64,000 nucleotides of DNA from an uncultured Pelagibacteraceae bacterium (GTDB lineage: Bacteria > Pseudomonadota > Alphaproteobacteria > Pelagibacterales > Pelagibacteraceae), in NCBI GenBank assembly GCA_902539035.1, contig CACBHL010000001.1, positions 30,144 through 94,143 of the forward strand. The letters run 5' to 3'. The translations under genes and the position numbers were made by a program. This document shows positions 1 to 64,000 of the stretch, one piece after another. Below the pieces are notes generated by a model. That model was not told where the DNA came from, searched no databases, and saw only the letters and a list, made by a program, of their open reading frames with translations. Positions within the stretch are counted from its first letter, which is position 1. Every line of letters begins with the position of its first letter.

Positions 1-453
1 ATGGCTATGGGAGAAGTTCAGGTAGCAAAAAGAGAAGGGCACAAAGTTCCATTAGGAACAGGACTTACAAAAGATGGTAAAGAAACTACTGATCCAGGAC
101 AAATAGCTGATGGTGGCGTGCTGCTTCCTTTCGGTGGTTATAAAGGTTCTGCAATTGCTATGATGGTAGAATTATTAGCAGGTGCTCTAGTTGGTGATAA
201 TTTTAGTTTTGAAACAGCTGCTAAAGATAATAATGATGGTGGTCCTCCAAGTGGTGGTGAATTTATTTTAGCAATTAGTCCAGATAAAACATCGGGAAAA
301 GACTGGCAAAAACATGCAGATGAATTTTTTGATAAAATGAAGTCTATGGGTGAAGTAAGACTTCCAGGTGAAAGACGACATAAAAACAGATTAGACAAAG
401 GACCAAGAAATATTAACGAGGAATTGGTTAATAAAATTAAATCTTTAAGCTAA
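1..453 (+). CDS. Ldh_2 family (malate/L-lactate/sulfolactate dehydrogenase, ComC/DpkA-like) oxidoreductase, 5' truncated by window edge
   Basis: LLPFGGYKGSAIAMMVELLAG and VRLPGERR motifs typical of Ldh_2 C-terminus. Confidence 0.85.
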   Translation: MAMGEVQVAKREGHKVPLGTGLTKDGKETTDPGQIADGGVLLPFGGYKGSAIAMMVELLAGALVGDNFSFETAAKDNNDGGPPSGGEFILAISPDKTSGKDWQKHADEFFDKMKSMGEVRLPGERRHKNRLDKGPRNINEELVNKIKSLS

Positions 454-1221
454 GTTAATTTCAATTGGAGTGTGATCCGAAGGTTTTTCTCTTCCACGAG
501 GATCTTTATTTATATTAATACCTCTAATATTATCAATTATCGAACTTGATACTAAAAAGTGATCAATTCTCATGCCATTATTTTTTTGCCATGCACCTCT
601 CATATAATCCCAAAAGGTATAGCCTTCTTTATCTTCATTAAAATGTCGGTAAACATCACTAAATCCAAGATTTAACATTTCTCTAAATTTTTTTCTTATT
701 TCAAGTCGATACAAAGCATCATCTTCAAAACTTTTCACATTATAAACATCCTCTGCAGCAGGAATAACATTAAAATCACCAGCAAGAATTATGTTAGAAT
801 TTTTCTTTGATAAGGATTTTAATTGTTTGATTAATTGATCCATCCAATTTTTTTTATAATCATATTTTTCTGTATCGACCGGATTTCCATTTGGAGTATA
901 AATATTTATTAATTGAATAGTTTTTTTCTTATATTCAACTTCAGCAGAAATAATTCTAGACTGCTTTAATTTATCCTTAATTAAATCTGTTCTAATGTTA
1001 GTTAGTTTTTTTTTTGAAATAATTGCTACACCATTATAGCTTTTTTGACCAAACACATGACTTTCATAGTCCATTGAGGAAAAGTCGTCATAAGGGAAAT
1101 TAATATCCTCAGTTTTTATCTCCTGCATCATTAAAATATCTGGTTTATATTTTAGTAGATAGCTTTTGATATTTTCTATTCTTGCTCTAACAGAATTAAC
1201 ATTCCACGATGAGATGAGCAT
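445..1221 (-). CDS. xth: Exodeoxyribonuclease III
   Basis: SWNVNS, QEIK, GDFN, RIDH, SDH motifs; start moved to ATG at 1221, overlapping upstream stop (TAATG). Confidence 0.95.
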   Translation of the reverse strand: MLISSWNVNSVRARIENIKSYLLKYKPDILMMQEIKTEDINFPYDDFSSMDYESHVFGQKSYNGVAIISKKKLTNIRTDLIKDKLKQSRIISAEVEYKKKTIQLINIYTPNGNPVDTEKYDYKKNWMDQLIKQLKSLSKKNSNIILAGDFNVIPAAEDVYNVKSFEDDALYRLEIRKKFREMLNLGFSDVYRHFNEDKEGYTFWDYMRGAWQKNNGMRIDHFLVSSSIIDNIRGININKDPRGREKPSDHTPIEINLA

Positions 1222-1538
1222 TAAAGAGAGAATGAAACTCCACACCCACAAGAAGATTTTGTTTGAGGGTTGGAAATTTTAAAAGACTCACCAATTAATT
1301 CAGATACATAATCAACTTCAGATCCTTTTAATAAGTCAGCTGAAGCTTTATCAATTAAAATATTTTGATAATTAAGATCATCAGCTTGTTTTGATTTGTC
1401 AAAAGTAAATTCATATTGAAAACCAGAACAACCACCACCTTTAATAGCGATTCTAAAAAAAGAACCTTCGTCTTTTTTTGACAATAAATTTTCTATTTGT
1501 TTTAACGCTTTATCCGTAAATTTAATTTCTTTAATCAT
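1221..1538 (-). CDS. erpA: Iron-sulfur cluster insertion protein, HesB/IscA/ErpA family
   Basis: GGGCSGFQY and C-terminal SCGCGVSF motifs. Confidence 0.9.
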   Translation of the reverse strand: MIKEIKFTDKALKQIENLLSKKDEGSFFRIAIKGGGCSGFQYEFTFDKSKQADDLNYQNILIDKASADLLKGSEVDYVSELIGESFKISNPQTKSSCGCGVSFSL

Positions 1539-1588
1539 GACTGAACACTGATATTACTAATATAATACTTAATTATTTAAATTAAAGG

Positions 1589-2707
1589 ATGAAAAAAGAC
1601 ACTTTGTTGGGAGTATTTAAAAGTAAAGGTAGACTTAATAAAGAATCTAACTCTAAGTATCGATCACCTTTTCAAAGAGACAGAGATAGAATTATCCATA
1701 GTGCCTCGTTTCGAAGACTAAAGCACAAAACGCAAGTTTTCGTAAACACTGAAGGTGATCATTTTAGAACTAGAATAACTCACTCAATTGAAGTTGCCCA
1801 AATAGCAAGATCGATCTCAAAATATTTAGATCTAAATGAGGATTTAGCAGAAACTTTAAGTCTAGCTCATGACTTAGGACACACACCGTTTGGACATGCT
1901 GGAGAAGATGCATTGCATGAATGTATGGATAATCATGGTGGTTTTGATCATAATCTACAAACTTTGAGAATTGTTATGTTTTTAGAAAATAAATATTTAA
2001 AATTTAAAGGATTAAATCTTACCATTGAAACTTTAGAGGGACTTTTAAAACATAATGGACCAGTTCATGAATTGAATATTATAAATAAACTTATTGGATC
2101 AAAAGTTTTTAAAAATAAAATTAAATTTAATACTTTCCCCTCTTTAGAAGCACAAATTTCAGCTATTTCAGACGATATAGCTTATAATAATCATGATATT
2201 CAAGATGGAATTAAAGCAAATCTTTTTAAATTAGAAGAGCTATGTGAGATTAATTTTCTTAAAAATATTTATGTAAATTATAAGAAAAAGATAAATAAAA
2301 AAAATTATAAAATAGCAATTAATCAGATAGTAAGAGACTCAATTGATCTAATGATAAAAGACCTGATCACTAACACACAAAAAAATATAAAGAGATTAAA
2401 AATAAAATCTCTTAAAGATATTGCAAAATCAAAAGAATTAATAGTTTGTTTCTCTAAAAATATTCAAAGTTCGGAAAAAGAAATTAAATCATTTTTAAGA
2501 TCTAACATGTATGATAATAAATCTGTTTTAAGAAAAAATCAAAGAGGTAAAAAAATTATAAAAAAATTATTCAAGATAATTCAATCTTCACCTAGAAAAT
2601 TTCTTACAAAAGAACAATTGACTAAAGATAAATATAGAGCTATCTCAGATTTTATTTCTGGTATGACTGACCGTTATGCAATCAACCTTTACAATGCAAA
2701 TAAATGA
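1589..2707 (+). CDS. dgt: dGTP triphosphohydrolase (HD domain)
   Basis: RSPFQRDRDRIIHS, RTRITHSIEV, AHDLGHTPFGHAGE motifs. Confidence 0.95.
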   Translation: MKKDTLLGVFKSKGRLNKESNSKYRSPFQRDRDRIIHSASFRRLKHKTQVFVNTEGDHFRTRITHSIEVAQIARSISKYLDLNEDLAETLSLAHDLGHTPFGHAGEDALHECMDNHGGFDHNLQTLRIVMFLENKYLKFKGLNLTIETLEGLLKHNGPVHELNIINKLIGSKVFKNKIKFNTFPSLEAQISAISDDIAYNNHDIQDGIKANLFKLEELCEINFLKNIYVNYKKKINKKNYKIAINQIVRDSIDLMIKDLITNTQKNIKRLKIKSLKDIAKSKELIVCFSKNIQSSEKEIKSFLRSNMYDNKSVLRKNQRGKKIIKKLFKIIQSSPRKFLTKEQLTKDKYRAISDFISGMTDRYAINLYNANK

Positions 2708-4434
2708 ATATTTTTGAAATTTATCTAGAAAAAATCAAATCGATACTTAGTGAACTTAAAAAAGATAATAAAATAATTATTCCTGATAATTTTAATGGAA
2801 TAAACGCTGAAATACCTCCACCAAAATTTAATTGCGACATCTCAACAAATGTTGCAATGGTTTTATCTAAAATTAATAATAAACCACCTCTTGAACTAGC
2901 AGAACAACTTGCACCTATAATACAAGATAAAGATAAATTAATTGAAACAATAACTATTGCTAAGCCTGGTTTTATTAACATAAAGTTTAAGAAATCTTTC
3001 TGGGCAAATTTTACTAAAGAAATTAGTGAAAATTTTGAAACTTTTGGAATAAATCAAAAAGAAAAAAAGAACAATTATCTTGTGGAATTTGTGTCTGCTA
3101 ACCCAACAGGACCATTACACGTAGGACATTGTCGTGGTGCAATACTTGGAGATGTAATTTCAAACATTTTAATCTTTAATAAACACAAAGTTACTAAAGA
3201 ATACTATGTAAATGACTATGGCAATCAAATTATTAATTTTACAAAATCAGTATATTTTCGAATACGAGAAATAACACATAAAGAACCTTTTCCATCTGAT
3301 AATGAAGATTTATATCCTGGTGATTACTTAATAGATTTTGCAAAAAATATATCCTCTAACTCTAATTTGAATTTTAATAATTATGATGAAATTTGTGAGA
3401 AACTAACTGAACTATCAATTGAACAAGCATTACTGCTAATTAAAAACAATCTTAATAGTCTTGGTATAAATCACGATAATTTTGTAAGTGAAAAAAAAAT
3501 TGTTTTAGACAAAGAAGTTGAAAATGTTGTTCAATTTTTAGAGAAAAATAAGTTTGTTTATAAAGGTAAAATCAAAGCACCAGAAGGTGAGGACAATAAT
3601 AATTGGGTAGAGCGTGAGCAATTGTTATTTAAATCTACAGATTTTGGTGATGATAAAGATCGTGCTCTCCAAAAATCAGATGGATCATGGACATATTTTG
3701 CAAGTGATGTTGCTTATCATAAAAATAAAGTAGATAGAAAATTTGATTATCTTATTAATATACTAGGCGCAGATCATGCTGGATATATAAAAAGAATTTC
3801 ATCATCAGTCGAAGCCCTTTCAGGAGAGAAAGATAAATTAATTTGTAAAATAAGTCAGTTAGTAAAACTTATAAAAGACAATAAACCTTTTAAAATGTCT
3901 AAAAGAAAAGGGGACTATATTACTGTTGATGATCTTATAGAAGAAGTTGGCAAAGACGCTACACGATTTATTATGCTGAACAGAAGCAGTGATGCAGAAC
4001 TCGATTTTGATTTTGATGCAGTAAAAGAAAAGTCAAAAGATAATCCATTATATTATGTACAATATTGTTATGCACGAATTTCATCTGTTTTTAGACACAT
4101 TAATAAAGATTTAGATAAAAAAATTGAAACCAATAATTTTAATTTTGAATATTCTGACGATGAAATAAAAATTTTAAAAAAATTGTCTGAATGGCCAAAA
4201 TGTATTGATATATCAAGTACAAAACTTGAACCACATAGAATTCCTGTCTATCTATATGAGTTAGCCTCAGAATTTCACTCATATTGGAATCTTGGAAAAC
4301 AACAACCAGATAAACGTTTTATAAATGAGCAAAAAGAAGTTCCGTTAGATAAGCTGGTATTCTTAAAAGTTATTTCTAATGTAATAAAATCTGGAATGGA
4401 TATTGTTGGTGTAGATACTCCGTCTAAAATGTAA
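2704..4434 (+). CDS. argS: Arginine--tRNA ligase
   Basis: VEFVSANPTGPLHVGH (HIGH-like), KMSKR, YYVQY motifs. Confidence 0.97.
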   Translation: MNIFEIYLEKIKSILSELKKDNKIIIPDNFNGINAEIPPPKFNCDISTNVAMVLSKINNKPPLELAEQLAPIIQDKDKLIETITIAKPGFINIKFKKSFWANFTKEISENFETFGINQKEKKNNYLVEFVSANPTGPLHVGHCRGAILGDVISNILIFNKHKVTKEYYVNDYGNQIINFTKSVYFRIREITHKEPFPSDNEDLYPGDYLIDFAKNISSNSNLNFNNYDEICEKLTELSIEQALLLIKNNLNSLGINHDNFVSEKKIVLDKEVENVVQFLEKNKFVYKGKIKAPEGEDNNNWVEREQLLFKSTDFGDDKDRALQKSDGSWTYFASDVAYHKNKVDRKFDYLINILGADHAGYIKRISSSVEALSGEKDKLICKISQLVKLIKDNKPFKMSKRKGDYITVDDLIEEVGKDATRFIMLNRSSDAELDFDFDAVKEKSKDNPLYYVQYCYARISSVFRHINKDLDKKIETNNFNFEYSDDEIKILKKLSEWPKCIDISSTKLEPHRIPVYLYELASEFHSYWNLGKQQPDKRFINEQKEVPLDKLVFLKVISNVIKSGMDIVGVDTPSKM

Positions 4435-4697
4435 TGTTAAAAGAAATCAAATATTTAATTTTTATAATAGTTATCTCAGTATTTATTTTTTTTACTGGCA
4501 GATACTATTTTTCTGATGAAAATTTAAAAAATTCTTATCGTTCCTTTAAAAATAATGACGAGAAGATTAAACTGTATTCTGAGAACTTACCTGTATTAGA
4601 AAATGATACCCAAGACATCATTGAGTATGTAAAACAAACAAATAAAGATAAGAAAAAAAAGTTTAATTTCTGGAAACTTTTAGAAAATGATAAGTAA
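4434..4697 (+). CDS. Small single-TM hypothetical protein at the argS-nagZ position
   Basis: 87 aa, N-terminal hydrophobic helix, overlaps both neighbours. Confidence 0.75.
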   Translation: MLKEIKYLIFIIVISVFIFFTGRYYFSDENLKNSYRSFKNNDEKIKLYSENLPVLENDTQDIIEYVKQTNKDKKKKFNFWKLLENDK

Positions 4698-5637
4698 AAG
4701 AAAAGCCTTTATTACCGGTATTAAATCACTAAAATTAACAACTAGTGAAGTAAAATTTTTAAAAAAACAAAAACCCTGGGGAATAATATTATTTTCAAGA
4801 AATATTAAATCTATAAACCAGACTAAATTATTAACTCATAGCATCAGAAAGCTATTCAAAGATCCCCACTATCCTATCTTAATTGATCAAGAAGGAGGAA
4901 GAGTAAACAGGTTAAAAAATATTATAACCTTTGATAATTTGACAGGCGAATATTTTGGAAAATTATATGTCAAAGATAAAAGAAAATTTAATATTATTTA
5001 TAGATTATTCATTGATAAATCTTCATATCTTCTAAAACAAATAGGTGTAAATATTAATACACTACCCGTGTTGGATCTTAGAATTAAGGGATCGAGTAAT
5101 ATTATTGGTGATAGATCGTTCTCAGAAAATAAGAAAATTGTTTCAAAGGTAGGTGATATTTGTATTGATTTATTTAACCAAAACTCAATAGGCACGGTAA
5201 TCAAGCACATACCAGGTCATGGACTTGCAAAGGTAGACAGTCATAATTTTACACCAGTTGTAGATAAGAGCATTAATTACCTTAGTAAAAATGATTTCTT
5301 TCCTTTTAAAAATAAAGATAGTTTATTCGCCATGACTGCCCATATTATTTATAAAAAAATTGATCCACTTAACACTGCAACTCATTCTAAAAAAATTATA
5401 AATATAATTCGAAAACAAATAGGATTTAAAAATGTTTTGATTTCTGATGACTTATCGATGAAGAGTTTAAAATATGACTTAATTACTAATACAATTAAAA
5501 GTTTTAAAGCTGGATGCAACCTAGCCTTACATTGTAACGGTAATTTCAATGAAATGAAGGTTGTTGCTGAAAATTCACCACTAGTAAATAATTTTATTAT
5601 CAAAAAAACATCACTATTTTACAAGAATTTAAGTTAA
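4687..5637 (+). CDS. nagZ: Beta-N-acetylhexosaminidase (GH3)
   Basis: DQEGGRV, KHIPGHG, DSH, SDDLSM motifs. Confidence 0.93.
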   Translation: MISKRKAFITGIKSLKLTTSEVKFLKKQKPWGIILFSRNIKSINQTKLLTHSIRKLFKDPHYPILIDQEGGRVNRLKNIITFDNLTGEYFGKLYVKDKRKFNIIYRLFIDKSSYLLKQIGVNINTLPVLDLRIKGSSNIIGDRSFSENKKIVSKVGDICIDLFNQNSIGTVIKHIPGHGLAKVDSHNFTPVVDKSINYLSKNDFFPFKNKDSLFAMTAHIIYKKIDPLNTATHSKKIINIIRKQIGFKNVLISDDLSMKSLKYDLITNTIKSFKAGCNLALHCNGNFNEMKVVAENSPLVNNFIIKKTSLFYKNLS

Positions 5638-5646
5638 TATCTCGTT

Positions 5647-6390
5647 ATGTCTGTGTCTGATTCTGCTTTGTTTAATGTCGATATAAATAACTATAACGGT
5701 CCATTAGATGTTCTTTTAGATTTAGCGAAAGCTCAAAAAGTTGATCTTGAAGAAATATCAATAACAAAGCTAGCAGATCAATTTCATGAATATATTACAA
5801 AAGAAAAAGATTTAAATTTAGAAATAGCCTCGGAGTATTTATTAATGGCAACATGGCTTGCTTATTTAAAATCTAAGTTATTACTACCTGGAACCCCAGA
5901 GGAAGAATTTAAAGTTCAAGAAGTGGCAGAAAAATTAAAGTTACAACTAAAAAAATTAGAACTTATTCGTTTACTTTCTGAACAAATGCTTAAAAGAAAA
6001 AGGTTAGGTCGTGAAATAAGAACAAGAGGGATGAAGGGAAGTATCAGATCTATTTACAGCACTGAATATAATTTAAGTTTATTTGAACTTTTAAAAACCT
6101 ATTCAACTATTATTATGACTAAAGATTTTCAAAGAATGAACATTCCAAAATTACCAGTATTTACCACAGAAGATGGAATTAAAACTATTAAAGATTTTTT
6201 TGGAAAACTAGCTGACTGGAAAAAACTTGATGAATTAATCCCTGCAAATTTTAAATCTGGTTCAAGATATAAAAGAACTGGTAAAGCAGGAATTTTCGCT
6301 GGATCTCTTGAGCTTGCTAAAGAAGGCGATCTTTCTATTAAACAAGAAAAATTATTTGATGATATTTATGTAAAGGAAGTAAGTGATTAA
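5647..6390 (+). CDS. scpA: Segregation and condensation protein A
   Basis: YNGPLDVLL, ASEYLLMATWLAYLKSKLLLP. Confidence 0.93.
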   Translation: MSVSDSALFNVDINNYNGPLDVLLDLAKAQKVDLEEISITKLADQFHEYITKEKDLNLEIASEYLLMATWLAYLKSKLLLPGTPEEEFKVQEVAEKLKLQLKKLELIRLLSEQMLKRKRLGREIRTRGMKGSIRSIYSTEYNLSLFELLKTYSTIIMTKDFQRMNIPKLPVFTTEDGIKTIKDFFGKLADWKKLDELIPANFKSGSRYKRTGKAGIFAGSLELAKEGDLSIKQEKLFDDIYVKEVSD

Positions 6391-7084
6391 AAAACAAAAA
6401 ATTAATAAAGATAATGTAGTCAAGTTTCCCTCAAAATTAACTGAAATTGAGAAAGAAATAGAGGGAGTAATTTTTGCTGCTGCTGAACCACTTGATGTCG
6501 ATACTATTGAAAGCAAACTTTCAAAAAAATTAAATGTTTCAAAATCATTAGAAAAATTACAACAAGAATACTCAAATCGAGGAATAAATTTAGTATGCAT
6601 TAAAGACAAGTGGTCTTTTAGAACATCTCCGAATTTAGCAAACCTTATGTCTCAAGAAAAAACTGTTGAAAAAAAATTATCCAGAGCCGCGGTCGAAACT
6701 TTAGCTATAATTGTTTATCACCAACCAGTAACAAGAGCTGAAATTGAGGAGATAAGAGGTGTAGCTTTTGGAACAAATACACTTGATATTTTAATGGAGC
6801 TAAATTGGGTTAAACCTGGGGGAAGAAAAGATGTACCTGGTAGACCTATTCAATATGTAACTACAGATGATTTTTTAAGTCATTTTAATATCCAAAAACT
6901 ATCAGATCTTCCAAATATCGATGAATTAGGTGCAGCAGGTATGATTGATAGCTCAAGTGTTGATAGCGCTATTTTTGGAACAGGTAAGTTTTATAAAGAG
7001 AAGCAGGAAGAAAAAAAAGAAGATATTTATTCTAATATTGATGAGATGCTGAATAGCACTCTTGATAGCGAAGAGAAAGAGTAA
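6383..7084 (+). CDS. scpB: Segregation and condensation protein B
   Basis: LSRAAVETLAIIVYHQPVTRAEIEEIRGV, PGRP motifs; GTG start. Confidence 0.95.
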   Translation: MIKKQKINKDNVVKFPSKLTEIEKEIEGVIFAAAEPLDVDTIESKLSKKLNVSKSLEKLQQEYSNRGINLVCIKDKWSFRTSPNLANLMSQEKTVEKKLSRAAVETLAIIVYHQPVTRAEIEEIRGVAFGTNTLDILMELNWVKPGGRKDVPGRPIQYVTTDDFLSHFNIQKLSDLPNIDELGAAGMIDSSSVDSAIFGTGKFYKEKQEEKKEDIYSNIDEMLNSTLDSEEKE

Positions 7085-7130
7085 CAAAAAAGTAACTTTT
7101 AAATTTATAATAAAAAGGTTATAAGTTTCT

Positions 7131-7331
7131 ATGAGCATAGGAATTTGGCAAATAGCAGTTGTTGTAATATTGGTAGTCTTATTATTTGGACGAGGTAAAA
7201 TCTCTAGTTTGATGGGAGATGTTGCCAAAGGTATTAAAAGCTTTAAAAAAGGTATGGCGTCAGATGTGACTGACGATACGGAGCCAAAAAATATTTCTGA
7301 CGAAAATAAAGACTCCAATAATAAAGAATAA
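7131..7331 (+). CDS. tatA: Twin-arginine translocase TatA/E
   Basis: TM helix plus LFG hinge and amphipathic helix GIKSFKKG. Confidence 0.93.
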
Positions 7332-7336
7332 CTCAC

Positions 7337-7555
7337 ATGCCTACTATTGGTTGGTTTGAGATATTGATAGTTGTTGCTATCGCTATAGTTGTTCTTGGTC
7401 CCAAAGATTTTCCAGTTATGTTAAAAAAAGCAGGTTCATGGATCGGCACTGCAAAAAGATATGTTAGCAATATTCAAAACGAGGTTTCTAATTTAGAAAT
7501 TGACGATGAAAAAATTAATGACGAAGTAAAAAAAGAATCAAAAAAAGATGAATAA
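7337..7555 (+). CDS. tatB: Twin-arginine translocase TatB (short)
   Basis: IGWFE...VVLGPKDFP motif, between tatA and tatC. Confidence 0.9.
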   Translation: MPTIGWFEILIVVAIAIVVLGPKDFPVMLKKAGSWIGTAKRYVSNIQNEVSNLEIDDEKINDEVKKESKKDE

Positions 7556-8318
7556 TGATGAAAAAGATAGTGGCTTTGTTAGTCACTTAACTGAATTAAG
7601 AAAAAGGCTTATACATAGTTTTATTTTTTTATTAATATTTTTTATTTTCTGCTATTTTTTTGCTGAATATATTTACGGTTTTCTAGTAGACCCATTTGCA
7701 CAAGCTGTAAAAGATGACGGTTCAGATAGAAGATTAATCTTTACAGCACTTCAAGAGACCTTTTTAACTTATTTAAAAGTATCTTTTTTTACAGCATTTT
7801 TTGTAACCTGCCCGTTTATATTAATGCAAATATGGAAGTTTATTGCACCGGGTTTATATAAGCATGAAAAAATTGCAATTTTACCTTATTTAATACTTAC
7901 CCCTATACTTTTTTTTCTAGGAGGTATGTTGGTTTACTATTTGATCATGCCTCTAGCAATTAAGTTCTTTTTATCTTTTGAGAGCACTGGCTTATCAACA
8001 AGTTTGCCAATTCAATTGGAAGCAAAAGTAAATGAATACCTGTCTTTAGTTATGAAACTAATTTTTGCTTTTGGAATTAGTTTTCAATTACCTGTTGTGT
8101 TAAGTCTTTTAGCAAGAATAGGTGTTGTAGATAGCCAGTTTTTAAAAGATAGAAGAAAGTATGTTGTAGTAATAATTTTTGCTGCTGCTGCCTTGTTAAC
8201 ACCTCCAGATCCAATTACACAAATAGGATTAGCAATACCATTGTTAATTTTATATGAATTATCAATATTTTCAGTAAAATTTATAGAAAACAAAAATTTA
8301 GAAAAAACTGATGCATAA
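7548..8318 (+). CDS. tatC: Twin-arginine translocase TatC
   Basis: HLTELRKRL, FIAPGLY, TPPD motifs. Confidence 0.96.
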   Translation: MNNDEKDSGFVSHLTELRKRLIHSFIFLLIFFIFCYFFAEYIYGFLVDPFAQAVKDDGSDRRLIFTALQETFLTYLKVSFFTAFFVTCPFILMQIWKFIAPGLYKHEKIAILPYLILTPILFFLGGMLVYYLIMPLAIKFFLSFESTGLSTSLPIQLEAKVNEYLSLVMKLIFAFGISFQLPVVLSLLARIGVVDSQFLKDRRKYVVVIIFAAAALLTPPDPITQIGLAIPLLILYELSIFSVKFIENKNLEKTDA

Positions 8319-9570
8319 TTTAAAGGAAATTAGAAAAGATTTCCCTGGTTTTGAAAAAGCTTTAGAAAAAAGATCTATTAAAATCGATTTTAAAAAATTA
8401 CAAAATTTGGATGAAAAAAATAGAGATTTAATTCAAAAAAAAGAAGCTATTGAAAAAGAAAAAAAAGATATTTCAAAATCCAAAGACGAAACTTTATTCA
8501 AAAAATCTAAAGATCTCACATTAGAATTAGATAAATTAACTGATTTACAAAAAAATATAAAAAAAGAGTTAGATGTTTTACTTTCTAATATACCCAATAT
8601 TCCTCACGTAGATGTTCCTAGCGGTAGAGATGAAAGTGATAACGTAGAGGTATTAAAATCAGGAAATATACCAAAATTTGATTTTAAACCTAAATCTCAC
8701 TATGAGCTCGGTGAAAATCTTGGAATGTTAGACTTTGATTTAGCGACTAAAACAACAGGATCTAGATTTGTTTTTGTAAAAAATCATTTAGCTTTACTAG
8801 AACGAGCTTTATCTAACTTTATGCTGGATACGCATATAAATAAAAATGGGTATCAAGAAATATCACCACCTTTAATTGCGTCTGATAATACAATGTATGG
8901 AACAGGACAGTTGCCTAAGTTTGAAAATGATCAGTTTGAAATTAAATTTGACGAAGGATCAGATAGAAAATTTTTAATTCCTACAGCTGAAGTAATTTTA
9001 ACTAACATTGTGAAAGACAAAATAGTTGATCAAAATCATTTGCCGATGAGATTTGTAGCTTCAACACCTTGCTTTAGAAAAGAAGCAGGAAGTTACGGTA
9101 AAGATACAAAAGGTATGATTAGACAACATCAATTTTATAAAGTTGAACTTGTAAGTATTGTTGAAAAAGAAAATTGTTTAGATGAGTTAGAAAGAATGAC
9201 AAATTGTGCAACAGACATTCTTGACAAATTGGAACTACCTTACAGAAAAGTTATTTTATGTTCAGGAGATATGGGTTTCAGTGCTGAGAAAACTTATGAT
9301 ATTGAAGTTTGGTTACCATCAGAAAACAATTATCGTGAAATTTCATCATGCTCATCTTGTTCAACATTCCAGGCTCAAAGAATGAAAACTAGATATAAAA
9401 ACAAAAATAAAGAAACCGTATTTGTTGGAACTTTAAATGGAAGTGGGCTTGCAGTTGGTAGGACTTTAATAGCCGTATTAGAAAATTATCAACAAAAGGA
9501 TGGATCGATTGTTGTTCCTAAAGTTCTTAGAGAATATATGAATAATTTAGAATTAATTTCTCAGAAATAA
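8311..9570 (+). CDS. serS: Serine--tRNA ligase
   Basis: LIPTAEV, FRKEAGSYG, EISSCS, TLNGSGLAVGR. Confidence 0.97.
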   Translation: MHNLKEIRKDFPGFEKALEKRSIKIDFKKLQNLDEKNRDLIQKKEAIEKEKKDISKSKDETLFKKSKDLTLELDKLTDLQKNIKKELDVLLSNIPNIPHVDVPSGRDESDNVEVLKSGNIPKFDFKPKSHYELGENLGMLDFDLATKTTGSRFVFVKNHLALLERALSNFMLDTHINKNGYQEISPPLIASDNTMYGTGQLPKFENDQFEIKFDEGSDRKFLIPTAEVILTNIVKDKIVDQNHLPMRFVASTPCFRKEAGSYGKDTKGMIRQHQFYKVELVSIVEKENCLDELERMTNCATDILDKLELPYRKVILCSGDMGFSAEKTYDIEVWLPSENNYREISSCSSCSTFQAQRMKTRYKNKNKETVFVGTLNGSGLAVGRTLIAVLENYQQKDGSIVVPKVLREYMNNLELISQK

Positions 9571-9625
9571 AGTTGTTTTAGAGATAGAGATAGTATAAAT
9601 ATTCACCATATTTAAAAGGAGAATT

Positions 9626-9913
9626 ATGGAAGGTTCAGGAATAGGACAATTTATACCGTTAATTTTAATATTTGTTATTTTTTATTTTTTCTTAATTAGA
9701 CCTCAACAAAAAAAAGTAAAAGAACATAAGGCTATGGTTGAAAATCTCAAAAGAGGTGACAAAGTTATTACTTCAGGGGGTATCACAGGTACAGTTGAGA
9801 GACTTATAGATAATGACAAAGTTGAAGTAGAAATAGCTGAAAATATTAAAGTTGAAGTTGTAAAAGCTACTGGTATTCAAAGTCTTCAAACTACTCAAGA
9901 AGTTAAAAAATAA
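9626..9913 (+). CDS. yajC: Preprotein translocase subunit YajC
   Basis: FYFFLIRPQQK, GDKVITSGG; SD AGGAG upstream. Confidence 0.95.
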   Translation: MEGSGIGQFIPLILIFVIFYFFLIRPQQKKVKEHKAMVENLKRGDKVITSGGITGTVERLIDNDKVEVEIAENIKVEVVKATGIQSLQTTQEVKK

Positions 9914-9927
9914 ATAATTTTAGATAA

Positions 9928-11481
9928 GTGCTTTATTTTTCTAAGTTACGAATAGTTTTTATAACTATTTTTTCTTTTTTATTTGTTCTAATTGCTTCAT
10001 CAAATTTGTTTAAGTTTGATGACAGTTTTTTTGATAAGAAAATTAATCTAGGTTTAGATCTTCAGGGTGGTTCTTACTTATTACTTGAAATTGATAATGA
10101 GCCTGTAATCGAGCAAAAATTACAGAATTTAACCACTACATTTAGAAATTTTTTTAAAAATAAAGATATTAAACTAAATAATATAAAAATAGACGATCAA
10201 AATATTTTTTTCAATGTAACTGAAGAAAATAAGCAAAAAGTTATAGATATTTTCCAAGATGAAAATAGTGAAATTAATCCTTATTATCCAAGATTTAAAT
10301 CACACCAATTAGAAATTGAAGATCTAGGACTAAATTTAAAAATTAATTTTTCACGTCAAGGTCTAATTAATCTAAAAACTTCCTCTCAGGATCAAGCTAT
10401 TGAAATTGTAAGAAGAAGAGTTGATGAGGTAGGAACTAATGAGCCAAATATTTTAAAGAGGGGTAACAGCAGAATTTTAGTAGAACTTCCTGGTTTAGAT
10501 GATCCAATGAGAATTAAATCTCTTTTAGGTAAAACTGCCAACCTGACATTTAGGTTTGTAACTCAGAATGCTGATGAAAGATTTGGGGTAGAGAAATTAG
10601 AGTACGAGGATGGTACACCAGCAGTGAATGTGAGTAAAAGAATTATTATTAGTGGAGAAAACCTTTTAGATGCCCAGCCAAAGATGGATACGCAGAATAA
10701 TCAAACAATTGTTTCTTTCACATTAGATAGAGTGGGGGCAAAAAGATTTGGAAAGGCAACTTCAGCAGGTATAGGGAAACAATTGGCTATAGTATTAGAT
10801 GGTAAAATAATAAGTGCTCCAGTAGTAAGGGATACTATTGCTAGTGGGGCGGGGCAAATAAGTGGTGGTTTTACCTTTCAATCAGCAACAGATCTAGCTT
10901 TACTATTAAGATCTGGTGCATTACCGGCTCCTTTAGAAATTATAGAAGAGAGAACTGTTGGCCCTGATCTTGGACAAGACTCTATTAATGCAGGAATGAT
11001 AGCATTGATGATTGGTTTTTTATTAGTGATAATTTTTATGTTTGTTAAGTATAGATTTTTTGGTTTGATAACAAACGTTACATTAATAATTAATTTATTT
11101 ATTCTTTTAGGTATTCTTACTTTATTTGAAGCGACCTTAACTTTACCAGGGATAGCAGGAATAATTTTGACTGTTGGAATGGCTGTTGATGCTAATGTTT
11201 TGATTTTTGAGAGAATTAAAGAAGAGCTTAAGGACGAGAAGAACAATATTTTAGCTTTTGATGGTGGTTATACTAAATCTAGAACTGCAATAATTGATGC
11301 TAATATTACAACTTTATTAGCTGCTGTAATTCTGTTTTTCATGGGATCAGGACCAGTTAAAGGCTTTGCTGTAACCTTAGGGGTTGGGATATTTACAACT
11401 TTGTTTTCAGTTTATTTTATCGCTAGATTATTCACTAGTCTTTATGTAACTAAAAACAAAAATAATGGGAAACTGATTTAA
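9928..11481 (+). CDS. secD: Protein translocase subunit SecD
   Basis: LGLDLQGG, LRSGALPAP, GMAVDANVLIFERI. Confidence 0.96.
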   Translation: MLYFSKLRIVFITIFSFLFVLIASSNLFKFDDSFFDKKINLGLDLQGGSYLLLEIDNEPVIEQKLQNLTTTFRNFFKNKDIKLNNIKIDDQNIFFNVTEENKQKVIDIFQDENSEINPYYPRFKSHQLEIEDLGLNLKINFSRQGLINLKTSSQDQAIEIVRRRVDEVGTNEPNILKRGNSRILVELPGLDDPMRIKSLLGKTANLTFRFVTQNADERFGVEKLEYEDGTPAVNVSKRIIISGENLLDAQPKMDTQNNQTIVSFTLDRVGAKRFGKATSAGIGKQLAIVLDGKIISAPVVRDTIASGAGQISGGFTFQSATDLALLLRSGALPAPLEIIEERTVGPDLGQDSINAGMIALMIGFLLVIIFMFVKYRFFGLITNVTLIINLFILLGILTLFEATLTLPGIAGIILTVGMAVDANVLIFERIKEELKDEKNNILAFDGGYTKSRTAIIDANITTLLAAVILFFMGSGPVKGFAVTLGVGIFTTLFSVYFIARLFTSLYVTKNKNNGKLI

Positions 11482-12371
11482 TGATTGCATTTAATAAATA
11501 CTATAATCATTTTAATGTCTTATCTAGCGCCTTAATTGTAATTTCACTTCTTTTACTAATTTTTAAAGGTCTTAATTTCGGTATAGATTTTAAAGGTGGA
11601 ACTTTAATCGAGTTAAGATCTAATGATACAAAAATAAACGTAAGCTCACTTCGTGATAAATTTAGTCAAATGAACTTAGGTGATGTCTCAGTTAAAAAAT
11701 TTGGTTCAGATAATGATTTTTTAATTAAATTTGAAAATAAAGATAATAAGAAAAATATAATTGAGGAGATTAAGGTAAATCTTGATAAGTCATTTGGTAA
11801 TAACTATGATTTTAGAAGAGTTGAAAATGTGGGACCAAAAGTAAGTGCTGAATTATTAAAATCTGGTGTAATTGCAATTTCCTTATCACTTGCAATAATG
11901 CTTATTTATATTTGGGTTAGGTTTGAATGGCAGTTTAGTCTTGGAGCTATTTTGGCTCTATTTCATGATGTTATTGTTACTCTTGGTGTATTTTCACTGT
12001 TCAGTTTAGAGATCAACTTATCAATTATTGCTGCAGTTTTGACTATTGTAGGTTATTCAATGAATGACACTGTTGTAATATTTGATCGTGTAAGAGAAAA
12101 TTTAAGAAAATATTCAGATATAAAAATCTTTGAACTAACAAATATTTCAATTAATGAAACTTTATCTAGAACAATTATTACTTCAGCAACAACTTTACTT
12201 GCATTACTTGCAATATATTTTTTTGGTGGTGAAATCTTAAAAGGATTTTCGCTAGCTATGATTTTAGGAGTTGTTTTTGGAACTTATTCATCAATTTATA
12301 TAGCCAATACTGTATTGGTAAGACTTAGAGTTTCTCAAAAAACTGTCTTAAGAGAGGACGATAGTAAATAA
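11481..12371 (+). CDS. secF: Protein translocase subunit SecF
   Basis: GIDFKGG, GYSMNDTVVIFDRVRE. Confidence 0.96.
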   Translation: MIAFNKYYNHFNVLSSALIVISLLLLIFKGLNFGIDFKGGTLIELRSNDTKINVSSLRDKFSQMNLGDVSVKKFGSDNDFLIKFENKDNKKNIIEEIKVNLDKSFGNNYDFRRVENVGPKVSAELLKSGVIAISLSLAIMLIYIWVRFEWQFSLGAILALFHDVIVTLGVFSLFSLEINLSIIAAVLTIVGYSMNDTVVIFDRVRENLRKYSDIKIFELTNISINETLSRTIITSATTLLALLAIYFFGGEILKGFSLAMILGVVFGTYSSIYIANTVLVRLRVSQKTVLREDDSK

Positions 12372-12372
12372 A

Positions 12373-12975
12373 TTAATAAATATTCTGTGCTGCTACCATC
12401 GTTAGTAACATTGGTAGAGAAAGTAGAGTATTTGTTCTAGAGAACAACATTGCTGTTTTAGCAGACTTTGCTTTTGTTTCAGGATCAGTTTCAACAATAC
12501 CTAATGCTCTTTTTTGATTTGGCCATATTACAAACCAAACGTTAAATGCCATTATAAGACCTAACCACATTCCAATTCCTATTGCAGTGTGTTTTGGAAT
12601 TCCGGAACCAATACTGAAAGTCATTGCATCATGCAGATAACCATTTAACCAAGCTAGAATTAATCCAGATAAAACAGTAAAAGCTGCAGCCCATCTAAAA
12701 TAAAATAAAGCTGCTGGAGCAATTACTTTTCCAATTGCAGGCTTTTGTTCATCTGGAATTTTAGCCATGTTTGGGATTTGAACAAAATTAAAATACCAAA
12801 GTAATCCAATCCACATTATTGCGACTACTACATGTATAAATCTAAATAACCAACTCCAAAACAACGTATCAAATGCAATGCCTTCATTGTGAAAAAACAT
12901 TCCTACAAACAAAATTATAGCTATTGCAAGGGAAGCATGTATTGTTTTAGGTAAAGAAGATAATAAATTACTCAT
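12373..12975 (-). CDS. Urate hydroxylase PuuD-family membrane protein (no cytochrome c domain)
   Basis: RFIHVVVAIMWIGLLWYFN, NVWFVIWPNQ, SRTNTLLSLP motifs; no CxxCH. Confidence 0.75.
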   Translation of the reverse strand: MSNLLSSLPKTIHASLAIAIILFVGMFFHNEGIAFDTLFWSWLFRFIHVVVAIMWIGLLWYFNFVQIPNMAKIPDEQKPAIGKVIAPAALFYFRWAAAFTVLSGLILAWLNGYLHDAMTFSIGSGIPKHTAIGIGMWLGLIMAFNVWFVIWPNQKRALGIVETDPETKAKSAKTAMLFSRTNTLLSLPMLLTMVAAQNIY

Positions 12976-13024
12976 GATTCTTAATTTTATACACTAAATT
13001 TTGTTAATTTTTAAGTTTTTATAT

Positions 13025-15877
13025 TTAATTTAGTAAAGGCTTTAAAAATTGACCAGTGTAACTCTCTTTAATTTTCGACACTTCTTCAGGTTTACCCTCT
13101 GCGATAATTTTACCACCCTTTACGCCGCCCTCGGGACCCATATCAACTATATAATCAGCTGTCTTTATAACATCCAAATTATGCTCAATTACAACAACTG
13201 TGTTACCAAGTTTTACAAATGTATGAAGAATTTCTAAAAGCTTTTTAATATCGTGTTGATGTAAACCAGTTGTTGGTTCATCTAAAATATACATTGTTCT
13301 TCCTGTAGATCTTTTTGACAACTCTTTCGCAAGCTTAATTCGTTGTGCTTCACCACCTGACAGAGTTGTTGCTTGCTGACCGATCTTAATATAGCCCAAT
13401 CCAACTTTTTTTAATGTTAGTAATTTTGTTTTAATATTTGATATATTTTCAAAATATTCACAACCTTCATCAACAGACATATCCAAAACGTCTGCAATAC
13501 TTTTACCTTTAAATTTAATTTCTAAAGTTTCTCTATTATATCTCGTGCCTTTGCACTCATCACATTGAATATAAACATCTGGTAAGAAATGCATTTCATA
13601 CGTAATTACACCATCACCTTCACAAGCCTCGCATCTACCACCTCTAACATTAAATGAAAAACGTCCTGGTTTATAACCTCTTGTTTTAGACTCTGGTAAA
13701 CTTGTAAACCAATCTCTAATTGGACCAAATGCACCAGTATATGTAGCTGGATTAGATCTTGGTGTTCTTCCTATGGGTGATTGGTCTATGTCAATAATTT
13801 TATCAATTAATTCAACACCTTTATAACCTTTAAAAGCCTTTGGAGCTTTTTTAGCTTTATTGTTAAGTGTCAAATTCAAAGCATGGAATAGTGTTTGTAA
13901 TATTAGTGTAGATTTTCCACTACCTGATACCCCAGTAACACAAGTGAAGGTTCCTGTTGGAATTTTAAGATTTACATTATTTAAGTTATTCCCTGATGCA
14001 CCATTTATTTCAACAAACCTTCCATTTTTAGCTAATCTTCTTGTATTTGGAATATCTATTTTCTTTTTATTAGCAAGATATTGTCCTGTGATACTATTTT
14101 TATCTTTTTTAATCTCATCATATGTACCTTGTGAGGATATTTGACCACCATTCGTTCCTGCCTCTGGTCCTAAATCTATAATATGATCTGCATTTTCCAT
14201 AGTTTCAGTATCATGTTCCACAACTATTACGGTGTTACCTAAATCTCTTAATCTTTTAAGTGCATTAATAAGTTTAACATTATCTTTTTGATGTAAACCA
14301 ATCGATGGCTCGTCTAAAACGTAAAGAACACCAGTTAATCCTGAACCTATTTGAGAGGCCAATCTTATTCTTTGAGCCTCACCACCAGATAATGTTCCAG
14401 ACTCCCTAGAAAGAGTTAAATAATCTAAGCCTACATTTAATAAAAAATTTAACCTTTCATTTATTTCCTTTAATACATGTTCTGCAATTTTAAATTGCCT
14501 TTTGTCTATATGATTTACTAAATCTTTAAACCACTCAGCTGCATCAAATATTGACTTTTTTGTTACTTCGCTAATATTCAGGTTGTTAATTTTTACACAT
14601 AATGCCTCTTCTTTTAAACGATCTCCATTACATGCCTCGCAGGCAGTATCAGATTGATATTCAGCTATAGCTTCTCTTTTCCACTCGCTATCAGACTCTA
14701 AAAATCTTCTTTCAAGGTTATTTATTACACCTTCAAACGTTTTTTTATAAGAATATTTTTCGTAACCATCGTCATAATTAAATTTAATTTCATCTTCATC
14801 TGATCCATAAAGAACAATATCTTTTATTTTTTTTGGGAGTTTTTTCCATTTTTCATCTAAAGAAAAGCCATAATGTTTAGCTAGTGATGATAGTGTTTGA
14901 GCATAATACAAGGTAGTAGATTTTGACCAAGGTTCTATAGCACCATCAGCAAGACTTTTTCTTTCATCAGGTACAACAAGATTTGGATCCACATTTAATT
15001 TCATACCAATACCTTCACACTCTTCACATGCACCGTAAGGACTATTAAATGAGAATAATCTTGGTTCTATTTCTTCAATTGTAAACCCACTTTCAGGACA
15101 AGCAAATTTTGTTGAATAAATTAACTTTTCTACTTTTCTATGCTTTTGAGGCAATGTTTCATCTTCATATTCGACAAAAACTAATCCGTTTGCAAGATTA
15201 ATGGCCGTCTCAATGCTTTCGGCCAGTCTATTTCCTAACTTTGAATTTAAAACAATTCTATCAACCAAAACCGATATATCGTGTTTAAGTTTTTTGTCTA
15301 GATTAGGAGATTTTTCAATATCATATAAAACGTTATCGATTTTAATTTTTCTAAAACCTCTTCGTTTATAACTTAAAATATCTTTTCTATATTCACCTTT
15401 ACGACCTCTTACTACAGGGGCGTATATGTAAATAGTTGACTTTTTTGGCAGTTTTTTAATTAAATCTACTATTTGAGTAATAGTCTGTGAAGTAATTGGT
15501 TTACCGGTAAATGGTGAATAGGGAATACCTGCTCTTGCATAGAGTACTCTCATATAATCGTAAATTTCTGTAACTGTTGCAACTGTAGATCTAGGGTTCT
15601 TTGAAGTATTTTTTTGTTCAATAGCAATTGCAGGACTTAATCCTTCGATAAGATCAACATTTGGCTTTTTCATTTTATCTAAAAACTGTCTTGCATACGC
15701 AGATAAACTTTCAACGTATCTTCGTTGTCCCTCGGCATAAATAGTATCGAATGCTAAAGATGATTTTCCTGAACCAGAGAGACCTGTAATTACAACAAAT
15801 TTATCTTTAGGTATCTCAACAGAAACATTCTTCAAATTATGTTCTTTAGCACCCTTAATAACTATCTTTTTCATCAT
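13025..15877 (-). CDS. uvrA: Excinuclease ABC subunit A
   Basis: Two ABC cassettes ([18 protein letters not shown]), two LSGGEAQRI signatures. Confidence 0.98.
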
Positions 15878-15966
15878 AATTTTTGTTGCTTTGAATTAAT
15901 AAAATTAATATTCAGAAGAATTGTGGTATAAATCTAATTAATTAAATAAACAAATATAAAAATATT

Positions 15967-16416
15967 ATGGCTGGAAGTTTAAATAAAGTGTTATTAATTG
16001 GTCGTTTGGGCGCAGATCCCGAAATCAAACAAATGGTGAATGGCAAGAGTGTAGCAAGATTAAGTCTTGCAACTAGTCAATCTTGGAAAGACAAAAATAC
16101 AGGAGAAAAAAAAGAAAAAACTGAATGGCACCGTATAGTTGTATTTAATGAAGGACTTGTAAACGTAGTCCAACAGTATCTTAAAAAAGGTGCTCAAATT
16201 TATGTAGAGGGTCAAATTACAACAAGAAAATGGAAAGATGAACAATCTGGTCAGGATAAATTTTCTACCGAAGTAGTTATTCAAGGATATAATTCTTCAT
16301 TAACAATGTTAGGTGGTGGTAATGGTGGTGGCATTCAAAATGATCCCAATCCACAAAATAATATGGAGGACACTTCACAAATATCTAACGATATGGACGA
16401 TGAAATTCCTTTTTAA
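15967..16416 (+). CDS. ssb: Single-stranded DNA-binding protein
   Basis: [21 protein letters not shown], acidic tail DDEIPF. Confidence 0.97.
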
Positions 16417-16421
16417 TTTCT

Positions 16422-19001
16422 ATGCAAAAATCTGAAGAGCCAAAAGATAATAATATTAAACTAATCTCAATGCATGATGAGATGAGCTCATCATATCTTT
16501 CTTATGCAATGAGCGTCATAGTAAGTCGTGCTCTACCAGATATTAGAGACGGACTTAAACCTGTTCATCGTAGAATTTTATATGCGATGTACAAAGGTGG
16601 TTATGATTGGTCAAAACAATTTAGAAAATCTGCAAGAATAGTTGGAGACGTTATTGGTAAATATCATCCACATGGAGATCAATCTGTTTATGATGCTTTA
16701 GTTAGAATGGTACAAGATTTTTCAATGAGCTTACCTTTGGTTCAGGGTCAAGGAAACTTCGGTTCTATTGATGGGGATCCTGCTGCAGCTATGAGATATA
16801 CAGAAACACGTCTATCAAAAGTTTCTCAATTTTTAATTGATGATATCGAAAAAAATACAATTTCTTTTAAAAGCAACTATGATGAAACAGAAAAAGAGCC
16901 GAGTGTTTTACCTGCACAATTTCCAAATTTATTAGTAAATGGTGCTGGTGGTATTGCTGTTGGTATGGCAACTAGTATTCCCCCACATAATTTAGGTGAA
17001 ATAATAGATGGAACTTTGGCACTTATAGGTGACAAAGATATTAAAATTAAAGAATTGATGAAACATATTCCTGGACCAGATTTTCCTACAGGAGGTGTAA
17101 TTATAGGAAAAGATATTATCAAACAAGGTTATAATAATGGCAGAGGCTCTTTTAAGATTAGGGGTGAGGTTTCAATTGAACAACAAAAAAATGGTCGTGA
17201 AAGATTAGTAATTACTTCAATCCCCTATCAGGTTAACAAGTCTGTTTTAAATGAGAGAATTGCGCAGCTAGTTAGAGAAAAAAAAATTGAGGGAATAAAA
17301 GATATAAGGGATGAGTCTAACAGAGAAGGAATAAGAGTCGCTATTGATTTAAGAAATGGTGTAGAGCCAGAAACGATTAAAAGACAACTTTATAAAAACA
17401 CTCAGATAGAGAGTTCTTTTGGATTTAATACTTTAGCTATTGTTGAAGGTAAACCTAAAACTTGCACTCTTAAAGATTTCTTATCAAATTTTTTATCCTT
17501 TAGGGAAGATGTTGTAATTAAAAAAACTAAATACGATTTACAAAAAGCAGAAGAGCGGGCTCATATCTTAATTGGTTTGTCAGTCTCTGTAGAAAATTTA
17601 GATAAAATTATCAAAATAATCAGGTCTTCAAAAACCCCTGATGATGCAAAAGTATCTATATTAAAAACTAAGTGGAAAATTAATAAATCACAAAAATTAA
17701 TATCATTAGTAGAAGGCAAGAAAGGTAAAAACTTATATTCGTTATCTGATCCACAAGTTTTAGCCATTTTAGAGCTAAGACTACAAAAATTAACAGCACT
17801 TGGGATAAATGAAATTGAAGTTGAAATTAAAAAACTAGCTGAATTGATTGCTAAATTTAAAAAAATTATATCTTCAAAAAAAGAGTTGTTAAAAGTTATC
17901 AGTGAAGAACTTAAAAATATCAAAGAAAAATTTGCTGTGCCAAGAAGAACTAAAATTATTGATGCTGTTTTAAATTACGATATTGAGGAAACAATTCAAA
18001 AACAATCCGTAATCATCACAGTTACACTTCAAGGTTACATTAAAAGGGGTTCTTTAGATGGTGTTAAAAAGCAAAAAAGAGGTGGTAAAGGTAAATCTGG
18101 AATTACAACTAGAGATCAAGACTCCGTTATACAAACATTATCTGTAAATACACATACCTCTGTTATGTTTTTTTCTACAGAAGGATTGGTTTATAAGGTA
18201 AAAGCATGGAAAATACCTGAGGGATCATCTTCGTCAAAAGGAAAATCTTTGTTTAATATTTTACCTTTAAAGAGCCATCAAGCAATTAGCTCAATTATGC
18301 CAATGCCTGAGGATGAAACAGACTCTAAAAACTATCAAATAATTTTTGCCACAGCACTCGGAAAAGTTAGAAAAAATAGTTTAGATGATTTTTCCTCGAT
18401 TAATGCATCAGGAAAAATTGCCATGAAATTAGATAGTAACGACAAGATAGTAGGGGTTAAAATCTGCAAAGATGATCAAGATATAATACTCAGCACAAAA
18501 TTTGGCAAATGTATAAGATTTGAGGCAAAAAAATTGAGAGTTTTTAAAGGAAGATCGTCGAAAGGTATCAAAGGAATTGAACTATCAGCAAATGATCAAA
18601 TAGTTTCTTTATCTGTTATTGATAGTGATAAAATAAAAAAAAATGGAAAAAAATCTAAAGATGAAAAATCTGAATTAAATGCAAAAGAAAAGTTTGTTTT
18701 ATCGATTAGTGAAAATGGATTTGGTAAAAAAACCTCTCATTTTGACTATAGAGTTACAAATCGTGGTGGCAAAGGCATTATCGGAATTGTAAATTCACCA
18801 AGAAATGGAAATATTACATCCTCTTTTCCAGTTTATGAAGGAGATGAAATTTTAATATCAACTAACAAAGGTAGAGTTATAAGAGTTGCTGTTAAAGAAA
18901 TAAGAACTGCAGGAAGAAACACTCAAGGTGTTAGAATTATTAAATTATCTGGTGAAGAAAAAGTTGTATCTGCAATAAAAATAGATGATAACTTAATTTA
19001 A
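16422..19001 (+). CDS. gyrA: DNA gyrase subunit A
   Basis: [16 protein letters not shown], GyrA-box QKRGGKG. Confidence 0.97.
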
Positions 19002-19495
19002 TGAGTAAAATAGCTGTATATCCTGGCACATTTGATCCTATCACTTATGGTCACATAGATGTAATAAAAAAAGCCCTGAAATTATTTGGTAAGATTGTAG
19101 TTGGTGTATCAGATGTTAGTAGTAAAAATTATTTATTTAGTTCAGAAGAGAGAATAGATATAGTTAATAAAGCTTTATTTAAGGACCTAAAACTTAATAA
19201 AAAAAAAATTACAGTAGTGTCTTTTAGCTCATTAACCACTGATTTATGTAAAAGATATAAATCAAACATTATCCTAAGAGGTTTAAGAGCTGTATCTGAT
19301 TTTGAGTACGAATTCCAATTAGCTGGAATGAATAGAAAATTAAATCAAAATATAGAAACCATTTTTTTAATGTCGGACGTTGAAAATCAGATTATCTCAT
19401 CTAGATTTGTTAAAGAGATTGTAAAATTAAATGGAGACATTAAAAAATTCACTACCAAGAGTACTATTAAATCTTTAAAAGAAAAATATGAGTAG
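19001..19495 (+). CDS. coaD: Phosphopantetheine adenylyltransferase
   Basis: YPGTFDPITYGH, RGLRAVSDFEYE. Confidence 0.96.
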   Translation: MSKIAVYPGTFDPITYGHIDVIKKALKLFGKIVVGVSDVSSKNYLFSSEERIDIVNKALFKDLKLNKKKITVVSFSSLTTDLCKRYKSNIILRGLRAVSDFEYEFQLAGMNRKLNQNIETIFLMSDVENQIISSRFVKEIVKLNGDIKKFTTKSTIKSLKEKYE

Positions 19496-20048
19496 AATTT
19501 TAATTAACTTATTTATTTTATTTTTTTTTATTACTAATCAATCAATAGCTAAGGAGAATATAATGATTTTAAAATTAAAAGATGGGGATGTAAAAATAGA
19601 GTTATTTGAGGATGTGGCCCCAAATCACGTTAAGAGAATTAAAGAGCTAGCAAATGAAGGAAAATACGATAATGTTGTTTTTCATAGAGTTATTGATGGT
19701 TTCATGGCTCAAACTGGCGATGTAAAATTTGGTAATTCAGAGTCAAAGGATTTCGATTTAAGAAGAGCAGGAATGGGAGGATCTGACTTACCAGATTTGA
19801 AACAAGAATTTAGTAGTTTGCCTCATGATAGAGGAACTTTGTCTATGGCAAGATCATCGGATCCAAATAGTGCAAATAGTCAATTTTTTATTTGTTTTAA
19901 GCCAGCACCTTTCTTAGACAGACAATATACTGTTTTTGGTAAAGTGATAGAGGGAATGGATTTGGTGGACAAAATCAAAAGAGGTGATGAAAGTAATAAT
20001 GGATCTGTAACAGATCCTGATAAAATCATAAGCTTTAAATCACTATAA
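19488..20048 (+). CDS. Cyclophilin-type peptidyl-prolyl isomerase with signal peptide
   Basis: FHRVIDGFMAQTGD, SMAR, SANSQFFI. Confidence 0.94.
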   Translation: MSRILINLFILFFFITNQSIAKENIMILKLKDGDVKIELFEDVAPNHVKRIKELANEGKYDNVVFHRVIDGFMAQTGDVKFGNSESKDFDLRRAGMGGSDLPDLKQEFSSLPHDRGTLSMARSSDPNSANSQFFICFKPAPFLDRQYTVFGKVIEGMDLVDKIKRGDESNNGSVTDPDKIISFKSL

Positions 20049-20056
20049 TTTACTTA

Positions 20057-21169
20057 ATGGCATTAAAAAATTTTGCCTTTCAAATTTTAAAGAGAGATAA
20101 ATTTGCTAGATCTGGTGTAATAGAAACACATCGTGGAAATATAAATACACCAGCTTTTATGCCTGTAGGCACGCAAGCTACAGTAAAAGCTTGTACAATT
20201 GATGATATAAAAAAAACTGGTTCTCAAATAATTTTGTCTAACACTTATCATTTAATGATAAGACCTGGTGTAGAGCGAATTAAATCTTCAGGCGGGTTAC
20301 ATAAATTTATGAACTGTGATTTACCAATTTTAACAGACTCTGGTGGTTTTCAGGTAATGTCTCTTTCAAAACTAAATAAAATTGATCGTGAAAAAGGTGC
20401 CATCTTTAATTCACATATTGATGGAAAAAAATTTTATTTAAGCCCAGAGGAAAGTATAAAAATTCAATTAGGTTTAAATTCTGACATTGTTATGATTATG
20501 GATGAGTGCCCAAAAAAAACTAACGATTATGATTTAATTAATAAATCTATGAATCTTTCTCTATATTGGGCAGATAGATCTAAAAAGGCATTTGGTATTA
20601 ACCCACATAAAGCACTATTTGGTATTATTCAAGGAGGTCTATTTAAGGATTTAAGAATCAAGTCATTAAATGAATTAATAAATATTGGTTTTGATGGTTA
20701 TGCTGTAGGAGGACTTGCCGTAGGTGAAACCCAGAAGGAAATGTTTTCAGTTTTAGATGATATAAAAGAATATCTACCTTATGACAAACCTCATTATTTA
20801 ATGGGTGTAGGTACACCATCTGATATTCTTGGTGCCGTCAAACGTGGTGTTGATATGTTTGATTGTGTTCTGCCTACTAGATCCGGGAGAACAGGTCTTG
20901 CCTTCACCTGGGATGGAAGAATTAATATTAAAAACAATCAATATCAAAAAGATAATACTCCACTAGACCCCAATTGTGATAATTTAAATTTGAATAGATA
21001 TTCTAAAAATTACTTAAATCACCTTTTCAATACAAATGAAATACTCGCCTCAATGCTATTGACACTCCACAATATCAATTTTTATCAAGAATTAATGTCT
21101 TCTATCAGAGACAACATCGAGGCAGGTACATTCGATAAATTTCATGATAAATACATTGATAAGTTGTAG
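20057..21169 (+). CDS. tgt: tRNA-guanine transglycosylase
   Basis: TPAFMPVGT, TDSGGFQ, GGLAVGE, DMFDCV. Confidence 0.96.
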   Translation: MALKNFAFQILKRDKFARSGVIETHRGNINTPAFMPVGTQATVKACTIDDIKKTGSQIILSNTYHLMIRPGVERIKSSGGLHKFMNCDLPILTDSGGFQVMSLSKLNKIDREKGAIFNSHIDGKKFYLSPEESIKIQLGLNSDIVMIMDECPKKTNDYDLINKSMNLSLYWADRSKKAFGINPHKALFGIIQGGLFKDLRIKSLNELINIGFDGYAVGGLAVGETQKEMFSVLDDIKEYLPYDKPHYLMGVGTPSDILGAVKRGVDMFDCVLPTRSGRTGLAFTWDGRINIKNNQYQKDNTPLDPNCDNLNLNRYSKNYLNHLFNTNEILASMLLTLHNINFYQELMSSIRDNIEAGTFDKFHDKYIDKL

Positions 21170-21253
21170 TAGCTTTTTGATATATGCTTAAATTGACATT
21201 TGAAAAAATAAAATAAATCTATATATAACAAGCATTCAGTTTGAATAAATTGG

Positions 21254-21329
<76 letters not shown>

Positions 21330-21337
21330 TAATTCAC

Positions 21338-22165
21338 CTATACTGTTTTAATAGGTGGATAATCTAAAATGACTTCGTTTATTTTTTCATTTAAATCTTT
21401 AATTCTATTATCTGATGAAGGGTGGGTGCTCATAAATTCTGGGGGCTCTTTTCCTTTATTAAGTTTTTTCATTCTTTCCCAAATTTTGACTGTTTCTCTT
21501 ATGTCATACCCAGATAGAGACGAAAAAATCATACCTAAATAGTCCGCTTCACTTTCTTGTTTTCTATTAAAAGGATTTAAAATTCCTAGTTGGGCTAGTA
21601 AACCAACAGTGTTCATACCAGTTGTTCTATTGATATCTGAAAGTATTCCACCAGATGCAATATCAATTATTCTCGTTCCTACATTTAATAGTGTTCCTCT
21701 ACTAGCTCTTTCAACAGAATGTTTCGCAACAGCATGTGCAATCTCATGACCCATAACAGCCGCTAAACCATTAGTATTTTTTGTTGCCTCAAGAATACCT
21801 GTGTATACAGCAATCTTTCCACCTGGCATACACCATGCGTTTCTTACCTTTTTTTTATCTATTAAAATGTATTCCCAATTAAAATTTGCAGTAGGATCAT
21901 TTAAACCTTCTCGATCAAAATATTCAGATATAGAATTTTCCATTTTTCTTCCAATCTGTTTAATTTCATTAAGCGTTTTTTTATCGTCGCTCATTTTTTC
22001 TTTTTCTTTAATTTTTTCGTAAATTTGTGCTGCTTGAGCGTTAAGTTTGGCTTCAGAAACTATTTTTAATTGTTTTCTTTCGGTAATTGGAGCAGTTGTA
22101 CAAGAGGGCAAGAAATATCCACAGCAGCTACAACCAACATAAGATAAAAATTTTCTTCTATTCAT
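21338..22165 (-). CDS. M48 family zinc metallopeptidase, probable Tat-exported lipoprotein
   Basis: NAWCMPGG, HEIAH, ESEAD, STHP; N-terminal RRKFL and LPSC lipobox-like motif. Confidence 0.9.
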   Translation of the reverse strand: MNRRKFLSYVGCSCCGYFLPSCTTAPITERKQLKIVSEAKLNAQAAQIYEKIKEKEKMSDDKKTLNEIKQIGRKMENSISEYFDREGLNDPTANFNWEYILIDKKKVRNAWCMPGGKIAVYTGILEATKNTNGLAAVMGHEIAHAVAKHSVERASRGTLLNVGTRIIDIASGGILSDINRTTGMNTVGLLAQLGILNPFNRKQESEADYLGMIFSSLSGYDIRETVKIWERMKKLNKGKEPPEFMSTHPSSDNRIKDLNEKINEVILDYPPIKTV

Positions 22166-22278
22166 AAGTGTATAAAATTGATAATACTAAAATATTATGA
22201 ATCTCAATAACAAAATTTTAATTGTTTTATTTATCATTGCAATTATTTTTGTTATTTACGCAAGTTATAAATAGAAAT

Positions 22279-22893
22279 ATGGCTAAAAAAAATTCAAAAA
22301 AATCAATATCTCTAACATTAAGAAATTATTTTATAACTGGAGTAGTTGTTTTAATACCTATTGGATTTACTTTATATCTAAGTAAAATTCTTATAGGGAT
22401 TTCATCAAACTTAATACCAACAAATATCAATCCTAATAGTTATTTACCGTTCAACATCCCTGGTGTTGAAATAATAATTTCAATTATATTTATAACCTTT
22501 GTTGGTGGTTTATCACTTTCTTTTTTTGGAAGAAGAATTTTAAAATTAATTGATGATCTGTTTAAAAGAATTCCTTTTCTAAGAACTGTTTATTCAGCAA
22601 TAGTTCAAATGACTGAAACATTTTCTAAGAAAGATGATAGTCAAAAAAGTGTAGTTTTAATTGAATATCCAAGAAAAGGTGTTTGGGCCGTTGGTTTTGC
22701 AACTAAAGAAAATACTGGGGAGATGGCTCAAAAAACTAATAAAAAATTAGTTAATGTTTTTGTTCCTACAACACCAAATCCTACAAGTGGTTTTTTGCTA
22801 ATGTTTCCAATTGAAGATGTTATTTATTTAAACATGTCTTTTGAAGAGGCTTCTAAATTTATAGTATCTGCAGGAACTTCCACAAAATCTTAA
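22279..22893 (+). CDS. DUF502 family membrane protein
   Basis: IEYPRKG and FVPTTPNPTSGF motifs; ATG at 22279 preferred to TTG at 22222. Confidence 0.88.
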   Translation: MAKKNSKKSISLTLRNYFITGVVVLIPIGFTLYLSKILIGISSNLIPTNINPNSYLPFNIPGVEIIISIIFITFVGGLSLSFFGRRILKLIDDLFKRIPFLRTVYSAIVQMTETFSKKDDSQKSVVLIEYPRKGVWAVGFATKENTGEMAQKTNKKLVNVFVPTTPNPTSGFLLMFPIEDVIYLNMSFEEASKFIVSAGTSTKS

Positions 22894-24941
22894 GCAATAT
22901 CATTGATGATATCCGCTCTGTCATAGAGTTTTATAAGAGGTTTAAATTTTTTAATATCTTCATTAGAATTTTCAATTCTTTTTATTTCATTTTCGGCGAG
23001 TAAAAAAAGATCGTTATTAAGTATAGGGTCAGCTAATTTAAAATTTTTAATACCACTTTGCTTAAATCCAAGGAGATCACCAAATCCCCTAATTTTCATA
23101 TCTTCTTCTGAAATTAAAAAACCATCATTATTTTGCTTTAATATATTAATTCTTTTTTTGGCATTATCAGATAAATTTGATTTAAACATTAAAATACATG
23201 TGGATTCTTTATTTCCACGACCAACTCTACCTCTAAGCTGATGCAGTTGAGATAACCCAAACTTATTTGCATTTTCTATAATAATTACATTTGCATTTGG
23301 AAAATCAATTCCTACCTCTATAATTGTTGTCGAAACTAGAATTTTAAATTTATTTTTCTGAAAATTATTCAATATCTTTTCTTTTTCATCGATTTCGGTT
23401 TTTCCATGTAATAATAATACTTGATTTGGAAATAATTTTTTTAAAAATTCAAATTTTTTGACAGCTGAGGTGTGATCTAATTTTTTTGACTCTTCAATTA
23501 ATGGACATACCCAAAAAATTTGATTACCAGAATTTATTTCTTTTTTAATAAATTTGATAACATCATCGATTTTACTCTCTAATTTACTGTATGTTTTAAT
23601 TGGTCTTCGTGATTTAGGTTTTTCTTTGATTATAGATAAATCCATATCGCCATACACCGTCATAGTTAAAGTTCTTGGTATAGGTGTTGCTGTCATTAAT
23701 AAAACATCACAGTCATTACCACCTTTATCAGAAAGCTTTTTTCTTTGATTAACACCAAACTTATGTTGTTCATCTATAATAATTAATCCAAGATTTTTAT
23801 AGCTAACTTTTTTTTGAAATATTGCGTGTGTTCCAAAAATAATATCTATTTTATTATTTTTCAATTTTTCTAAAATTATTTTTTTATTTTTGTATTCAGA
23901 TTTTCCTGAAATTAATTCTATTTTTTTGTTTTTGGGAAAAATTTCTTTCGCTAAATTATAATGCTGACGGGCCAATATTTCAGTAGGTGCCATAAAAGCT
24001 ACTTGGTAACCTGCGTTTGTAGTATTATAAGCAGCTAGGAGCGCAATAATTGTTTTACCACTACCAACATCGCCTTGTAATAGTCTAAACATTTTTGTTG
24101 ATGTACTTAAATCTTCATTTATTTGTTTCAGAGAATTTATCTGATCATTAGTCAGAGAAAAACTTAAATTATTTATTAAAGAGCTTTGTAGGTTTATATT
24201 AATTTTTTTACTTTTTTTTTTAATTTTTTTAATTTTTTTTCTTATTTCAGAATTTACTAAAAATGTTGAAAATATTTCATCATATGCAAGCCTTTGGTAA
24301 AAGTTGTCTTTATGCTTTCCAATATTTTCTGGTTTATGAAGTTCTTTAATTGAATGGTTCCAACTCAAATTTCCAAATTTTTTTATAATTTCTTTAGAGT
24401 GCCACTCGTTTAAATCAGGTAATTTATTAATAATTTGGTTAATAATTTTATTGTAGACTTTTTCAGATATTCCTTCTGTTAATGAATATTTGTTGTGTAC
24501 TTGTTTTATCAAAGAAGAATCTTCCGAAATATATTTTGGATTTGTAAGTTGATACTTATTTTTAAAATAATTAATTTTACCACTAATTGTTATTTCTTTT
24601 CCCAATGGTAGTATTTTTTTTACATATCCCTCATAACTATTAAAAAAAACACAGTCTAATTTTCCTGTATCATCAGAACAAATAACTCTATTTGGCAAGT
24701 TTCTAAGTCTTGGAAACTGATATTTTTGAGGAGTAACTGTAACTGTTTGATTCTCGCCAATTTTAAGATCTTTTATTTTTGATGATAAACTTCTATCTGT
24801 AAAAGACCTTGGTAGCTTCCATAGTAAATCAAATAAGCTATTTATATTTTTCTTTTTAAGTAGATTTGTTGTTTTTATTCCAACACCTTTTAAAGCTGTT
24901 AAATCTGATAATAAATATTTATAATTACTTTTAATACTCAT
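22890..24941 (-). CDS. recG: ATP-dependent DNA helicase RecG
   Basis: QGDVGSGKT, DEQH, TATPIPRT, QLRGRVGRG. Confidence 0.96.
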   Translation of the reverse strand: MSIKSNYKYLLSDLTALKGVGIKTTNLLKKKNINSLFDLLWKLPRSFTDRSLSSKIKDLKIGENQTVTVTPQKYQFPRLRNLPNRVICSDDTGKLDCVFFNSYEGYVKKILPLGKEITISGKINYFKNKYQLTNPKYISEDSSLIKQVHNKYSLTEGISEKVYNKIINQIINKLPDLNEWHSKEIIKKFGNLSWNHSIKELHKPENIGKHKDNFYQRLAYDEIFSTFLVNSEIRKKIKKIKKKSKKININLQSSLINNLSFSLTNDQINSLKQINEDLSTSTKMFRLLQGDVGSGKTIIALLAAYNTTNAGYQVAFMAPTEILARQHYNLAKEIFPKNKKIELISGKSEYKNKKIILEKLKNNKIDIIFGTHAIFQKKVSYKNLGLIIIDEQHKFGVNQRKKLSDKGGNDCDVLLMTATPIPRTLTMTVYGDMDLSIIKEKPKSRRPIKTYSKLESKIDDVIKFIKKEINSGNQIFWVCPLIEESKKLDHTSAVKKFEFLKKLFPNQVLLLHGKTEIDEKEKILNNFQKNKFKILVSTTIIEVGIDFPNANVIIIENANKFGLSQLHQLRGRVGRGNKESTCILMFKSNLSDNAKKRINILKQNNDGFLISEEDMKIRGFGDLLGFKQSGIKNFKLADPILNNDLFLLAENEIKRIENSNEDIKKFKPLIKLYDRADIINDIA

Positions 24942-24963
24942 AATTAATTAATATATTCTAATA

Positions 24964-25221
24964 ATGCCTGTCAATATAGATGAATTAAAAAAAAAAATTA
25001 TTTATAGATCAAACTATCGTGGCACAAAAGAAATGGATAAACTTTTAGGTACATTTACCAAAAAAAATATTAAAGATTTAAATTATGATGAATTAGTTGA
25101 TTTGGAAAAATTGCTCAATATCGATGACACAAATTTATACAATTACTATACGGGTGCAAAGACAGATTTTGAAATAGAAAATAATAGAGTAAATTTACTT
25201 TTTAAAAATTTTAAATACTAA
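24964..25221 (+). CDS. sdhE: Succinate dehydrogenase FAD assembly factor (Sdh5 family)
   Basis: YRSNYRGTKEMD (RGxxE) motif; divergent from recG. Confidence 0.88.
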   Translation: MPVNIDELKKKIIYRSNYRGTKEMDKLLGTFTKKNIKDLNYDELVDLEKLLNIDDTNLYNYYTGAKTDFEIENNRVNLLFKNFKY

Positions 25222-25225
25222 TTTA

Positions 25226-25315
25226 TGGCGGAGAGACTGGGATTCGAACCCAGGAAAGAGTTGCCCCTTTGCCGGTTTTCAAGACCGGTGCTTTCAACCG
25301 CTCAGCCATCTCTCC
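25226..25315 (-). tRNA. tRNA-Ser(TGA)
   Basis: 90 nt on reverse strand, GGAGAGA...TCTCTCC-G-CCA, anticodon arm CCGGT-CTTGAAA-ACCGG, long variable arm. Confidence 0.96.
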
Positions 25316-25401
25316 GTGAGCAAGGTTTTATAATTATAATTATTTAATTCAACCCTAAAATAGTCTATTAAAAACAATAACGACTAATTCCATTTAATCT
25401 T

Positions 25402-26280
25402 ATGAATAAAGAATTTAATAAGGGGTTACTACTAGCTGGATCAGGCTCTTTTTGGTGGGGTTTTATTGGTGTTATTTATTTTAAATCTATAACTTATATT
25501 GGACATATAGAGCTTGTTGTTCATAGATGTTTGTGGTCGACTTTTACATTAATAATTACTACTTTTTTTTTTTCTAAATGGAATATTTTTTTTGAAATTA
25601 TTAGAAGTAAAAAAAATTTAATTTACCTTTTCTTTTCTGGTAGTTTAATTTTTATTAATTGGGCAGCTTGGATATATGCAATAGCCACCAATAGAATAAT
25701 TGATGCAAGTTTTGGTTATTTTATTATGCCAATTATAAGTGTGATGTTAGGATACATTTTTTTTAAAGAAGTTCTAAATAAGAAAAGAATTTTTTCTATT
25801 CTTTTAGTCATAGTATCAATTATTTACCTAATTATTATAAGTTATAATTCCTTACCTTGGCTTGGTTTGGTTGTAGCTATAAGTTGGGGTTTTTATAATT
25901 TGTTTAGAAAAAAAATTAACGTTGATACTGATGTAGGATTATTAATAGAGAGCTTATTTATATTACCATTTGCAGTAGTAGCATTTTATTTTATATCCAT
26001 TAACGGATTTAATGATTTTAAAATTGAAGATCCACCCATGATGTTGCTAATATTCTTGGCAGGGCCAATGACAGTAATTCCATTATTTTTATATGTTAGA
26101 GGAGTTGAGTTGTGTGGACTGGGTCCAACTGGAATGATTTTTTATATAACGCCAACTTTGCAATTTTTACTTGGTTTTTTTTATTATGATGAAATTTTTT
26201 CGTTTGATAAATTTGTTAGTTTTATTTTTATTTGGATTGCTGTAATTGTATACTTAAAAGATTTGCATGAAAATAACTAA
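25402..26280 (+). CDS. rarD: EamA/RarD family transporter
   Basis: Multi-TM; ASFGYFIMP and FYITPTLQF motifs of RarD. Confidence 0.85.
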   Translation: MNKEFNKGLLLAGSGSFWWGFIGVIYFKSITYIGHIELVVHRCLWSTFTLIITTFFFSKWNIFFEIIRSKKNLIYLFFSGSLIFINWAAWIYAIATNRIIDASFGYFIMPIISVMLGYIFFKEVLNKKRIFSILLVIVSIIYLIIISYNSLPWLGLVVAISWGFYNLFRKKINVDTDVGLLIESLFILPFAVVAFYFISINGFNDFKIEDPPMMLLIFLAGPMTVIPLFLYVRGVELCGLGPTGMIFYITPTLQFLLGFFYYDEIFSFDKFVSFIFIWIAVIVYLKDLHENN

Positions 26281-27271
26281 GTACATATTAATTATAATAC
26301 TTAATTTAAATATAAATGTTTATGCTGATATTAATATTGAATTTGAAAACTGGAAAAAAGATTTTAAAAAATTAGCACTAAAAAATAATATTTCTGAAAA
26401 AACTTTTGATATAGTTATATCTAATACTAAATTTCTTCCTGATGTAATCAAATATGATCGGTTCCAACCAGAATTTTATGAGGATACAAAAACTTATATT
26501 TCAAAAAGAACCTCCGACAAGAAAGTATCTAAAGGGTTGTCGTTTTATCAAAAAAATTCAAAATTAATTAAATCAGTAGAAAATAAATTTAACATAGAAC
26601 AAGATTTACTTTTATCGTTAATGGGTATTGAAACAAATTTCGGTACGTATGTTGGAAAAATGGATATCTTATCCTCTCTTGCAACTTTAAGTTTTGATAA
26701 AAGAAGAACAGAGTTTTTCACAAATGAGTTATTAATACTTTTGAAACTCATTGAAAAAAAACAAATTAACTATGAAACTCTTTTTGGATCATGGGCAGGC
26801 GCATTTGGATTTTTTCAGTTTATGCCATCAACCATGAAAAACTATGCAATAGATTATGATAATAATGGATCAATTGATTTAAAAAATAATAGAGATGCAT
26901 ATGCATCAGCGGCTAACTATCTAAATCAAATTGGCTGGAAATCTGGTCAACCTTGTTTTTTGAAAGTAAATTTATCAAATGATGTACCAAAAAATTATTT
27001 AAATGTTTCTGCAAAAAAACTTCACCATAAAAAAAAATTAAAATTTTTTAATAAATTTATTACAAATATTGATGATATTGATCCTAAATATGAAAATTTT
27101 CAGGTAGCAATAATTACCCCTGACAAAGATATAATACCTAATTCTGATACATTAAATCCAGCTTTTATTGTTTTTGATAATTATGAAATTATATTACAAT
27201 GGAATAGATCATTAAGATTTGCATTAGCCGTGTGTACTTTAAAAAATAAATTTAAAAATGAACTTCAATAA
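26267..27271 (+). CDS. Lytic murein transglycosylase (MltB-like)
   Basis: GIETNFG, GSWAGAFGFFQFMPST, SAANYL, WNRS. Confidence 0.92.
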   Translation: MKITKYILIIILNLNINVYADINIEFENWKKDFKKLALKNNISEKTFDIVISNTKFLPDVIKYDRFQPEFYEDTKTYISKRTSDKKVSKGLSFYQKNSKLIKSVENKFNIEQDLLLSLMGIETNFGTYVGKMDILSSLATLSFDKRRTEFFTNELLILLKLIEKKQINYETLFGSWAGAFGFFQFMPSTMKNYAIDYDNNGSIDLKNNRDAYASAANYLNQIGWKSGQPCFLKVNLSNDVPKNYLNVSAKKLHHKKKLKFFNKFITNIDDIDPKYENFQVAIITPDKDIIPNSDTLNPAFIVFDNYEIILQWNRSLRFALAVCTLKNKFKNELQ

Positions 27272-28019
27272 ATTTTTAACTATTTTCATATTTCTGTTAT
27301 TAATAGCATGCCAACAATTTGATGATGATAGAAAAGCAATAAATTACTCTACCCATCAAAAATATAGCAACACAGGTTTTACCTTAATCTATAATGAACA
27401 GTCTAGGAAAGATAATAAAATATCAAAAAAAATTGATAACAGAGCTTTAGTTATTTTTCATAAAAAAATTAAAAAAAATTCATTTGTAAAAATTACTAAT
27501 CCTGCAAATGATAAGTCAGTCATTGCTAAAGTTATTTCAAATAAAGCACAATTTTCCGACTTTTATAATTCTGTAATAACACCAAGAATAGCTAATGAAC
27601 TATCTATTGATTCAAGTGAACCTTATATTGATCTTGTTCTAATTTCTGAGAACTCCACATTTATTGCAAAAAAAGCAAAAATTTTTGATGAAGAAAAAAA
27701 TGTTGCTGAAAAAGCACCTGTAGATGGAATTACGATTGATAATTTAGGTACTGAATTAAATAAAAAAAAAACATTAAAGAAACATAAATTTTTATATTCA
27801 ATTAAGATTGCTGATTTTTATTATATGGATTCAGCTGAGAATATGATCTTAAGAATTAAAAAAGAGACAAATTTAAAAAATCCATTAATAAAAAAACTAT
27901 CAAATACCAAATATAGGGTATTATTGGGACCATTTAGTGATATAAAAAAACTTGAAAAGTCATTTGATGAAATAAAATTATTAGAATTTGAAAACATAGA
28001 AATATTAAAAGATGCTTAA
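27258..28019 (+). CDS. RlpA-like lipoprotein with C-terminal SPOR-like domain (divergent)
   Basis: LIAC lipobox, VKITNPANDKSV, YRVLLGPF; position between mltB and dac. Confidence 0.7.
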   Translation: MNFNKFLTIFIFLLLIACQQFDDDRKAINYSTHQKYSNTGFTLIYNEQSRKDNKISKKIDNRALVIFHKKIKKNSFVKITNPANDKSVIAKVISNKAQFSDFYNSVITPRIANELSIDSSEPYIDLVLISENSTFIAKKAKIFDEEKNVAEKAPVDGITIDNLGTELNKKKTLKKHKFLYSIKIADFYYMDSAENMILRIKKETNLKNPLIKKLSNTKYRVLLGPFSDIKKLEKSFDEIKLLEFENIEILKDA

Positions 28020-29163
28020 TAAAATAATAATTTATATTTTTCTAAGCTTATTTATATATTCATTTTCACATGCAAATTTCGATTTAAAAGCAAGAACGGC
28101 AATACTTCAAGATTATTATTCTGGTGAAATTTTGTATGAAAAAGAGCCTGATAGATCAATTTATCCAGCTTCAATGACTAAAATTATGACTTCAATAATT
28201 GCCTTTGATTTGATCAAATCAGGTGATTTAAGTTTAGATGAAGAATTTATCATTTCTGAAAAGGCTTGGAGATTATCTACTTCTGGTTATTCTTCAATGT
28301 TTATTATGATAGGAGATCAAGTGTCTGTAGAAGATTTACTTAAAGGTATAATTATTGCTTCTGGTAACGATGCTTGTATAGCTTTAGCTGAAGGTATCGC
28401 CGGTACAGAAGAAGAATTTGCCCTGTTAATGACAGCAAAAGCTAGAGAAATTGGCATGGAAAACACAAATTTCACAAACTCTTCGGGTATTAATGATCCT
28501 GATAATTATTCTACTGTCAGAGACATAATGATCATGTCTAGATATTTAATTGCAAAACACCCTGAGTTTTACAAGATGTTTGCTGAAAAAGAGTTTACTT
28601 GGGATCGTACTGGAGGTGATCCAATCACCCAAGGGAATAGAAATCCTCTCCTGTATAAAAACCTAGGGGCTGACGGAATTAAAACAGGTTATCTTGCTGT
28701 AGAAAAATACTCTTTAGCGTCATCTATAGAAAGAAATGGGAGAAGATTAATAGCAGTAGGTAGTGGTTTTAATTCAAAAAATTCAAGATCCAAGGAAAGT
28801 ACCAAGCTTTTAACTTATGGATTAACTAATTATGATTTGGTTGAAATAGCAAAATCAAATAAACCTTTTCAAAAAATTAATGTTTGGCTAGGTAAACAAG
28901 ACTCTGTAGAAGTCTACACCAACTTAGATATTTACAAAACTATTAAAAAAGCTAAAAAAAAATTACTAAAAGTTTCGGTCAAATATGACGGACCTGTAGA
29001 AGCTCCAATTAGAAAAAATCAAAAAATAGCAACACTAAGAGTAGTTTACGACCAAGAATTAGTTGGTGAGTACGACCTTTTATCCTCAAAAGAGGTAAAA
29101 AAAGTAAACTTTATATCCAGATTAATTAAATCAATTAACTTTTTAATCTGGGGTGATGTCTAA
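28012..29163 (+). CDS. dacA: D-alanyl-D-alanine carboxypeptidase (PBP5 family)
   Basis: PASMTK (SxxK), SGND (SxN), KTG. Confidence 0.93.
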   Translation: MLNKIIIYIFLSLFIYSFSHANFDLKARTAILQDYYSGEILYEKEPDRSIYPASMTKIMTSIIAFDLIKSGDLSLDEEFIISEKAWRLSTSGYSSMFIMIGDQVSVEDLLKGIIIASGNDACIALAEGIAGTEEEFALLMTAKAREIGMENTNFTNSSGINDPDNYSTVRDIMIMSRYLIAKHPEFYKMFAEKEFTWDRTGGDPITQGNRNPLLYKNLGADGIKTGYLAVEKYSLASSIERNGRRLIAVGSGFNSKNSRSKESTKLLTYGLTNYDLVEIAKSNKPFQKINVWLGKQDSVEVYTNLDIYKTIKKAKKKLLKVSVKYDGPVEAPIRKNQKIATLRVVYDQELVGEYDLLSSKEVKKVNFISRLIKSINFLIWGDV

Positions 29164-29767
29164 AAAACCTATTATTGTTTTTGAGGGAATCGAAGGTAGT
29201 GGAAAAAGCTATCATTTAGCTTCTGTTGCAAGATATTTTAAACAAAAAAAAATCAGCTTTATTAAAATACGTGAACCAGGTGGTAGTCAAAATTCAGAGA
29301 AAATCAGGAGACTAATGTTAAATAACAAATCAAATTTTAATAAAGATACAGATCTTTTGCTATTTTTATCATCTAGAAGTGAAAATATAAGTTTAATAAA
29401 AAAAAATTATAATAAAAAAATTATTCTTATTGATAGATTTACTGACTCTACCATTGCTTATCAACATTATGGTATGGGTGTAAATTTAAAGTTAATTAAT
29501 TCGTTAAATAATTATTTACTTAAAAATATAAAAATAGATTTTACATTCTTAAATACAGTAAATAATAAAAATCTGTTTTTAAGACTAAAAAAAAGAAAAT
29601 CACTTAATAGGTATGATAGATTTAATTCAAAGTTCTATAACAAAGTACAGAAAGGTTTTATTAAATTAGCTAACTCAAAAAAAAAATCATATATGATAGT
29701 TAATTCCAATTTAGAAATTGAGAATAACAAAAAATTAATCTTAAATAAAATAAATAAATTAATTTAA
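29153..29767 (+). CDS. tmk: Thymidylate kinase
   Basis: FEGIEGSGKS, REPGG, DRFTDSTIAYQ; true start may be ATG 29156. Confidence 0.94.
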   Translation: MMSKKPIIVFEGIEGSGKSYHLASVARYFKQKKISFIKIREPGGSQNSEKIRRLMLNNKSNFNKDTDLLLFLSSRSENISLIKKNYNKKIILIDRFTDSTIAYQHYGMGVNLKLINSLNNYLLKNIKIDFTFLNTVNNKNLFLRLKKRKSLNRYDRFNSKFYNKVQKGFIKLANSKKKSYMIVNSNLEIENNKKLILNKINKLI

Positions 29768-30696
29768 TGTATATAGAATCTCGATCACAACAAATTTTGT
29801 TAGGACACCACGAAACTTTTAACGTACTAAAAAAGCTCTATCTTAATAAAAAGCTACCCAATAAAATAATTTTATCTGGCGAGAAGGGTATTGGTAAATG
29901 CACTTTAGCCTACCACTTGATTAATTATATATTATCGACAAACGAGGATTATAGTTATGATTTGAAAAATTATAAAATTAATAATGCAAATAAGTCTTTT
30001 AAATTAGTTTTAAATAAATCAAATCCAAATTTTAATCTTATTGATGTTGAAGAGGGTAAAAAAAATATTGATATTAAGCAAATTAGGCATCTAATTTCTA
30101 ATTTAAATAAATCATCATTTAATTCTAGTCTAAGGTTTGTTTTGATTGATAATATTAATTTACTTAATATGAATTCTGTAAACGCCTTGCTTAAAGTAAT
30201 TGAGGAACCAAATGATAATATCCACTTTATTTTAATAAATAGTAATACACGAGTTGTTCCTACTTTAAAATCGAGATGTATAAATTTTAAGATTTCTCTT
30301 TCCAAAAATGAAGTAATTGAGATAATTAATAAAATTATTGATAAAGATATTTATCACTTAATTAATGAGGAATTAATAAATTATTATACAACGCCAGGTC
30401 AATTATTAAAAATTTTAAAAGCCGCAGAAATCCTTGAGATTGATATAAAACATTTGTCATTAAAAAACTTTCTTTCATTGATAATCAAAAATAAACTTTA
30501 TAAAAAAGATAAAATGTTAAGCGAATTGATTTACTCATTTATCGAAATTTATTTTAGAAAAAATACAAATATTAAAGATATTGAATTATTAAACCTTTAT
30601 GATCTTTTTTTAAAAAAAATTATTAATACTAAAATTTATAATTTAGATGAAGAATCTCTTTTCATGGAATTTGAGGATCGAATTTTAAATGGATAA
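29767..30696 (+). CDS. holB: DNA polymerase III delta-prime subunit
   Basis: GEKGIGK, NALLKVIEEP, TLKSRC; tmk-holB-metG synteny. Confidence 0.88.
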   Translation: MYIESRSQQILLGHHETFNVLKKLYLNKKLPNKIILSGEKGIGKCTLAYHLINYILSTNEDYSYDLKNYKINNANKSFKLVLNKSNPNFNLIDVEEGKKNIDIKQIRHLISNLNKSSFNSSLRFVLIDNINLLNMNSVNALLKVIEEPNDNIHFILINSNTRVVPTLKSRCINFKISLSKNEVIEIINKIIDKDIYHLINEELINYYTTPGQLLKILKAAEILEIDIKHLSLKNFLSLIIKNKLYKKDKMLSELIYSFIEIYFRKNTNIKDIELLNLYDLFLKKIINTKIYNLDEESLFMEFEDRILNG

Positions 30697-32230
30697 AAAT
30701 TTTTATATTACAACACCAATATATTATCCTTCTGCAAGACCTCACATGGGTCATGCTTATTCCAGCATTATTGCTGATTTTTTTTCGCGATTTAAAACTA
30801 TTGATGGTTACAAGGTTTATTTCTTAACAGGAACAGATGAACATGGTCTTAAAATTCAAAGATCTGCAGAGAAACAAGGTATAGATCCACTTAAGTTCTG
30901 TGATCAAATAAGTAAAACATTTAGAGATCTTTCTAAAACTTTAAATTTAACTAATACAGATTTTATCCGAACAACAGAGGAGAGACATAAGAAAACAGTG
31001 CAGTATTTATGGACAGAGCTAGAAAAAAATGATGATATTTATCTTTCAAATTACTCAGGATGGTACTCTGTTTCAGATGAAGCTTTTTATAATGAGGATG
31101 AAATAGAAGAAATAGATGGAAAAAAAATTTCAATTAGTTCAAAATCTTCAGTTGAATGGATAGAGGAGGAGTCTTATTTTTTTAGACTCTCTAAATGGGA
31201 AAAACCCTTATTAGATTTTTACGAAAAAAACCCTAATTTTATTTCACCTGAATCAAGAAAAAATGAAGTGATAAGTTTTGTTAAAAGTGGGCTTAAAGAT
31301 CTTTCAGTAAGTAGAAAAACATTTTCATGGGGTATTCAGGTTCCTGGAAATGAAAATCATGTTATTTATGTTTGGCTTGATGCACTTACTAACTACATAA
31401 GTGCCTTGAACTATCCCAATAAAGAGGATGAATTATTTAAAAATTTCTGGCCTGCTTCAGTACATTTGATTGGAAAAGATATATTAAGATTTCACGCTGT
31501 ATACTGGCCAGCTTTTTTATTAGCTGCTAGAATAGAACTACCAAAAAAAGTTTATGGTCATGGATGGATACTCTCTGGTGATGAGAAAATGTCTAAATCA
31601 AAAGGGAATATTTTAGATCCGTTACAAATTATTGATGAATACGGATTAGATCCTTTAAGATATTATTTGATAAAAGAAGTCTCCTTTGGGAATGACGGTA
31701 ATATATCTCAGGATAGATTGGAGGATTGTATAAATAGTGATTTAGCAAACAATTATGGTAATTTATGTCAACGCGTCACTACATTTGCTATAAAAAATTG
31801 TGATGGAAAAATACCAGAAAAAATTAAATTTGAGGAAGATGATTTAAATATTTTAAATAAATTTAAAGATAATTTAGAAGAGATTAGATCTAAAATAGAT
31901 CAACAAAATTTAAACTTTTATATCGATTATATAGTTAATTCACTCTTTGAGGCCAACAAATATTTTAATGATCAAGAACCTTGGAAAAAAAAAGATAATA
32001 TTACTAGATTAAATACCATCGTTTTCACTTCTTTAGAAATTATTAGAAAAATAAGTTTTTTACTCTATCCAATAATCCCAGGATCAGTATTAAAGGCTTT
32101 AAAAATATTCAATCTTGGTGAAAATGACATTATATTAGAAGACATATCTAATAATGAATTTTTAATTAAAGGAAATAGTATAAATAAAATAGATATACTC
32201 TTCAAAAAAATAGAAAAAGATAATGATTGA
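30689..32230 (+). CDS. metG: Methionine--tRNA ligase
   Basis: TTPIYY..PHMGH, YVWLDAL, GKDILRFH, KMSKS. Confidence 0.97.
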   Translation: MDKNFYITTPIYYPSARPHMGHAYSSIIADFFSRFKTIDGYKVYFLTGTDEHGLKIQRSAEKQGIDPLKFCDQISKTFRDLSKTLNLTNTDFIRTTEERHKKTVQYLWTELEKNDDIYLSNYSGWYSVSDEAFYNEDEIEEIDGKKISISSKSSVEWIEEESYFFRLSKWEKPLLDFYEKNPNFISPESRKNEVISFVKSGLKDLSVSRKTFSWGIQVPGNENHVIYVWLDALTNYISALNYPNKEDELFKNFWPASVHLIGKDILRFHAVYWPAFLLAARIELPKKVYGHGWILSGDEKMSKSKGNILDPLQIIDEYGLDPLRYYLIKEVSFGNDGNISQDRLEDCINSDLANNYGNLCQRVTTFAIKNCDGKIPEKIKFEEDDLNILNKFKDNLEEIRSKIDQQNLNFYIDYIVNSLFEANKYFNDQEPWKKKDNITRLNTIVFTSLEIIRKISFLLYPIIPGSVLKALKIFNLGENDIILEDISNNEFLIKGNSINKIDILFKKIEKDND

Positions 32231-32984
32231 TTCACACTGTCATCTTGATCATGAACCATTAATAAGTGATCTTAATAATATAATACAAAGATCTAAAGAT
32301 GTTGGTATTGAAAAATTGCTGACCATATCAACATCAATAGTTAGTTTTTCTAAAATTAAAGAATTGATCCATAAAGATGACATTATTTACGGCACAGTTG
32401 GTATACATCCACACGAAAGTGATAAAAATGTTTTAACTTCCTCTCAATTAGTTCAAAACTTTAAAGAAAATGAGAAAATTATTGGCATAGGTGAAACTGG
32501 ATTAGATTTTTATTATAATAATAGTGATCGTGAGAAGCAAATATCGAGTTTTAAAGAACACATAGAAGCTTCTATTGAGACTAAGTCACCACTAATTGTT
32601 CATTCAAGAAATGCAGAAGACGAAACATATGAAATACTTAATTCATATAAAAATAATGACCTTAAAATTTTAATGCATTGTTTTACAGGATCTAAAGAAT
32701 TTTCAAAAAAACTTTTACTATTGAACTCATATTTTTCAGCAAGTGGCATTATTACCTTTAAAAACTCTTTAGATTTGCAAGATACCTTTAAGTCTTTACC
32801 TCTAGAAAAAGTATTGATTGAAACCGACAGTCCTTTTTTAGCCCCTGTTCCAAATAGAGGTAAAAAAAATGAACCATCATTTATTGATTTTACAGCAGTT
32901 AAACTTGCAGAAATAAAAGAAATACCAAAGTCAAAACTTATTGAAATAACTACAAATAATTTTAATCAACTTTTCTTTAACTAA
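32223..32984 (+). CDS. tatD: TatD family hydrolase
   Basis: DSHCH, GETGLD, HSR, HCF, ETDSPFL. Confidence 0.93.
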   Translation: MIDSHCHLDHEPLISDLNNIIQRSKDVGIEKLLTISTSIVSFSKIKELIHKDDIIYGTVGIHPHESDKNVLTSSQLVQNFKENEKIIGIGETGLDFYYNNSDREKQISSFKEHIEASIETKSPLIVHSRNAEDETYEILNSYKNNDLKILMHCFTGSKEFSKKLLLLNSYFSASGIITFKNSLDLQDTFKSLPLEKVLIETDSPFLAPVPNRGKKNEPSFIDFTAVKLAEIKEIPKSKLIEITTNNFNQLFFN

Positions 32985-32989
32985 TAGTT

Positions 32990-33760
32990 ATGAAATTTAT
33001 TATATTAGGGTGTGGTAGTTCAATGGGTGTACCAAGACCGGATGGTTTTTACGGTAACTGTGATCCAAATAATAAAAAAAACCATAGAACAAGATGTTCT
33101 GCTTTATTTCAAACTTCAGATGAAAATATTTTGATAGATACCTCACCAGACCTTAGACAGCAACTATTGAGACATAAAATTAAAAAGATAAATAAAGTGC
33201 TTTATTCACATATGCACGGCGATCAAACTCACGGTATTAACGATTTAAGATCTTTCTTTATTAATAGTAGAAAACCAATAGATGTTTATGCTGACAAATT
33301 TACCTCAAATTATCTTGTGAAAACTTTTTCTTATATTTTTAAAAGCTATACAAAAGAATATCCTGCAACATTAAAATTAAATAAATTAAAAAATGATTTT
33401 TCTACATTAAATAATAATAGGAAAATTAAAATTAAATCTGTTGAAGTTGATCATGGTAAAATTAGATCAAACTGCTTTATTATAGATAAGAAATTAGCTT
33501 ATATAAGCGATGTAAGTAAAATATATAAGAAAGATTATAAATATTTTAAAAATCTAAAATATTTAATAATTGATTGCTTGTGGTATAACTTTCATCCATC
33601 TCACTTTAATTTAGAAAACTCTTTATCAATGATTGAGGAATTTAAACCTAAAAGAGCTATTTTAACAAATTTATCACCGGTATTAGACTATAAAGTTTTA
33701 AAAAAACTTTTACCTAAAAATGTAATCCCAGCACATGATGGTTTAACAATTGAATTATAG
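32990..33760 (+). CDS. MBL-fold metallohydrolase (PhnP-like)
   Basis: LGCGSSMGVP, SHMHGDQTHG. Confidence 0.88.
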   Translation: MKFIILGCGSSMGVPRPDGFYGNCDPNNKKNHRTRCSALFQTSDENILIDTSPDLRQQLLRHKIKKINKVLYSHMHGDQTHGINDLRSFFINSRKPIDVYADKFTSNYLVKTFSYIFKSYTKEYPATLKLNKLKNDFSTLNNNRKIKIKSVEVDHGKIRSNCFIIDKKLAYISDVSKIYKKDYKYFKNLKYLIIDCLWYNFHPSHFNLENSLSMIEEFKPKRAILTNLSPVLDYKVLKKLLPKNVIPAHDGLTIEL

Positions 33761-34300
33761 TATACCTTCAATTTTTTTTATTAATTTACCAGACATAGGT
33801 TTAGTAAAAGATGCAAATGTATCTTCAATTTTACCTTCTTTATTAATCAATATTTTATAAAAATTCCATTTTGGAACTGCTGATTTTCCGTAGTTTTTTT
33901 TTGCCCATTTATAGATTTCATGTGCATTATCACCTTTAACTTCAGTAATAGTGGATAAAGGGAAGTTAATATTAAAATTTACCTCACAAAACTTTTTGAC
34001 TTCTTCGTTATCTTTTTTTTCTTGATTAAATGTATTTGAGGGTATGCCCAAGACTATTAAACCCTTTGATTTATAAGTGTCCCATAGTTCTTGTAATTCT
34101 TCATATTGATTAGTAAAACCACAATAACTTGCAGTATTAACTACTAGGACAGCTTTATTTTTATATTCTTTAAAATTTATTTTTTCTCCAGTTATGCTTT
34201 CTATGTTTAAGTCATGAAAAGTCTTTTCATACTCAGCTTTAGCTACATTATTAAAAAAAAACATAATTATTAATATACCACCTAAAAATATTTTGTTCAT
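33755..34300 (-). CDS. Glutathione peroxidase family protein (Cys type) with signal peptide
   Basis: VNTASYCGFT, PSNTFNQE, PKWNFYK. Confidence 0.92.
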   Translation of the reverse strand: MNKIFLGGILIIMFFFNNVAKAEYEKTFHDLNIESITGEKINFKEYKNKAVLVVNTASYCGFTNQYEELQELWDTYKSKGLIVLGIPSNTFNQEKKDNEEVKKFCEVNFNINFPLSTITEVKGDNAHEIYKWAKKNYGKSAVPKWNFYKILINKEGKIEDTFASFTKPMSGKLIKKIEGIL

Positions 34301-34309
34301 TTATTGTAA

Positions 34310-35491
34310 TTATTTTTTAGGTTTATTGGGCGTAAGGAGAATTAAAAAATATCCAAACAAAGTAGATAGTAATGACCCAGTTAGAACTCCTATTTTAACT
34401 CCATCCATATACTGCATGTTTTCCGCAAAAGCTAAATTTCCAACAAATAAACTCATTGTGAAACCGATACCGGTTAATACACCTACACCATAAAAATTGT
34501 ACCAGCTTGTATCATTAGGCATCTGTGCTATTTTTGTTTTAATAGAAACATAAGAAAAAATAAAAACACCCAGTTGTTTTCCAACAAATAATCCTAATAA
34601 AATTCCTAATGGTACTTTATTTAATAAAGACCCAAAAGTTAAACCTTCAAGAGAAACGCCTGCATTAGCGAAGGCAAATAATGGCATTATACCAAAGGCA
34701 ACATAAGGACTGATAGCATGTTCAATTTTAATTAATAATGAAAAATCTTTTTCTTTTTTCCTATGAGGTATTGTCATAGCTAACAAAACACCAGCAATGG
34801 TTGCGTGCACACCTGAGTTATGAGTAAAATCCCATAGAAACAATCCTACAATCAAGTAGGGTAAAAATTTTTTTATATTAAATTTATTGATCAATAATAA
34901 AATGATAAATGCTGTTAGCATTAGAGTTAAATATTTAATACTTAAGTCACCTGAGTAGAAAAGAGCTATAATAACTATTGCTCCTAAGTCATCTATAATA
35001 GCTAGTGCAGTTAAAAAAACTTTTAAAGATAAAGGTACTCTTTTTCCAAGTAGCGACAAAACACCTAACGAGAAAGCTATATCTGTAGCTGAAGGTATAG
35101 CCCATCCTTTTAAAGTTTCACTGTCTCCAAAATTTATAAAAACATAAAATAATGCAGGTACTAACATTCCACCAACTGCAGCAATTATTGGAAGTAGGGC
35201 TTGTTTTATATTTGAAAGTTCTCCTTGTAAAAATTCTCTTTTAATCTCAAGCGTTACAAAGAAGAAAAATATTGCCATCAAAGCATCATTAATCCAATGA
35301 ATTACAGATAATTTTAATCCAAAATTATTAACACCAATAAATAGATATTTATTTAATGTTGAAAAGTATAAATCTGCTAGGTTTGAATTGCTTATAAATA
35401 AAGCAACAATGGCAGCAAATAACAAAACTAATCCACTAGCTGCCTCTAATTTAAAGAACCATTTAAAAGGTTTTGAAATATAATTGATCAT
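34310..35491 (-). CDS. nhaA: Na+/H+ antiporter NhaA
   Basis: WINDALM, ATDIAF, LAIIDDLG, GIGFTMS. Confidence 0.96.
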   Translation of the reverse strand: MINYISKPFKWFFKLEAASGLVLLFAAIVALFISNSNLADLYFSTLNKYLFIGVNNFGLKLSVIHWINDALMAIFFFFVTLEIKREFLQGELSNIKQALLPIIAAVGGMLVPALFYVFINFGDSETLKGWAIPSATDIAFSLGVLSLLGKRVPLSLKVFLTALAIIDDLGAIVIIALFYSGDLSIKYLTLMLTAFIILLLINKFNIKKFLPYLIVGLFLWDFTHNSGVHATIAGVLLAMTIPHRKKEKDFSLLIKIEHAISPYVAFGIMPLFAFANAGVSLEGLTFGSLLNKVPLGILLGLFVGKQLGVFIFSYVSIKTKIAQMPNDTSWYNFYGVGVLTGIGFTMSLFVGNLAFAENMQYMDGVKIGVLTGSLLSTLFGYFLILLTPNKPKK

Positions 35492-35495
35492 AAAA

Positions 35496-35987
35496 TTATG
35501 AAAGGTCTATAATAAATAGTTTAATATCTTTCAATGTTTCATATAGGCTGAATAATAACACTTCTAATCCTGGAAATATGTTTATTAAAGGTGTTTTTAG
35601 AGTGTCTAATAAAATAATTAGTGCACTTAATGAAATTATAAAAACAATTAAATATGAAAAAAACTTACTACTTTGAGTTTTTTTAACTAATTCAGGTTTA
35701 CTTTCAGTTTTTTTGATAGATTGTAATTCAGATTTTGATTTTTTATACTCATTAACCGGTTGTTTTATTTCTTGATCATTATATTTATCATTAACTGAAT
35801 TGTCACTTTCTTCATTTTCTTTGATAGTAATATCCTCATTAATTTGTGGAGGTTCTTGTATTGGATCATCTTTTTTGTAAAACCAAATACGATCGCAAGA
35901 ACCACATTGTAAATTGCGACCCTCGGCAGGGATTAAATTTATATCAATATTGAATTTTTTTTTTTTACAGGGACATTCAATAATCAT
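35496..35987 (-). CDS. MJ0042-type zinc-ribbon membrane protein
   Basis: N-terminal CPC...QCGSC, low-complexity linker, C-terminal TM helix. Confidence 0.7.
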   Translation of the reverse strand: MIIECPCKKKKFNIDINLIPAEGRNLQCGSCDRIWFYKKDDPIQEPPQINEDITIKENEESDNSVNDKYNDQEIKQPVNEYKKSKSELQSIKKTESKPELVKKTQSSKFFSYLIVFIISLSALIILLDTLKTPLINIFPGLEVLLFSLYETLKDIKLFIIDLS

Positions 35988-36080
35988 AAATTCTTATATA
36001 CCAGATATTTATTAAAATTCTTTTAATTTTGAAACTTTAATCGTTGAAAATATCAATAACTACTGTATTAGTAATGCTCT

Positions 36081-36157
<77 letters not shown>

Positions 36158-36162
36158 TCTTT

Positions 36163-36444
36163 ATGAGAAAAGCTATAATTTATATTCCAAACAAAAGTCC
36201 AATGCAATCAGGTCTTGCAAAAACTAACAAATGGATCTTAGAATTTAAAACAAAAGACCCAACAACGAATCCACTTATGGGATGGGAAAGTTCTGATGAT
36301 ACTTTAACTGAGTTAAAATTAGAATTTTCATCCAAAGAACTTGCAATAAATTATGCAAAAAAGAAAAAAATAGAATACGAGCTAATTGAACCAAAAAAAA
36401 GAAAAACTGTAAAAAAATCTTATGCAGATAATTTCTTAAAATAA
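36163..36444 (+). CDS. ETC complex I accessory subunit (NDUFS4-like)
   Basis: MQSG, NPLMGW, KSYADNF motifs. Confidence 0.9.
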   Translation: MRKAIIYIPNKSPMQSGLAKTNKWILEFKTKDPTTNPLMGWESSDDTLTELKLEFSSKELAINYAKKKKIEYELIEPKKRKTVKKSYADNFLK

Positions 36445-36448
36445 TTAT

Positions 36449-37441
36449 ATGTTTAGATTTTTTACTGAAAGAAATTGGTATCTCTGGTCGTGGCTAGGTT
36501 CTGCCATAATACTTTCATCACTTTGGATTCAAGTTAAAATTGATGTTAAAATTAATGAATGGTTTGGTGAATTTTACGATATGATTCAAAAAGCATTGGG
36601 AGCTCCTAATGCAATAACTATTGAAGAATATTGGGCAAGCTTATTATCATTTATAATTTTAGCAGCTATGTACGTTGGTGTTGCAGTTTTAGTTAGTTTT
36701 TTTACTTCACATTATTTATTTAGATGGAGAGCTGCTATGGTTGAGTGGTATCATTCAGTCTATGACAAGGCCCGTAAAATAGAGGGGGCTGCACAAAGAG
36801 TTCAAGAAGATACCATAAAATTTTCAAGGATAATGGAGTCATTAGGAACTAGTTTGATTGAAGCTTTAATGATTTTAATTGAATTTATGCCAATTTTATT
36901 TGGCTTAAGTATCGGTATTCCTATTTTCTTTTTTGGTGATTGGGATTATGGTTTAATTGTTGGTGCCCTTATTTGGTCTATTGGAGGTACGATTTTTCTT
37001 ATAATTTTAGGTTTAATTTTAAGATTAGTAGGAGTTGAGTATGATTTACAAAAAAAAGAAGCAGCTTACAGAAAAATATTAGTTATAGCTGAAGATGATG
37101 GAACCATAAGACCAAAAACTATAGACGAATTATTTGAAGATGTAAGAAGCATTCATTACTTAAGTTATTTGAGATATTTATATTTCAATATTGGAAGAAT
37201 TGCTTATTTACAGGCTAATGTTTTATCTGCTTATGTATTTTTAGCACCAGCAATAGTTGCAGGTGCTGTCACTTTGGGTGTAATGCAACAGATAATTAGA
37301 GCATTTGGAAGAGTAGAGGGATCAATGCAATACATATTAAAAGCTTGGCCCACAATAATAGAGCTAGCCAGTGTTTACAAACGTTTAAGAGAATTTGAAT
37401 ATAAAATAAAACAAGATGAATTTATTGATTATAAAATCTAA
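36449..37441 (+). CDS. SbmA/BacA-like peptide transporter
   Basis: IEGAAQRVQEDT, EAAYRK, ELASVYKRLREFE. Confidence 0.88.
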   Translation: MFRFFTERNWYLWSWLGSAIILSSLWIQVKIDVKINEWFGEFYDMIQKALGAPNAITIEEYWASLLSFIILAAMYVGVAVLVSFFTSHYLFRWRAAMVEWYHSVYDKARKIEGAAQRVQEDTIKFSRIMESLGTSLIEALMILIEFMPILFGLSIGIPIFFFGDWDYGLIVGALIWSIGGTIFLIILGLILRLVGVEYDLQKKEAAYRKILVIAEDDGTIRPKTIDELFEDVRSIHYLSYLRYLYFNIGRIAYLQANVLSAYVFLAPAIVAGAVTLGVMQQIIRAFGRVEGSMQYILKAWPTIIELASVYKRLREFEYKIKQDEFIDYKI

Positions 37442-38382
37442 TGACCATTGACAAAAAATTTATAGATCAATTTGTGAACGTCACATCGAAAGCAGCAATA
37501 TCTTCTTATCAATTAGTTGGAAAAAACGACAAAGTAGCAGCAGATAAAGCAGCTGTAGATTCGATGAGAAAAGAATTAAATCATTTAGATATTAATGGTG
37601 AAATAGTTATTGGTGAAGGAGAACTCGATGAAGCTCCAATGCTATATATTGGTGAAAAAGTTGGAACCACTAACGGTCCTGAAATAGATATAGCGGTTGA
37701 TCCACTAGAGGGTACTAATTTTGCTGCAAATAATCTTCCAGGTGCTTTATCTGTAATTGCAATTGCAGAAAAAAATAATCTTTTTAATGCTCCTGAAACA
37801 TATATGGAAAAAATTTCTGCAAAAGTAAAAGAAAAGGGTGTCGTTGATTTAGATTATTCTGTAAAGGAAAATATTTTTAATTTATCTGAATATTTAAACA
37901 AAAAACCTGAAAATATTACTGCGTGCGTTATGGACAGACCCAGGCACAAAAATATTATCAATAATTTAAATAAATTAGGTGTTAACATAAAATTAATTAC
38001 TGACGGTGATGTATCGGGTGCTCTGTTAGTAACTGATGATAAATATAACGTTGATATTTTTCTCGGTATAGGGGGTGGTCCAGAAGGTGTTTTAGCTTCT
38101 GCTGCTCTTGATACTTTTAATTGTATTTTTCAGGGGAGATTTTTATTTGATACTGTTGAAGACAAAATAAGAGCTCACAAAATGGGAATTAAAAATTTAA
38201 CAAAAAAATATGAATTGAATGAAATAGTTAAAGGAGACTCAATTTTTTGCGCAACCGGCATAACATCAGGAGATTTAGTTTCAGGAATAAAAAACGAAAA
38301 TAATGAATTCATTTCAGAAACTTTGGTTACGCATAAGAGCTCAGGTATGAAAAAAGTAATTAAAAAAGTTGTAAATAGATGA
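37441..38382 (+). CDS. glpX: Class II fructose-1,6-bisphosphatase
   Basis: VIGEGELDEAPML, DPLEGT, DGDV, GGGPEGV. Confidence 0.95.
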   Translation: MTIDKKFIDQFVNVTSKAAISSYQLVGKNDKVAADKAAVDSMRKELNHLDINGEIVIGEGELDEAPMLYIGEKVGTTNGPEIDIAVDPLEGTNFAANNLPGALSVIAIAEKNNLFNAPETYMEKISAKVKEKGVVDLDYSVKENIFNLSEYLNKKPENITACVMDRPRHKNIINNLNKLGVNIKLITDGDVSGALLVTDDKYNVDIFLGIGGGPEGVLASAALDTFNCIFQGRFLFDTVEDKIRAHKMGIKNLTKKYELNEIVKGDSIFCATGITSGDLVSGIKNENNEFISETLVTHKSSGMKKVIKKVVNR

Positions 38383-38451
38383 TGTTGATCATTATAACAA
38401 ATCTATTAATGCTTGATTAATATACTTTTTTACAATAAAAAGCAGCAATTC

Positions 38452-38526
38452 GGTCCCTTCGTCTATCGGTTAGGACACGTGGTTTTCATCCTCGAAAGAG
38501 GGGTTCGATTCCCCTAGGGACCGCCA
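38452..38526 (+). tRNA. tRNA-Glu(TTC)
   Basis: 75 nt, GGTCCCT...AGGGACC-G-CCA, anticodon loop TTTTCAT, T arm AGGGG-TTCGATT-CCCCT. Confidence 0.93.
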
Positions 38527-38531
38527 TAAAT

Positions 38532-38786
38532 ATGTTTTATTATGTTTATATGCTGAAAAGCATTACTCCAGGTACAAAAAAAACATACGTAGGATATTCA
38601 AATAATGTTAATTTACGTTTAAATAAGCACAATTCAAATAAGGGAGCTAAATCAACTAAAGGTTATAAATGGATTTTGATTTATAAAAAAAGATTTAAAA
38701 GCAAAGTAGATGCTATGAAATTTGAATACAAACTAAAATCAAATAAAGTTCAAAGAAAAATAATCTTAGAAAGTTATAGTAAATGA
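38532..38786 (+). CDS. Stand-alone GIY-YIG nuclease (UPF0213/Slx1-like)
   Basis: YYVYML..TYVG, RLNKHN, GAKST, E..LK. Confidence 0.88.
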   Translation: MFYYVYMLKSITPGTKKTYVGYSNNVNLRLNKHNSNKGAKSTKGYKWILIYKKRFKSKVDAMKFEYKLKSNKVQRKIILESYSK

Positions 38787-40909
38787 AAATTTCAATTTTA
38801 CTTCCTTATAAAGAAAATTTTACCTCTGGAAAGGCAGGTGCTGTTTCATTATTTGTCAATGATATTACTTCAAAAAGTTACTATAAAAAAAATACATTTA
38901 TATTTGGAAATACTCAATCCAATAACCCTCTTTCAAAAAATTATATAAATCTAGATCTAACAAATAAATTTTACCAAAGTAAAAGTAAACAGTATGTAAA
39001 GACCTTTATTAATTATGAGACAAAAATTAATTCAGATTTAATAGAAGTTCATAATAGACCAAACTACATTAGCTTAATTAAAAAAAAATTAAATAAAAAA
39101 ATATTTCTATATTTTCATAATGATCCTTTATCGATGAATGGGTCAAAAAAAATACAGGAAAGAATTTACTTAATAAATAATGTAGATAAAATCATTTTTA
39201 ATAGTAAATGGTCACAGAAAAGATTTTTTATTAACCTTCCAAATGAACAATTATTATTAAATAAATCAGCAGTTTGCTATCAATCATCATCAAAAGTAAA
39301 AATTAATTTTAAAAAAAAAGAAAAAATAATTACTTTTGTTGGCAAATTAAATCGTGCAAAAGGTTATGACTTATTTGGTGAGGCTATAATAAAAATACTT
39401 AATAAACATAAGACATGGACAGCCGAAGTTTATGGGGATGAGCCTAGAGAAAAATTGTTTTTTCAACATAAAAATTTAAATATATTAGGTTTTAAAACTA
39501 ATAAATATATTTTAAACAATTTAAAAAAAACTAGTATTTCAGTTGTCTGCTCTAGATGGGACGAACCATTTGGAAGAACTAGCTTAGAAGCCACGAGTAG
39601 AGGTGTTGCTGTCATAATTAGTAATAAAGGTGGTTTACCTGAGACAGCAAAAAATGCAGTTATTTTAAATACTTTAAACTCACAAAACTTGTATAGAGCT
39701 ATAGATAATTTAATAAAAGATAAAACTAAATTAATTAATTTACAGAAAAAAAATTACAATGATTTTATCTTTACCCATAAGTATATTGCAAATATTATTG
39801 ATACAATAAGAAAGGAATTAATTGATAAAAGTTCTTTAAATCAATTTAACATAAAAAAAAACAATATTTTCAAAATACTTCACGTTACGAACTTAAATCA
39901 AAGATTTAATGGAAGACTTCATTATAACACGGGAAGACGAATAAATAATGGTTTTGTAAGACTTGGACATAACGTTTTAACACTTAGTGATAGAGATATA
40001 ACTAATAGAAGTAAAAATATTAATGATATAAGAGGAAAAAAAACATTACAAAAATCAATAATTGAGGCAAATTTATATTTTAATGCTGACTGTATTATTT
40101 TAGGGCATGCTGACTCTGTTAGTGTTGAAACACTTGATTTTTTAAAAAATAACAACAAACATCTTAGGATAGCACAGTGGTTTCTAGATCCTTTGGGTAA
40201 AAGCGGGCCAGATTTTAAAAAAAATAATCTAAGGATTGCTGATAAACAGAAATTTTTAGATGCTACTTTTTTGACATCACATCCTAGTGTTTTGAAGAAA
40301 AAAATTAATAATTCTTATTATATACCTAACCCATGTGATGTATCTTTTGAAACGTTAAAGAATTATAAAAATGAATGTTCAAACGATGTTTTTTTTGCAA
40401 TGAGCCATGGGGTGCATAGGGGAGAATTAAAAATAGGTAAATCTGATGACCGAGAATTATTTATAAATAAATTAATAAATAAAAATAAAAATAAAAATAT
40501 AATATTTGATATCTACGGCATGAACAATGTTCAGCCGGTATGGGGAAGTGAATTCTTAGATAAAATTTCAAATTCATCGATGGGACTAAATTTAAGCAGG
40601 GGAATGCCTGTAAAATATTATAGCAGTGATAGGATATCACAACTTATAGGCAATGGACTACTAACTTTTATTGATAGAAAAACTAAATTAGATGATTTTT
40701 TTTCCAAGGATCAAATTATATTTTACAATAATATAGAGGATCTTAGTTATAAAATTAATAAATATAAGAAAGATGCTAAAGAGAGAAAACGTATAGCAAA
40801 AAATGGTAATGATTTTTATTTAAAAGAATTTAATTCTACTTTAGTAAGTGAATTTATACTCAATAAAACTTTTGATATAAAAAGCAAAAAAAAATTTGTT
40901 TGGGAATAA
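38783..40909 (+). CDS. Two-module glycosyltransferase (GT4-like plus CgeB/Glyco_trans_1_2-like)
   Basis: EPFGRTSLEA and GGLPE in N-half; YYSSDR and RKRIAKNG in C-half. Confidence 0.8.
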   Translation: MKISILLPYKENFTSGKAGAVSLFVNDITSKSYYKKNTFIFGNTQSNNPLSKNYINLDLTNKFYQSKSKQYVKTFINYETKINSDLIEVHNRPNYISLIKKKLNKKIFLYFHNDPLSMNGSKKIQERIYLINNVDKIIFNSKWSQKRFFINLPNEQLLLNKSAVCYQSSSKVKINFKKKEKIITFVGKLNRAKGYDLFGEAIIKILNKHKTWTAEVYGDEPREKLFFQHKNLNILGFKTNKYILNNLKKTSISVVCSRWDEPFGRTSLEATSRGVAVIISNKGGLPETAKNAVILNTLNSQNLYRAIDNLIKDKTKLINLQKKNYNDFIFTHKYIANIIDTIRKELIDKSSLNQFNIKKNNIFKILHVTNLNQRFNGRLHYNTGRRINNGFVRLGHNVLTLSDRDITNRSKNINDIRGKKTLQKSIIEANLYFNADCIILGHADSVSVETLDFLKNNNKHLRIAQWFLDPLGKSGPDFKKNNLRIADKQKFLDATFLTSHPSVLKKKINNSYYIPNPCDVSFETLKNYKNECSNDVFFAMSHGVHRGELKIGKSDDRELFINKLINKNKNKNIIFDIYGMNNVQPVWGSEFLDKISNSSMGLNLSRGMPVKYYSSDRISQLIGNGLLTFIDRKTKLDDFFSKDQIIFYNNIEDLSYKINKYKKDAKERKRIAKNGNDFYLKEFNSTLVSEFILNKTFDIKSKKKFVWE

Positions 40910-40915
40910 TAAATT

Positions 40916-41800
40916 GTGTTTTCAATAATTATACCTACGTTAAATAATCTAGATTATTTAAAATTATGTATAAAGAGTATTAAAAAAAACTCGTATTATA
41001 ACCATGAAATTATAGTGCATGCTAACATAGCAGAGGATGGTACATTAGATTATTTGAGGGAAAATAAAATAAAATATACTCACACCTCATATAATTCTGG
41101 AATACCAGAGGGGGTAAATACAGCGGCTTCTAAAGCTACAACAAAATATATTGTTTATGGTCATGATGATTTTTATTTCTTACCAGGTTGGGATACTGCT
41201 TTTTTTAAGGAAATTAAAAGTTTTTCAAATAATTTATATTATTTATCAGGCACAATGGTTCAAAATGGACAAGTTGTTTTAGATTGTGGAGATAAACTTG
41301 AAAACTTTAATGAAGAAAAAATTTTGAATGAGCATAAAAATATTAAATATTATGATTTTCAAGGCTCTACTTGGGCGCCTCATTTAATTCACAAAGAAAT
41401 ATGGGACAAAATAGGGGGTTTCAGTGAAGAATATTTTCCTGGAACGGGTTCGGATCCAGATTTAAATATGAAGTTGTGGAACATAGGTGTTAGGATTTTC
41501 AAAGGACTTCAGGACTGTAAAGTATATCATTTTGGATCTATTGTAACTCGTAAATTTAAAGATAAAAATATGAAAACTGAGTCTGGCAGCAAAGGAGATA
41601 AAATTTTTTTAAAAAAATGGGGTTTTAAAATTAAATTTTTTACTAAATTTTATTTAAGAGGCTGTATTTCAAAAAATGGAAGGATATATTGCAATAAATT
41701 TGATGGTCCCTTGCAGTCACCCAAAAAAAATATTAACTATTTTTACAATCTTTTTTTGAGCAAAATTGCTCTTTTTTACTACAAATTTATTTTAAAATGA
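40916..41800 (+). CDS. Glycosyltransferase family 2
   Basis: SIIIPT, DGT, HDD, GGFSEEY; GTG start. Confidence 0.88.
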   Translation: MFSIIIPTLNNLDYLKLCIKSIKKNSYYNHEIIVHANIAEDGTLDYLRENKIKYTHTSYNSGIPEGVNTAASKATTKYIVYGHDDFYFLPGWDTAFFKEIKSFSNNLYYLSGTMVQNGQVVLDCGDKLENFNEEKILNEHKNIKYYDFQGSTWAPHLIHKEIWDKIGGFSEEYFPGTGSDPDLNMKLWNIGVRIFKGLQDCKVYHFGSIVTRKFKDKNMKTESGSKGDKIFLKKWGFKIKFFTKFYLRGCISKNGRIYCNKFDGPLQSPKKNINYFYNLFLSKIALFYYKFILK

Positions 41801-42549
41801 AAATTGATAAAAAAGTAAAAGAAGCTATATTTTTTAAAAAAAATACGCCTTTTAAATTTATATATTTTTTTTTTAATAAATTATTTTCTTATTTTAAATA
41901 TAATAAATCCTATTCGCAGGGCTCAATGGATTTAATTCTTCTAAATATATTTAAAAATAAAAAAAAAGGAACTTATGTTGATGTGGGTTGCCAACATCCA
42001 ATTAGAAATAATAATACATATCTTTTATTTAAACAAGGTTGGTCTGGAGTAAATATAGATTTAGATAAAATTAATATTGAACTTTTCAACTACAATAGAC
42101 CAAATGATTATAACATAAATTCTGCTGTATCAGATAAAATTGAGGAAGTTGATCTTTTTTATTATCATCAAAAATCTCCGATTAACACATTAAGCAAAGA
42201 TGTAAGTAATAAACATGATGTCAAGATTGAAAAAGTTATCAAAATTAAAACTAATACACTTACAGAAATAATTGATAATACCAAAATCAAGGAAATTGAC
42301 ATCTTGTCTATTGACGTTGAAGGTTTTGAATTAAAAGTCCTTAGTGGTTTAGATTTTTCAAAATACAAACCAAAAGTAATTATAGTAGAATTTTTGGATT
42401 TAAGTTCTACAAAATGGGAAATTCCATATAATAATTTTAATAATGTAATTAACTCAAAAATTTATCAGTTTTTAATATCGAAAAATTATAAATTTGTTAA
42501 TTGGGTTAATGGTGATTTAGTTTTTGTTTCTGAAAATTTTACAGGTTAA
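41797..42549 (+). CDS. FkbM family methyltransferase
   Basis: YSQ, YVDVG, LSIDVEGFE motifs. Confidence 0.88.
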   Translation: MKIDKKVKEAIFFKKNTPFKFIYFFFNKLFSYFKYNKSYSQGSMDLILLNIFKNKKKGTYVDVGCQHPIRNNNTYLLFKQGWSGVNIDLDKINIELFNYNRPNDYNINSAVSDKIEEVDLFYYHQKSPINTLSKDVSNKHDVKIEKVIKIKTNTLTEIIDNTKIKEIDILSIDVEGFELKVLSGLDFSKYKPKVIIVEFLDLSSTKWEIPYNNFNNVINSKIYQFLISKNYKFVNWVNGDLVFVSENFTG

Positions 42550-43502
42550 AATTTAATATTATTTAACGCATTATTTTTAAATAAATTTGCTTCTTTAATA
42601 TATCTTCTTACCATTTCTGATGATTTATGACCAGTCATAGACATTATACTTCTTTCATCCGCTCCAGAATCTGCTGCAGATGTTGCAAAGCCCGATCTTA
42701 AACTATGTCCTGAGTAATTGTTGCTTTCTATCCCGGCTAATTTTAAATATTCTTTTATAAGTAGAGCAACTGTTTGGTCAGTTAATCTATTTTTTGATAA
42801 TTTTGATCCTTTAGTAAAACGTCTAAACAATGCTCCAGAACTTATTTTTGATATTTCAATCCATTTTCGAATTGAAAATACTGGGCAATACTGTGAATTG
42901 TTAAAGTAGGGGATTCCTTTCACTGAACCTTCTCCGAATTGATCCGTTTTAGATCTCCTGAGTTTAATTTTAAGACCCTCTTCTACAAAATCGAGATCTT
43001 CATAGTCTAATGAAACTATCTCATTTCTTCTAAAACCACCTGCAAATCCAATTAATATAATTGACCTATTTCTTATTTTTTTTATTTCTTCCTTTTTTTG
43101 TTCATCAATTGCATTAATAATTTGTTTTAAACTATTGATTAATAACGGTTTTTTACCCTTTTGAATACTTCCTTTTCTTCTTTTTATACCCATTATATTT
43201 TCAATAATTGATGGGTGTTTTGTATCTAAATAGTGACCTTTAAGCTTATGTATAACGCCTATTGATACCAATCTTCTTTTTAAAGTGCTCATTTTAACTT
43301 CTTTAGTTGATAAATGAGTTAAATATAATGAAACTATTTTTGGTTCTGATGGAAGAGATTTAAAACCATTTTGTTCGCAGAATAAACTGAAGTCTTTGAA
43401 ATCTGATTTATAAGCTCTTACAGTGTTGATTGCCTTTGAGCTTTGAAGATTTAACAATGTTTCTTCTTTTAACGCTTTTATGTCAGTTATTAGATTATTC
43501 AT
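42546..43502 (-). CDS. Tyrosine recombinase, Cre-like architecture
   Basis: Catalytic set R (GGFRRNE), K (RRSKTDQ), HxxR (SGHSLR), H (TGH), Y (RRY); helical core-binding N-domain. Confidence 0.92.
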   Translation of the reverse strand: MNNLITDIKALKEETLLNLQSSKAINTVRAYKSDFKDFSLFCEQNGFKSLPSEPKIVSLYLTHLSTKEVKMSTLKRRLVSIGVIHKLKGHYLDTKHPSIIENIMGIKRRKGSIQKGKKPLLINSLKQIINAIDEQKKEEIKKIRNRSIILIGFAGGFRRNEIVSLDYEDLDFVEEGLKIKLRRSKTDQFGEGSVKGIPYFNNSQYCPVFSIRKWIEISKISSGALFRRFTKGSKLSKNRLTDQTVALLIKEYLKLAGIESNNYSGHSLRSGFATSAADSGADERSIMSMTGHKSSEMVRRYIKEANLFKNNALNNIKF

Positions 43503-43505
43503 ATT

Positions 43506-43542
43506 TATTACTATTGATAACCATTAATTATCGTTAGTAATA
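43506..43542. repeat. lox-like inverted repeat, putative recombinase binding/crossover site
   Basis: TATTACTATTGATAA-CCATTAA-TTATCGTTAGTAATA; arms match 13/15; 3 bp from the recombinase start codon. Confidence 0.75.
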
Positions 43543-43566
43543 TATCAAGAGTTTTGTTAATGTCAA
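43539..43566 (-). promoter_or_regulatory. Putative sigma70 promoter of the recombinase
   Basis: Minus strand TTGACA-N16-TATATT with extended -10 TG; the -10 overlaps the outer arm of the inverted repeat. Confidence 0.6.
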
Positions 43567-43621
43567 ATAAAATAATTAATCATTTTTAAGAACAATTAAT
43601 AATGTTGCGAGCCCAATTAGG

Positions 43622-43810
43622 ATGAAATATAAATTAAAGATGGGCATAGACGGAGTAATAGAACCAATATATTTTCTAATCACTTCTATTGGTTTTGTAA
43701 TTTTGAGCTTTATTCAGTTCAAAAAAACAGGAAAAACGTTAGAAACGATATATCTCTCTATTTTAGCTATTTTCTTTATAGTCTGCTTCATTATTTTAAA
43801 TTTTTATTGA
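43622..43810 (+). CDS. Small two-TM hypothetical membrane protein
   Basis: 62 aa, two hydrophobic helices, stop overlaps next ATG; alternative start 43640. Confidence 0.55.
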   Translation: MKYKLKMGIDGVIEPIYFLITSIGFVILSFIQFKKTGKTLETIYLSILAIFFIVCFIILNFY

Positions 43811-44079
43811 TGAAAGGTACTAAATTTCAATTAAAAGTCTGGAAATACCTTAAAACTATACCAAAAGGTACTGTAAAAACATATAAAGAAGTAGCTATTG
43901 CTATAAAAAGCCCTAAATCATCCCGTGCTGTAGCTAACGCATGTGGAAAAAACCTATATGCTCCCAAAATACCGTGTCATAGAGTAATTAGATCTGATGG
44001 AGGACTAGGTGGTTACTCCGGCAAAGGAGGAATTAAGACAAAACTACGTTTATTGAGATCTGAAAAAGTTGATATTTAG
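43810..44079 (+). CDS. O6-methylguanine-DNA methyltransferase, C-terminal domain only
   Basis: IPKG..TY, RAVANA, IPCHRV with active Cys, LGGY. Confidence 0.9.
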   Translation: MKGTKFQLKVWKYLKTIPKGTVKTYKEVAIAIKSPKSSRAVANACGKNLYAPKIPCHRVIRSDGGLGGYSGKGGIKTKLRLLRSEKVDI

Positions 44080-44613
44080 GGTCATCTTAGCCTATTTTAT
44101 GGTCAAAAACACCACTAAAATGAACAATTTTTGGATATTTAAGACTATTTTATTATAAATAGTATTTTGCACCCTTCAGTTGTACTACATATCTTGATAA
44201 ACCCAAATAAAGCACCTCTATGGCCGTTTAAAACATATATTCTATAACTGCATTGCTCTACTTATCAACGATATCAGGGCTCATTTTAGAGTCAAATTTC
44301 AATTAATTTTTTATTAATTTTTGTTCCCTACTCACTTAACTGAATATAAATTTTGAATTATGTGATCAATAAGCTTGAAAAACTATTGATATTAAACAAT
44401 TTTAACTATTTGTGTTAATTTTATACAAAAATTTATCGAATTTTGTCTTAATTTATCCTATAAAATAGCTATTTATTTTTTATTTTCTTAGATAAATTGA
44501 AAAACTTATACTATTTTATAAATATTTGTTAAATAAAATAATGTAATAATTACAACTATTTATACGTATATACTAAGACAATACATTATATATTAGTAAA
44601 TATTTTTTTACTA
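44080..44613. other. 534-bp gene-free AT-rich tract at the strand-orientation switch
   Basis: No ORF of 60 aa or more; largest spacer in the window; lies between convergent genes. Confidence 0.7.
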
Positions 44614-45465
44614 TTAACTAGAACGAGTTAGTAAATATTCCCTTCTAGAAATATATAGCCCACTAAGAACGATAATAAATAAACCCAAATAAGTCCAATT
44701 ATCTGGCAATTCATGGAAGAAATAGTAACTAATAAGTATATTTGTAATTATCTCTGTATAGCCTAAAGGAGCTAATTTAGATGCATCAGCATATTTGAGT
44801 GATAATATGAGGAAAAGATGTGCCACAGAGGCTATAAGGCCTATTAAAGCCATTAAAATCCATTGATTTGACGTAGGATTAACCCAAACAGAGGGCATAA
44901 ATATGCTTATAATAACAGTTCCTATCAAACCAGACAGCAAAAGTGTTAAAAGAGGATTATCAGAGGTGCTTAGCTTCCTGGTAATAATAAGATAAAAACC
45001 ATAGCAAATTCCATTACCTAATGCGGCCATAGTAGCTAAATTAAGCTCTATAAAGCCAGGTCTTATTACAATTAATGTTCCAATAAAACCTAAAGACACA
45101 GCTGTCCACCTTTTCACCCCTACTTTCTCATTTAAAAAAAATGGAGATAAGGCTGTAACACAAATTGGTGCAACAAAAGCTAAAGTTAAAGCTTTAGGAA
45201 GTGAAATTTCTGATATTGCATAAAAAAATAAATAAGTAGAAAAAACAAAAATTAATCCTCTAATTAATTGAAGGGCTGGTTTTTTTGTCCAAACTAATGA
45301 ATTCCTATAAAAGATAAGCATTAAGGATAATGTAAAGACCACAGTAAAAAAATATCTTGCCCAAGTTATCTGCAAAACATCCATTGATGAGCTTAAATAT
45401 TTAGCAAAAGCATCCATGACAGGAACAATCATCCAAGCAGATGCATTTAAAATTATTGCCTTCAT
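44614..45465 (-). CDS. DMT/EamA family transporter
   Basis: About 10 TM helices; LNEKVG..RW, IVIRPG, ASKLAP. Confidence 0.88.
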   Translation of the reverse strand: MKAIILNASAWMIVPVMDAFAKYLSSSMDVLQITWARYFFTVVFTLSLMLIFYRNSLVWTKKPALQLIRGLIFVFSTYLFFYAISEISLPKALTLAFVAPICVTALSPFFLNEKVGVKRWTAVSLGFIGTLIVIRPGFIELNLATMAALGNGICYGFYLIITRKLSTSDNPLLTLLLSGLIGTVIISIFMPSVWVNPTSNQWILMALIGLIASVAHLFLILSLKYADASKLAPLGYTEIITNILISYYFFHELPDNWTYLGLFIIVLSGLYISRREYLLTRSS

Positions 45466-45481
45466 AAAAGAAGGATATAGT

Positions 45482-46381
45482 TTAATAGAAGTATTTTAAA
45501 GCAAAGAATACAACGATTGGTAAAGTTATAAATGACATAATTGTTGAAACTACGATCATACTTGCAATGCTATCAACAATTTTTTTTGGTGAATACATTG
45601 AACCAATTAAATAAGTCAAAACTGCACTTGGCATAGCACATTGAATTAGAAATACACCTGCTGCAAAACCAGATAAATTAAACATTTTTATAATACCTAG
45701 TCCAATTAATGGACCAATAAAAACTCTACATATTGAAGAAATAAAAGCAGATCTAAAAGAAAAAACTTTTAATCTTGTAAGAGCTATACCTAAAGACATC
45801 AATATTAAAAATATTGCCGTATAAGCAGTAATCATAGTTGTATTAACTAAAAAAACTGGAGTTTTTATTTCATAATATATAAAGATAATTGAAATTATTA
45901 TTGCATAAACAGGTGGGCTTTGAAGTAAAAGCTTAAAACTAAATTTTTTACTAGCCAAAAAAACATTTATTGTAAAATGAAAAAATATTACTAATGAAGA
46001 GATAGTAGCTGCAATACCTAAGCCTAAATCACCGTAAGCAAATAAGCAAATTGGTAATCCCATGTTACCGACATTGGGTAAAACAAATGGAGGAAGTTCT
46101 CGTATTATTTCTTTTTTTAAAAAAATTAAAAAAATTATACCCACTAAAGAAAAGGCAAATATTGCAATTAATGAATACCAAAAATACTCAATAAACATTG
46201 AGAATGTAACACCAGTGGTAGTGATAGCGTAAAAAACCATCGCAGGGCTACCAACATTAGCAGCAAAATTTGTGATAAAAGAAGTATCTAATTTAGGATT
46301 TTTTTTACCAATAAAGTATCCAATACCCACCATAAAAAAAACAGGAAATAAAACTTCAAAAAGTTTAAAATAAATATCCAT
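45482..46381 (-). CDS. AEC (auxin efflux carrier) family transporter
   Basis: PNVGNMGLP and CAMPSAV motifs, multi-TM. Confidence 0.88.
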   Translation of the reverse strand: MDIYFKLFEVLFPVFFMVGIGYFIGKKNPKLDTSFITNFAANVGSPAMVFYAITTTGVTFSMFIEYFWYSLIAIFAFSLVGIIFLIFLKKEIIRELPPFVLPNVGNMGLPICLFAYGDLGLGIAATISSLVIFFHFTINVFLASKKFSFKLLLQSPPVYAIIISIIFIYYEIKTPVFLVNTTMITAYTAIFLILMSLGIALTRLKVFSFRSAFISSICRVFIGPLIGLGIIKMFNLSGFAAGVFLIQCAMPSAVLTYLIGSMYSPKKIVDSIASMIVVSTIMSFITLPIVVFFALKYFY

Positions 46382-47604
46382 TAACCAAGCACTCTAATAA
46401 GTGTTGGTGTTTTTAAAATATTTTTATTTTTTTTAAATATGGATAAACAATTCTTTGAATTTATTTCAGAAGTTTTGTGAGTTATTATTACTATTGTTGC
46501 TTTATTTGTTTTTTTATCAGGTGTTTGGATAAGTCTTTTTACAGATATTTTATACTTGGCTAAACGATTAGTAATTTGAGATAAAACTCCAGGTCGATCT
46601 CTTACTTCAAACCTTAAATATAGTGAATTTGAATAATTATTTATATTATAAGATTTTAGAGCTTTTAATTGAACAAAAGGAGTTCCAAAAGGTTTTTTAA
46701 TATTCCCTCTAAGTATGGACAATAAGTCAGAAAGTAGAGAAGATGAAGTAGGACCTGGACCTGCACCCTCACCTTGTAAAATACTTTCACCAACGGGTTT
46801 ACCTTCAAGAATTACTGCATTCATTACCCCATTAACATTCCCAATATAAGATTTTTTGTTAACTAAACATGGGTGGACTGTTTCAAAAAGATGATTATTT
46901 TTTAATTCCGTTATACCAAGAAGTTTTATTTTTAAATCTAATTGATTAGCAATTTTTATATCTTTTAATTCAATTTTTTCTATACCCTCCATTAAACATT
47001 TGTGGTGTGAAATTTTACTATTAAATGCAAGTGCAGATAAAATTCTTACCTTTGCAAAAGCATCAAAACCATTTAAATCTAATTTAGGGTTGCCTGGTTC
47101 AGCATAGCCAAGTTTTTGTGCTTTAATAAGAACATTATTAAATTTTTGATTAGAATTTTCCATTTCAGATAAGATATAATTTGAAGTTCCATTTAATATT
47201 CCATAAATCTTTGAGATCTTGTTTGTTGTTAATCCCTCCTTAATAGATCTTAATATTGGGATACCCCCTGCTACAGAAGCTTCAAACTCTAAGTTAACAT
47301 TATTTTTTTCAGCTAATTTTGCTAGATAATTTCCATGTTTAGAAATTAGAGCTTTATTTGGTGTTATAACGTGAACTTTGCTTTTTAAAGCTTTTTCAAC
47401 AATCTTTTTAGATATACCATCAGATAATCCTATTGCTTCAAATAAAATATCAATCTTATGTTTTTTTAGTATATCAAAAGGATTAGTATAAAAAATTTTC
47501 TTATTAATTTTGAATTTTCTTTTTTTTTTAATATTTAACTCATTAAGCAGATAAATACCAATCTGTCCTAAACCAACTACTGCAATATTATATATTTTTT
47601 TCAT
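46381..47604 (-). CDS. hom: Homoserine dehydrogenase with ACT domain, apparently with an N-terminal in-frame deletion
   Basis: GLGQIG, FEASVAGGIP, GILNGTSNYIL, GEGAG, DRPGVL. Confidence 0.93.
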   Translation of the reverse strand: MKKIYNIAVVGLGQIGIYLLNELNIKKKRKFKINKKIFYTNPFDILKKHKIDILFEAIGLSDGISKKIVEKALKSKVHVITPNKALISKHGNYLAKLAEKNNVNLEFEASVAGGIPILRSIKEGLTTNKISKIYGILNGTSNYILSEMENSNQKFNNVLIKAQKLGYAEPGNPKLDLNGFDAFAKVRILSALAFNSKISHHKCLMEGIEKIELKDIKIANQLDLKIKLLGITELKNNHLFETVHPCLVNKKSYIGNVNGVMNAVILEGKPVGESILQGEGAGPGPTSSSLLSDLLSILRGNIKKPFGTPFVQLKALKSYNINNYSNSLYLRFEVRDRPGVLSQITNRLAKYKISVKRLIQTPDKKTNKATIVIITHKTSEINSKNCLSIFKKNKNILKTPTLIRVLG

Positions 47605-47828
47605 TTACTAATATCAGGATATTTACTTTTTTTGGTGTAGTCTTCTATATATATTTTATATTCTTCCAATGTCATTGACGTTATATTTTTTGATTTTTTT
47701 AATATTTTTGAAAGGTTTTTTTTCTCATCTTTTTTTTTAATTGTATTTACAGTCCAATACTGAGAATCTTTATTTAAAGAACAGTTGCTAATAAATAATA
47801 GTGAAAATAAACAAAATATTAATCTCAT
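47601..47828 (-). CDS. Small hypothetical lipoprotein
   Basis: Signal peptide ending ISNC; overlaps argC and hom. Confidence 0.7.
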   Translation of the reverse strand: MRLIFCLFSLLFISNCSLNKDSQYWTVNTIKKKDEKKNLSKILKKSKNITSMTLEEYKIYIEDYTKKSKYPDISK

Positions 47829-48847
47829 ATTAATCCGGTTGTTTCTGGAAAATTAAATCTATTATTAAGACTTTGCACTGCTTGTCCTGCCCCACCTTTT
47901 ATTAAATTATCTATAGCTGAAAGTATTATAATTTTATTTTTAAATTTAGATTTACAGACTGATATTAGACAAATATTTGTATTAATAACATTATTTGTGC
48001 TTATGAGAGTATTTGATTTAGAAATCTTAACAAATTTCTCGTTTTTGTAGAATTTTGATAATAAACTTATAACCTTTGATTGATTTACATTTTTATTTAA
48101 ATCTAAATATATAGTACTAAGAATTCCTTTAAACATTGGTGATAAATGTGGTGTAAAACTTAACTCAATTTTTTTCTTAGAAAATTTTTTTAACATCTGG
48201 TCAATTTCTGAATTATGACGATGGTTTCCAACACCATATGCGCTTAAAGATTCATATAAATTTTTATTTTTATATTTTTTGTGAACACCTCTACCAGCAC
48301 CAGAATAACCTGATTTAGAGTCTATTATAATATTTGAAACTTTAACTAAATTTTTATTAACCAAAGGTATTAAAGGCAAAAGTATAGATGTAGGATAACA
48401 ACCAGGACTTGAAATTATATTATACTTTTTAAGTTCTTTTCTATTAATTTCAGGAAGTGAATAAATACTTTTTTTTATAAGTTTAACTGCTCGATGTTTC
48501 CGCTTATACCATTTTTTATATTCTGAAGCTTTTTCAAGTCGAAAATCTGCAGCTAAATCAATTAAAACATTTTTGTTATTGAGATGATTTGATATATCTT
48601 GAGCTTCACCATTAGGTAGAGCAGTAAAAATTATATCAACATCATTTAATAAATTTTTATTTAATTTTTTTATTTTAGGCAATTTATATTTTGATAATGA
48701 CTTTTCATAAGAAGAAATACTCTTACCTACTGAAGAATTACCACATAGATATTTAATCTTTATATATTTGTGCTTAACTAATATCTTAATTAATTGAGTA
48801 CCAATATATCCAGTTGATCCAGCGACTAACGCATAAAGCTTAGGCAT
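47825..48847 (-). CDS. argC: N-acetyl-gamma-glutamyl-phosphate reductase
   Basis: GSTGYIG, DLAADFR, PGCYPT, SGYSGAG, DNLIKG. Confidence 0.96.
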   Translation of the reverse strand: MPKLYALVAGSTGYIGTQLIKILVKHKYIKIKYLCGNSSVGKSISSYEKSLSKYKLPKIKKLNKNLLNDVDIIFTALPNGEAQDISNHLNNKNVLIDLAADFRLEKASEYKKWYKRKHRAVKLIKKSIYSLPEINRKELKKYNIISSPGCYPTSILLPLIPLVNKNLVKVSNIIIDSKSGYSGAGRGVHKKYKNKNLYESLSAYGVGNHRHNSEIDQMLKKFSKKKIELSFTPHLSPMFKGILSTIYLDLNKNVNQSKVISLLSKFYKNEKFVKISKSNTLISTNNVINTNICLISVCKSKFKNKIIILSAIDNLIKGGAGQAVQSLNNRFNFPETTGLI

Positions 48848-48880
48848 TATATATTATAACAGTTAAAAATTAAAAAAAAA

Positions 48881-49318
48881 TTATCTTTTAGAGAATTGGA
48901 AGCTTCTTCTTGCTTTTCTTCTGCCAGGTTTTTTCCTCTCAACTGCTCGAGAATCTCTAGTGGTAAGTTTTTCTGTTTTTAATGTACCTTTTAAATTTTC
49001 ATCAAATAAAACTAATGCTTTAGATATGCCATGAACCATAGCTCCAGCTTGACCAGTTGGTCCACCACCTTTAACACTACATCTTACATCATAATCAGTA
49101 GACTGATTTATTATCTCAAAAGGTCTTGTAATTTGCATTTTATGAGTTTCGTCTGCAAAATAATCACTAAATAATTTTCCATTTACGTATATTTTACCAG
49201 ATCCCTTTTTTAACCAAACTTTCGCAATTGACGTTTTTCTTCTGCCAGTTGCATATTTACTGTCTTTAAAATCTAATTTGATTTTAGGTGATTTGGATGT
49301 TGATTGAGTATTTTCCAT
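48881..49318 (-). CDS. rpsI: 30S ribosomal protein S9
   Basis: TGRRKT, GGGPTGQAGA, C-terminal QFSKR. Confidence 0.98.
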   Translation of the reverse strand: MENTQSTSKSPKIKLDFKDSKYATGRRKTSIAKVWLKKGSGKIYVNGKLFSDYFADETHKMQITRPFEIINQSTDYDVRCSVKGGGPTGQAGAMVHGISKALVLFDENLKGTLKTEKLTTRDSRAVERKKPGRRKARRSFQFSKR

Positions 49319-49319
49319 A

Positions 49320-49778
49320 TTAGTTTCTAGCTAAATTTTTACTGTTTAATTTTTTTAATTCAACCACTGTAGGATTTTGTGCAGAGTGCGGGTGATGATT
49401 ACCTACATAAATTTTTAATTTAGTTAATTGTTTTCGTCCCAAAACACCCCCTGGTAACATTCTTTTAACTGCAAGTTTTAGAGTTTCACTTGGTTTTTTT
49501 TTATGCAATTTTTCAGGAGTGGCAATTTTAATACCACCTGGATGACCTGTATGTCTGTAATACTTTTTATCTTGAAATTTTTTTCCTGTAAATTTGATTT
49601 GTTCAATATTTTTAACAACAACAAAATCACCATCATCCATATGTGGAGTATAAGTTGTTTTATTTTTTCCTCTAATAATATTTGAAATTACTGTAGCTAA
49701 TCTTCCAACAACTGCATTAGTTGCATCAATTTCATACCAAGATGATGTTATTTGGTCTTTTCTAAGGAATTTTGTCAT
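49320..49778 (-). CDS. rplM: 50S ribosomal protein L13
   Basis: GRLAT, YTPHMDDGD, HTGHPGG, HPHSAQ. Confidence 0.98.
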   Translation of the reverse strand: MTKFLRKDQITSSWYEIDATNAVVGRLATVISNIIRGKNKTTYTPHMDDGDFVVVKNIEQIKFTGKKFQDKKYYRHTGHPGGIKIATPEKLHKKKPSETLKLAVKRMLPGGVLGRKQLTKLKIYVGNHHPHSAQNPTVVELKKLNSKNLARN

Positions 49779-49860
49779 TGTGCGAGGATTAATACTATTA
49801 TTAAAATCAATGTCAATTTTATATTTACCTTGAAAATAGGTCTTAATTTGATAAAAAGAT

Positions 49861-49905
49861 TAAGCCGATTTGATCCTATTGCGGGCTTTAAACTGCTAAA
49901 AAGGA
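49861..49905 (+). ncRNA. SAM-II-like riboswitch aptamer (first of a tandem pair)
   Basis: P1 AAGCC/GGCTT enclosing GATTTGATCCTATTGC; pseudoknot partner GCTAAAAAGG. Confidence 0.7.
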
Positions 49906-49924
49906 AGTTTCTCAAAAAATCGGT

Positions 49925-49980
49925 AGGCATTTGAACTATATTGTGCGCCTTACATTAAGTTAAAGCACTAAAAAAGGAGT
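49925..49980 (+). ncRNA. SAM-V riboswitch overlapping the metY Shine-Dalgarno
   Basis: AGGC-ATTTGAACTATATTGTGC-GCCT...GCACTAAAAAAGGAG matches the recalled SAM-V layout; ATG at 49986. Confidence 0.9.
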
Positions 49981-49985
49981 ATATT

Positions 49986-51314
49986 ATGAGTACTAAAAGA
50001 AACAATCCTGAGACTATTGCGGTCCATGGTGGAGATTATAGAAGTGATCCTGCAACAAATGCTGTTGCTGTACCTATTTATAGAACTACATCTTATGAGT
50101 TTAACAGTACAGAGCATGCTGCAAATCTATTCTCACTAAAAGAGTTTGGGAATATTTATACCCGAATAATGAATCCAACTAATGATGTGTTAGAAAAAAG
50201 AGTTGCTGCTCTTGAAGGTGGCTTGTCATGTGTAACCGTATCTTCTGGTCAAACAGCATCAACTTTAGCTGTATTAAATGTAGCTCAAGCTGGCGATAAC
50301 ATCATAAGTTCTACTGACTTATATGGAGGAACTGTGTCATTATTTAACAATACACTTAGTAAACTTGGAATAGAAATAAGATATGCAGATCCAAGTGATC
50401 CTAAAAATTTTGAAAAACTAATTGATGACAACACACGTGCCTTTTATGGTGAAACTTTACCTAATCCATATTTAAGAGTCTTCCCGATTAAAGAAGTTTC
50501 AAATATTGGAAGGAAGTATAATATTCCTCTTATAATGGACAATACTGCCGCTCCCGTTATCTGCAAACCAATAGAACACGGAGCCGCTGTAGTTATTCAT
50601 TCTTTAACAAAATATATTGGTGGACATGGAACAGCAATAGCTGGCAGCATTGTCGATAGTGGGAATTTCGATTGGACAGCTGATCCCAAAAGACAACCAT
50701 TATTTAATGAACCAGATGCAAGTTATAACAATGTTATATGGGGAAAGGCAGTTCCTGAGATGACTGGTGCTAATGTTCCTTTTGCTGTACGTGCGAGAGT
50801 TTGTTTATTGAGAGATCTGGGGTCAGCATGTGCTCCAGATAATGCTTTTGCGATTATACAAGGTCTTGAAACAGTTGCTTTAAGGATGAAACAGCACTGT
50901 GAAAATGCACAAAAAGCAGTTAATTTTTTGAAAAAACATAAAGAAGTAACTAAAGTAATTTACTCGACTGAACATGACAAACATATATCAGATAGAGCCA
51001 AAAAATACTTAAAAGGTGGAAACGGACCAATGGTTGGCATTGAACTAAAAGGTGGAATTGAAGCTGGTAAAAGATTTATTGAGTCATTAAAAATGTTTTA
51101 TCATGTTGCTAATATTGGAGATGCCAGAAGCTTAGCCATTCACCCTGCAAGCACAACACACAGCCAACTAAATGACAAAGAACTTGCTGCATCTGGTGTA
51201 ACACAAAGTTATGTTAGACTTTGTATAGGTATCGAGCATATTGATGATATTATTGATGATCTAGATCAAGCTTTAAATAAATCTTCAAAAGGAAAGCTTA
51301 AAGCAGTTAGTTAG
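49986..51314 (+). CDS. metY: O-acetylhomoserine (thiol)-lyase
   Basis: NIYTRIMNPT, HSLTKYIGGHG (PLP Lys), ANIGDARSL, HPASTTH. Confidence 0.94.
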   Translation: MSTKRNNPETIAVHGGDYRSDPATNAVAVPIYRTTSYEFNSTEHAANLFSLKEFGNIYTRIMNPTNDVLEKRVAALEGGLSCVTVSSGQTASTLAVLNVAQAGDNIISSTDLYGGTVSLFNNTLSKLGIEIRYADPSDPKNFEKLIDDNTRAFYGETLPNPYLRVFPIKEVSNIGRKYNIPLIMDNTAAPVICKPIEHGAAVVIHSLTKYIGGHGTAIAGSIVDSGNFDWTADPKRQPLFNEPDASYNNVIWGKAVPEMTGANVPFAVRARVCLLRDLGSACAPDNAFAIIQGLETVALRMKQHCENAQKAVNFLKKHKEVTKVIYSTEHDKHISDRAKKYLKGGNGPMVGIELKGGIEAGKRFIESLKMFYHVANIGDARSLAIHPASTTHSQLNDKELAASGVTQSYVRLCIGIEHIDDIIDDLDQALNKSSKGKLKAVS

Positions 51315-52323
51315 TTTTGGTATTTATAAAGAAAAAATAAATTGAGGAAGTTACTAAAAAAATAGAACTCACTTGGTGTACAGCAGCAATATAAATTTGT
51401 GCACCAAGTACAATTGTAAAAATTCCTAAAACAATTTGTAAAATAATAAAAAATCCTAAAATATTAACTGATCTATACAATTCTTTTATTTTATTTTTAT
51501 AGACTTTAAAAAAAATCAGTAAATAAAAAAGACCAATTACATATGCAAGGTTTCTGTGAATAAATTGTACTAATGAAGGATCACTTAAAGCAGATAATTT
51601 AAATAAATTTTCAACATTATTATCATTTGGAAAATAAGTATTTCCCATAAGAGGCCAGGAATTATAAATTTTTCCTGCATCCATTCCTGAAACAAATGCA
51701 CCAATTACAATTTGTATTAAAATTAAAACTAAAAATATAAATGGAATAATTGAATTTATTCCGTTATCAACTTGATTATAATTTTGATATTTAAGGTAAT
51801 TCCAAAAAATTAATGATAAAATTAAAAATGCAATTAACAAATGAATAGATAATCTAAAGTGGCTAACATCTACCCTATCAACCAAGCCACTGCTTACCAT
51901 ATACCAGCCAATAAATCCTTGGAAACAAATAAGAAAAAAAATAAAATATAAATCTAATATTTTGGTGATTTTTAATTTGAAAGAGAAATAAATAAGTGGA
52001 ATTAGATAGCTCAAGCCTATTACCCTACCTAAAAATCTATGTGCCCACTCCCACCAGAATATTATTTTAAATTCTTGCAATGTCATACTGAAATTCTGTA
52101 ATTTAAACTCAGGTATTTCCTTGTATAATTTAAAATATAATATCCAATCGTTTTGATTTAGAGGGGGAAGCAATCCAGAAAATAATTGCCATTCTGTTAT
52201 TGAAAGACCAGAATCAGTTAGTCTAGTTAAACCACCTACTACAATCATAATAGAAATGATAAAAAACATTGTAACTAACCAAAAAGACAATTGATTATTA
52301 ATTTTTGTATTAACAGTGTACAT
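51307..52323 (-). CDS. ctaA: Heme A synthase (COX15/CtaA)
   Basis: GGLTRLTDSGLSITEW, EWAHR, GWYMVSSGL, QFIHR. Confidence 0.94.
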   Translation of the reverse strand: MYTVNTKINNQLSFWLVTMFFIISIMIVVGGLTRLTDSGLSITEWQLFSGLLPPLNQNDWILYFKLYKEIPEFKLQNFSMTLQEFKIIFWWEWAHRFLGRVIGLSYLIPLIYFSFKLKITKILDLYFIFFLICFQGFIGWYMVSSGLVDRVDVSHFRLSIHLLIAFLILSLIFWNYLKYQNYNQVDNGINSIIPFIFLVLILIQIVIGAFVSGMDAGKIYNSWPLMGNTYFPNDNNVENLFKLSALSDPSLVQFIHRNLAYVIGLFYLLIFFKVYKNKIKELYRSVNILGFFIILQIVLGIFTIVLGAQIYIAAVHQVSSIFLVTSSIYFFFINTKTN

Positions 52324-52366
52324 AGTTGCTTAAATATAATATTTTTTTAATAATCCAAATATATAA

Positions 52367-52657
52367 ATGTCGCCTTTAAAAAGAAAAAAATTAAGTAAAA
52401 TTAGAATTGAATTAGATAAACTTGATAATTCTCTTATCAAAATTATAAAAAAAAGAACAAATCTTGTAAAAAAGGTTCTTGAATTAAAAGATAGAAAAAA
52501 CCAAATTATTGATAAAAAAAGAATAAATATCATTTTAAAAAATATAAAAAAAAAATCAGTTAAAAATAAAATAGACCCAAAAATAACATACAGAATATGG
52601 AAAAATATGATATGGGCCTATATTGAATACGAAAAAAGAAATTTTAAAAATAAATAG
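52367..52657 (+). CDS. Chorismate mutase (AroQ type)
   Basis: LSKIRIELDKLD...KKR...K...DKKR pattern. Confidence 0.82.
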   Translation: MSPLKRKKLSKIRIELDKLDNSLIKIIKKRTNLVKKVLELKDRKNQIIDKKRINIILKNIKKKSVKNKIDPKITYRIWKNMIWAYIEYEKRNFKNK

Positions 52658-52849
52658 TTATTTACTGTGTGGAGGTAATTTTTTTTCTACAAACATTTCA
52701 TGTTTTCTAGTATCTGGATTATATTTTTTAGCTGAAAGTTTAACTTTTGCTTTTTCACCTCCAGCAGGTTTTTTAACATAATAAAAAAAAGAACTATCAG
52801 GCTTAGCTTCAGGAACAAGTCTTACTTTAACATGTGTTTTTTTTGCCAT
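52658..52849 (-). CDS. rpmG: 50S ribosomal protein L33 (Cys-free)
   Basis: KLSAKKYNPDTRKHEMFVEKK. Confidence 0.9.
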   Translation of the reverse strand: MAKKTHVKVRLVPEAKPDSSFFYYVKKPAGGEKAKVKLSAKKYNPDTRKHEMFVEKKLPPHSK

Positions 52850-52850
52850 A

Positions 52851-53213
52851 TTATTTCAATTCTTTTAAAATTTTAGAAATCTTAACTAATTTATTTTTTA
52901 AATTTTCAGCTTTTATAGATTTATCTGCCATTTCGTCAAGCTTTAAAGAAACTTCACTGTTTAGTATCTTTTTTACACCATTAATTGTCATGCCTTGTTC
53001 CTTTAAAAGAAATTTAACTTTCTTTAAAAGATTAATTGTTTTTTCATCATAATATCTTCTGTTTGAGTTTAATATTTTAGGCTTAATTTGCTTAAATTGT
53101 GTCTCCCAAAATCTGATGATGTGAGTTGGAAGATTGCCCTTTTTATTTGCTTGAAGTTTTAAAATTTTTGCAACTTCACCAATAGTTTTATATGCATTTT
53201 CAGACTTATCCAT
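52851..53213 (-). CDS. MerR-family HTH protein
   Basis: YKTIGEVA, IRFWETQF, RRYY, GMTINGVK; start moved to ATG overlapping the ihfA end. Confidence 0.9.
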   Translation of the reverse strand: MDKSENAYKTIGEVAKILKLQANKKGNLPTHIIRFWETQFKQIKPKILNSNRRYYDEKTINLLKKVKFLLKEQGMTINGVKKILNSEVSLKLDEMADKSIKAENLKNKLVKISKILKELK

Positions 53214-53505
53214 TTTCTTTGACATTAATAAATTCTTTAAATTCTTTTGACGGCTTAAACAAAACAACTTTTCTATCTGATATTACTTTTTTTTCTTTAG
53301 TTTTTGGGTTTCTTCCTATTCTCGATTTTTTTTGTCTTATAGAAAAAGTACCAAATTTTGATAATTTTAATTTTTTTTCAGACTTAATATTCTCAACAAT
53401 TATTGATAAAAAATCTTCTATTAAATTTTCTGAAATTTGCTTAGAAAACCCAAGCTGCATATAAACCAAATTAACTAAGTCTTTTTTAGTTAGGTTTATT
53501 CTCAT
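53206..53505 (-). CDS. ihfA: Integration host factor alpha / HU family
   Basis: LTKKDL, KLSKFGTF, RIGRNPKT, FKPS; adjacent to merR. Confidence 0.88.
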   Translation of the reverse strand: MRINLTKKDLVNLVYMQLGFSKQISENLIEDFLSIIVENIKSEKKLKLSKFGTFSIRQKKSRIGRNPKTKEKKVISDRKVVLFKPSKEFKEFINVKENG

Positions 53506-53506
53506 T

Positions 53507-54508
53507 TTAAATATTATGTTTGATCTTTTCTATCAAATTACCTTTTACAATTCTATGACAAACATCAAGTGAATTTGAAAAACCTACATAATCTGTTCCT
53601 CCATGACTTTTAACAACTGGAGAATTAAGTCCAATAAAAATTGCACCATTGTACAATCTAGGATCTAGTCTTTTCTTAAATTTCTTTAAATTTGATATAT
53701 TTAATAATGAAGAAATTTTGCCAATAATATTTCCAGTCATTGTTTTCTTTAATTCACTTGTGATAAAATTTGCTGTACCTTCAGCAGTTTTTAAAGCAAT
53801 ATTACCTGTGAAACCATCAGAGACAATTACATTTACATCTCCATCCATTAAATGATTTCCCTCAATATAACCTGCAAAATTATAATTATTCGAGTTTTTT
53901 TCATTTAAAATTTTAAAAGTTTCTTTGATTGTCTCATTTCCTTTTAATTCCTCAGATCCAATATTTAATAATGCAACATTAGGTTTATCATTAGGATATA
54001 ATGAAGTGTATAAAGAGGCACCCATTATTGAAAAATCAATCAAATTTTTTGAACTACATTCAATATTTGCACCTAAATCTAAAACCACACTCATTCCTTT
54101 TTTATTTGGCCAAAGTGCAGACAGAGCTGGCTTGTCGATATTTTCAATCATTTTTAAATTAAGTTTAGCAACAACTAATAAGGCCCCAGTGTTTCCAGCT
54201 GATATAACTATATCAGCTTTTTTTTCTTTAACGCTCTGAATAGCGAGCCACATACTAGTTTCTTTCCCTCTCTTTGCACCCTCTAAAGGACTGTCGGTGC
54301 TTTTTATTACTTTATCAGTATGAATAATTTCATAAAATTTGTTATTAATTTTATTTTTTATTAATTCAAGAATTTGATTTTTGTCGCCAAAGATTTTATA
54401 AAAAATATTCTTGTTTGATTTATTATTTAAAATAATACCATCAATAATTTTTTTAGGAGAACCATCTCCCCCCATTGCATCAACTGCAATTTTAATCAAA
54501 TCTGACAT
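53507..54508 (-). CDS. plsX: Phosphate acyltransferase
   Basis: AVDAMGGD, SAGNTGA, DGFTGNIALK, KSHG. Confidence 0.96.
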   Translation of the reverse strand: MSDLIKIAVDAMGGDGSPKKIIDGIILNNKSNKNIFYKIFGDKNQILELIKNKINNKFYEIIHTDKVIKSTDSPLEGAKRGKETSMWLAIQSVKEKKADIVISAGNTGALLVVAKLNLKMIENIDKPALSALWPNKKGMSVVLDLGANIECSSKNLIDFSIMGASLYTSLYPNDKPNVALLNIGSEELKGNETIKETFKILNEKNSNNYNFAGYIEGNHLMDGDVNVIVSDGFTGNIALKTAEGTANFITSELKKTMTGNIIGKISSLLNISNLKKFKKRLDPRLYNGAIFIGLNSPVVKSHGGTDYVGFSNSLDVCHRIVKGNLIEKIKHNI

Positions 54509-54525
54509 TATATTGATATATTATA

Positions 54526-54708
54526 CTATTCTTTTGGATCTAAAACTTGTCTTCCCTTATACATTCCTGTTTTTAAATCTAGGTGATGGGATAGCCTATA
54601 TTCACCAGATTTTTTATCCTCAACTATATTTTTAGTTGCATATTTCATAGTTTGAGCTCTTCGCATACCTGTTCGGGAAGGAGTTTGTTTTCGTTTTGGT
54701 ACAGCCAT
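54526..54708 (-). CDS. rpmF: 50S ribosomal protein L32 (Cys-free)
   Basis: [22 protein letters not shown]. Confidence 0.95.
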
Positions 54709-54710
54709 AA

Positions 54711-55178
54711 TTATTGGTTACTTACACTTTTTAAATAAGAATTCAAAGTTTTTTTTGATAAATCATGGTTAAAATTCTCAAAATAATCAAGTAAATATTC
54801 AATATTTCCAAAATCACTTAAAAAAATTGAAATTTTTTTTAATTTTTCAGATTTGGATAAATCTTCCCAGAAGTGAATTTCTGAAACCATTGAATGAAAT
54901 AAATTTATATAATCTTTCATTTTTTTATTGATAGATTGGTCGCCATAACCAATTTCTCTTATACTCAATTCAAGTTGTCGAAAATTAAAATCGTAAATCT
55001 CCTGTAATACACTCTTATTTTCATCATTTTTGAAATTTTTAAGAAAAAAAGAAAAATGGAGTAAAAATAGGGTTAATCGATCAGAAAAAATATCTTCTCT
55101 ATTTAAATTTTTGTATAAATCTATATTTCTAGTGTAGTTTATTAAATTATTATAAAGATATAAGTACTTATCATTCAT
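54711..55178 (-). CDS. Ubiquinol-cytochrome c chaperone (Cbp3 family)
   Basis: [18 protein letters not shown] motif; divergent from bamE as in other alphaproteobacteria. Confidence 0.8.
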
Positions 55179-55662
55179 GCATAAAACATTATATATAATT
55201 TTTTTTTCATTAATAGTTACAAATTGCTCCTTTAAACCTGTTATTAAACATCATGGTGTGCCATATCTAGAAAAAAAACAAGCCTTACTTATTATTAATG
55301 AGTCTAACAAAAATGATATTAAAAAAATTTTAGGTATACCGTCTACAACAAGTAAGTTTGATAATGATTTATGGATTTACATCGAGAGAAAACAAACTCA
55401 ATCAAAATTAAAAAATTTAGGCAGAATGAAGATTTTTAAAAATGATGTATTGGTTTTGGAGATAGATAATTTTGGGATTCTTAAAAAAAAAGAATTTTAT
55501 AATAAAAATGACATGGAAAATTTGGAAATTGTTGAGTCAACTACAGCAACTGGTTTTAGAAGAAACTCTTTCATTTATGATTTTATGTCAAGTATGAGAC
55601 AAAAAATAAATGACCCTCTTGGACAGAGGGCCAAAAAACGTAAAGAAATTAGCCAGCGATAA
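55177..55662 (+). CDS. bamE: Outer membrane assembly lipoprotein BamE/SmpA
   Basis: VTNC lipobox, HG, ILGIPST, WIYI. Confidence 0.82.
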
Positions 55663-57754
55663 CAGCTAATAATAATAAAGCTACTATATTTGTAATTTTA
55701 ATCATTGGGTTAACCGCTGGTCCTGCTGTGTCTTTATAAGGATCACCGACAGTATCACCTGTAACAGCAGCTTTATGAGCTTCAGAACCTTTACCACCAT
55801 GATTTCCATCTTCGATATATTTTTTAGCATTATCCCAAGCACCACCACCTGCTGTCATTGAAACAGCAACAAACAAACCAGTGATAATAACACCTAACAA
55901 CATTGCACCTACAGCCGCAAGTGCAGCAACTTGACCTCCAATAGCTAGAATAATGAAATATAATACAACTGGTGAAAGTACAGGCAATAAGGATGGAATG
56001 ATCATTTCTTTAATTGCAGCAACTGTCAATAAATCTACTAGTTTTGCATAATCAGGTTTTTGTTTTCTTTTCATAATACCTGGGTATTTTTTGAATTGTC
56101 TTCTTACTTCAACAACAACTGCACCACCTGCTCTGCCTACAGCCTGCATTCCCATTGAACCAAATAAATAAGGTAACATTCCACCAATTAACAATCCAAC
56201 CACAACATAAGGATTTGATAAATCAAAAGTTACAACAATTCCTTCGAGAGCTGAGCCAGCTTCTTTAGAGAAATGTTTAATATCTTCTGTATAGGCAGCA
56301 AATAAAACTAAAGCACCTAAACCAGCTGATCCAATTGCATAACCTTTTGTTACAGCTTTCGTTGTGTTACCAACTGCATCTAAGGCATCAGTGGTTTTTC
56401 TAACTTTTTTATCTAAATTAGACATCTCAGCAATACCACCTGCATTATCAGTAACAGGACCATAAGCATCCAATGCAACAACCATTCCAGCTAATGCAAG
56501 CATTGTAGTTACTGCTATGGCTATCCCAAAAAGACCAGCAATTGCATTAGTAATCAAAATACCTGCAACAATAATTAAAGCTGGAATTGCTGTAGCTTCC
56601 ATTGATACAGCTAATCCTTGAATAACATTTGTTCCATGTCCAGTCGTTGATGATAAAGCAACAGATTTGACAGGCCTGTAATTTGTACCTGTATAATATT
56701 CAGTTATCCAAATTAATAATCCTGTAATTACCAAACCTATAACTCCACAATAATAAAGATTCATACCATTAAAAGTTTTACCATTTACTGTATATTCATT
56801 TGCAAAACCTATTACATGGTCTGTGACTGGCCATAAAATAACTAATGACGCTACAGCAGATACTATGAAGCCTTTGTAAAGAGCATTCATAACATTTTTA
56901 GTTTTGCCTAATTTTACAAAAAAGGTTCCAAGTATTGAGGTTAACAAACATGCAGCACCAATACTTAAAGGATAAATCATCATATTTAAATCACCCACAA
57001 AGAAAATTGATGATAAAACCATAGTAGCAACAATTGTTACAGCATATGTTTCAAAAAGATCAGCTGCCATACCTGCACAATCACCAACATTATCTCCAAC
57101 ATTGTCAGCTATAACTGCTGGATTTCTTGGATCATCTTCTGGAATACCAGCTTCTACTTTTCCAACCAAATCAGCACCTACGTCAGCACCCTTAGTAAAA
57201 ATACCCCCACCTAACCTTGCAAAAATTGAAATTAAAGAAGCGCCAAAACCTAATGCAACAAGAGCATTTACAATTTCTCTTTCATCAACATTTAATTTTA
57301 ATAAGAGATAGTAATAAACAGCTATTGACAATAATGCCAAACCAGCAACCAGCATACCAGTCACGGCACCTGATTTAAAAGCGACGGAGAGGCCTTGAGC
57401 TAAACCTTTTCTTGAAGCTTCCGCTGTTCTAACATTAGCTTCAACAGATACTAACATTCCAACATAACCTGCAATACCTGATAAAGCAGCACCAATTAAA
57501 TAACCTACTCCAACTAAGGGACTAAAAGCTACACTAACAATTACTAAAACAACAATACCAACAATTGCTATTGTTTTATATTGTCTTGCTAAATATGCTT
57601 TAGCACCAATTTGAATAGCAGATGCAATCTCTTGCATTTTCTTATTACCTGCGTTTGAATTAAGAATATTTTTTCCAGTGAAAAAACCATAGACAATGGA
57701 TAAAAGGCCTGCTGCTATTGTATATAATAAAAACGTTTCTACTGTTGAACTCAT
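55649..57754 (-). CDS. hppA: Membrane-bound pyrophosphatase, K+-independent H+-pumping type
   Basis: [26 protein letters not shown] (Lys at the K+-dependence position). Confidence 0.94.
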
Positions 57755-57832
57755 GAAAACCTTAATGTTGTTGGTTGTTAAATTTTAAGCCCGCACAATA
57801 CAAAAAAAGCTAAAAAAGACAATAATTAACTT

Positions 57833-58792
57833 TTAGAATTGATGAACATAACCTTTGTTTTTAAGTACTATTTCCTTACCTTTTTCGTCAATAATTACTG
57901 ATCTTTTTTTATTAGAGGAAATTTTACCTATTTTAGAAATTTTAATACCAAGATTTTTAGATGTTTGAGCTATGATTCTAGATTTATCTTTGCTTGCACT
58001 AAATAAAATTTGATAATCATCACCATTTGATACAAGGTTAATCTTTTTCATGTTATTCATTTTTATTATTTTTAACAAATTCTTTGAAATTGGGATTTTA
58101 TTTTCATTCAATATAAATGATAAATTTTGATTGTTTATCATTTTACTCAAATCATCAATCAAACCATCAGACAAATCAATCGAGGAATTTGCAAAGTTTA
58201 ACAATTTTTTAGTCAATTTTATTCGTATATCAGGAAGATAATATTTTTTAGTAAAATAGTTTTTTAGTTCTTTAGATACTTTAATTTTGTTTTTTAAAAT
58301 TTGTAGACCCACAAAGCTATCACCCAGAACACCTGTTACGTAAATATCGTCATTTATTAAAGCTTTATTTCTATAAATAATTTTTTTTGAATAACCTAAC
58401 GATGTAACAGTAAAGCTAAGTTTATTAGAAAATGTGGTATCGCCACCACATAGAGAAATATTATATTTATTTTGTTCTTGTATTAAGGACTTTGAAATTA
58501 AAGATAAGTTTTTTTTTGAGAAAGACTTATTGTTACCTGAGCCAGCTATAAAATACAATTTTGGTACGACTCCTTTACAAATTAAATCTGAGATAGAGGA
58601 CCTTAAAATTTTTTTAATAACTAGATGAGGGTGTTTAAAGTCAATAAAATGATAACCTAAATTATATGTATCAATTGAGATAGCAATACCCTTATTCTTA
58701 TCAAAAAAAATATCGTCATTTAAATTAAGAGCGGATTTATTTTTTTTTGAGATCTTTGAAAAATAATTTTTAATTAATTCAAATTCATGCAT
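57833..58792 (-). CDS. thiL: Thiamine-monophosphate kinase
   Basis: EFELI, DD, SDL, GGDT, DLSDGL, GDDY. Confidence 0.9.
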   Translation of the reverse strand: MHEFELIKNYFSKISKKNKSALNLNDDIFFDKNKGIAISIDTYNLGYHFIDFKHPHLVIKKILRSSISDLICKGVVPKLYFIAGSGNNKSFSKKNLSLISKSLIQEQNKYNISLCGGDTTFSNKLSFTVTSLGYSKKIIYRNKALINDDIYVTGVLGDSFVGLQILKNKIKVSKELKNYFTKKYYLPDIRIKLTKKLLNFANSSIDLSDGLIDDLSKMINNQNLSFILNENKIPISKNLLKIIKMNNMKKINLVSNGDDYQILFSASKDKSRIIAQTSKNLGIKISKIGKISSNKKRSVIIDEKGKEIVLKNKGYVHQF

Positions 58793-59189
58793 TTTTAGAT
58801 CTCAATTTCTTTCCAACATTATCTAGTAAGGCATTTAGATATTTTGTCTGAGAATTTTCTAAAAAAAAATTAGATGAATTTAAATATTCCTTTATAATTA
58901 TATTTAGTGATAATTGAGGTTTGTACATGAATTCATAAGTTGCTGCTTTAAGAATAGTTTGAAAAACTTTATCAAGATTTTCAAATACAAAATCATCACC
59001 TAGTTTTGTGTTTATTTCATCTAAAATAAGGTCATTTCTTTCTATGGTACCTGTAACGATATCTTTAATAAATTTTTTAAATCGGTGTTTTGGGAAATCT
59101 AAATTATCATCTTCATTATAAAATTTACCATACAATTTTTGAATAATTATAACTCTTGGATTATTTTTGGGGTTAAAATGAGTTCTCAT
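58785..59189 (-). CDS. nusB: Transcription antitermination factor NusB
   Basis: ILKAATYE, IIKEY, YLNALLD; between ribH and thiL. Confidence 0.85.
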   Translation of the reverse strand: MRTHFNPKNNPRVIIIQKLYGKFYNEDDNLDFPKHRFKKFIKDIVTGTIERNDLILDEINTKLGDDFVFENLDKVFQTILKAATYEFMYKPQLSLNIIIKEYLNSSNFFLENSQTKYLNALLDNVGKKLRSKNA

Positions 59190-59575
59190 TTTTGAGACAA
59201 AATAGAAATTACAGCTTTAGCAGCTTCTGCGCCTTTTTTTTTTCTTGCTCTAGCTTGTTTCATATTAAGACATGTAATTATGCCGTTACCAACAGGCTTT
59301 TTGTTATTTACAGATATGTCCATTATTGCATTTGTTGATGCTTGAGAAATGAAATCAAAATGAGGGGTTTGTCCCTTGATAACGCAACCGAGTGCCAAAA
59401 ATGCATCGTACTTTTTAATATTTTTTGAGATTGTAACTGGTATTTCAAATACACCTGGAACAGTTATAATTTTAATTATATTTGATTTTGGTATTAAATT
59501 TAGGGCGCTACTTAATAATCCCTTTGATATATCTTTATAATAATCTGCGATAACAATTAAATATTTTTTTTTCAT
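59186..59575 (-). CDS. ribH: 6,7-dimethyl-8-ribityllumazine synthase
   Basis: VPGVFEIP, LGCVIKGQTPHFD. Confidence 0.95.
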   Translation of the reverse strand: MKKKYLIVIADYYKDISKGLLSSALNLIPKSNIIKIITVPGVFEIPVTISKNIKKYDAFLALGCVIKGQTPHFDFISQASTNAIMDISVNNKKPVGNGIITCLNMKQARARKKKGAEAAKAVISILSQK

Positions 59576-60675
59576 TAAATTAATTCCTGTTTAGTAATCT
59601 TTATATCATATCCTTCTAAACCAATAACTTTTTTTGGTGATTTGGTAATCAATATCATATTTTTAATTTTTAAATCTTTAATTATTTGAGCACCTATTCC
59701 ATAATTTCTTATAAGTTTGTCATTACCTCTTTTATAAAATTCTTTGTTTTTGTAATCTTTTAGTGTTTGTGTGACGGATCGAAGATTAGAATCTTTGATA
59801 AAAACTAAAACGCAACAAGAGTATTTTTTAAAATAATTTAAAGTTTTATTAAATGAATTTGGTAATTGTTGACTGATTAAATAATTTTGAACTACATTTG
59901 ATGAAATTACTCTAACTCTAGGTGTAACACCTTTTTTAATATTTCCCTTTATTAATGCAAAATGCTCAGCACCATCTAATAAATTTTCATATATTCTTAT
60001 TTTATATTTTTGATCCTTTACTTCAATATTACTTTGCTTTTTTAAACGTATTAATTTTTCTTTTTTAAGTCTGTAAGCGATTAGATCTTCTATTTTTCCA
60101 ATCTTCAGTTTATGTTTTTTTGCAAAATTAAAGAGATTTTCACCTTTTGCCATTGTTCCATCTTCATTCATAATTTCACATATAACTGCAGAATTATTTT
60201 TTTTAGCTAATCTAGATATATCAACTGAAGCTTCAGTATGTCCTGCTCTAACTAATACTCCGCCATCTTTAGCTATAATTGGAAAAATATGACCTGGAGA
60301 AACAATGTCATTTTTGTTTGCATTTTTTCTTGATGCAATTTTAATTGTTCTAGATCTGTCTTTTGCAGAAATTCCTGTGGTTATTCCTTTTTTTGCCTCT
60401 ATTGAAATTGTAAATGCAGTTTTATTTCTCGATTGATTGATAGGTGACATTAAACTTAAATTTAATTTTTTTGCCTGTACGCTATCTAAAGCAAGACAAA
60501 TTAATCCACGGCCATACCTGGCCATAAAATTTATCTTTTTTGCATTAGTGTCAGATGTAGAAATAACTAAATCACCTTCATTCTCTCTTTTTTCATCATC
60601 TACGAGGATAAACATGCCACCCTTTTTGGCTACATTGATTATTTGTTCAATTTTAGCAAAATTATTTTTTTTCAT
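59575..60675 (-). CDS. ribB: DHBP synthase fused to a degenerate GTP cyclohydrolase II-like domain (RibBX type)
   Basis: DDEKRENEGD, PGHIFP, RAGHTEA; C-domain keeps YGIGAQI but lacks the Zn cysteines. Confidence 0.92.
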   Translation of the reverse strand: MKKNNFAKIEQIINVAKKGGMFILVDDEKRENEGDLVISTSDTNAKKINFMARYGRGLICLALDSVQAKKLNLSLMSPINQSRNKTAFTISIEAKKGITTGISAKDRSRTIKIASRKNANKNDIVSPGHIFPIIAKDGGVLVRAGHTEASVDISRLAKKNNSAVICEIMNEDGTMAKGENLFNFAKKHKLKIGKIEDLIAYRLKKEKLIRLKKQSNIEVKDQKYKIRIYENLLDGAEHFALIKGNIKKGVTPRVRVISSNVVQNYLISQQLPNSFNKTLNYFKKYSCCVLVFIKDSNLRSVTQTLKDYKNKEFYKRGNDKLIRNYGIGAQIIKDLKIKNMILITKSPKKVIGLEGYDIKITKQELI

Positions 60676-61255
60676 TAAAATAATTTCTAACGTATTTAGA
60701 TAGGATATCTATCTCAATATTAACTAAGCTCGATTTCTTTAAAGTAGATAAATTTGTTTCTTTATATGTGTGAGGAATAATCCAAATTTGAAATCCTTTT
60801 TTTGTAACTTTTGAAATAGTAAGAGATATACCATTTACACTAATAGATGCTTTTTCTATTAAATGTTTTCTTTCCTTATTAGGGATTTCGAATTCAAAAA
60901 CGTATGATTTATCAACCTTAGAGATCCTCAATACTTTACCAACAGTGTCTACATGTCCTTGACATATATGTCCTGAAATTTTAGTACCGTATTTTAAGGG
61001 TAATTCTAAGTTTATAATATCTCTAGTTTTTAAAAATTTAAACTTTGATCGTTTGATTGTTTCATTTGAAAGATAAAATTCCATATTCTTTTTTTTAAAA
61101 GAAATTAATGTTAAGCACACGCCATCACAAGCTACTGATAAACCCATATCTCTATTTGAAACTTTAAGGTTACTTTTTACAAAAATATTAAGCCCCTTAT
61201 CTCTTTTAACTATTTTAGAAATAGACCCTTGATTATAAATAATTCCATTAAACAT
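60662..61255 (-). CDS. ribE: Riboflavin synthase
   Basis: MFNGII, DGVCLT, GHICQGHVD, NGISLT, VNIEID. Confidence 0.94.
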   Translation of the reverse strand: MFNGIIYNQGSISKIVKRDKGLNIFVKSNLKVSNRDMGLSVACDGVCLTLISFKKKNMEFYLSNETIKRSKFKFLKTRDIINLELPLKYGTKISGHICQGHVDTVGKVLRISKVDKSYVFEFEIPNKERKHLIEKASISVNGISLTISKVTKKGFQIWIIPHTYKETNLSTLKKSSLVNIEIDILSKYVRNYFNEKK

Positions 61256-61256
61256 A

Positions 61257-62363
61257 TTATTTGTTATAATGAGTTATTGTATCTTTTCCATAGGAAGAAT
61301 TAAGATTTTGTCTAAATAGATATTTTTTATTTAAGACATTTAATCCGTTAAATTTAACAAAATCTGAATTTGTTGGCAGTTTTTTTTGACTTTTGAACAA
61401 ATAAAATTCGTTAAATATTTTATTCTTTAATAAGTTTGTAGTTAGGAGATTACCTCCTTCCACTAAAGTATTTCTAAAACCTAATGAATAGAGTTTTTTC
61501 ATAATTGGTCTTAAGTCTAGTTGCTTACTATTATTTAATTTTGCTTTAATAAGTCCTATTTTCTTTTTTTTAAACATAGAAATTCTTGACTTATTTGCTT
61601 TATTATAAAAAACGAGAGTATTTTTTTTATTAGCTGACTTAAAAATATAAGTATTTTTGTTTAAACTTAAGTTGTTGTCTAAAATAATTCTTACTGGAGA
61701 AAATTTTTCAAAACCTTTTATTCTGCAATTTAATTTAGGGTTATCAATATTAATAGTTTTGCTTGATGTCATTATTGAATCATTTTTGTATCTCAATAAA
61801 TGAGTGAATTTATCAGAATACTGGTTAGTTATTTTTGTTTTAAATTTACTATAAATTAGTTTGTTTTTTGAAATTGCTATCTTTCCAGTAACAAAAGGCT
61901 TTCTATTTTTTCTATTGAAAAAATATGGAATATAAAATTTTTTAACTTTATCTTTTAGAAGACCTATCGAAACATTAATTTTATGAGATTTTAAAATTTT
62001 AAAACTTTTTTTTCTTACTCTTTTGTCAGTATCTTCAAGTGCGTAAACAACTTCAGATATTTTTGATTTAATTATTTCATTTGTACATGGTGGTGTTACA
62101 CCTTGGTGGCTACACGGTTCCAATGTGACATACATCTTTGAACCATTAAGTTTCTCATTACAATTTTTAATTGCATTAAATTCTGCATGGGGTCTCCCAT
62201 CATAAGAAGTTTGACCAATGGAAATAATATTATCATTTTTAACTATTACACAACCAACAGATGGATTAGTTCCAGTTAATCCCTGTCGAGATCTTGCCAG
62301 GTCCAAGGCAATCTCCATGAATAGTTTATCTTTTTTTGTAAATTTATTTTTTTTTGAAGACAT
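61257..62363 (-). CDS. ribD: Riboflavin biosynthesis deaminase/reductase
   Basis: NPSVGC, HAE, TLEPCSH..TPPC, VEGG. Confidence 0.95.
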   Translation of the reverse strand: MSSKKNKFTKKDKLFMEIALDLARSRQGLTGTNPSVGCVIVKNDNIISIGQTSYDGRPHAEFNAIKNCNEKLNGSKMYVTLEPCSHQGVTPPCTNEIIKSKISEVVYALEDTDKRVRKKSFKILKSHKINVSIGLLKDKVKKFYIPYFFNRKNRKPFVTGKIAISKNKLIYSKFKTKITNQYSDKFTHLLRYKNDSIMTSSKTINIDNPKLNCRIKGFEKFSPVRIILDNNLSLNKNTYIFKSANKKNTLVFYNKANKSRISMFKKKKIGLIKAKLNNSKQLDLRPIMKKLYSLGFRNTLVEGGNLLTTNLLKNKIFNEFYLFKSQKKLPTNSDFVKFNGLNVLNKKYLFRQNLNSSYGKDTITHYNK

Positions 62364-62802
62364 CTATCTTGTCCACGAATTGAACAAAGTCTTGTTCTTC
62401 TCTGAAGTTACGATAAACAGATGCAAAACGGACATAAGCAACAGGATCTAATTCTTTTAAACCCTCCATTACCATTGTACCAATTGTACTTGTTGAAATT
62501 TCACTTTGACCAAGTTCTTCTAAAGCTCTTGAAATTTTACTGATAAATTTTTCAGCAGTACCAGTATCAATAGGTCTTTTTTTAAGAGCAATGTAGATTG
62601 ATTTAGAAAGTTTATCTCTATCAAATGCAGATTTTCTCCCATTCTTTTTGACTACCATTAGTTCTCTGAATTGAATTCTTTCAAATGTGGTAAATCTTTC
62701 ACCACATACACACATTCTTCTTCTTCTTATTGCTGTACCATCTTCAGTAGGACGTGAGTCAACAACCGAGGTCTCGCCTTTTTTTTCGCAGGGGCAAATC
62801 AT
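62344..62802 (-). CDS. nrdR: Transcriptional repressor NrdR
   Basis: VVDSR, IRRRR, RFTTFE, ATP cone, AYVRFASVY. Confidence 0.95.
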   Translation of the reverse strand: MICPCEKKGETSVVDSRPTEDGTAIRRRRMCVCGERFTTFERIQFRELMVVKKNGRKSAFDRDKLSKSIYIALKKRPIDTGTAEKFISKISRALEELGQSEISTSTIGTMVMEGLKELDPVAYVRFASVYRNFREEQDFVQFVDKIDVFKKK

Positions 62803-62805
62803 TAA

Positions 62806-64000
62806 TTAAAGATTCTTATATATCGGAAATGAAGAAGTTAAAGTAATAACTTCATTTCTCACTTCTTCTTCTATTTTACTGTTGTCATCTGGATTTTCTG
62901 ATAATCCTTTAAGTGTTTTTGTAATCAATTCGCCCACTTTCTTACATTCATTTAAACCAAAACCACGTGTTGTAATAGCTTGAGTTCCTAGTCTTATACC
63001 AGATGTTACCATTGGCTTTTCTGTATCAAAAGGAATACCATTTTTATTACACGTAATATTAGCTCTTGATAAGCTTTCAGCAGCTAAGTTACCTTTTACA
63101 TTGTAAGGACGTAAGTCAACCAACATTAGATGAGTATCCGTACCATCAGAATAAATTTTAAAACCATTATTTTTTAAAGTTTCTGCTAAAATTTTTGCGT
63201 TTGCTAAAACAGATTTAATATAGTCTTGAAAGTCAGGCTGAAGAGCTTCTAAAAAACCAGCTGCTTTAGCTGCAATGACATGCATTAATGGGCCACCCTG
63301 ATAACCAGGAAAAACTGCTGTGTTAAATTTTTTTGATAATTCTTCGTGATTAGTTAAAATTATTCCACCTCTAGCACTTCTAAAGACCTTGTGCGTAGTA
63401 GATGTAACTACATGAGCATAGTCACAAGGATTTGGATATCCTTTTCCAGCAACCAATCCTGAAAAATGTGCCATATCAACCATTAAATAAGCTCCAACTT
63501 TATCTGCAATTTCTCTAAATCTTTTAAAATCTATAACTCTGGAATATGCACTCCCACCTGCAATTATCAATTTTGGTTTATGTTCTAAAGCAAGTTTTTC
63601 TACATTATCATAATCTATAAGTTCAGATTTTTTATCAACATCATACCCTATTGGATTAAACCATTTTCCTGACATTGAAATTTTTAAACCATGAGTAATA
63701 TGACCTCCCGAATTTAAACTCATGCCCATAAAAGTATCACCAGGTTTTAAAAGTGCCAAAAATACAGCACCATTCGCTTGTGCTCCTGAGTGTGGCTGCG
63801 CATTAGCAAATTTACAATTGAAAAGTTTTTTTAATCTTTCTATTGCTAAGTTTTCAGCAACGTCAACATGTTCACAACCATTATAATATCTTTTACCGGG
63901 GTAACCTTCTGCGTATTTATTTGTTAGCACTGAACCTTGGGCCTCCAAAACAGCTTGAGAAACAATATTCTCTGAAGCAATTAATTCTATATGTTGTTGC
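62806..64000 (-). CDS. glyA: Serine hydroxymethyltransferase, 5' truncated by window edge
   Basis: Frame open to window end ([11 protein letters not shown]); [18 protein letters not shown]. Confidence 0.97.

What the first reader, a model, noticed from the sequence alone, without database searches (positions are those of the whole stretch)
42546..43566. Lone Cre-like recombinase with its own lox-like site: candidate single-enzyme chromosome dimer resolution module
Seen: an intact tyrosine recombinase (R-K-HxxR-H-Y). Three bp before its start codon lies TATTACTATTGATAA-CCATTAA-TTATCGTTAGTAATA, with 15-bp inverted arms (13/15 match) and an asymmetric 7-bp core. No phage, conjugation or transposon genes flank it, and I saw no second copy of the site. 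Known: symmetric arms around an asymmetric 6-8 bp core are the geometry of loxP-type sites for homomeric recombinases. Streptococcal XerS has its dif site directly upstream of its gene. The protein's N-domain (SLPSEPKIVSLYL) and its SKTDQ and SGHSLR motifs resemble Cre-type enzymes more than XerC/XerD, and the site does not match the XerCD dif consensus. Inference: a single site per chromosome recombines only with its sister copy, which would resolve dimers. This may be a domesticated Cre-like replacement for XerCD/dif, and possibly a new orthogonal recombinase/site pair.
Basis: partly seen in the sequence, partly recalled or inferred. Interest (0 to 1): 0.88.

Follow-up and report, generated by a model that had tools for sequence, protein, structure and literature searches.

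The report
SAR11 plasmid-derived chromosome dimer resolver
The main family of SAR11 ocean bacteria shows no XerC/XerD enzyme pair, and instead carries one Cre-shaped DNA-recombining gene beside a single conserved mirror-image site where its base-composition skew switches; this pair, likely captured from a plasmid, likely separates fused sister chromosomes.

Summary
In detail: an intact 318-aa tyrosine recombinase with a 15-7-15 inverted repeat 3 bp upstream. The repeat alone is no better than chance in this AT-rich genome. However, its GATAA-N7-TTATC core lies upstream of 80 of 82 orthologue loci (the other two are cut off), with paired arm changes. It is single-copy in 44 of 45 single-contig Pelagibacteraceae genomes. 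It lies opposite parB in 43 of 44, and within 2.4 kb of the GC-skew maximum in 6 of 6 tested. No XerD-grade hit was found in 143 family genomes. The sister family keeps XerC, XerD and a canonical dif in the same terminus region. The nearest annotated relatives are plasmid 'site-specific integrases' (up to 44% identity); 5 of 13 have the same 7-bp-core site. The fold is Cre-like, but the enzyme falls outside the Cre/Dre/VCre clade and is closer to TnpS. Best reading, untested: a domesticated plasmid resolvase that resolves chromosome dimers and probably represses its own promoter. HTVC010P-like phages carry look-alike sites near their terminase gene. Literature calls P. ubique dif/Xer-less or auto-annotates the gene XerC/D. 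This scan noted the same module before, on other SAR11 genomes.

The parts
42546..43502 (-). Tyrosine recombinase gene, 318 aa (P0001); Cre-like two-domain fold, from a plasmid-borne TnpS/Cre-related family
43506..43542 (.). 37-bp candidate recombination site, 15-7-15, 13 of 15 arm pairs
43506..43520 (.). Gene-proximal arm; inner GATAA invariant in 80 of 80 sites
43521..43527 (.). Asymmetric 7-bp core (TTAATGG on the gene strand; TTAATGG 42, TTAATTG 33, other 5 of 80); inferred strand-exchange region
   Evidence: cleavage positions not mapped
43528..43542 (.). Promoter-proximal arm; inner TTATC invariant; outer 4 bp overlap the predicted -10 box
43539..43566 (-). Predicted sigma-70 promoter TTGACA-16-TATATT of the recombinase gene; the site would cover the transcription start
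   Evidence: 11 of 12 match; such scans give 2.3 sites by chance here; TTGAC at the same offset in 45 of 45 loci
42545..44081 (.). Switch point of cumulative GC skew and gene orientation on contig C1 (total skew maximum at window 42545, intergenic-only maximum at 44081): inferred replication terminus

Best explanation
This is likely the chromosome dimer resolution system of Pelagibacteraceae: one tyrosine recombinase, likely domesticated from a plasmid resolvase family, predicted to act on a single 15-7-15 site that lies at the GC-skew switch, where it likely replaced the XerC/XerD-dif pair that the sister family keeps. Shown: the gene, the intact catalytic residues, purifying selection, the conserved single-copy site, its position, and mutual exclusion with XerC/XerD-dif. 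Inferred mechanism: after an odd number of sister crossovers, the dimer carries two directly repeated sites. Four monomers, one per GATAA-ended arm, would synapse them and exchange strands across the 7-bp core through a Holliday junction, giving two monomers. FtsK, which is retained with its gamma domain, would give direction by bringing the sites together at the septum; whether it is needed for catalysis is open. Because the site covers its own predicted promoter, the enzyme probably also limits its own expression.
For: (1) GATAA-N7-TTATC lies upstream of 80 of 82 orthologue loci across several genera. The inner five pairs are invariant, pair 8/30 is A-T in 61 and T-A in 19, and core length is fixed. 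(2) The site pattern is found in 45 of 45 single-contig f1 genomes, once in 44; reversed-pattern control 0. (3) Arc from parB is at least 0.448 of the chromosome in 43 of 44 genomes, median 0.479. The cumulative GC-skew maximum is within 2.4 kb of the site in 6 of 6 genomes, and the intergenic-only maximum within 11 kb. Positive control: the dif of sister-family G037 is 430 bp from its skew maximum. (4) Flanking genes vary: 19 families upstream in 45 loci, 19 downstream in 43, so position is kept while neighbours change. (5) XerD model: best score 89.5 bits among 143 f1 genomes, against two hits of 244-322 bits in each of 7 of 7 f2 genomes. XerC model at E<=1e-26: 0 of 45 versus 4 of 4. Canonical dif pattern: 0 of 48 versus 9 of 13. 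(6) Catalytic residues kept in 44 of 44; median dN/dS 0.085 over 50 pairs. (7) FtsK in 45 of 45 f1 genomes, gamma domain in 4 of 4. (8) Plasmid relatives carry the same site type: 5 of 13 have a 7-bp core. (9) Precedent: loxP put in place of dif resolves E. coli dimers, with FtsK-C needed for resolution (PMC2965235, passages). The same sequence criteria led to XerL/difL, which was then confirmed genetically (PMC9765430, parts 1-4 of 7).
Against: No binding, cleavage or genetic test exists. The site overlaps the gene's predicted promoter, so autoregulation alone could conserve the arms. The terminus is inferred from skew that largely follows gene orientation; four-fold-site skew in G013 was weak and of opposite sign. 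Four of the six skew tests were 200-kb windows centred on the site, and G000 is a 103-kb contig. Canonical KOPS occurs only 11 times in G013, and no KOPS-like 8-mer topped the skew list. Related genomes are not independent; the paired arm change may be one or a few events. 11 of 143 f1 genomes (all 20-70-contig drafts) gave no match. G083, G116 and G200 lack both gene and site in their assemblies. The gene is frameshifted or short in G134, G199 and G105. G076 lies only 0.10 from parB, though still at a local skew maximum. The AU test does not reject SAR11 plus Xer as one side of a branch (p=0.33). A 2026 preprint lists 'XerC and XerD' in Arctic Pelagibacter genomes from automatic annotation.
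Confidence: 0.82

Rival explanations
1. The repeat is only an autoregulatory operator; the recombinase acts elsewhere or has another role, and the terminus position is inherited synteny.
For: The -10 box overlaps the outer arm and the -35 is conserved in 45 of 45 loci. Resolvase sites of Tn3-family elements contain promoters that the enzyme represses (PMC7157771, passages). SAR11 genomes are syntenic: 62-75 mapped ORFs near the site in four genomes map within 100 kb of it in G013.
Against: No second site was found for the enzyme to act on. The asymmetric core is as conserved as the arms. The catalytic residues are invariant. The site stays within 2.4 kb of the skew switch while its immediate neighbours change. 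No other dimer-resolution candidate was found in the family.
Confidence: 0.07
2. Enzyme and site mainly serve as a landing pad or decatenation point at the terminus (for phages or islands), and dimer resolution is secondary or absent.
For: HTVC100P and HTVC035P carry look-alike sites in non-coding DNA near a genome end. 17 of 23 viral loci with host-like flanks lie beside an HTVC100P-like terminase, against 0 of 11 without. The flanking genes are variable.
Against: The site is single and intact in 44 of 45 single-contig genomes, with no attL/attR pair. Many phage-side cores differ from the host core: host TTAATTG in 7 of 120, 59 distinct cores. Reported pelagiphage integration is into tRNA genes (PMC8477408, passages). 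The swap with XerCD-dif points to the same job.
Confidence: 0.06
3. The enzyme is a fast-evolving XerC or XerD descendant (an XerS/XerH-like reduction to one Xer), not a captured plasmid gene.
For: Databases name orthologues 'site-specific recombinase XerD'. It has H, not W, at the H/W catalytic position. SAR11 plus Xer as one side of a branch is not rejected (AU p=0.33). The best PDB sequence hit is archaeal XerA, C-terminal domain only.
Against: It shares 34-44% full-length identity with plasmid integrases, against about 27% partial identity with XerC/D. E. coli and sister-family XerC/D form one side of a 100/100 branch without it. It scores 70-80 bits against cut-offs of about 330. The site resembles those of plasmid relatives, not dif.
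Confidence: 0.05

Closest known systems
XerL/difL of Legionellales (PMC9765430, parts 1-4 of 7 read)
   Same: One recombinase, a symmetric AT-rich site of about 30 bp at the skew maximum, varying flanks, a lineage earlier listed as dif/Xer-less, and a mobile element that mimics the site.
   Different: XerL's catalytic Tyr is at 387-389, against 301 here. The 314-aa Coxiella plasmid hit (35%) is too short to be XerL. Here gene and site are adjacent, and nothing is experimentally shown.
XerS/difSL (streptococci, lactococci) and XerH/difH (Campylobacter, Helicobacter)
   Same: A single recombinase genetically linked to its terminus site (PMC2731167, passages).
   Different: XerS model 48.7 bits against a cut-off of 267. 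XerH fold Z 20.1 against 26.9 for Cre. These enzymes are classed in the Xer subgroup (PMC8138268, passage) and difH has a 6-nt centre, whereas this site has 7.
TnpS/TnpT-rst of Tn4651 (pWW0)
   Same: Nearest characterised protein by BLASTP: 29% over 308 aa, E 4e-38 (the pWW0 gene was identified as tnpS from its divergent partner). Described as Cre-related, with its site in its own promoter region.
   Different: TnpS needs a divergent TnpT and a 136-bp site and resolves transposon cointegrates. The divergent upstream genes here are short and belong to 19 families. No GATAA-N5-9-TTATC site was found near pWW0 tnpS; the crossover-mapping paper was not available.
Cre/loxP, Dre/rox, VCre/VloxP, SCre/SloxP, and engineered dif::loxP
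   Same: Best structural match: TM 0.81-0.83; Z 26.9, rmsd 2.4 over 291 residues. Symmetric arms with an asymmetric core near the gene. SloxP shares GATAA...TTATC inner arms. Cre resolves replicon dimers.
   Different: 22% identity; outside their 100/100 clade (AU p=0.031). H instead of W315. 7 bp between GATAA and TTATC, against 6 in SloxP. It is a chromosomal near-core gene, not a phage or plasmid gene.
XerC/XerD-dif
   Same: Inferred job and chromosomal position. In sister family f2, 3 of the 10 mapped ORFs nearest dif map within 15 kb of the G013 site.
   Different: One enzyme, not two; symmetric arms; a 7-bp core; far below the model cut-offs.

Membership tests
Tyrosine recombinase superfamily | Core-binding plus catalytic domain with R-K-HxxR-H/W-Y | tested here: met
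XerC/XerD-dif | Score above the XerC or XerD equivalog cut-off and membership of the Xer clade | tested here: not met
   79.7 of 329.6 and 70.3 of 335.15 bits; outside a 100/100 Xer branch. True f2 XerC/D also fall just short of the cut-offs (244-322 bits), so the score gap is the test.
XerC/XerD-dif | Two paralogues plus a site with 11-bp arms, 6-bp centre and TTATGTTAAA-type XerD arm | tested here: not met
Single-recombinase dimer-resolution systems (XerS, XerH, XerL, XerA) as a kind | Single-copy, non-coding, palindromic site at the skew-defined terminus with varying flanks | tested here: met
Single-recombinase dimer-resolution systems as a kind | One conserved, vertically kept recombinase and no XerC/XerD | tested here: met
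   a gene tree was built, congruence with the species tree was not tested
Single-recombinase dimer-resolution systems as a kind | The enzyme recombines the site; loss gives RecA-dependent filamentation | not testable with these tools
   needs experiments
Single-recombinase dimer-resolution systems as a kind | Control by FtsK and KOPS polarity | tested here: inconclusive
   FtsK and gamma domain present; canonical KOPS rare, no clear substitute
XerS / XerA / XerH orthologues | Score above the family cut-off or best structural match | tested here: not met
   XerS 48.7 of 267, XerA 77.6 of 220; XerH and XerA rank below Cre; these sequences were not in the tree
XerL | Orthology to Lpg1867 | not tested
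   XerL sequence not fetched; only the length and catalytic-Tyr position differ
Cre-type recombinases (Cre, Dre, VCre, SCre) | Cre-like full-length fold | tested here: met
   (predicted model; DNA-bound Cre conformations may be favoured)
Cre-type recombinases (Cre, Dre, VCre, SCre) | Membership of the Cre clade; W at the H/W position | tested here: not met
   AU p=0.031; H292 in 44 of 44. VCre and SCre rows are candidates picked from their source plasmids.
Cre-type recombinases (Cre, Dre, VCre, SCre) | 13-8-13 site geometry | tested here: not met
   15-7-15 (or 14-9-14) in 80 of 80 sites; 13-8-13 as given in PMC10250229 and PMC3082901
TnpS/TnpT-rst | Divergent tnpT partner, accessory repeats and a Tn3-family transposase | tested here: not met
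   Upstream neighbours are short ORFs of 19 families; no transposase family among the 8 neighbours scanned

The most novel reading that the evidence does not exclude
The ocean's most abundant bacterial family discarded XerC/XerD-dif and domesticated a plasmid Cre/TnpS-type resolvase with its own 7-bp-core site at the same terminus: a natural version of the engineered dif::loxP E. coli. The enzyme is self-sufficient, represses itself through the same site, and is borrowed by HTVC010P-like phages that carry site mimics next to their terminase gene. It also marks a large, untested family of recombinase/site pairs with 7-bp cores that 8-bp-spacer screens would miss.
Probability: 0.55. Interest if true: 0.88.

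Novelty: new variant of a known kind. Interest (0 to 1): 0.76.

Why it matters
It turns a stated open question into a direct test. Carnoy and Roten list P. ubique as lacking dif/Xer and saw no evidence for loxP/Cre-like substitutes, and a 2017 review repeats the question for dif-less proteobacteria. It would be a clear case of a mobile-element recombinase domesticated for chromosome maintenance, an idea judged contrary to the vertical Xer record in PMC8138268. It gives an exact terminus marker for SAR11 genomes and corrects the automatic 'XerC/XerD' label. It predicts a new host-phage link, and it offers recombinase/site pairs likely orthogonal to Cre; a published screen required 8-bp spacers.

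Tried and rejected
The inverted repeat alone as evidence: rejected, 57 equal hits in the genome. A loose dif pattern with 1 mismatch matched 42 of 42 genomes at control level, so it was uninformative; the exact pattern was taken from f2 hits, so its f2 count is partly circular. The site pattern was likewise built from these genomes and tests copy number, not presence. A single-sequence structure prediction failed (pLDDT 33); the 126-sequence model was used instead. Four-fold-site skew and KOPS/8-mer scans gave no independent terminus. The raw count of the 17-mer in viral contigs was not above a shuffled-core control (34 versus 27); only the flanks discriminate. No close relative was found in viral contigs and only 25 weak ones in phage records. 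Public runs held at most 0.24 of the words; contigs from three RNA runs covered the gene at 85% likeness but cannot show transcription or its start. The first tree had truncated f2 Xer rows and did not finish; it was rebuilt with 36 rows, leaving out the 22 unnamed representatives, 6 SAR11 rows and one long-branch row. No FtsK-gamma/recombinase complex prediction was obtained, so that contact is open. Literature searches found no paper describing this gene-site pair. The library lacks most subscription journals. The supplements searched were 1 file of PMC10250229 and 2 of PMC3025954, with no Pelagibacter hits; the candidate table of PMC10250229 may not have been among them, and preprint supplements are closed.

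Full report
Observation. The ORF at 42546..43502 (-) encodes 318 aa with PF00589 and PF02899 domains. R158, K185, H266, R269 and Y301 are invariant and H292 near-invariant in 126 aligned relatives. The 15-7-15 repeat is at 43506..43542 as described, and it has no second copy in the 815-kb, 66%-complete assembly. This gene is the assembly's only PF00589 hit. Equal repeats occur 57 times in the assembly, so the repeat needed comparative support. Close relatives come almost all from records titled Pelagibacter, Pelagibacteraceae or Pelagibacterales, which I take as the identity of family f1.

The site is conserved. GATAA-N7-TTATC lies just upstream in 80 of 82 orthologue loci; the two misses run off contig ends. 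There are 45 distinct 37-mers. The inner five pairs and pair 7/31 are invariant. Pair 8/30 is A-T in 61 and T-A in 19, and those 19 also have C-G at 9/29 and 10/28, so both arms changed together, possibly once. The core is TTAATGG in 42, TTAATTG in 33 and other in 5. In whole genomes the pattern occurs in 45 of 45 single-contig f1 genomes, once in 44 of them, in 0 of 3 f1 drafts that also lack the gene, and in 1 of 13 f2 genomes. A TTGACA-16-TATATT promoter overlaps the outer arm, and TTGAC keeps its offset in 45 of 45 loci.

The site is at the inferred terminus. In the complete 1,343,202-bp G013, the cumulative GC skew peaks at 616,051 and gene orientation switches at 615,462; the site centre is 617,618. 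parS, parB and hemE lie at 1.253-1.261 Mb, and intergenic skew has its minimum at 1.244 Mb. Over 44 single-contig genomes the arc to parB has a median of 0.479 and is at least 0.448 in 43; G076 gives 0.10. Distances from site to skew maximum: G000 -1.0 kb, G013 -1.6 to -1.8, G109 +0.9, G193 +2.4, G061 -2.1, G076 -1.0. Intergenic-only maxima are within 11 kb. Limits: four of these are 200-kb windows centred on the site; total skew follows gene orientation; four-fold-site skew in G013 was weak and inverted; canonical KOPS occurs only 11 times. Immediate neighbours fall into 19 families on each side.

It excludes XerCD-dif. With the XerD model, 132 of 143 f1 genomes at least 93% complete have a match, none above 89.5 bits. 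All 7 f2 genomes have two hits of 244-322 bits (the tally includes unpublished G115). With the XerC model at E<=1e-26, the counts are 0 of 45 and 4 of 4. f2 carries TTCGTATAA-TATATA-TTATGT-type dif sites in 9 of 13 genomes, against 0 of 48 in f1. The G037 dif is 430 bp from its skew maximum, and 35 of 51 mapped ORFs around it map within 100 kb of the G013 site. FtsK and parB are present in 47 of 47 genomes. [quoted passage not shown] Against this: 11 f1 drafts had no match, three checked again lack gene and site, and three copies are frameshifted or short.

Origin. The best annotated relatives are plasmid 'site-specific integrases': 2,150 plasmid records at E<=1e-12, best 44%, against 25 weak phage records. 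Among other Alphaproteobacteria the family is patchy: 12 of 297 genomes at E<=1e-30. Five of 13 plasmid loci carry a GATAA-N7-TTATC site with long arms; the Runella plasmid site has perfect 15-bp arms close to the SAR11 ones. Others have 6- or 8-bp cores, or none was found. BLASTP gives plasmid proteins 34-44%, TnpS 29% (E 4e-38), E. coli XerD 28% over 155 aa and Cre 22%. In a 36-row tree, SAR11, Xer and the Cre clade each have 100/100 support; Cre plus TnpS has 98/97; and SAR11 sits among plasmid proteins, next to the Runella and Rickettsiales ones at only 84/91. SAR11 plus Cre is rejected (p=0.031); SAR11 plus Xer is not (p=0.33), which I attribute to the long Xer branch having no fixed attachment. 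The model (pLDDT 95) matches Cre best: TM 0.81-0.83 and Z 26.9 (rmsd 2.4, 291 residues), against XerH 20.1 and XerD 14.5.

Phages. HTVC100P and HTVC035P carry look-alike sites in non-coding DNA upstream of the terminase gene, near a genome end. HTVC100P has two in tandem, with 7- and 6-bp cores unlike the host's. In IMG/VR the 17-mer count is not above a shuffled control (34 versus 27). Host-like flanks on both sides occur in 7 of 22 distinct real hits versus 0 of 23 controls, and 17 of 23 loci with a host-like flank lie beside an HTVC100P-like terminase versus 0 of 11 without. None of the 34 loci encodes a close relative of the enzyme within 3 kb. I infer that these phages may borrow or titrate the host enzyme; integration is not shown.

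Mechanism. Shown: gene, site, conservation, copy number, position and the swap with XerCD-dif. Inferred from tyrosine-recombinase chemistry: a homotetramer would synapse the two sister sites of a dimer and exchange strands across the core, with FtsK giving direction. This is how loxP placed at dif behaves in E. coli (PMC2965235, passages). Binding over the promoter would give autorepression, as in Tn3-family resolvase sites (PMC7157771, passages). I put dimer resolution at 0.82.

Literature and novelty. PMC2731167 (passages) states that P. ubique has no dif/Xer and that there is no evidence for loxP/Cre-like substitutes. PMC3025954 has no 'Pelagibacter' in its text (search listing) or in 2 supplements. 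PMC10250229 (part 2 of 7 and passages) screened 8-bp spacers and does not name it. The preprint 10.64898/2026.10.07.757358 (passages) says that Arctic Pelagibacter genomes share 'XerC and XerD', from Prokka/eggNOG annotation. My model searches found no such pair in f1, and databases label this gene XerD, so the job has been assumed by annotation without the enzyme's identity or site. XerL/difL (PMC9765430, parts 1-4 of 7) is the closest tested precedent. Single-enzyme dimer resolution is a known kind; capture from a plasmid Cre/TnpS-related family with a 7-bp core is the new variant. Eight earlier notes of this scan report the same module on other genomes. I had reached the reading before opening them, and they gave two leads (TnpS, phage copies), which I then tested.

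Noticed in passing
window 43622..43810 and 45 orthologue loci: The nearest upstream ORF points away from the site in 42 of 45 loci by one count and 45 of 45 by another, across 19 gene families and against the replichore bias. This may reflect selection against read-through into the site. Some of these short ORFs may be spurious.
   Followed up: partly
L345:234-300 and L346:170-245 (pelagiphages HTVC100P, HTVC035P); viral loci L311-L341: Site mimics, often with extra half-sites, sit upstream of the terminase gene in HTVC010P-like phages, with no relative of the enzyme nearby.
   Followed up: partly
L347-L466 (IMG/VR): TCCGATAA-N7-TTATCGGA occurs in at least 120 viral or mobile contigs with 59 different cores (TTAAACG 12, TTAAATG 11, TTAATTG 7): a widespread family of 7-bp-core sites.
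   Followed up: partly
L262, L265, L266, L267, L270, L271, L272, L273 (plasmids): Untested recombinase/site pairs with the same inner arms but cores of 6, 7 or 8 bp; candidates for new tools and for studying how core length evolves.
   Followed up: no
G037:C2:154715-154745; L239, L242, L244: Canonical dif of the sister family f2, at its GC-skew maximum; I did not search for a prior description.
   Followed up: partly
G076:C1:521065 (parB) versus 662156 (site): parB and ftsK lie only 0.10 of the chromosome from the site, while the local gene order matches G013; possibly a misassembly or a large rearrangement.
   Followed up: partly
G013 whole chromosome: Skew at four-fold degenerate sites, corrected for coding strand, runs opposite to the total GC skew (C over G and A over T on the inferred leading strand); canonical KOPS is nearly absent although FtsK-gamma is conserved.
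   Followed up: no
G061:C1:718091 and G071:C1:412372: In genus g5 the hemE hit is divergent and lies about 55-59 kb from the site, near the terminus rather than beside parB as in G013, G109 and G193.
   Followed up: no
window 43807..44079 and 38532..38786: A stand-alone 90-aa Ogt DNA-binding domain protein and an 84-aa GIY-YIG protein lie near the terminus.
   Followed up: no
G113:C1:656681: A second GATAA-N7-TTATC match 70 kb from the main site, with core TTTAATG; flanks not examined.
   Followed up: no
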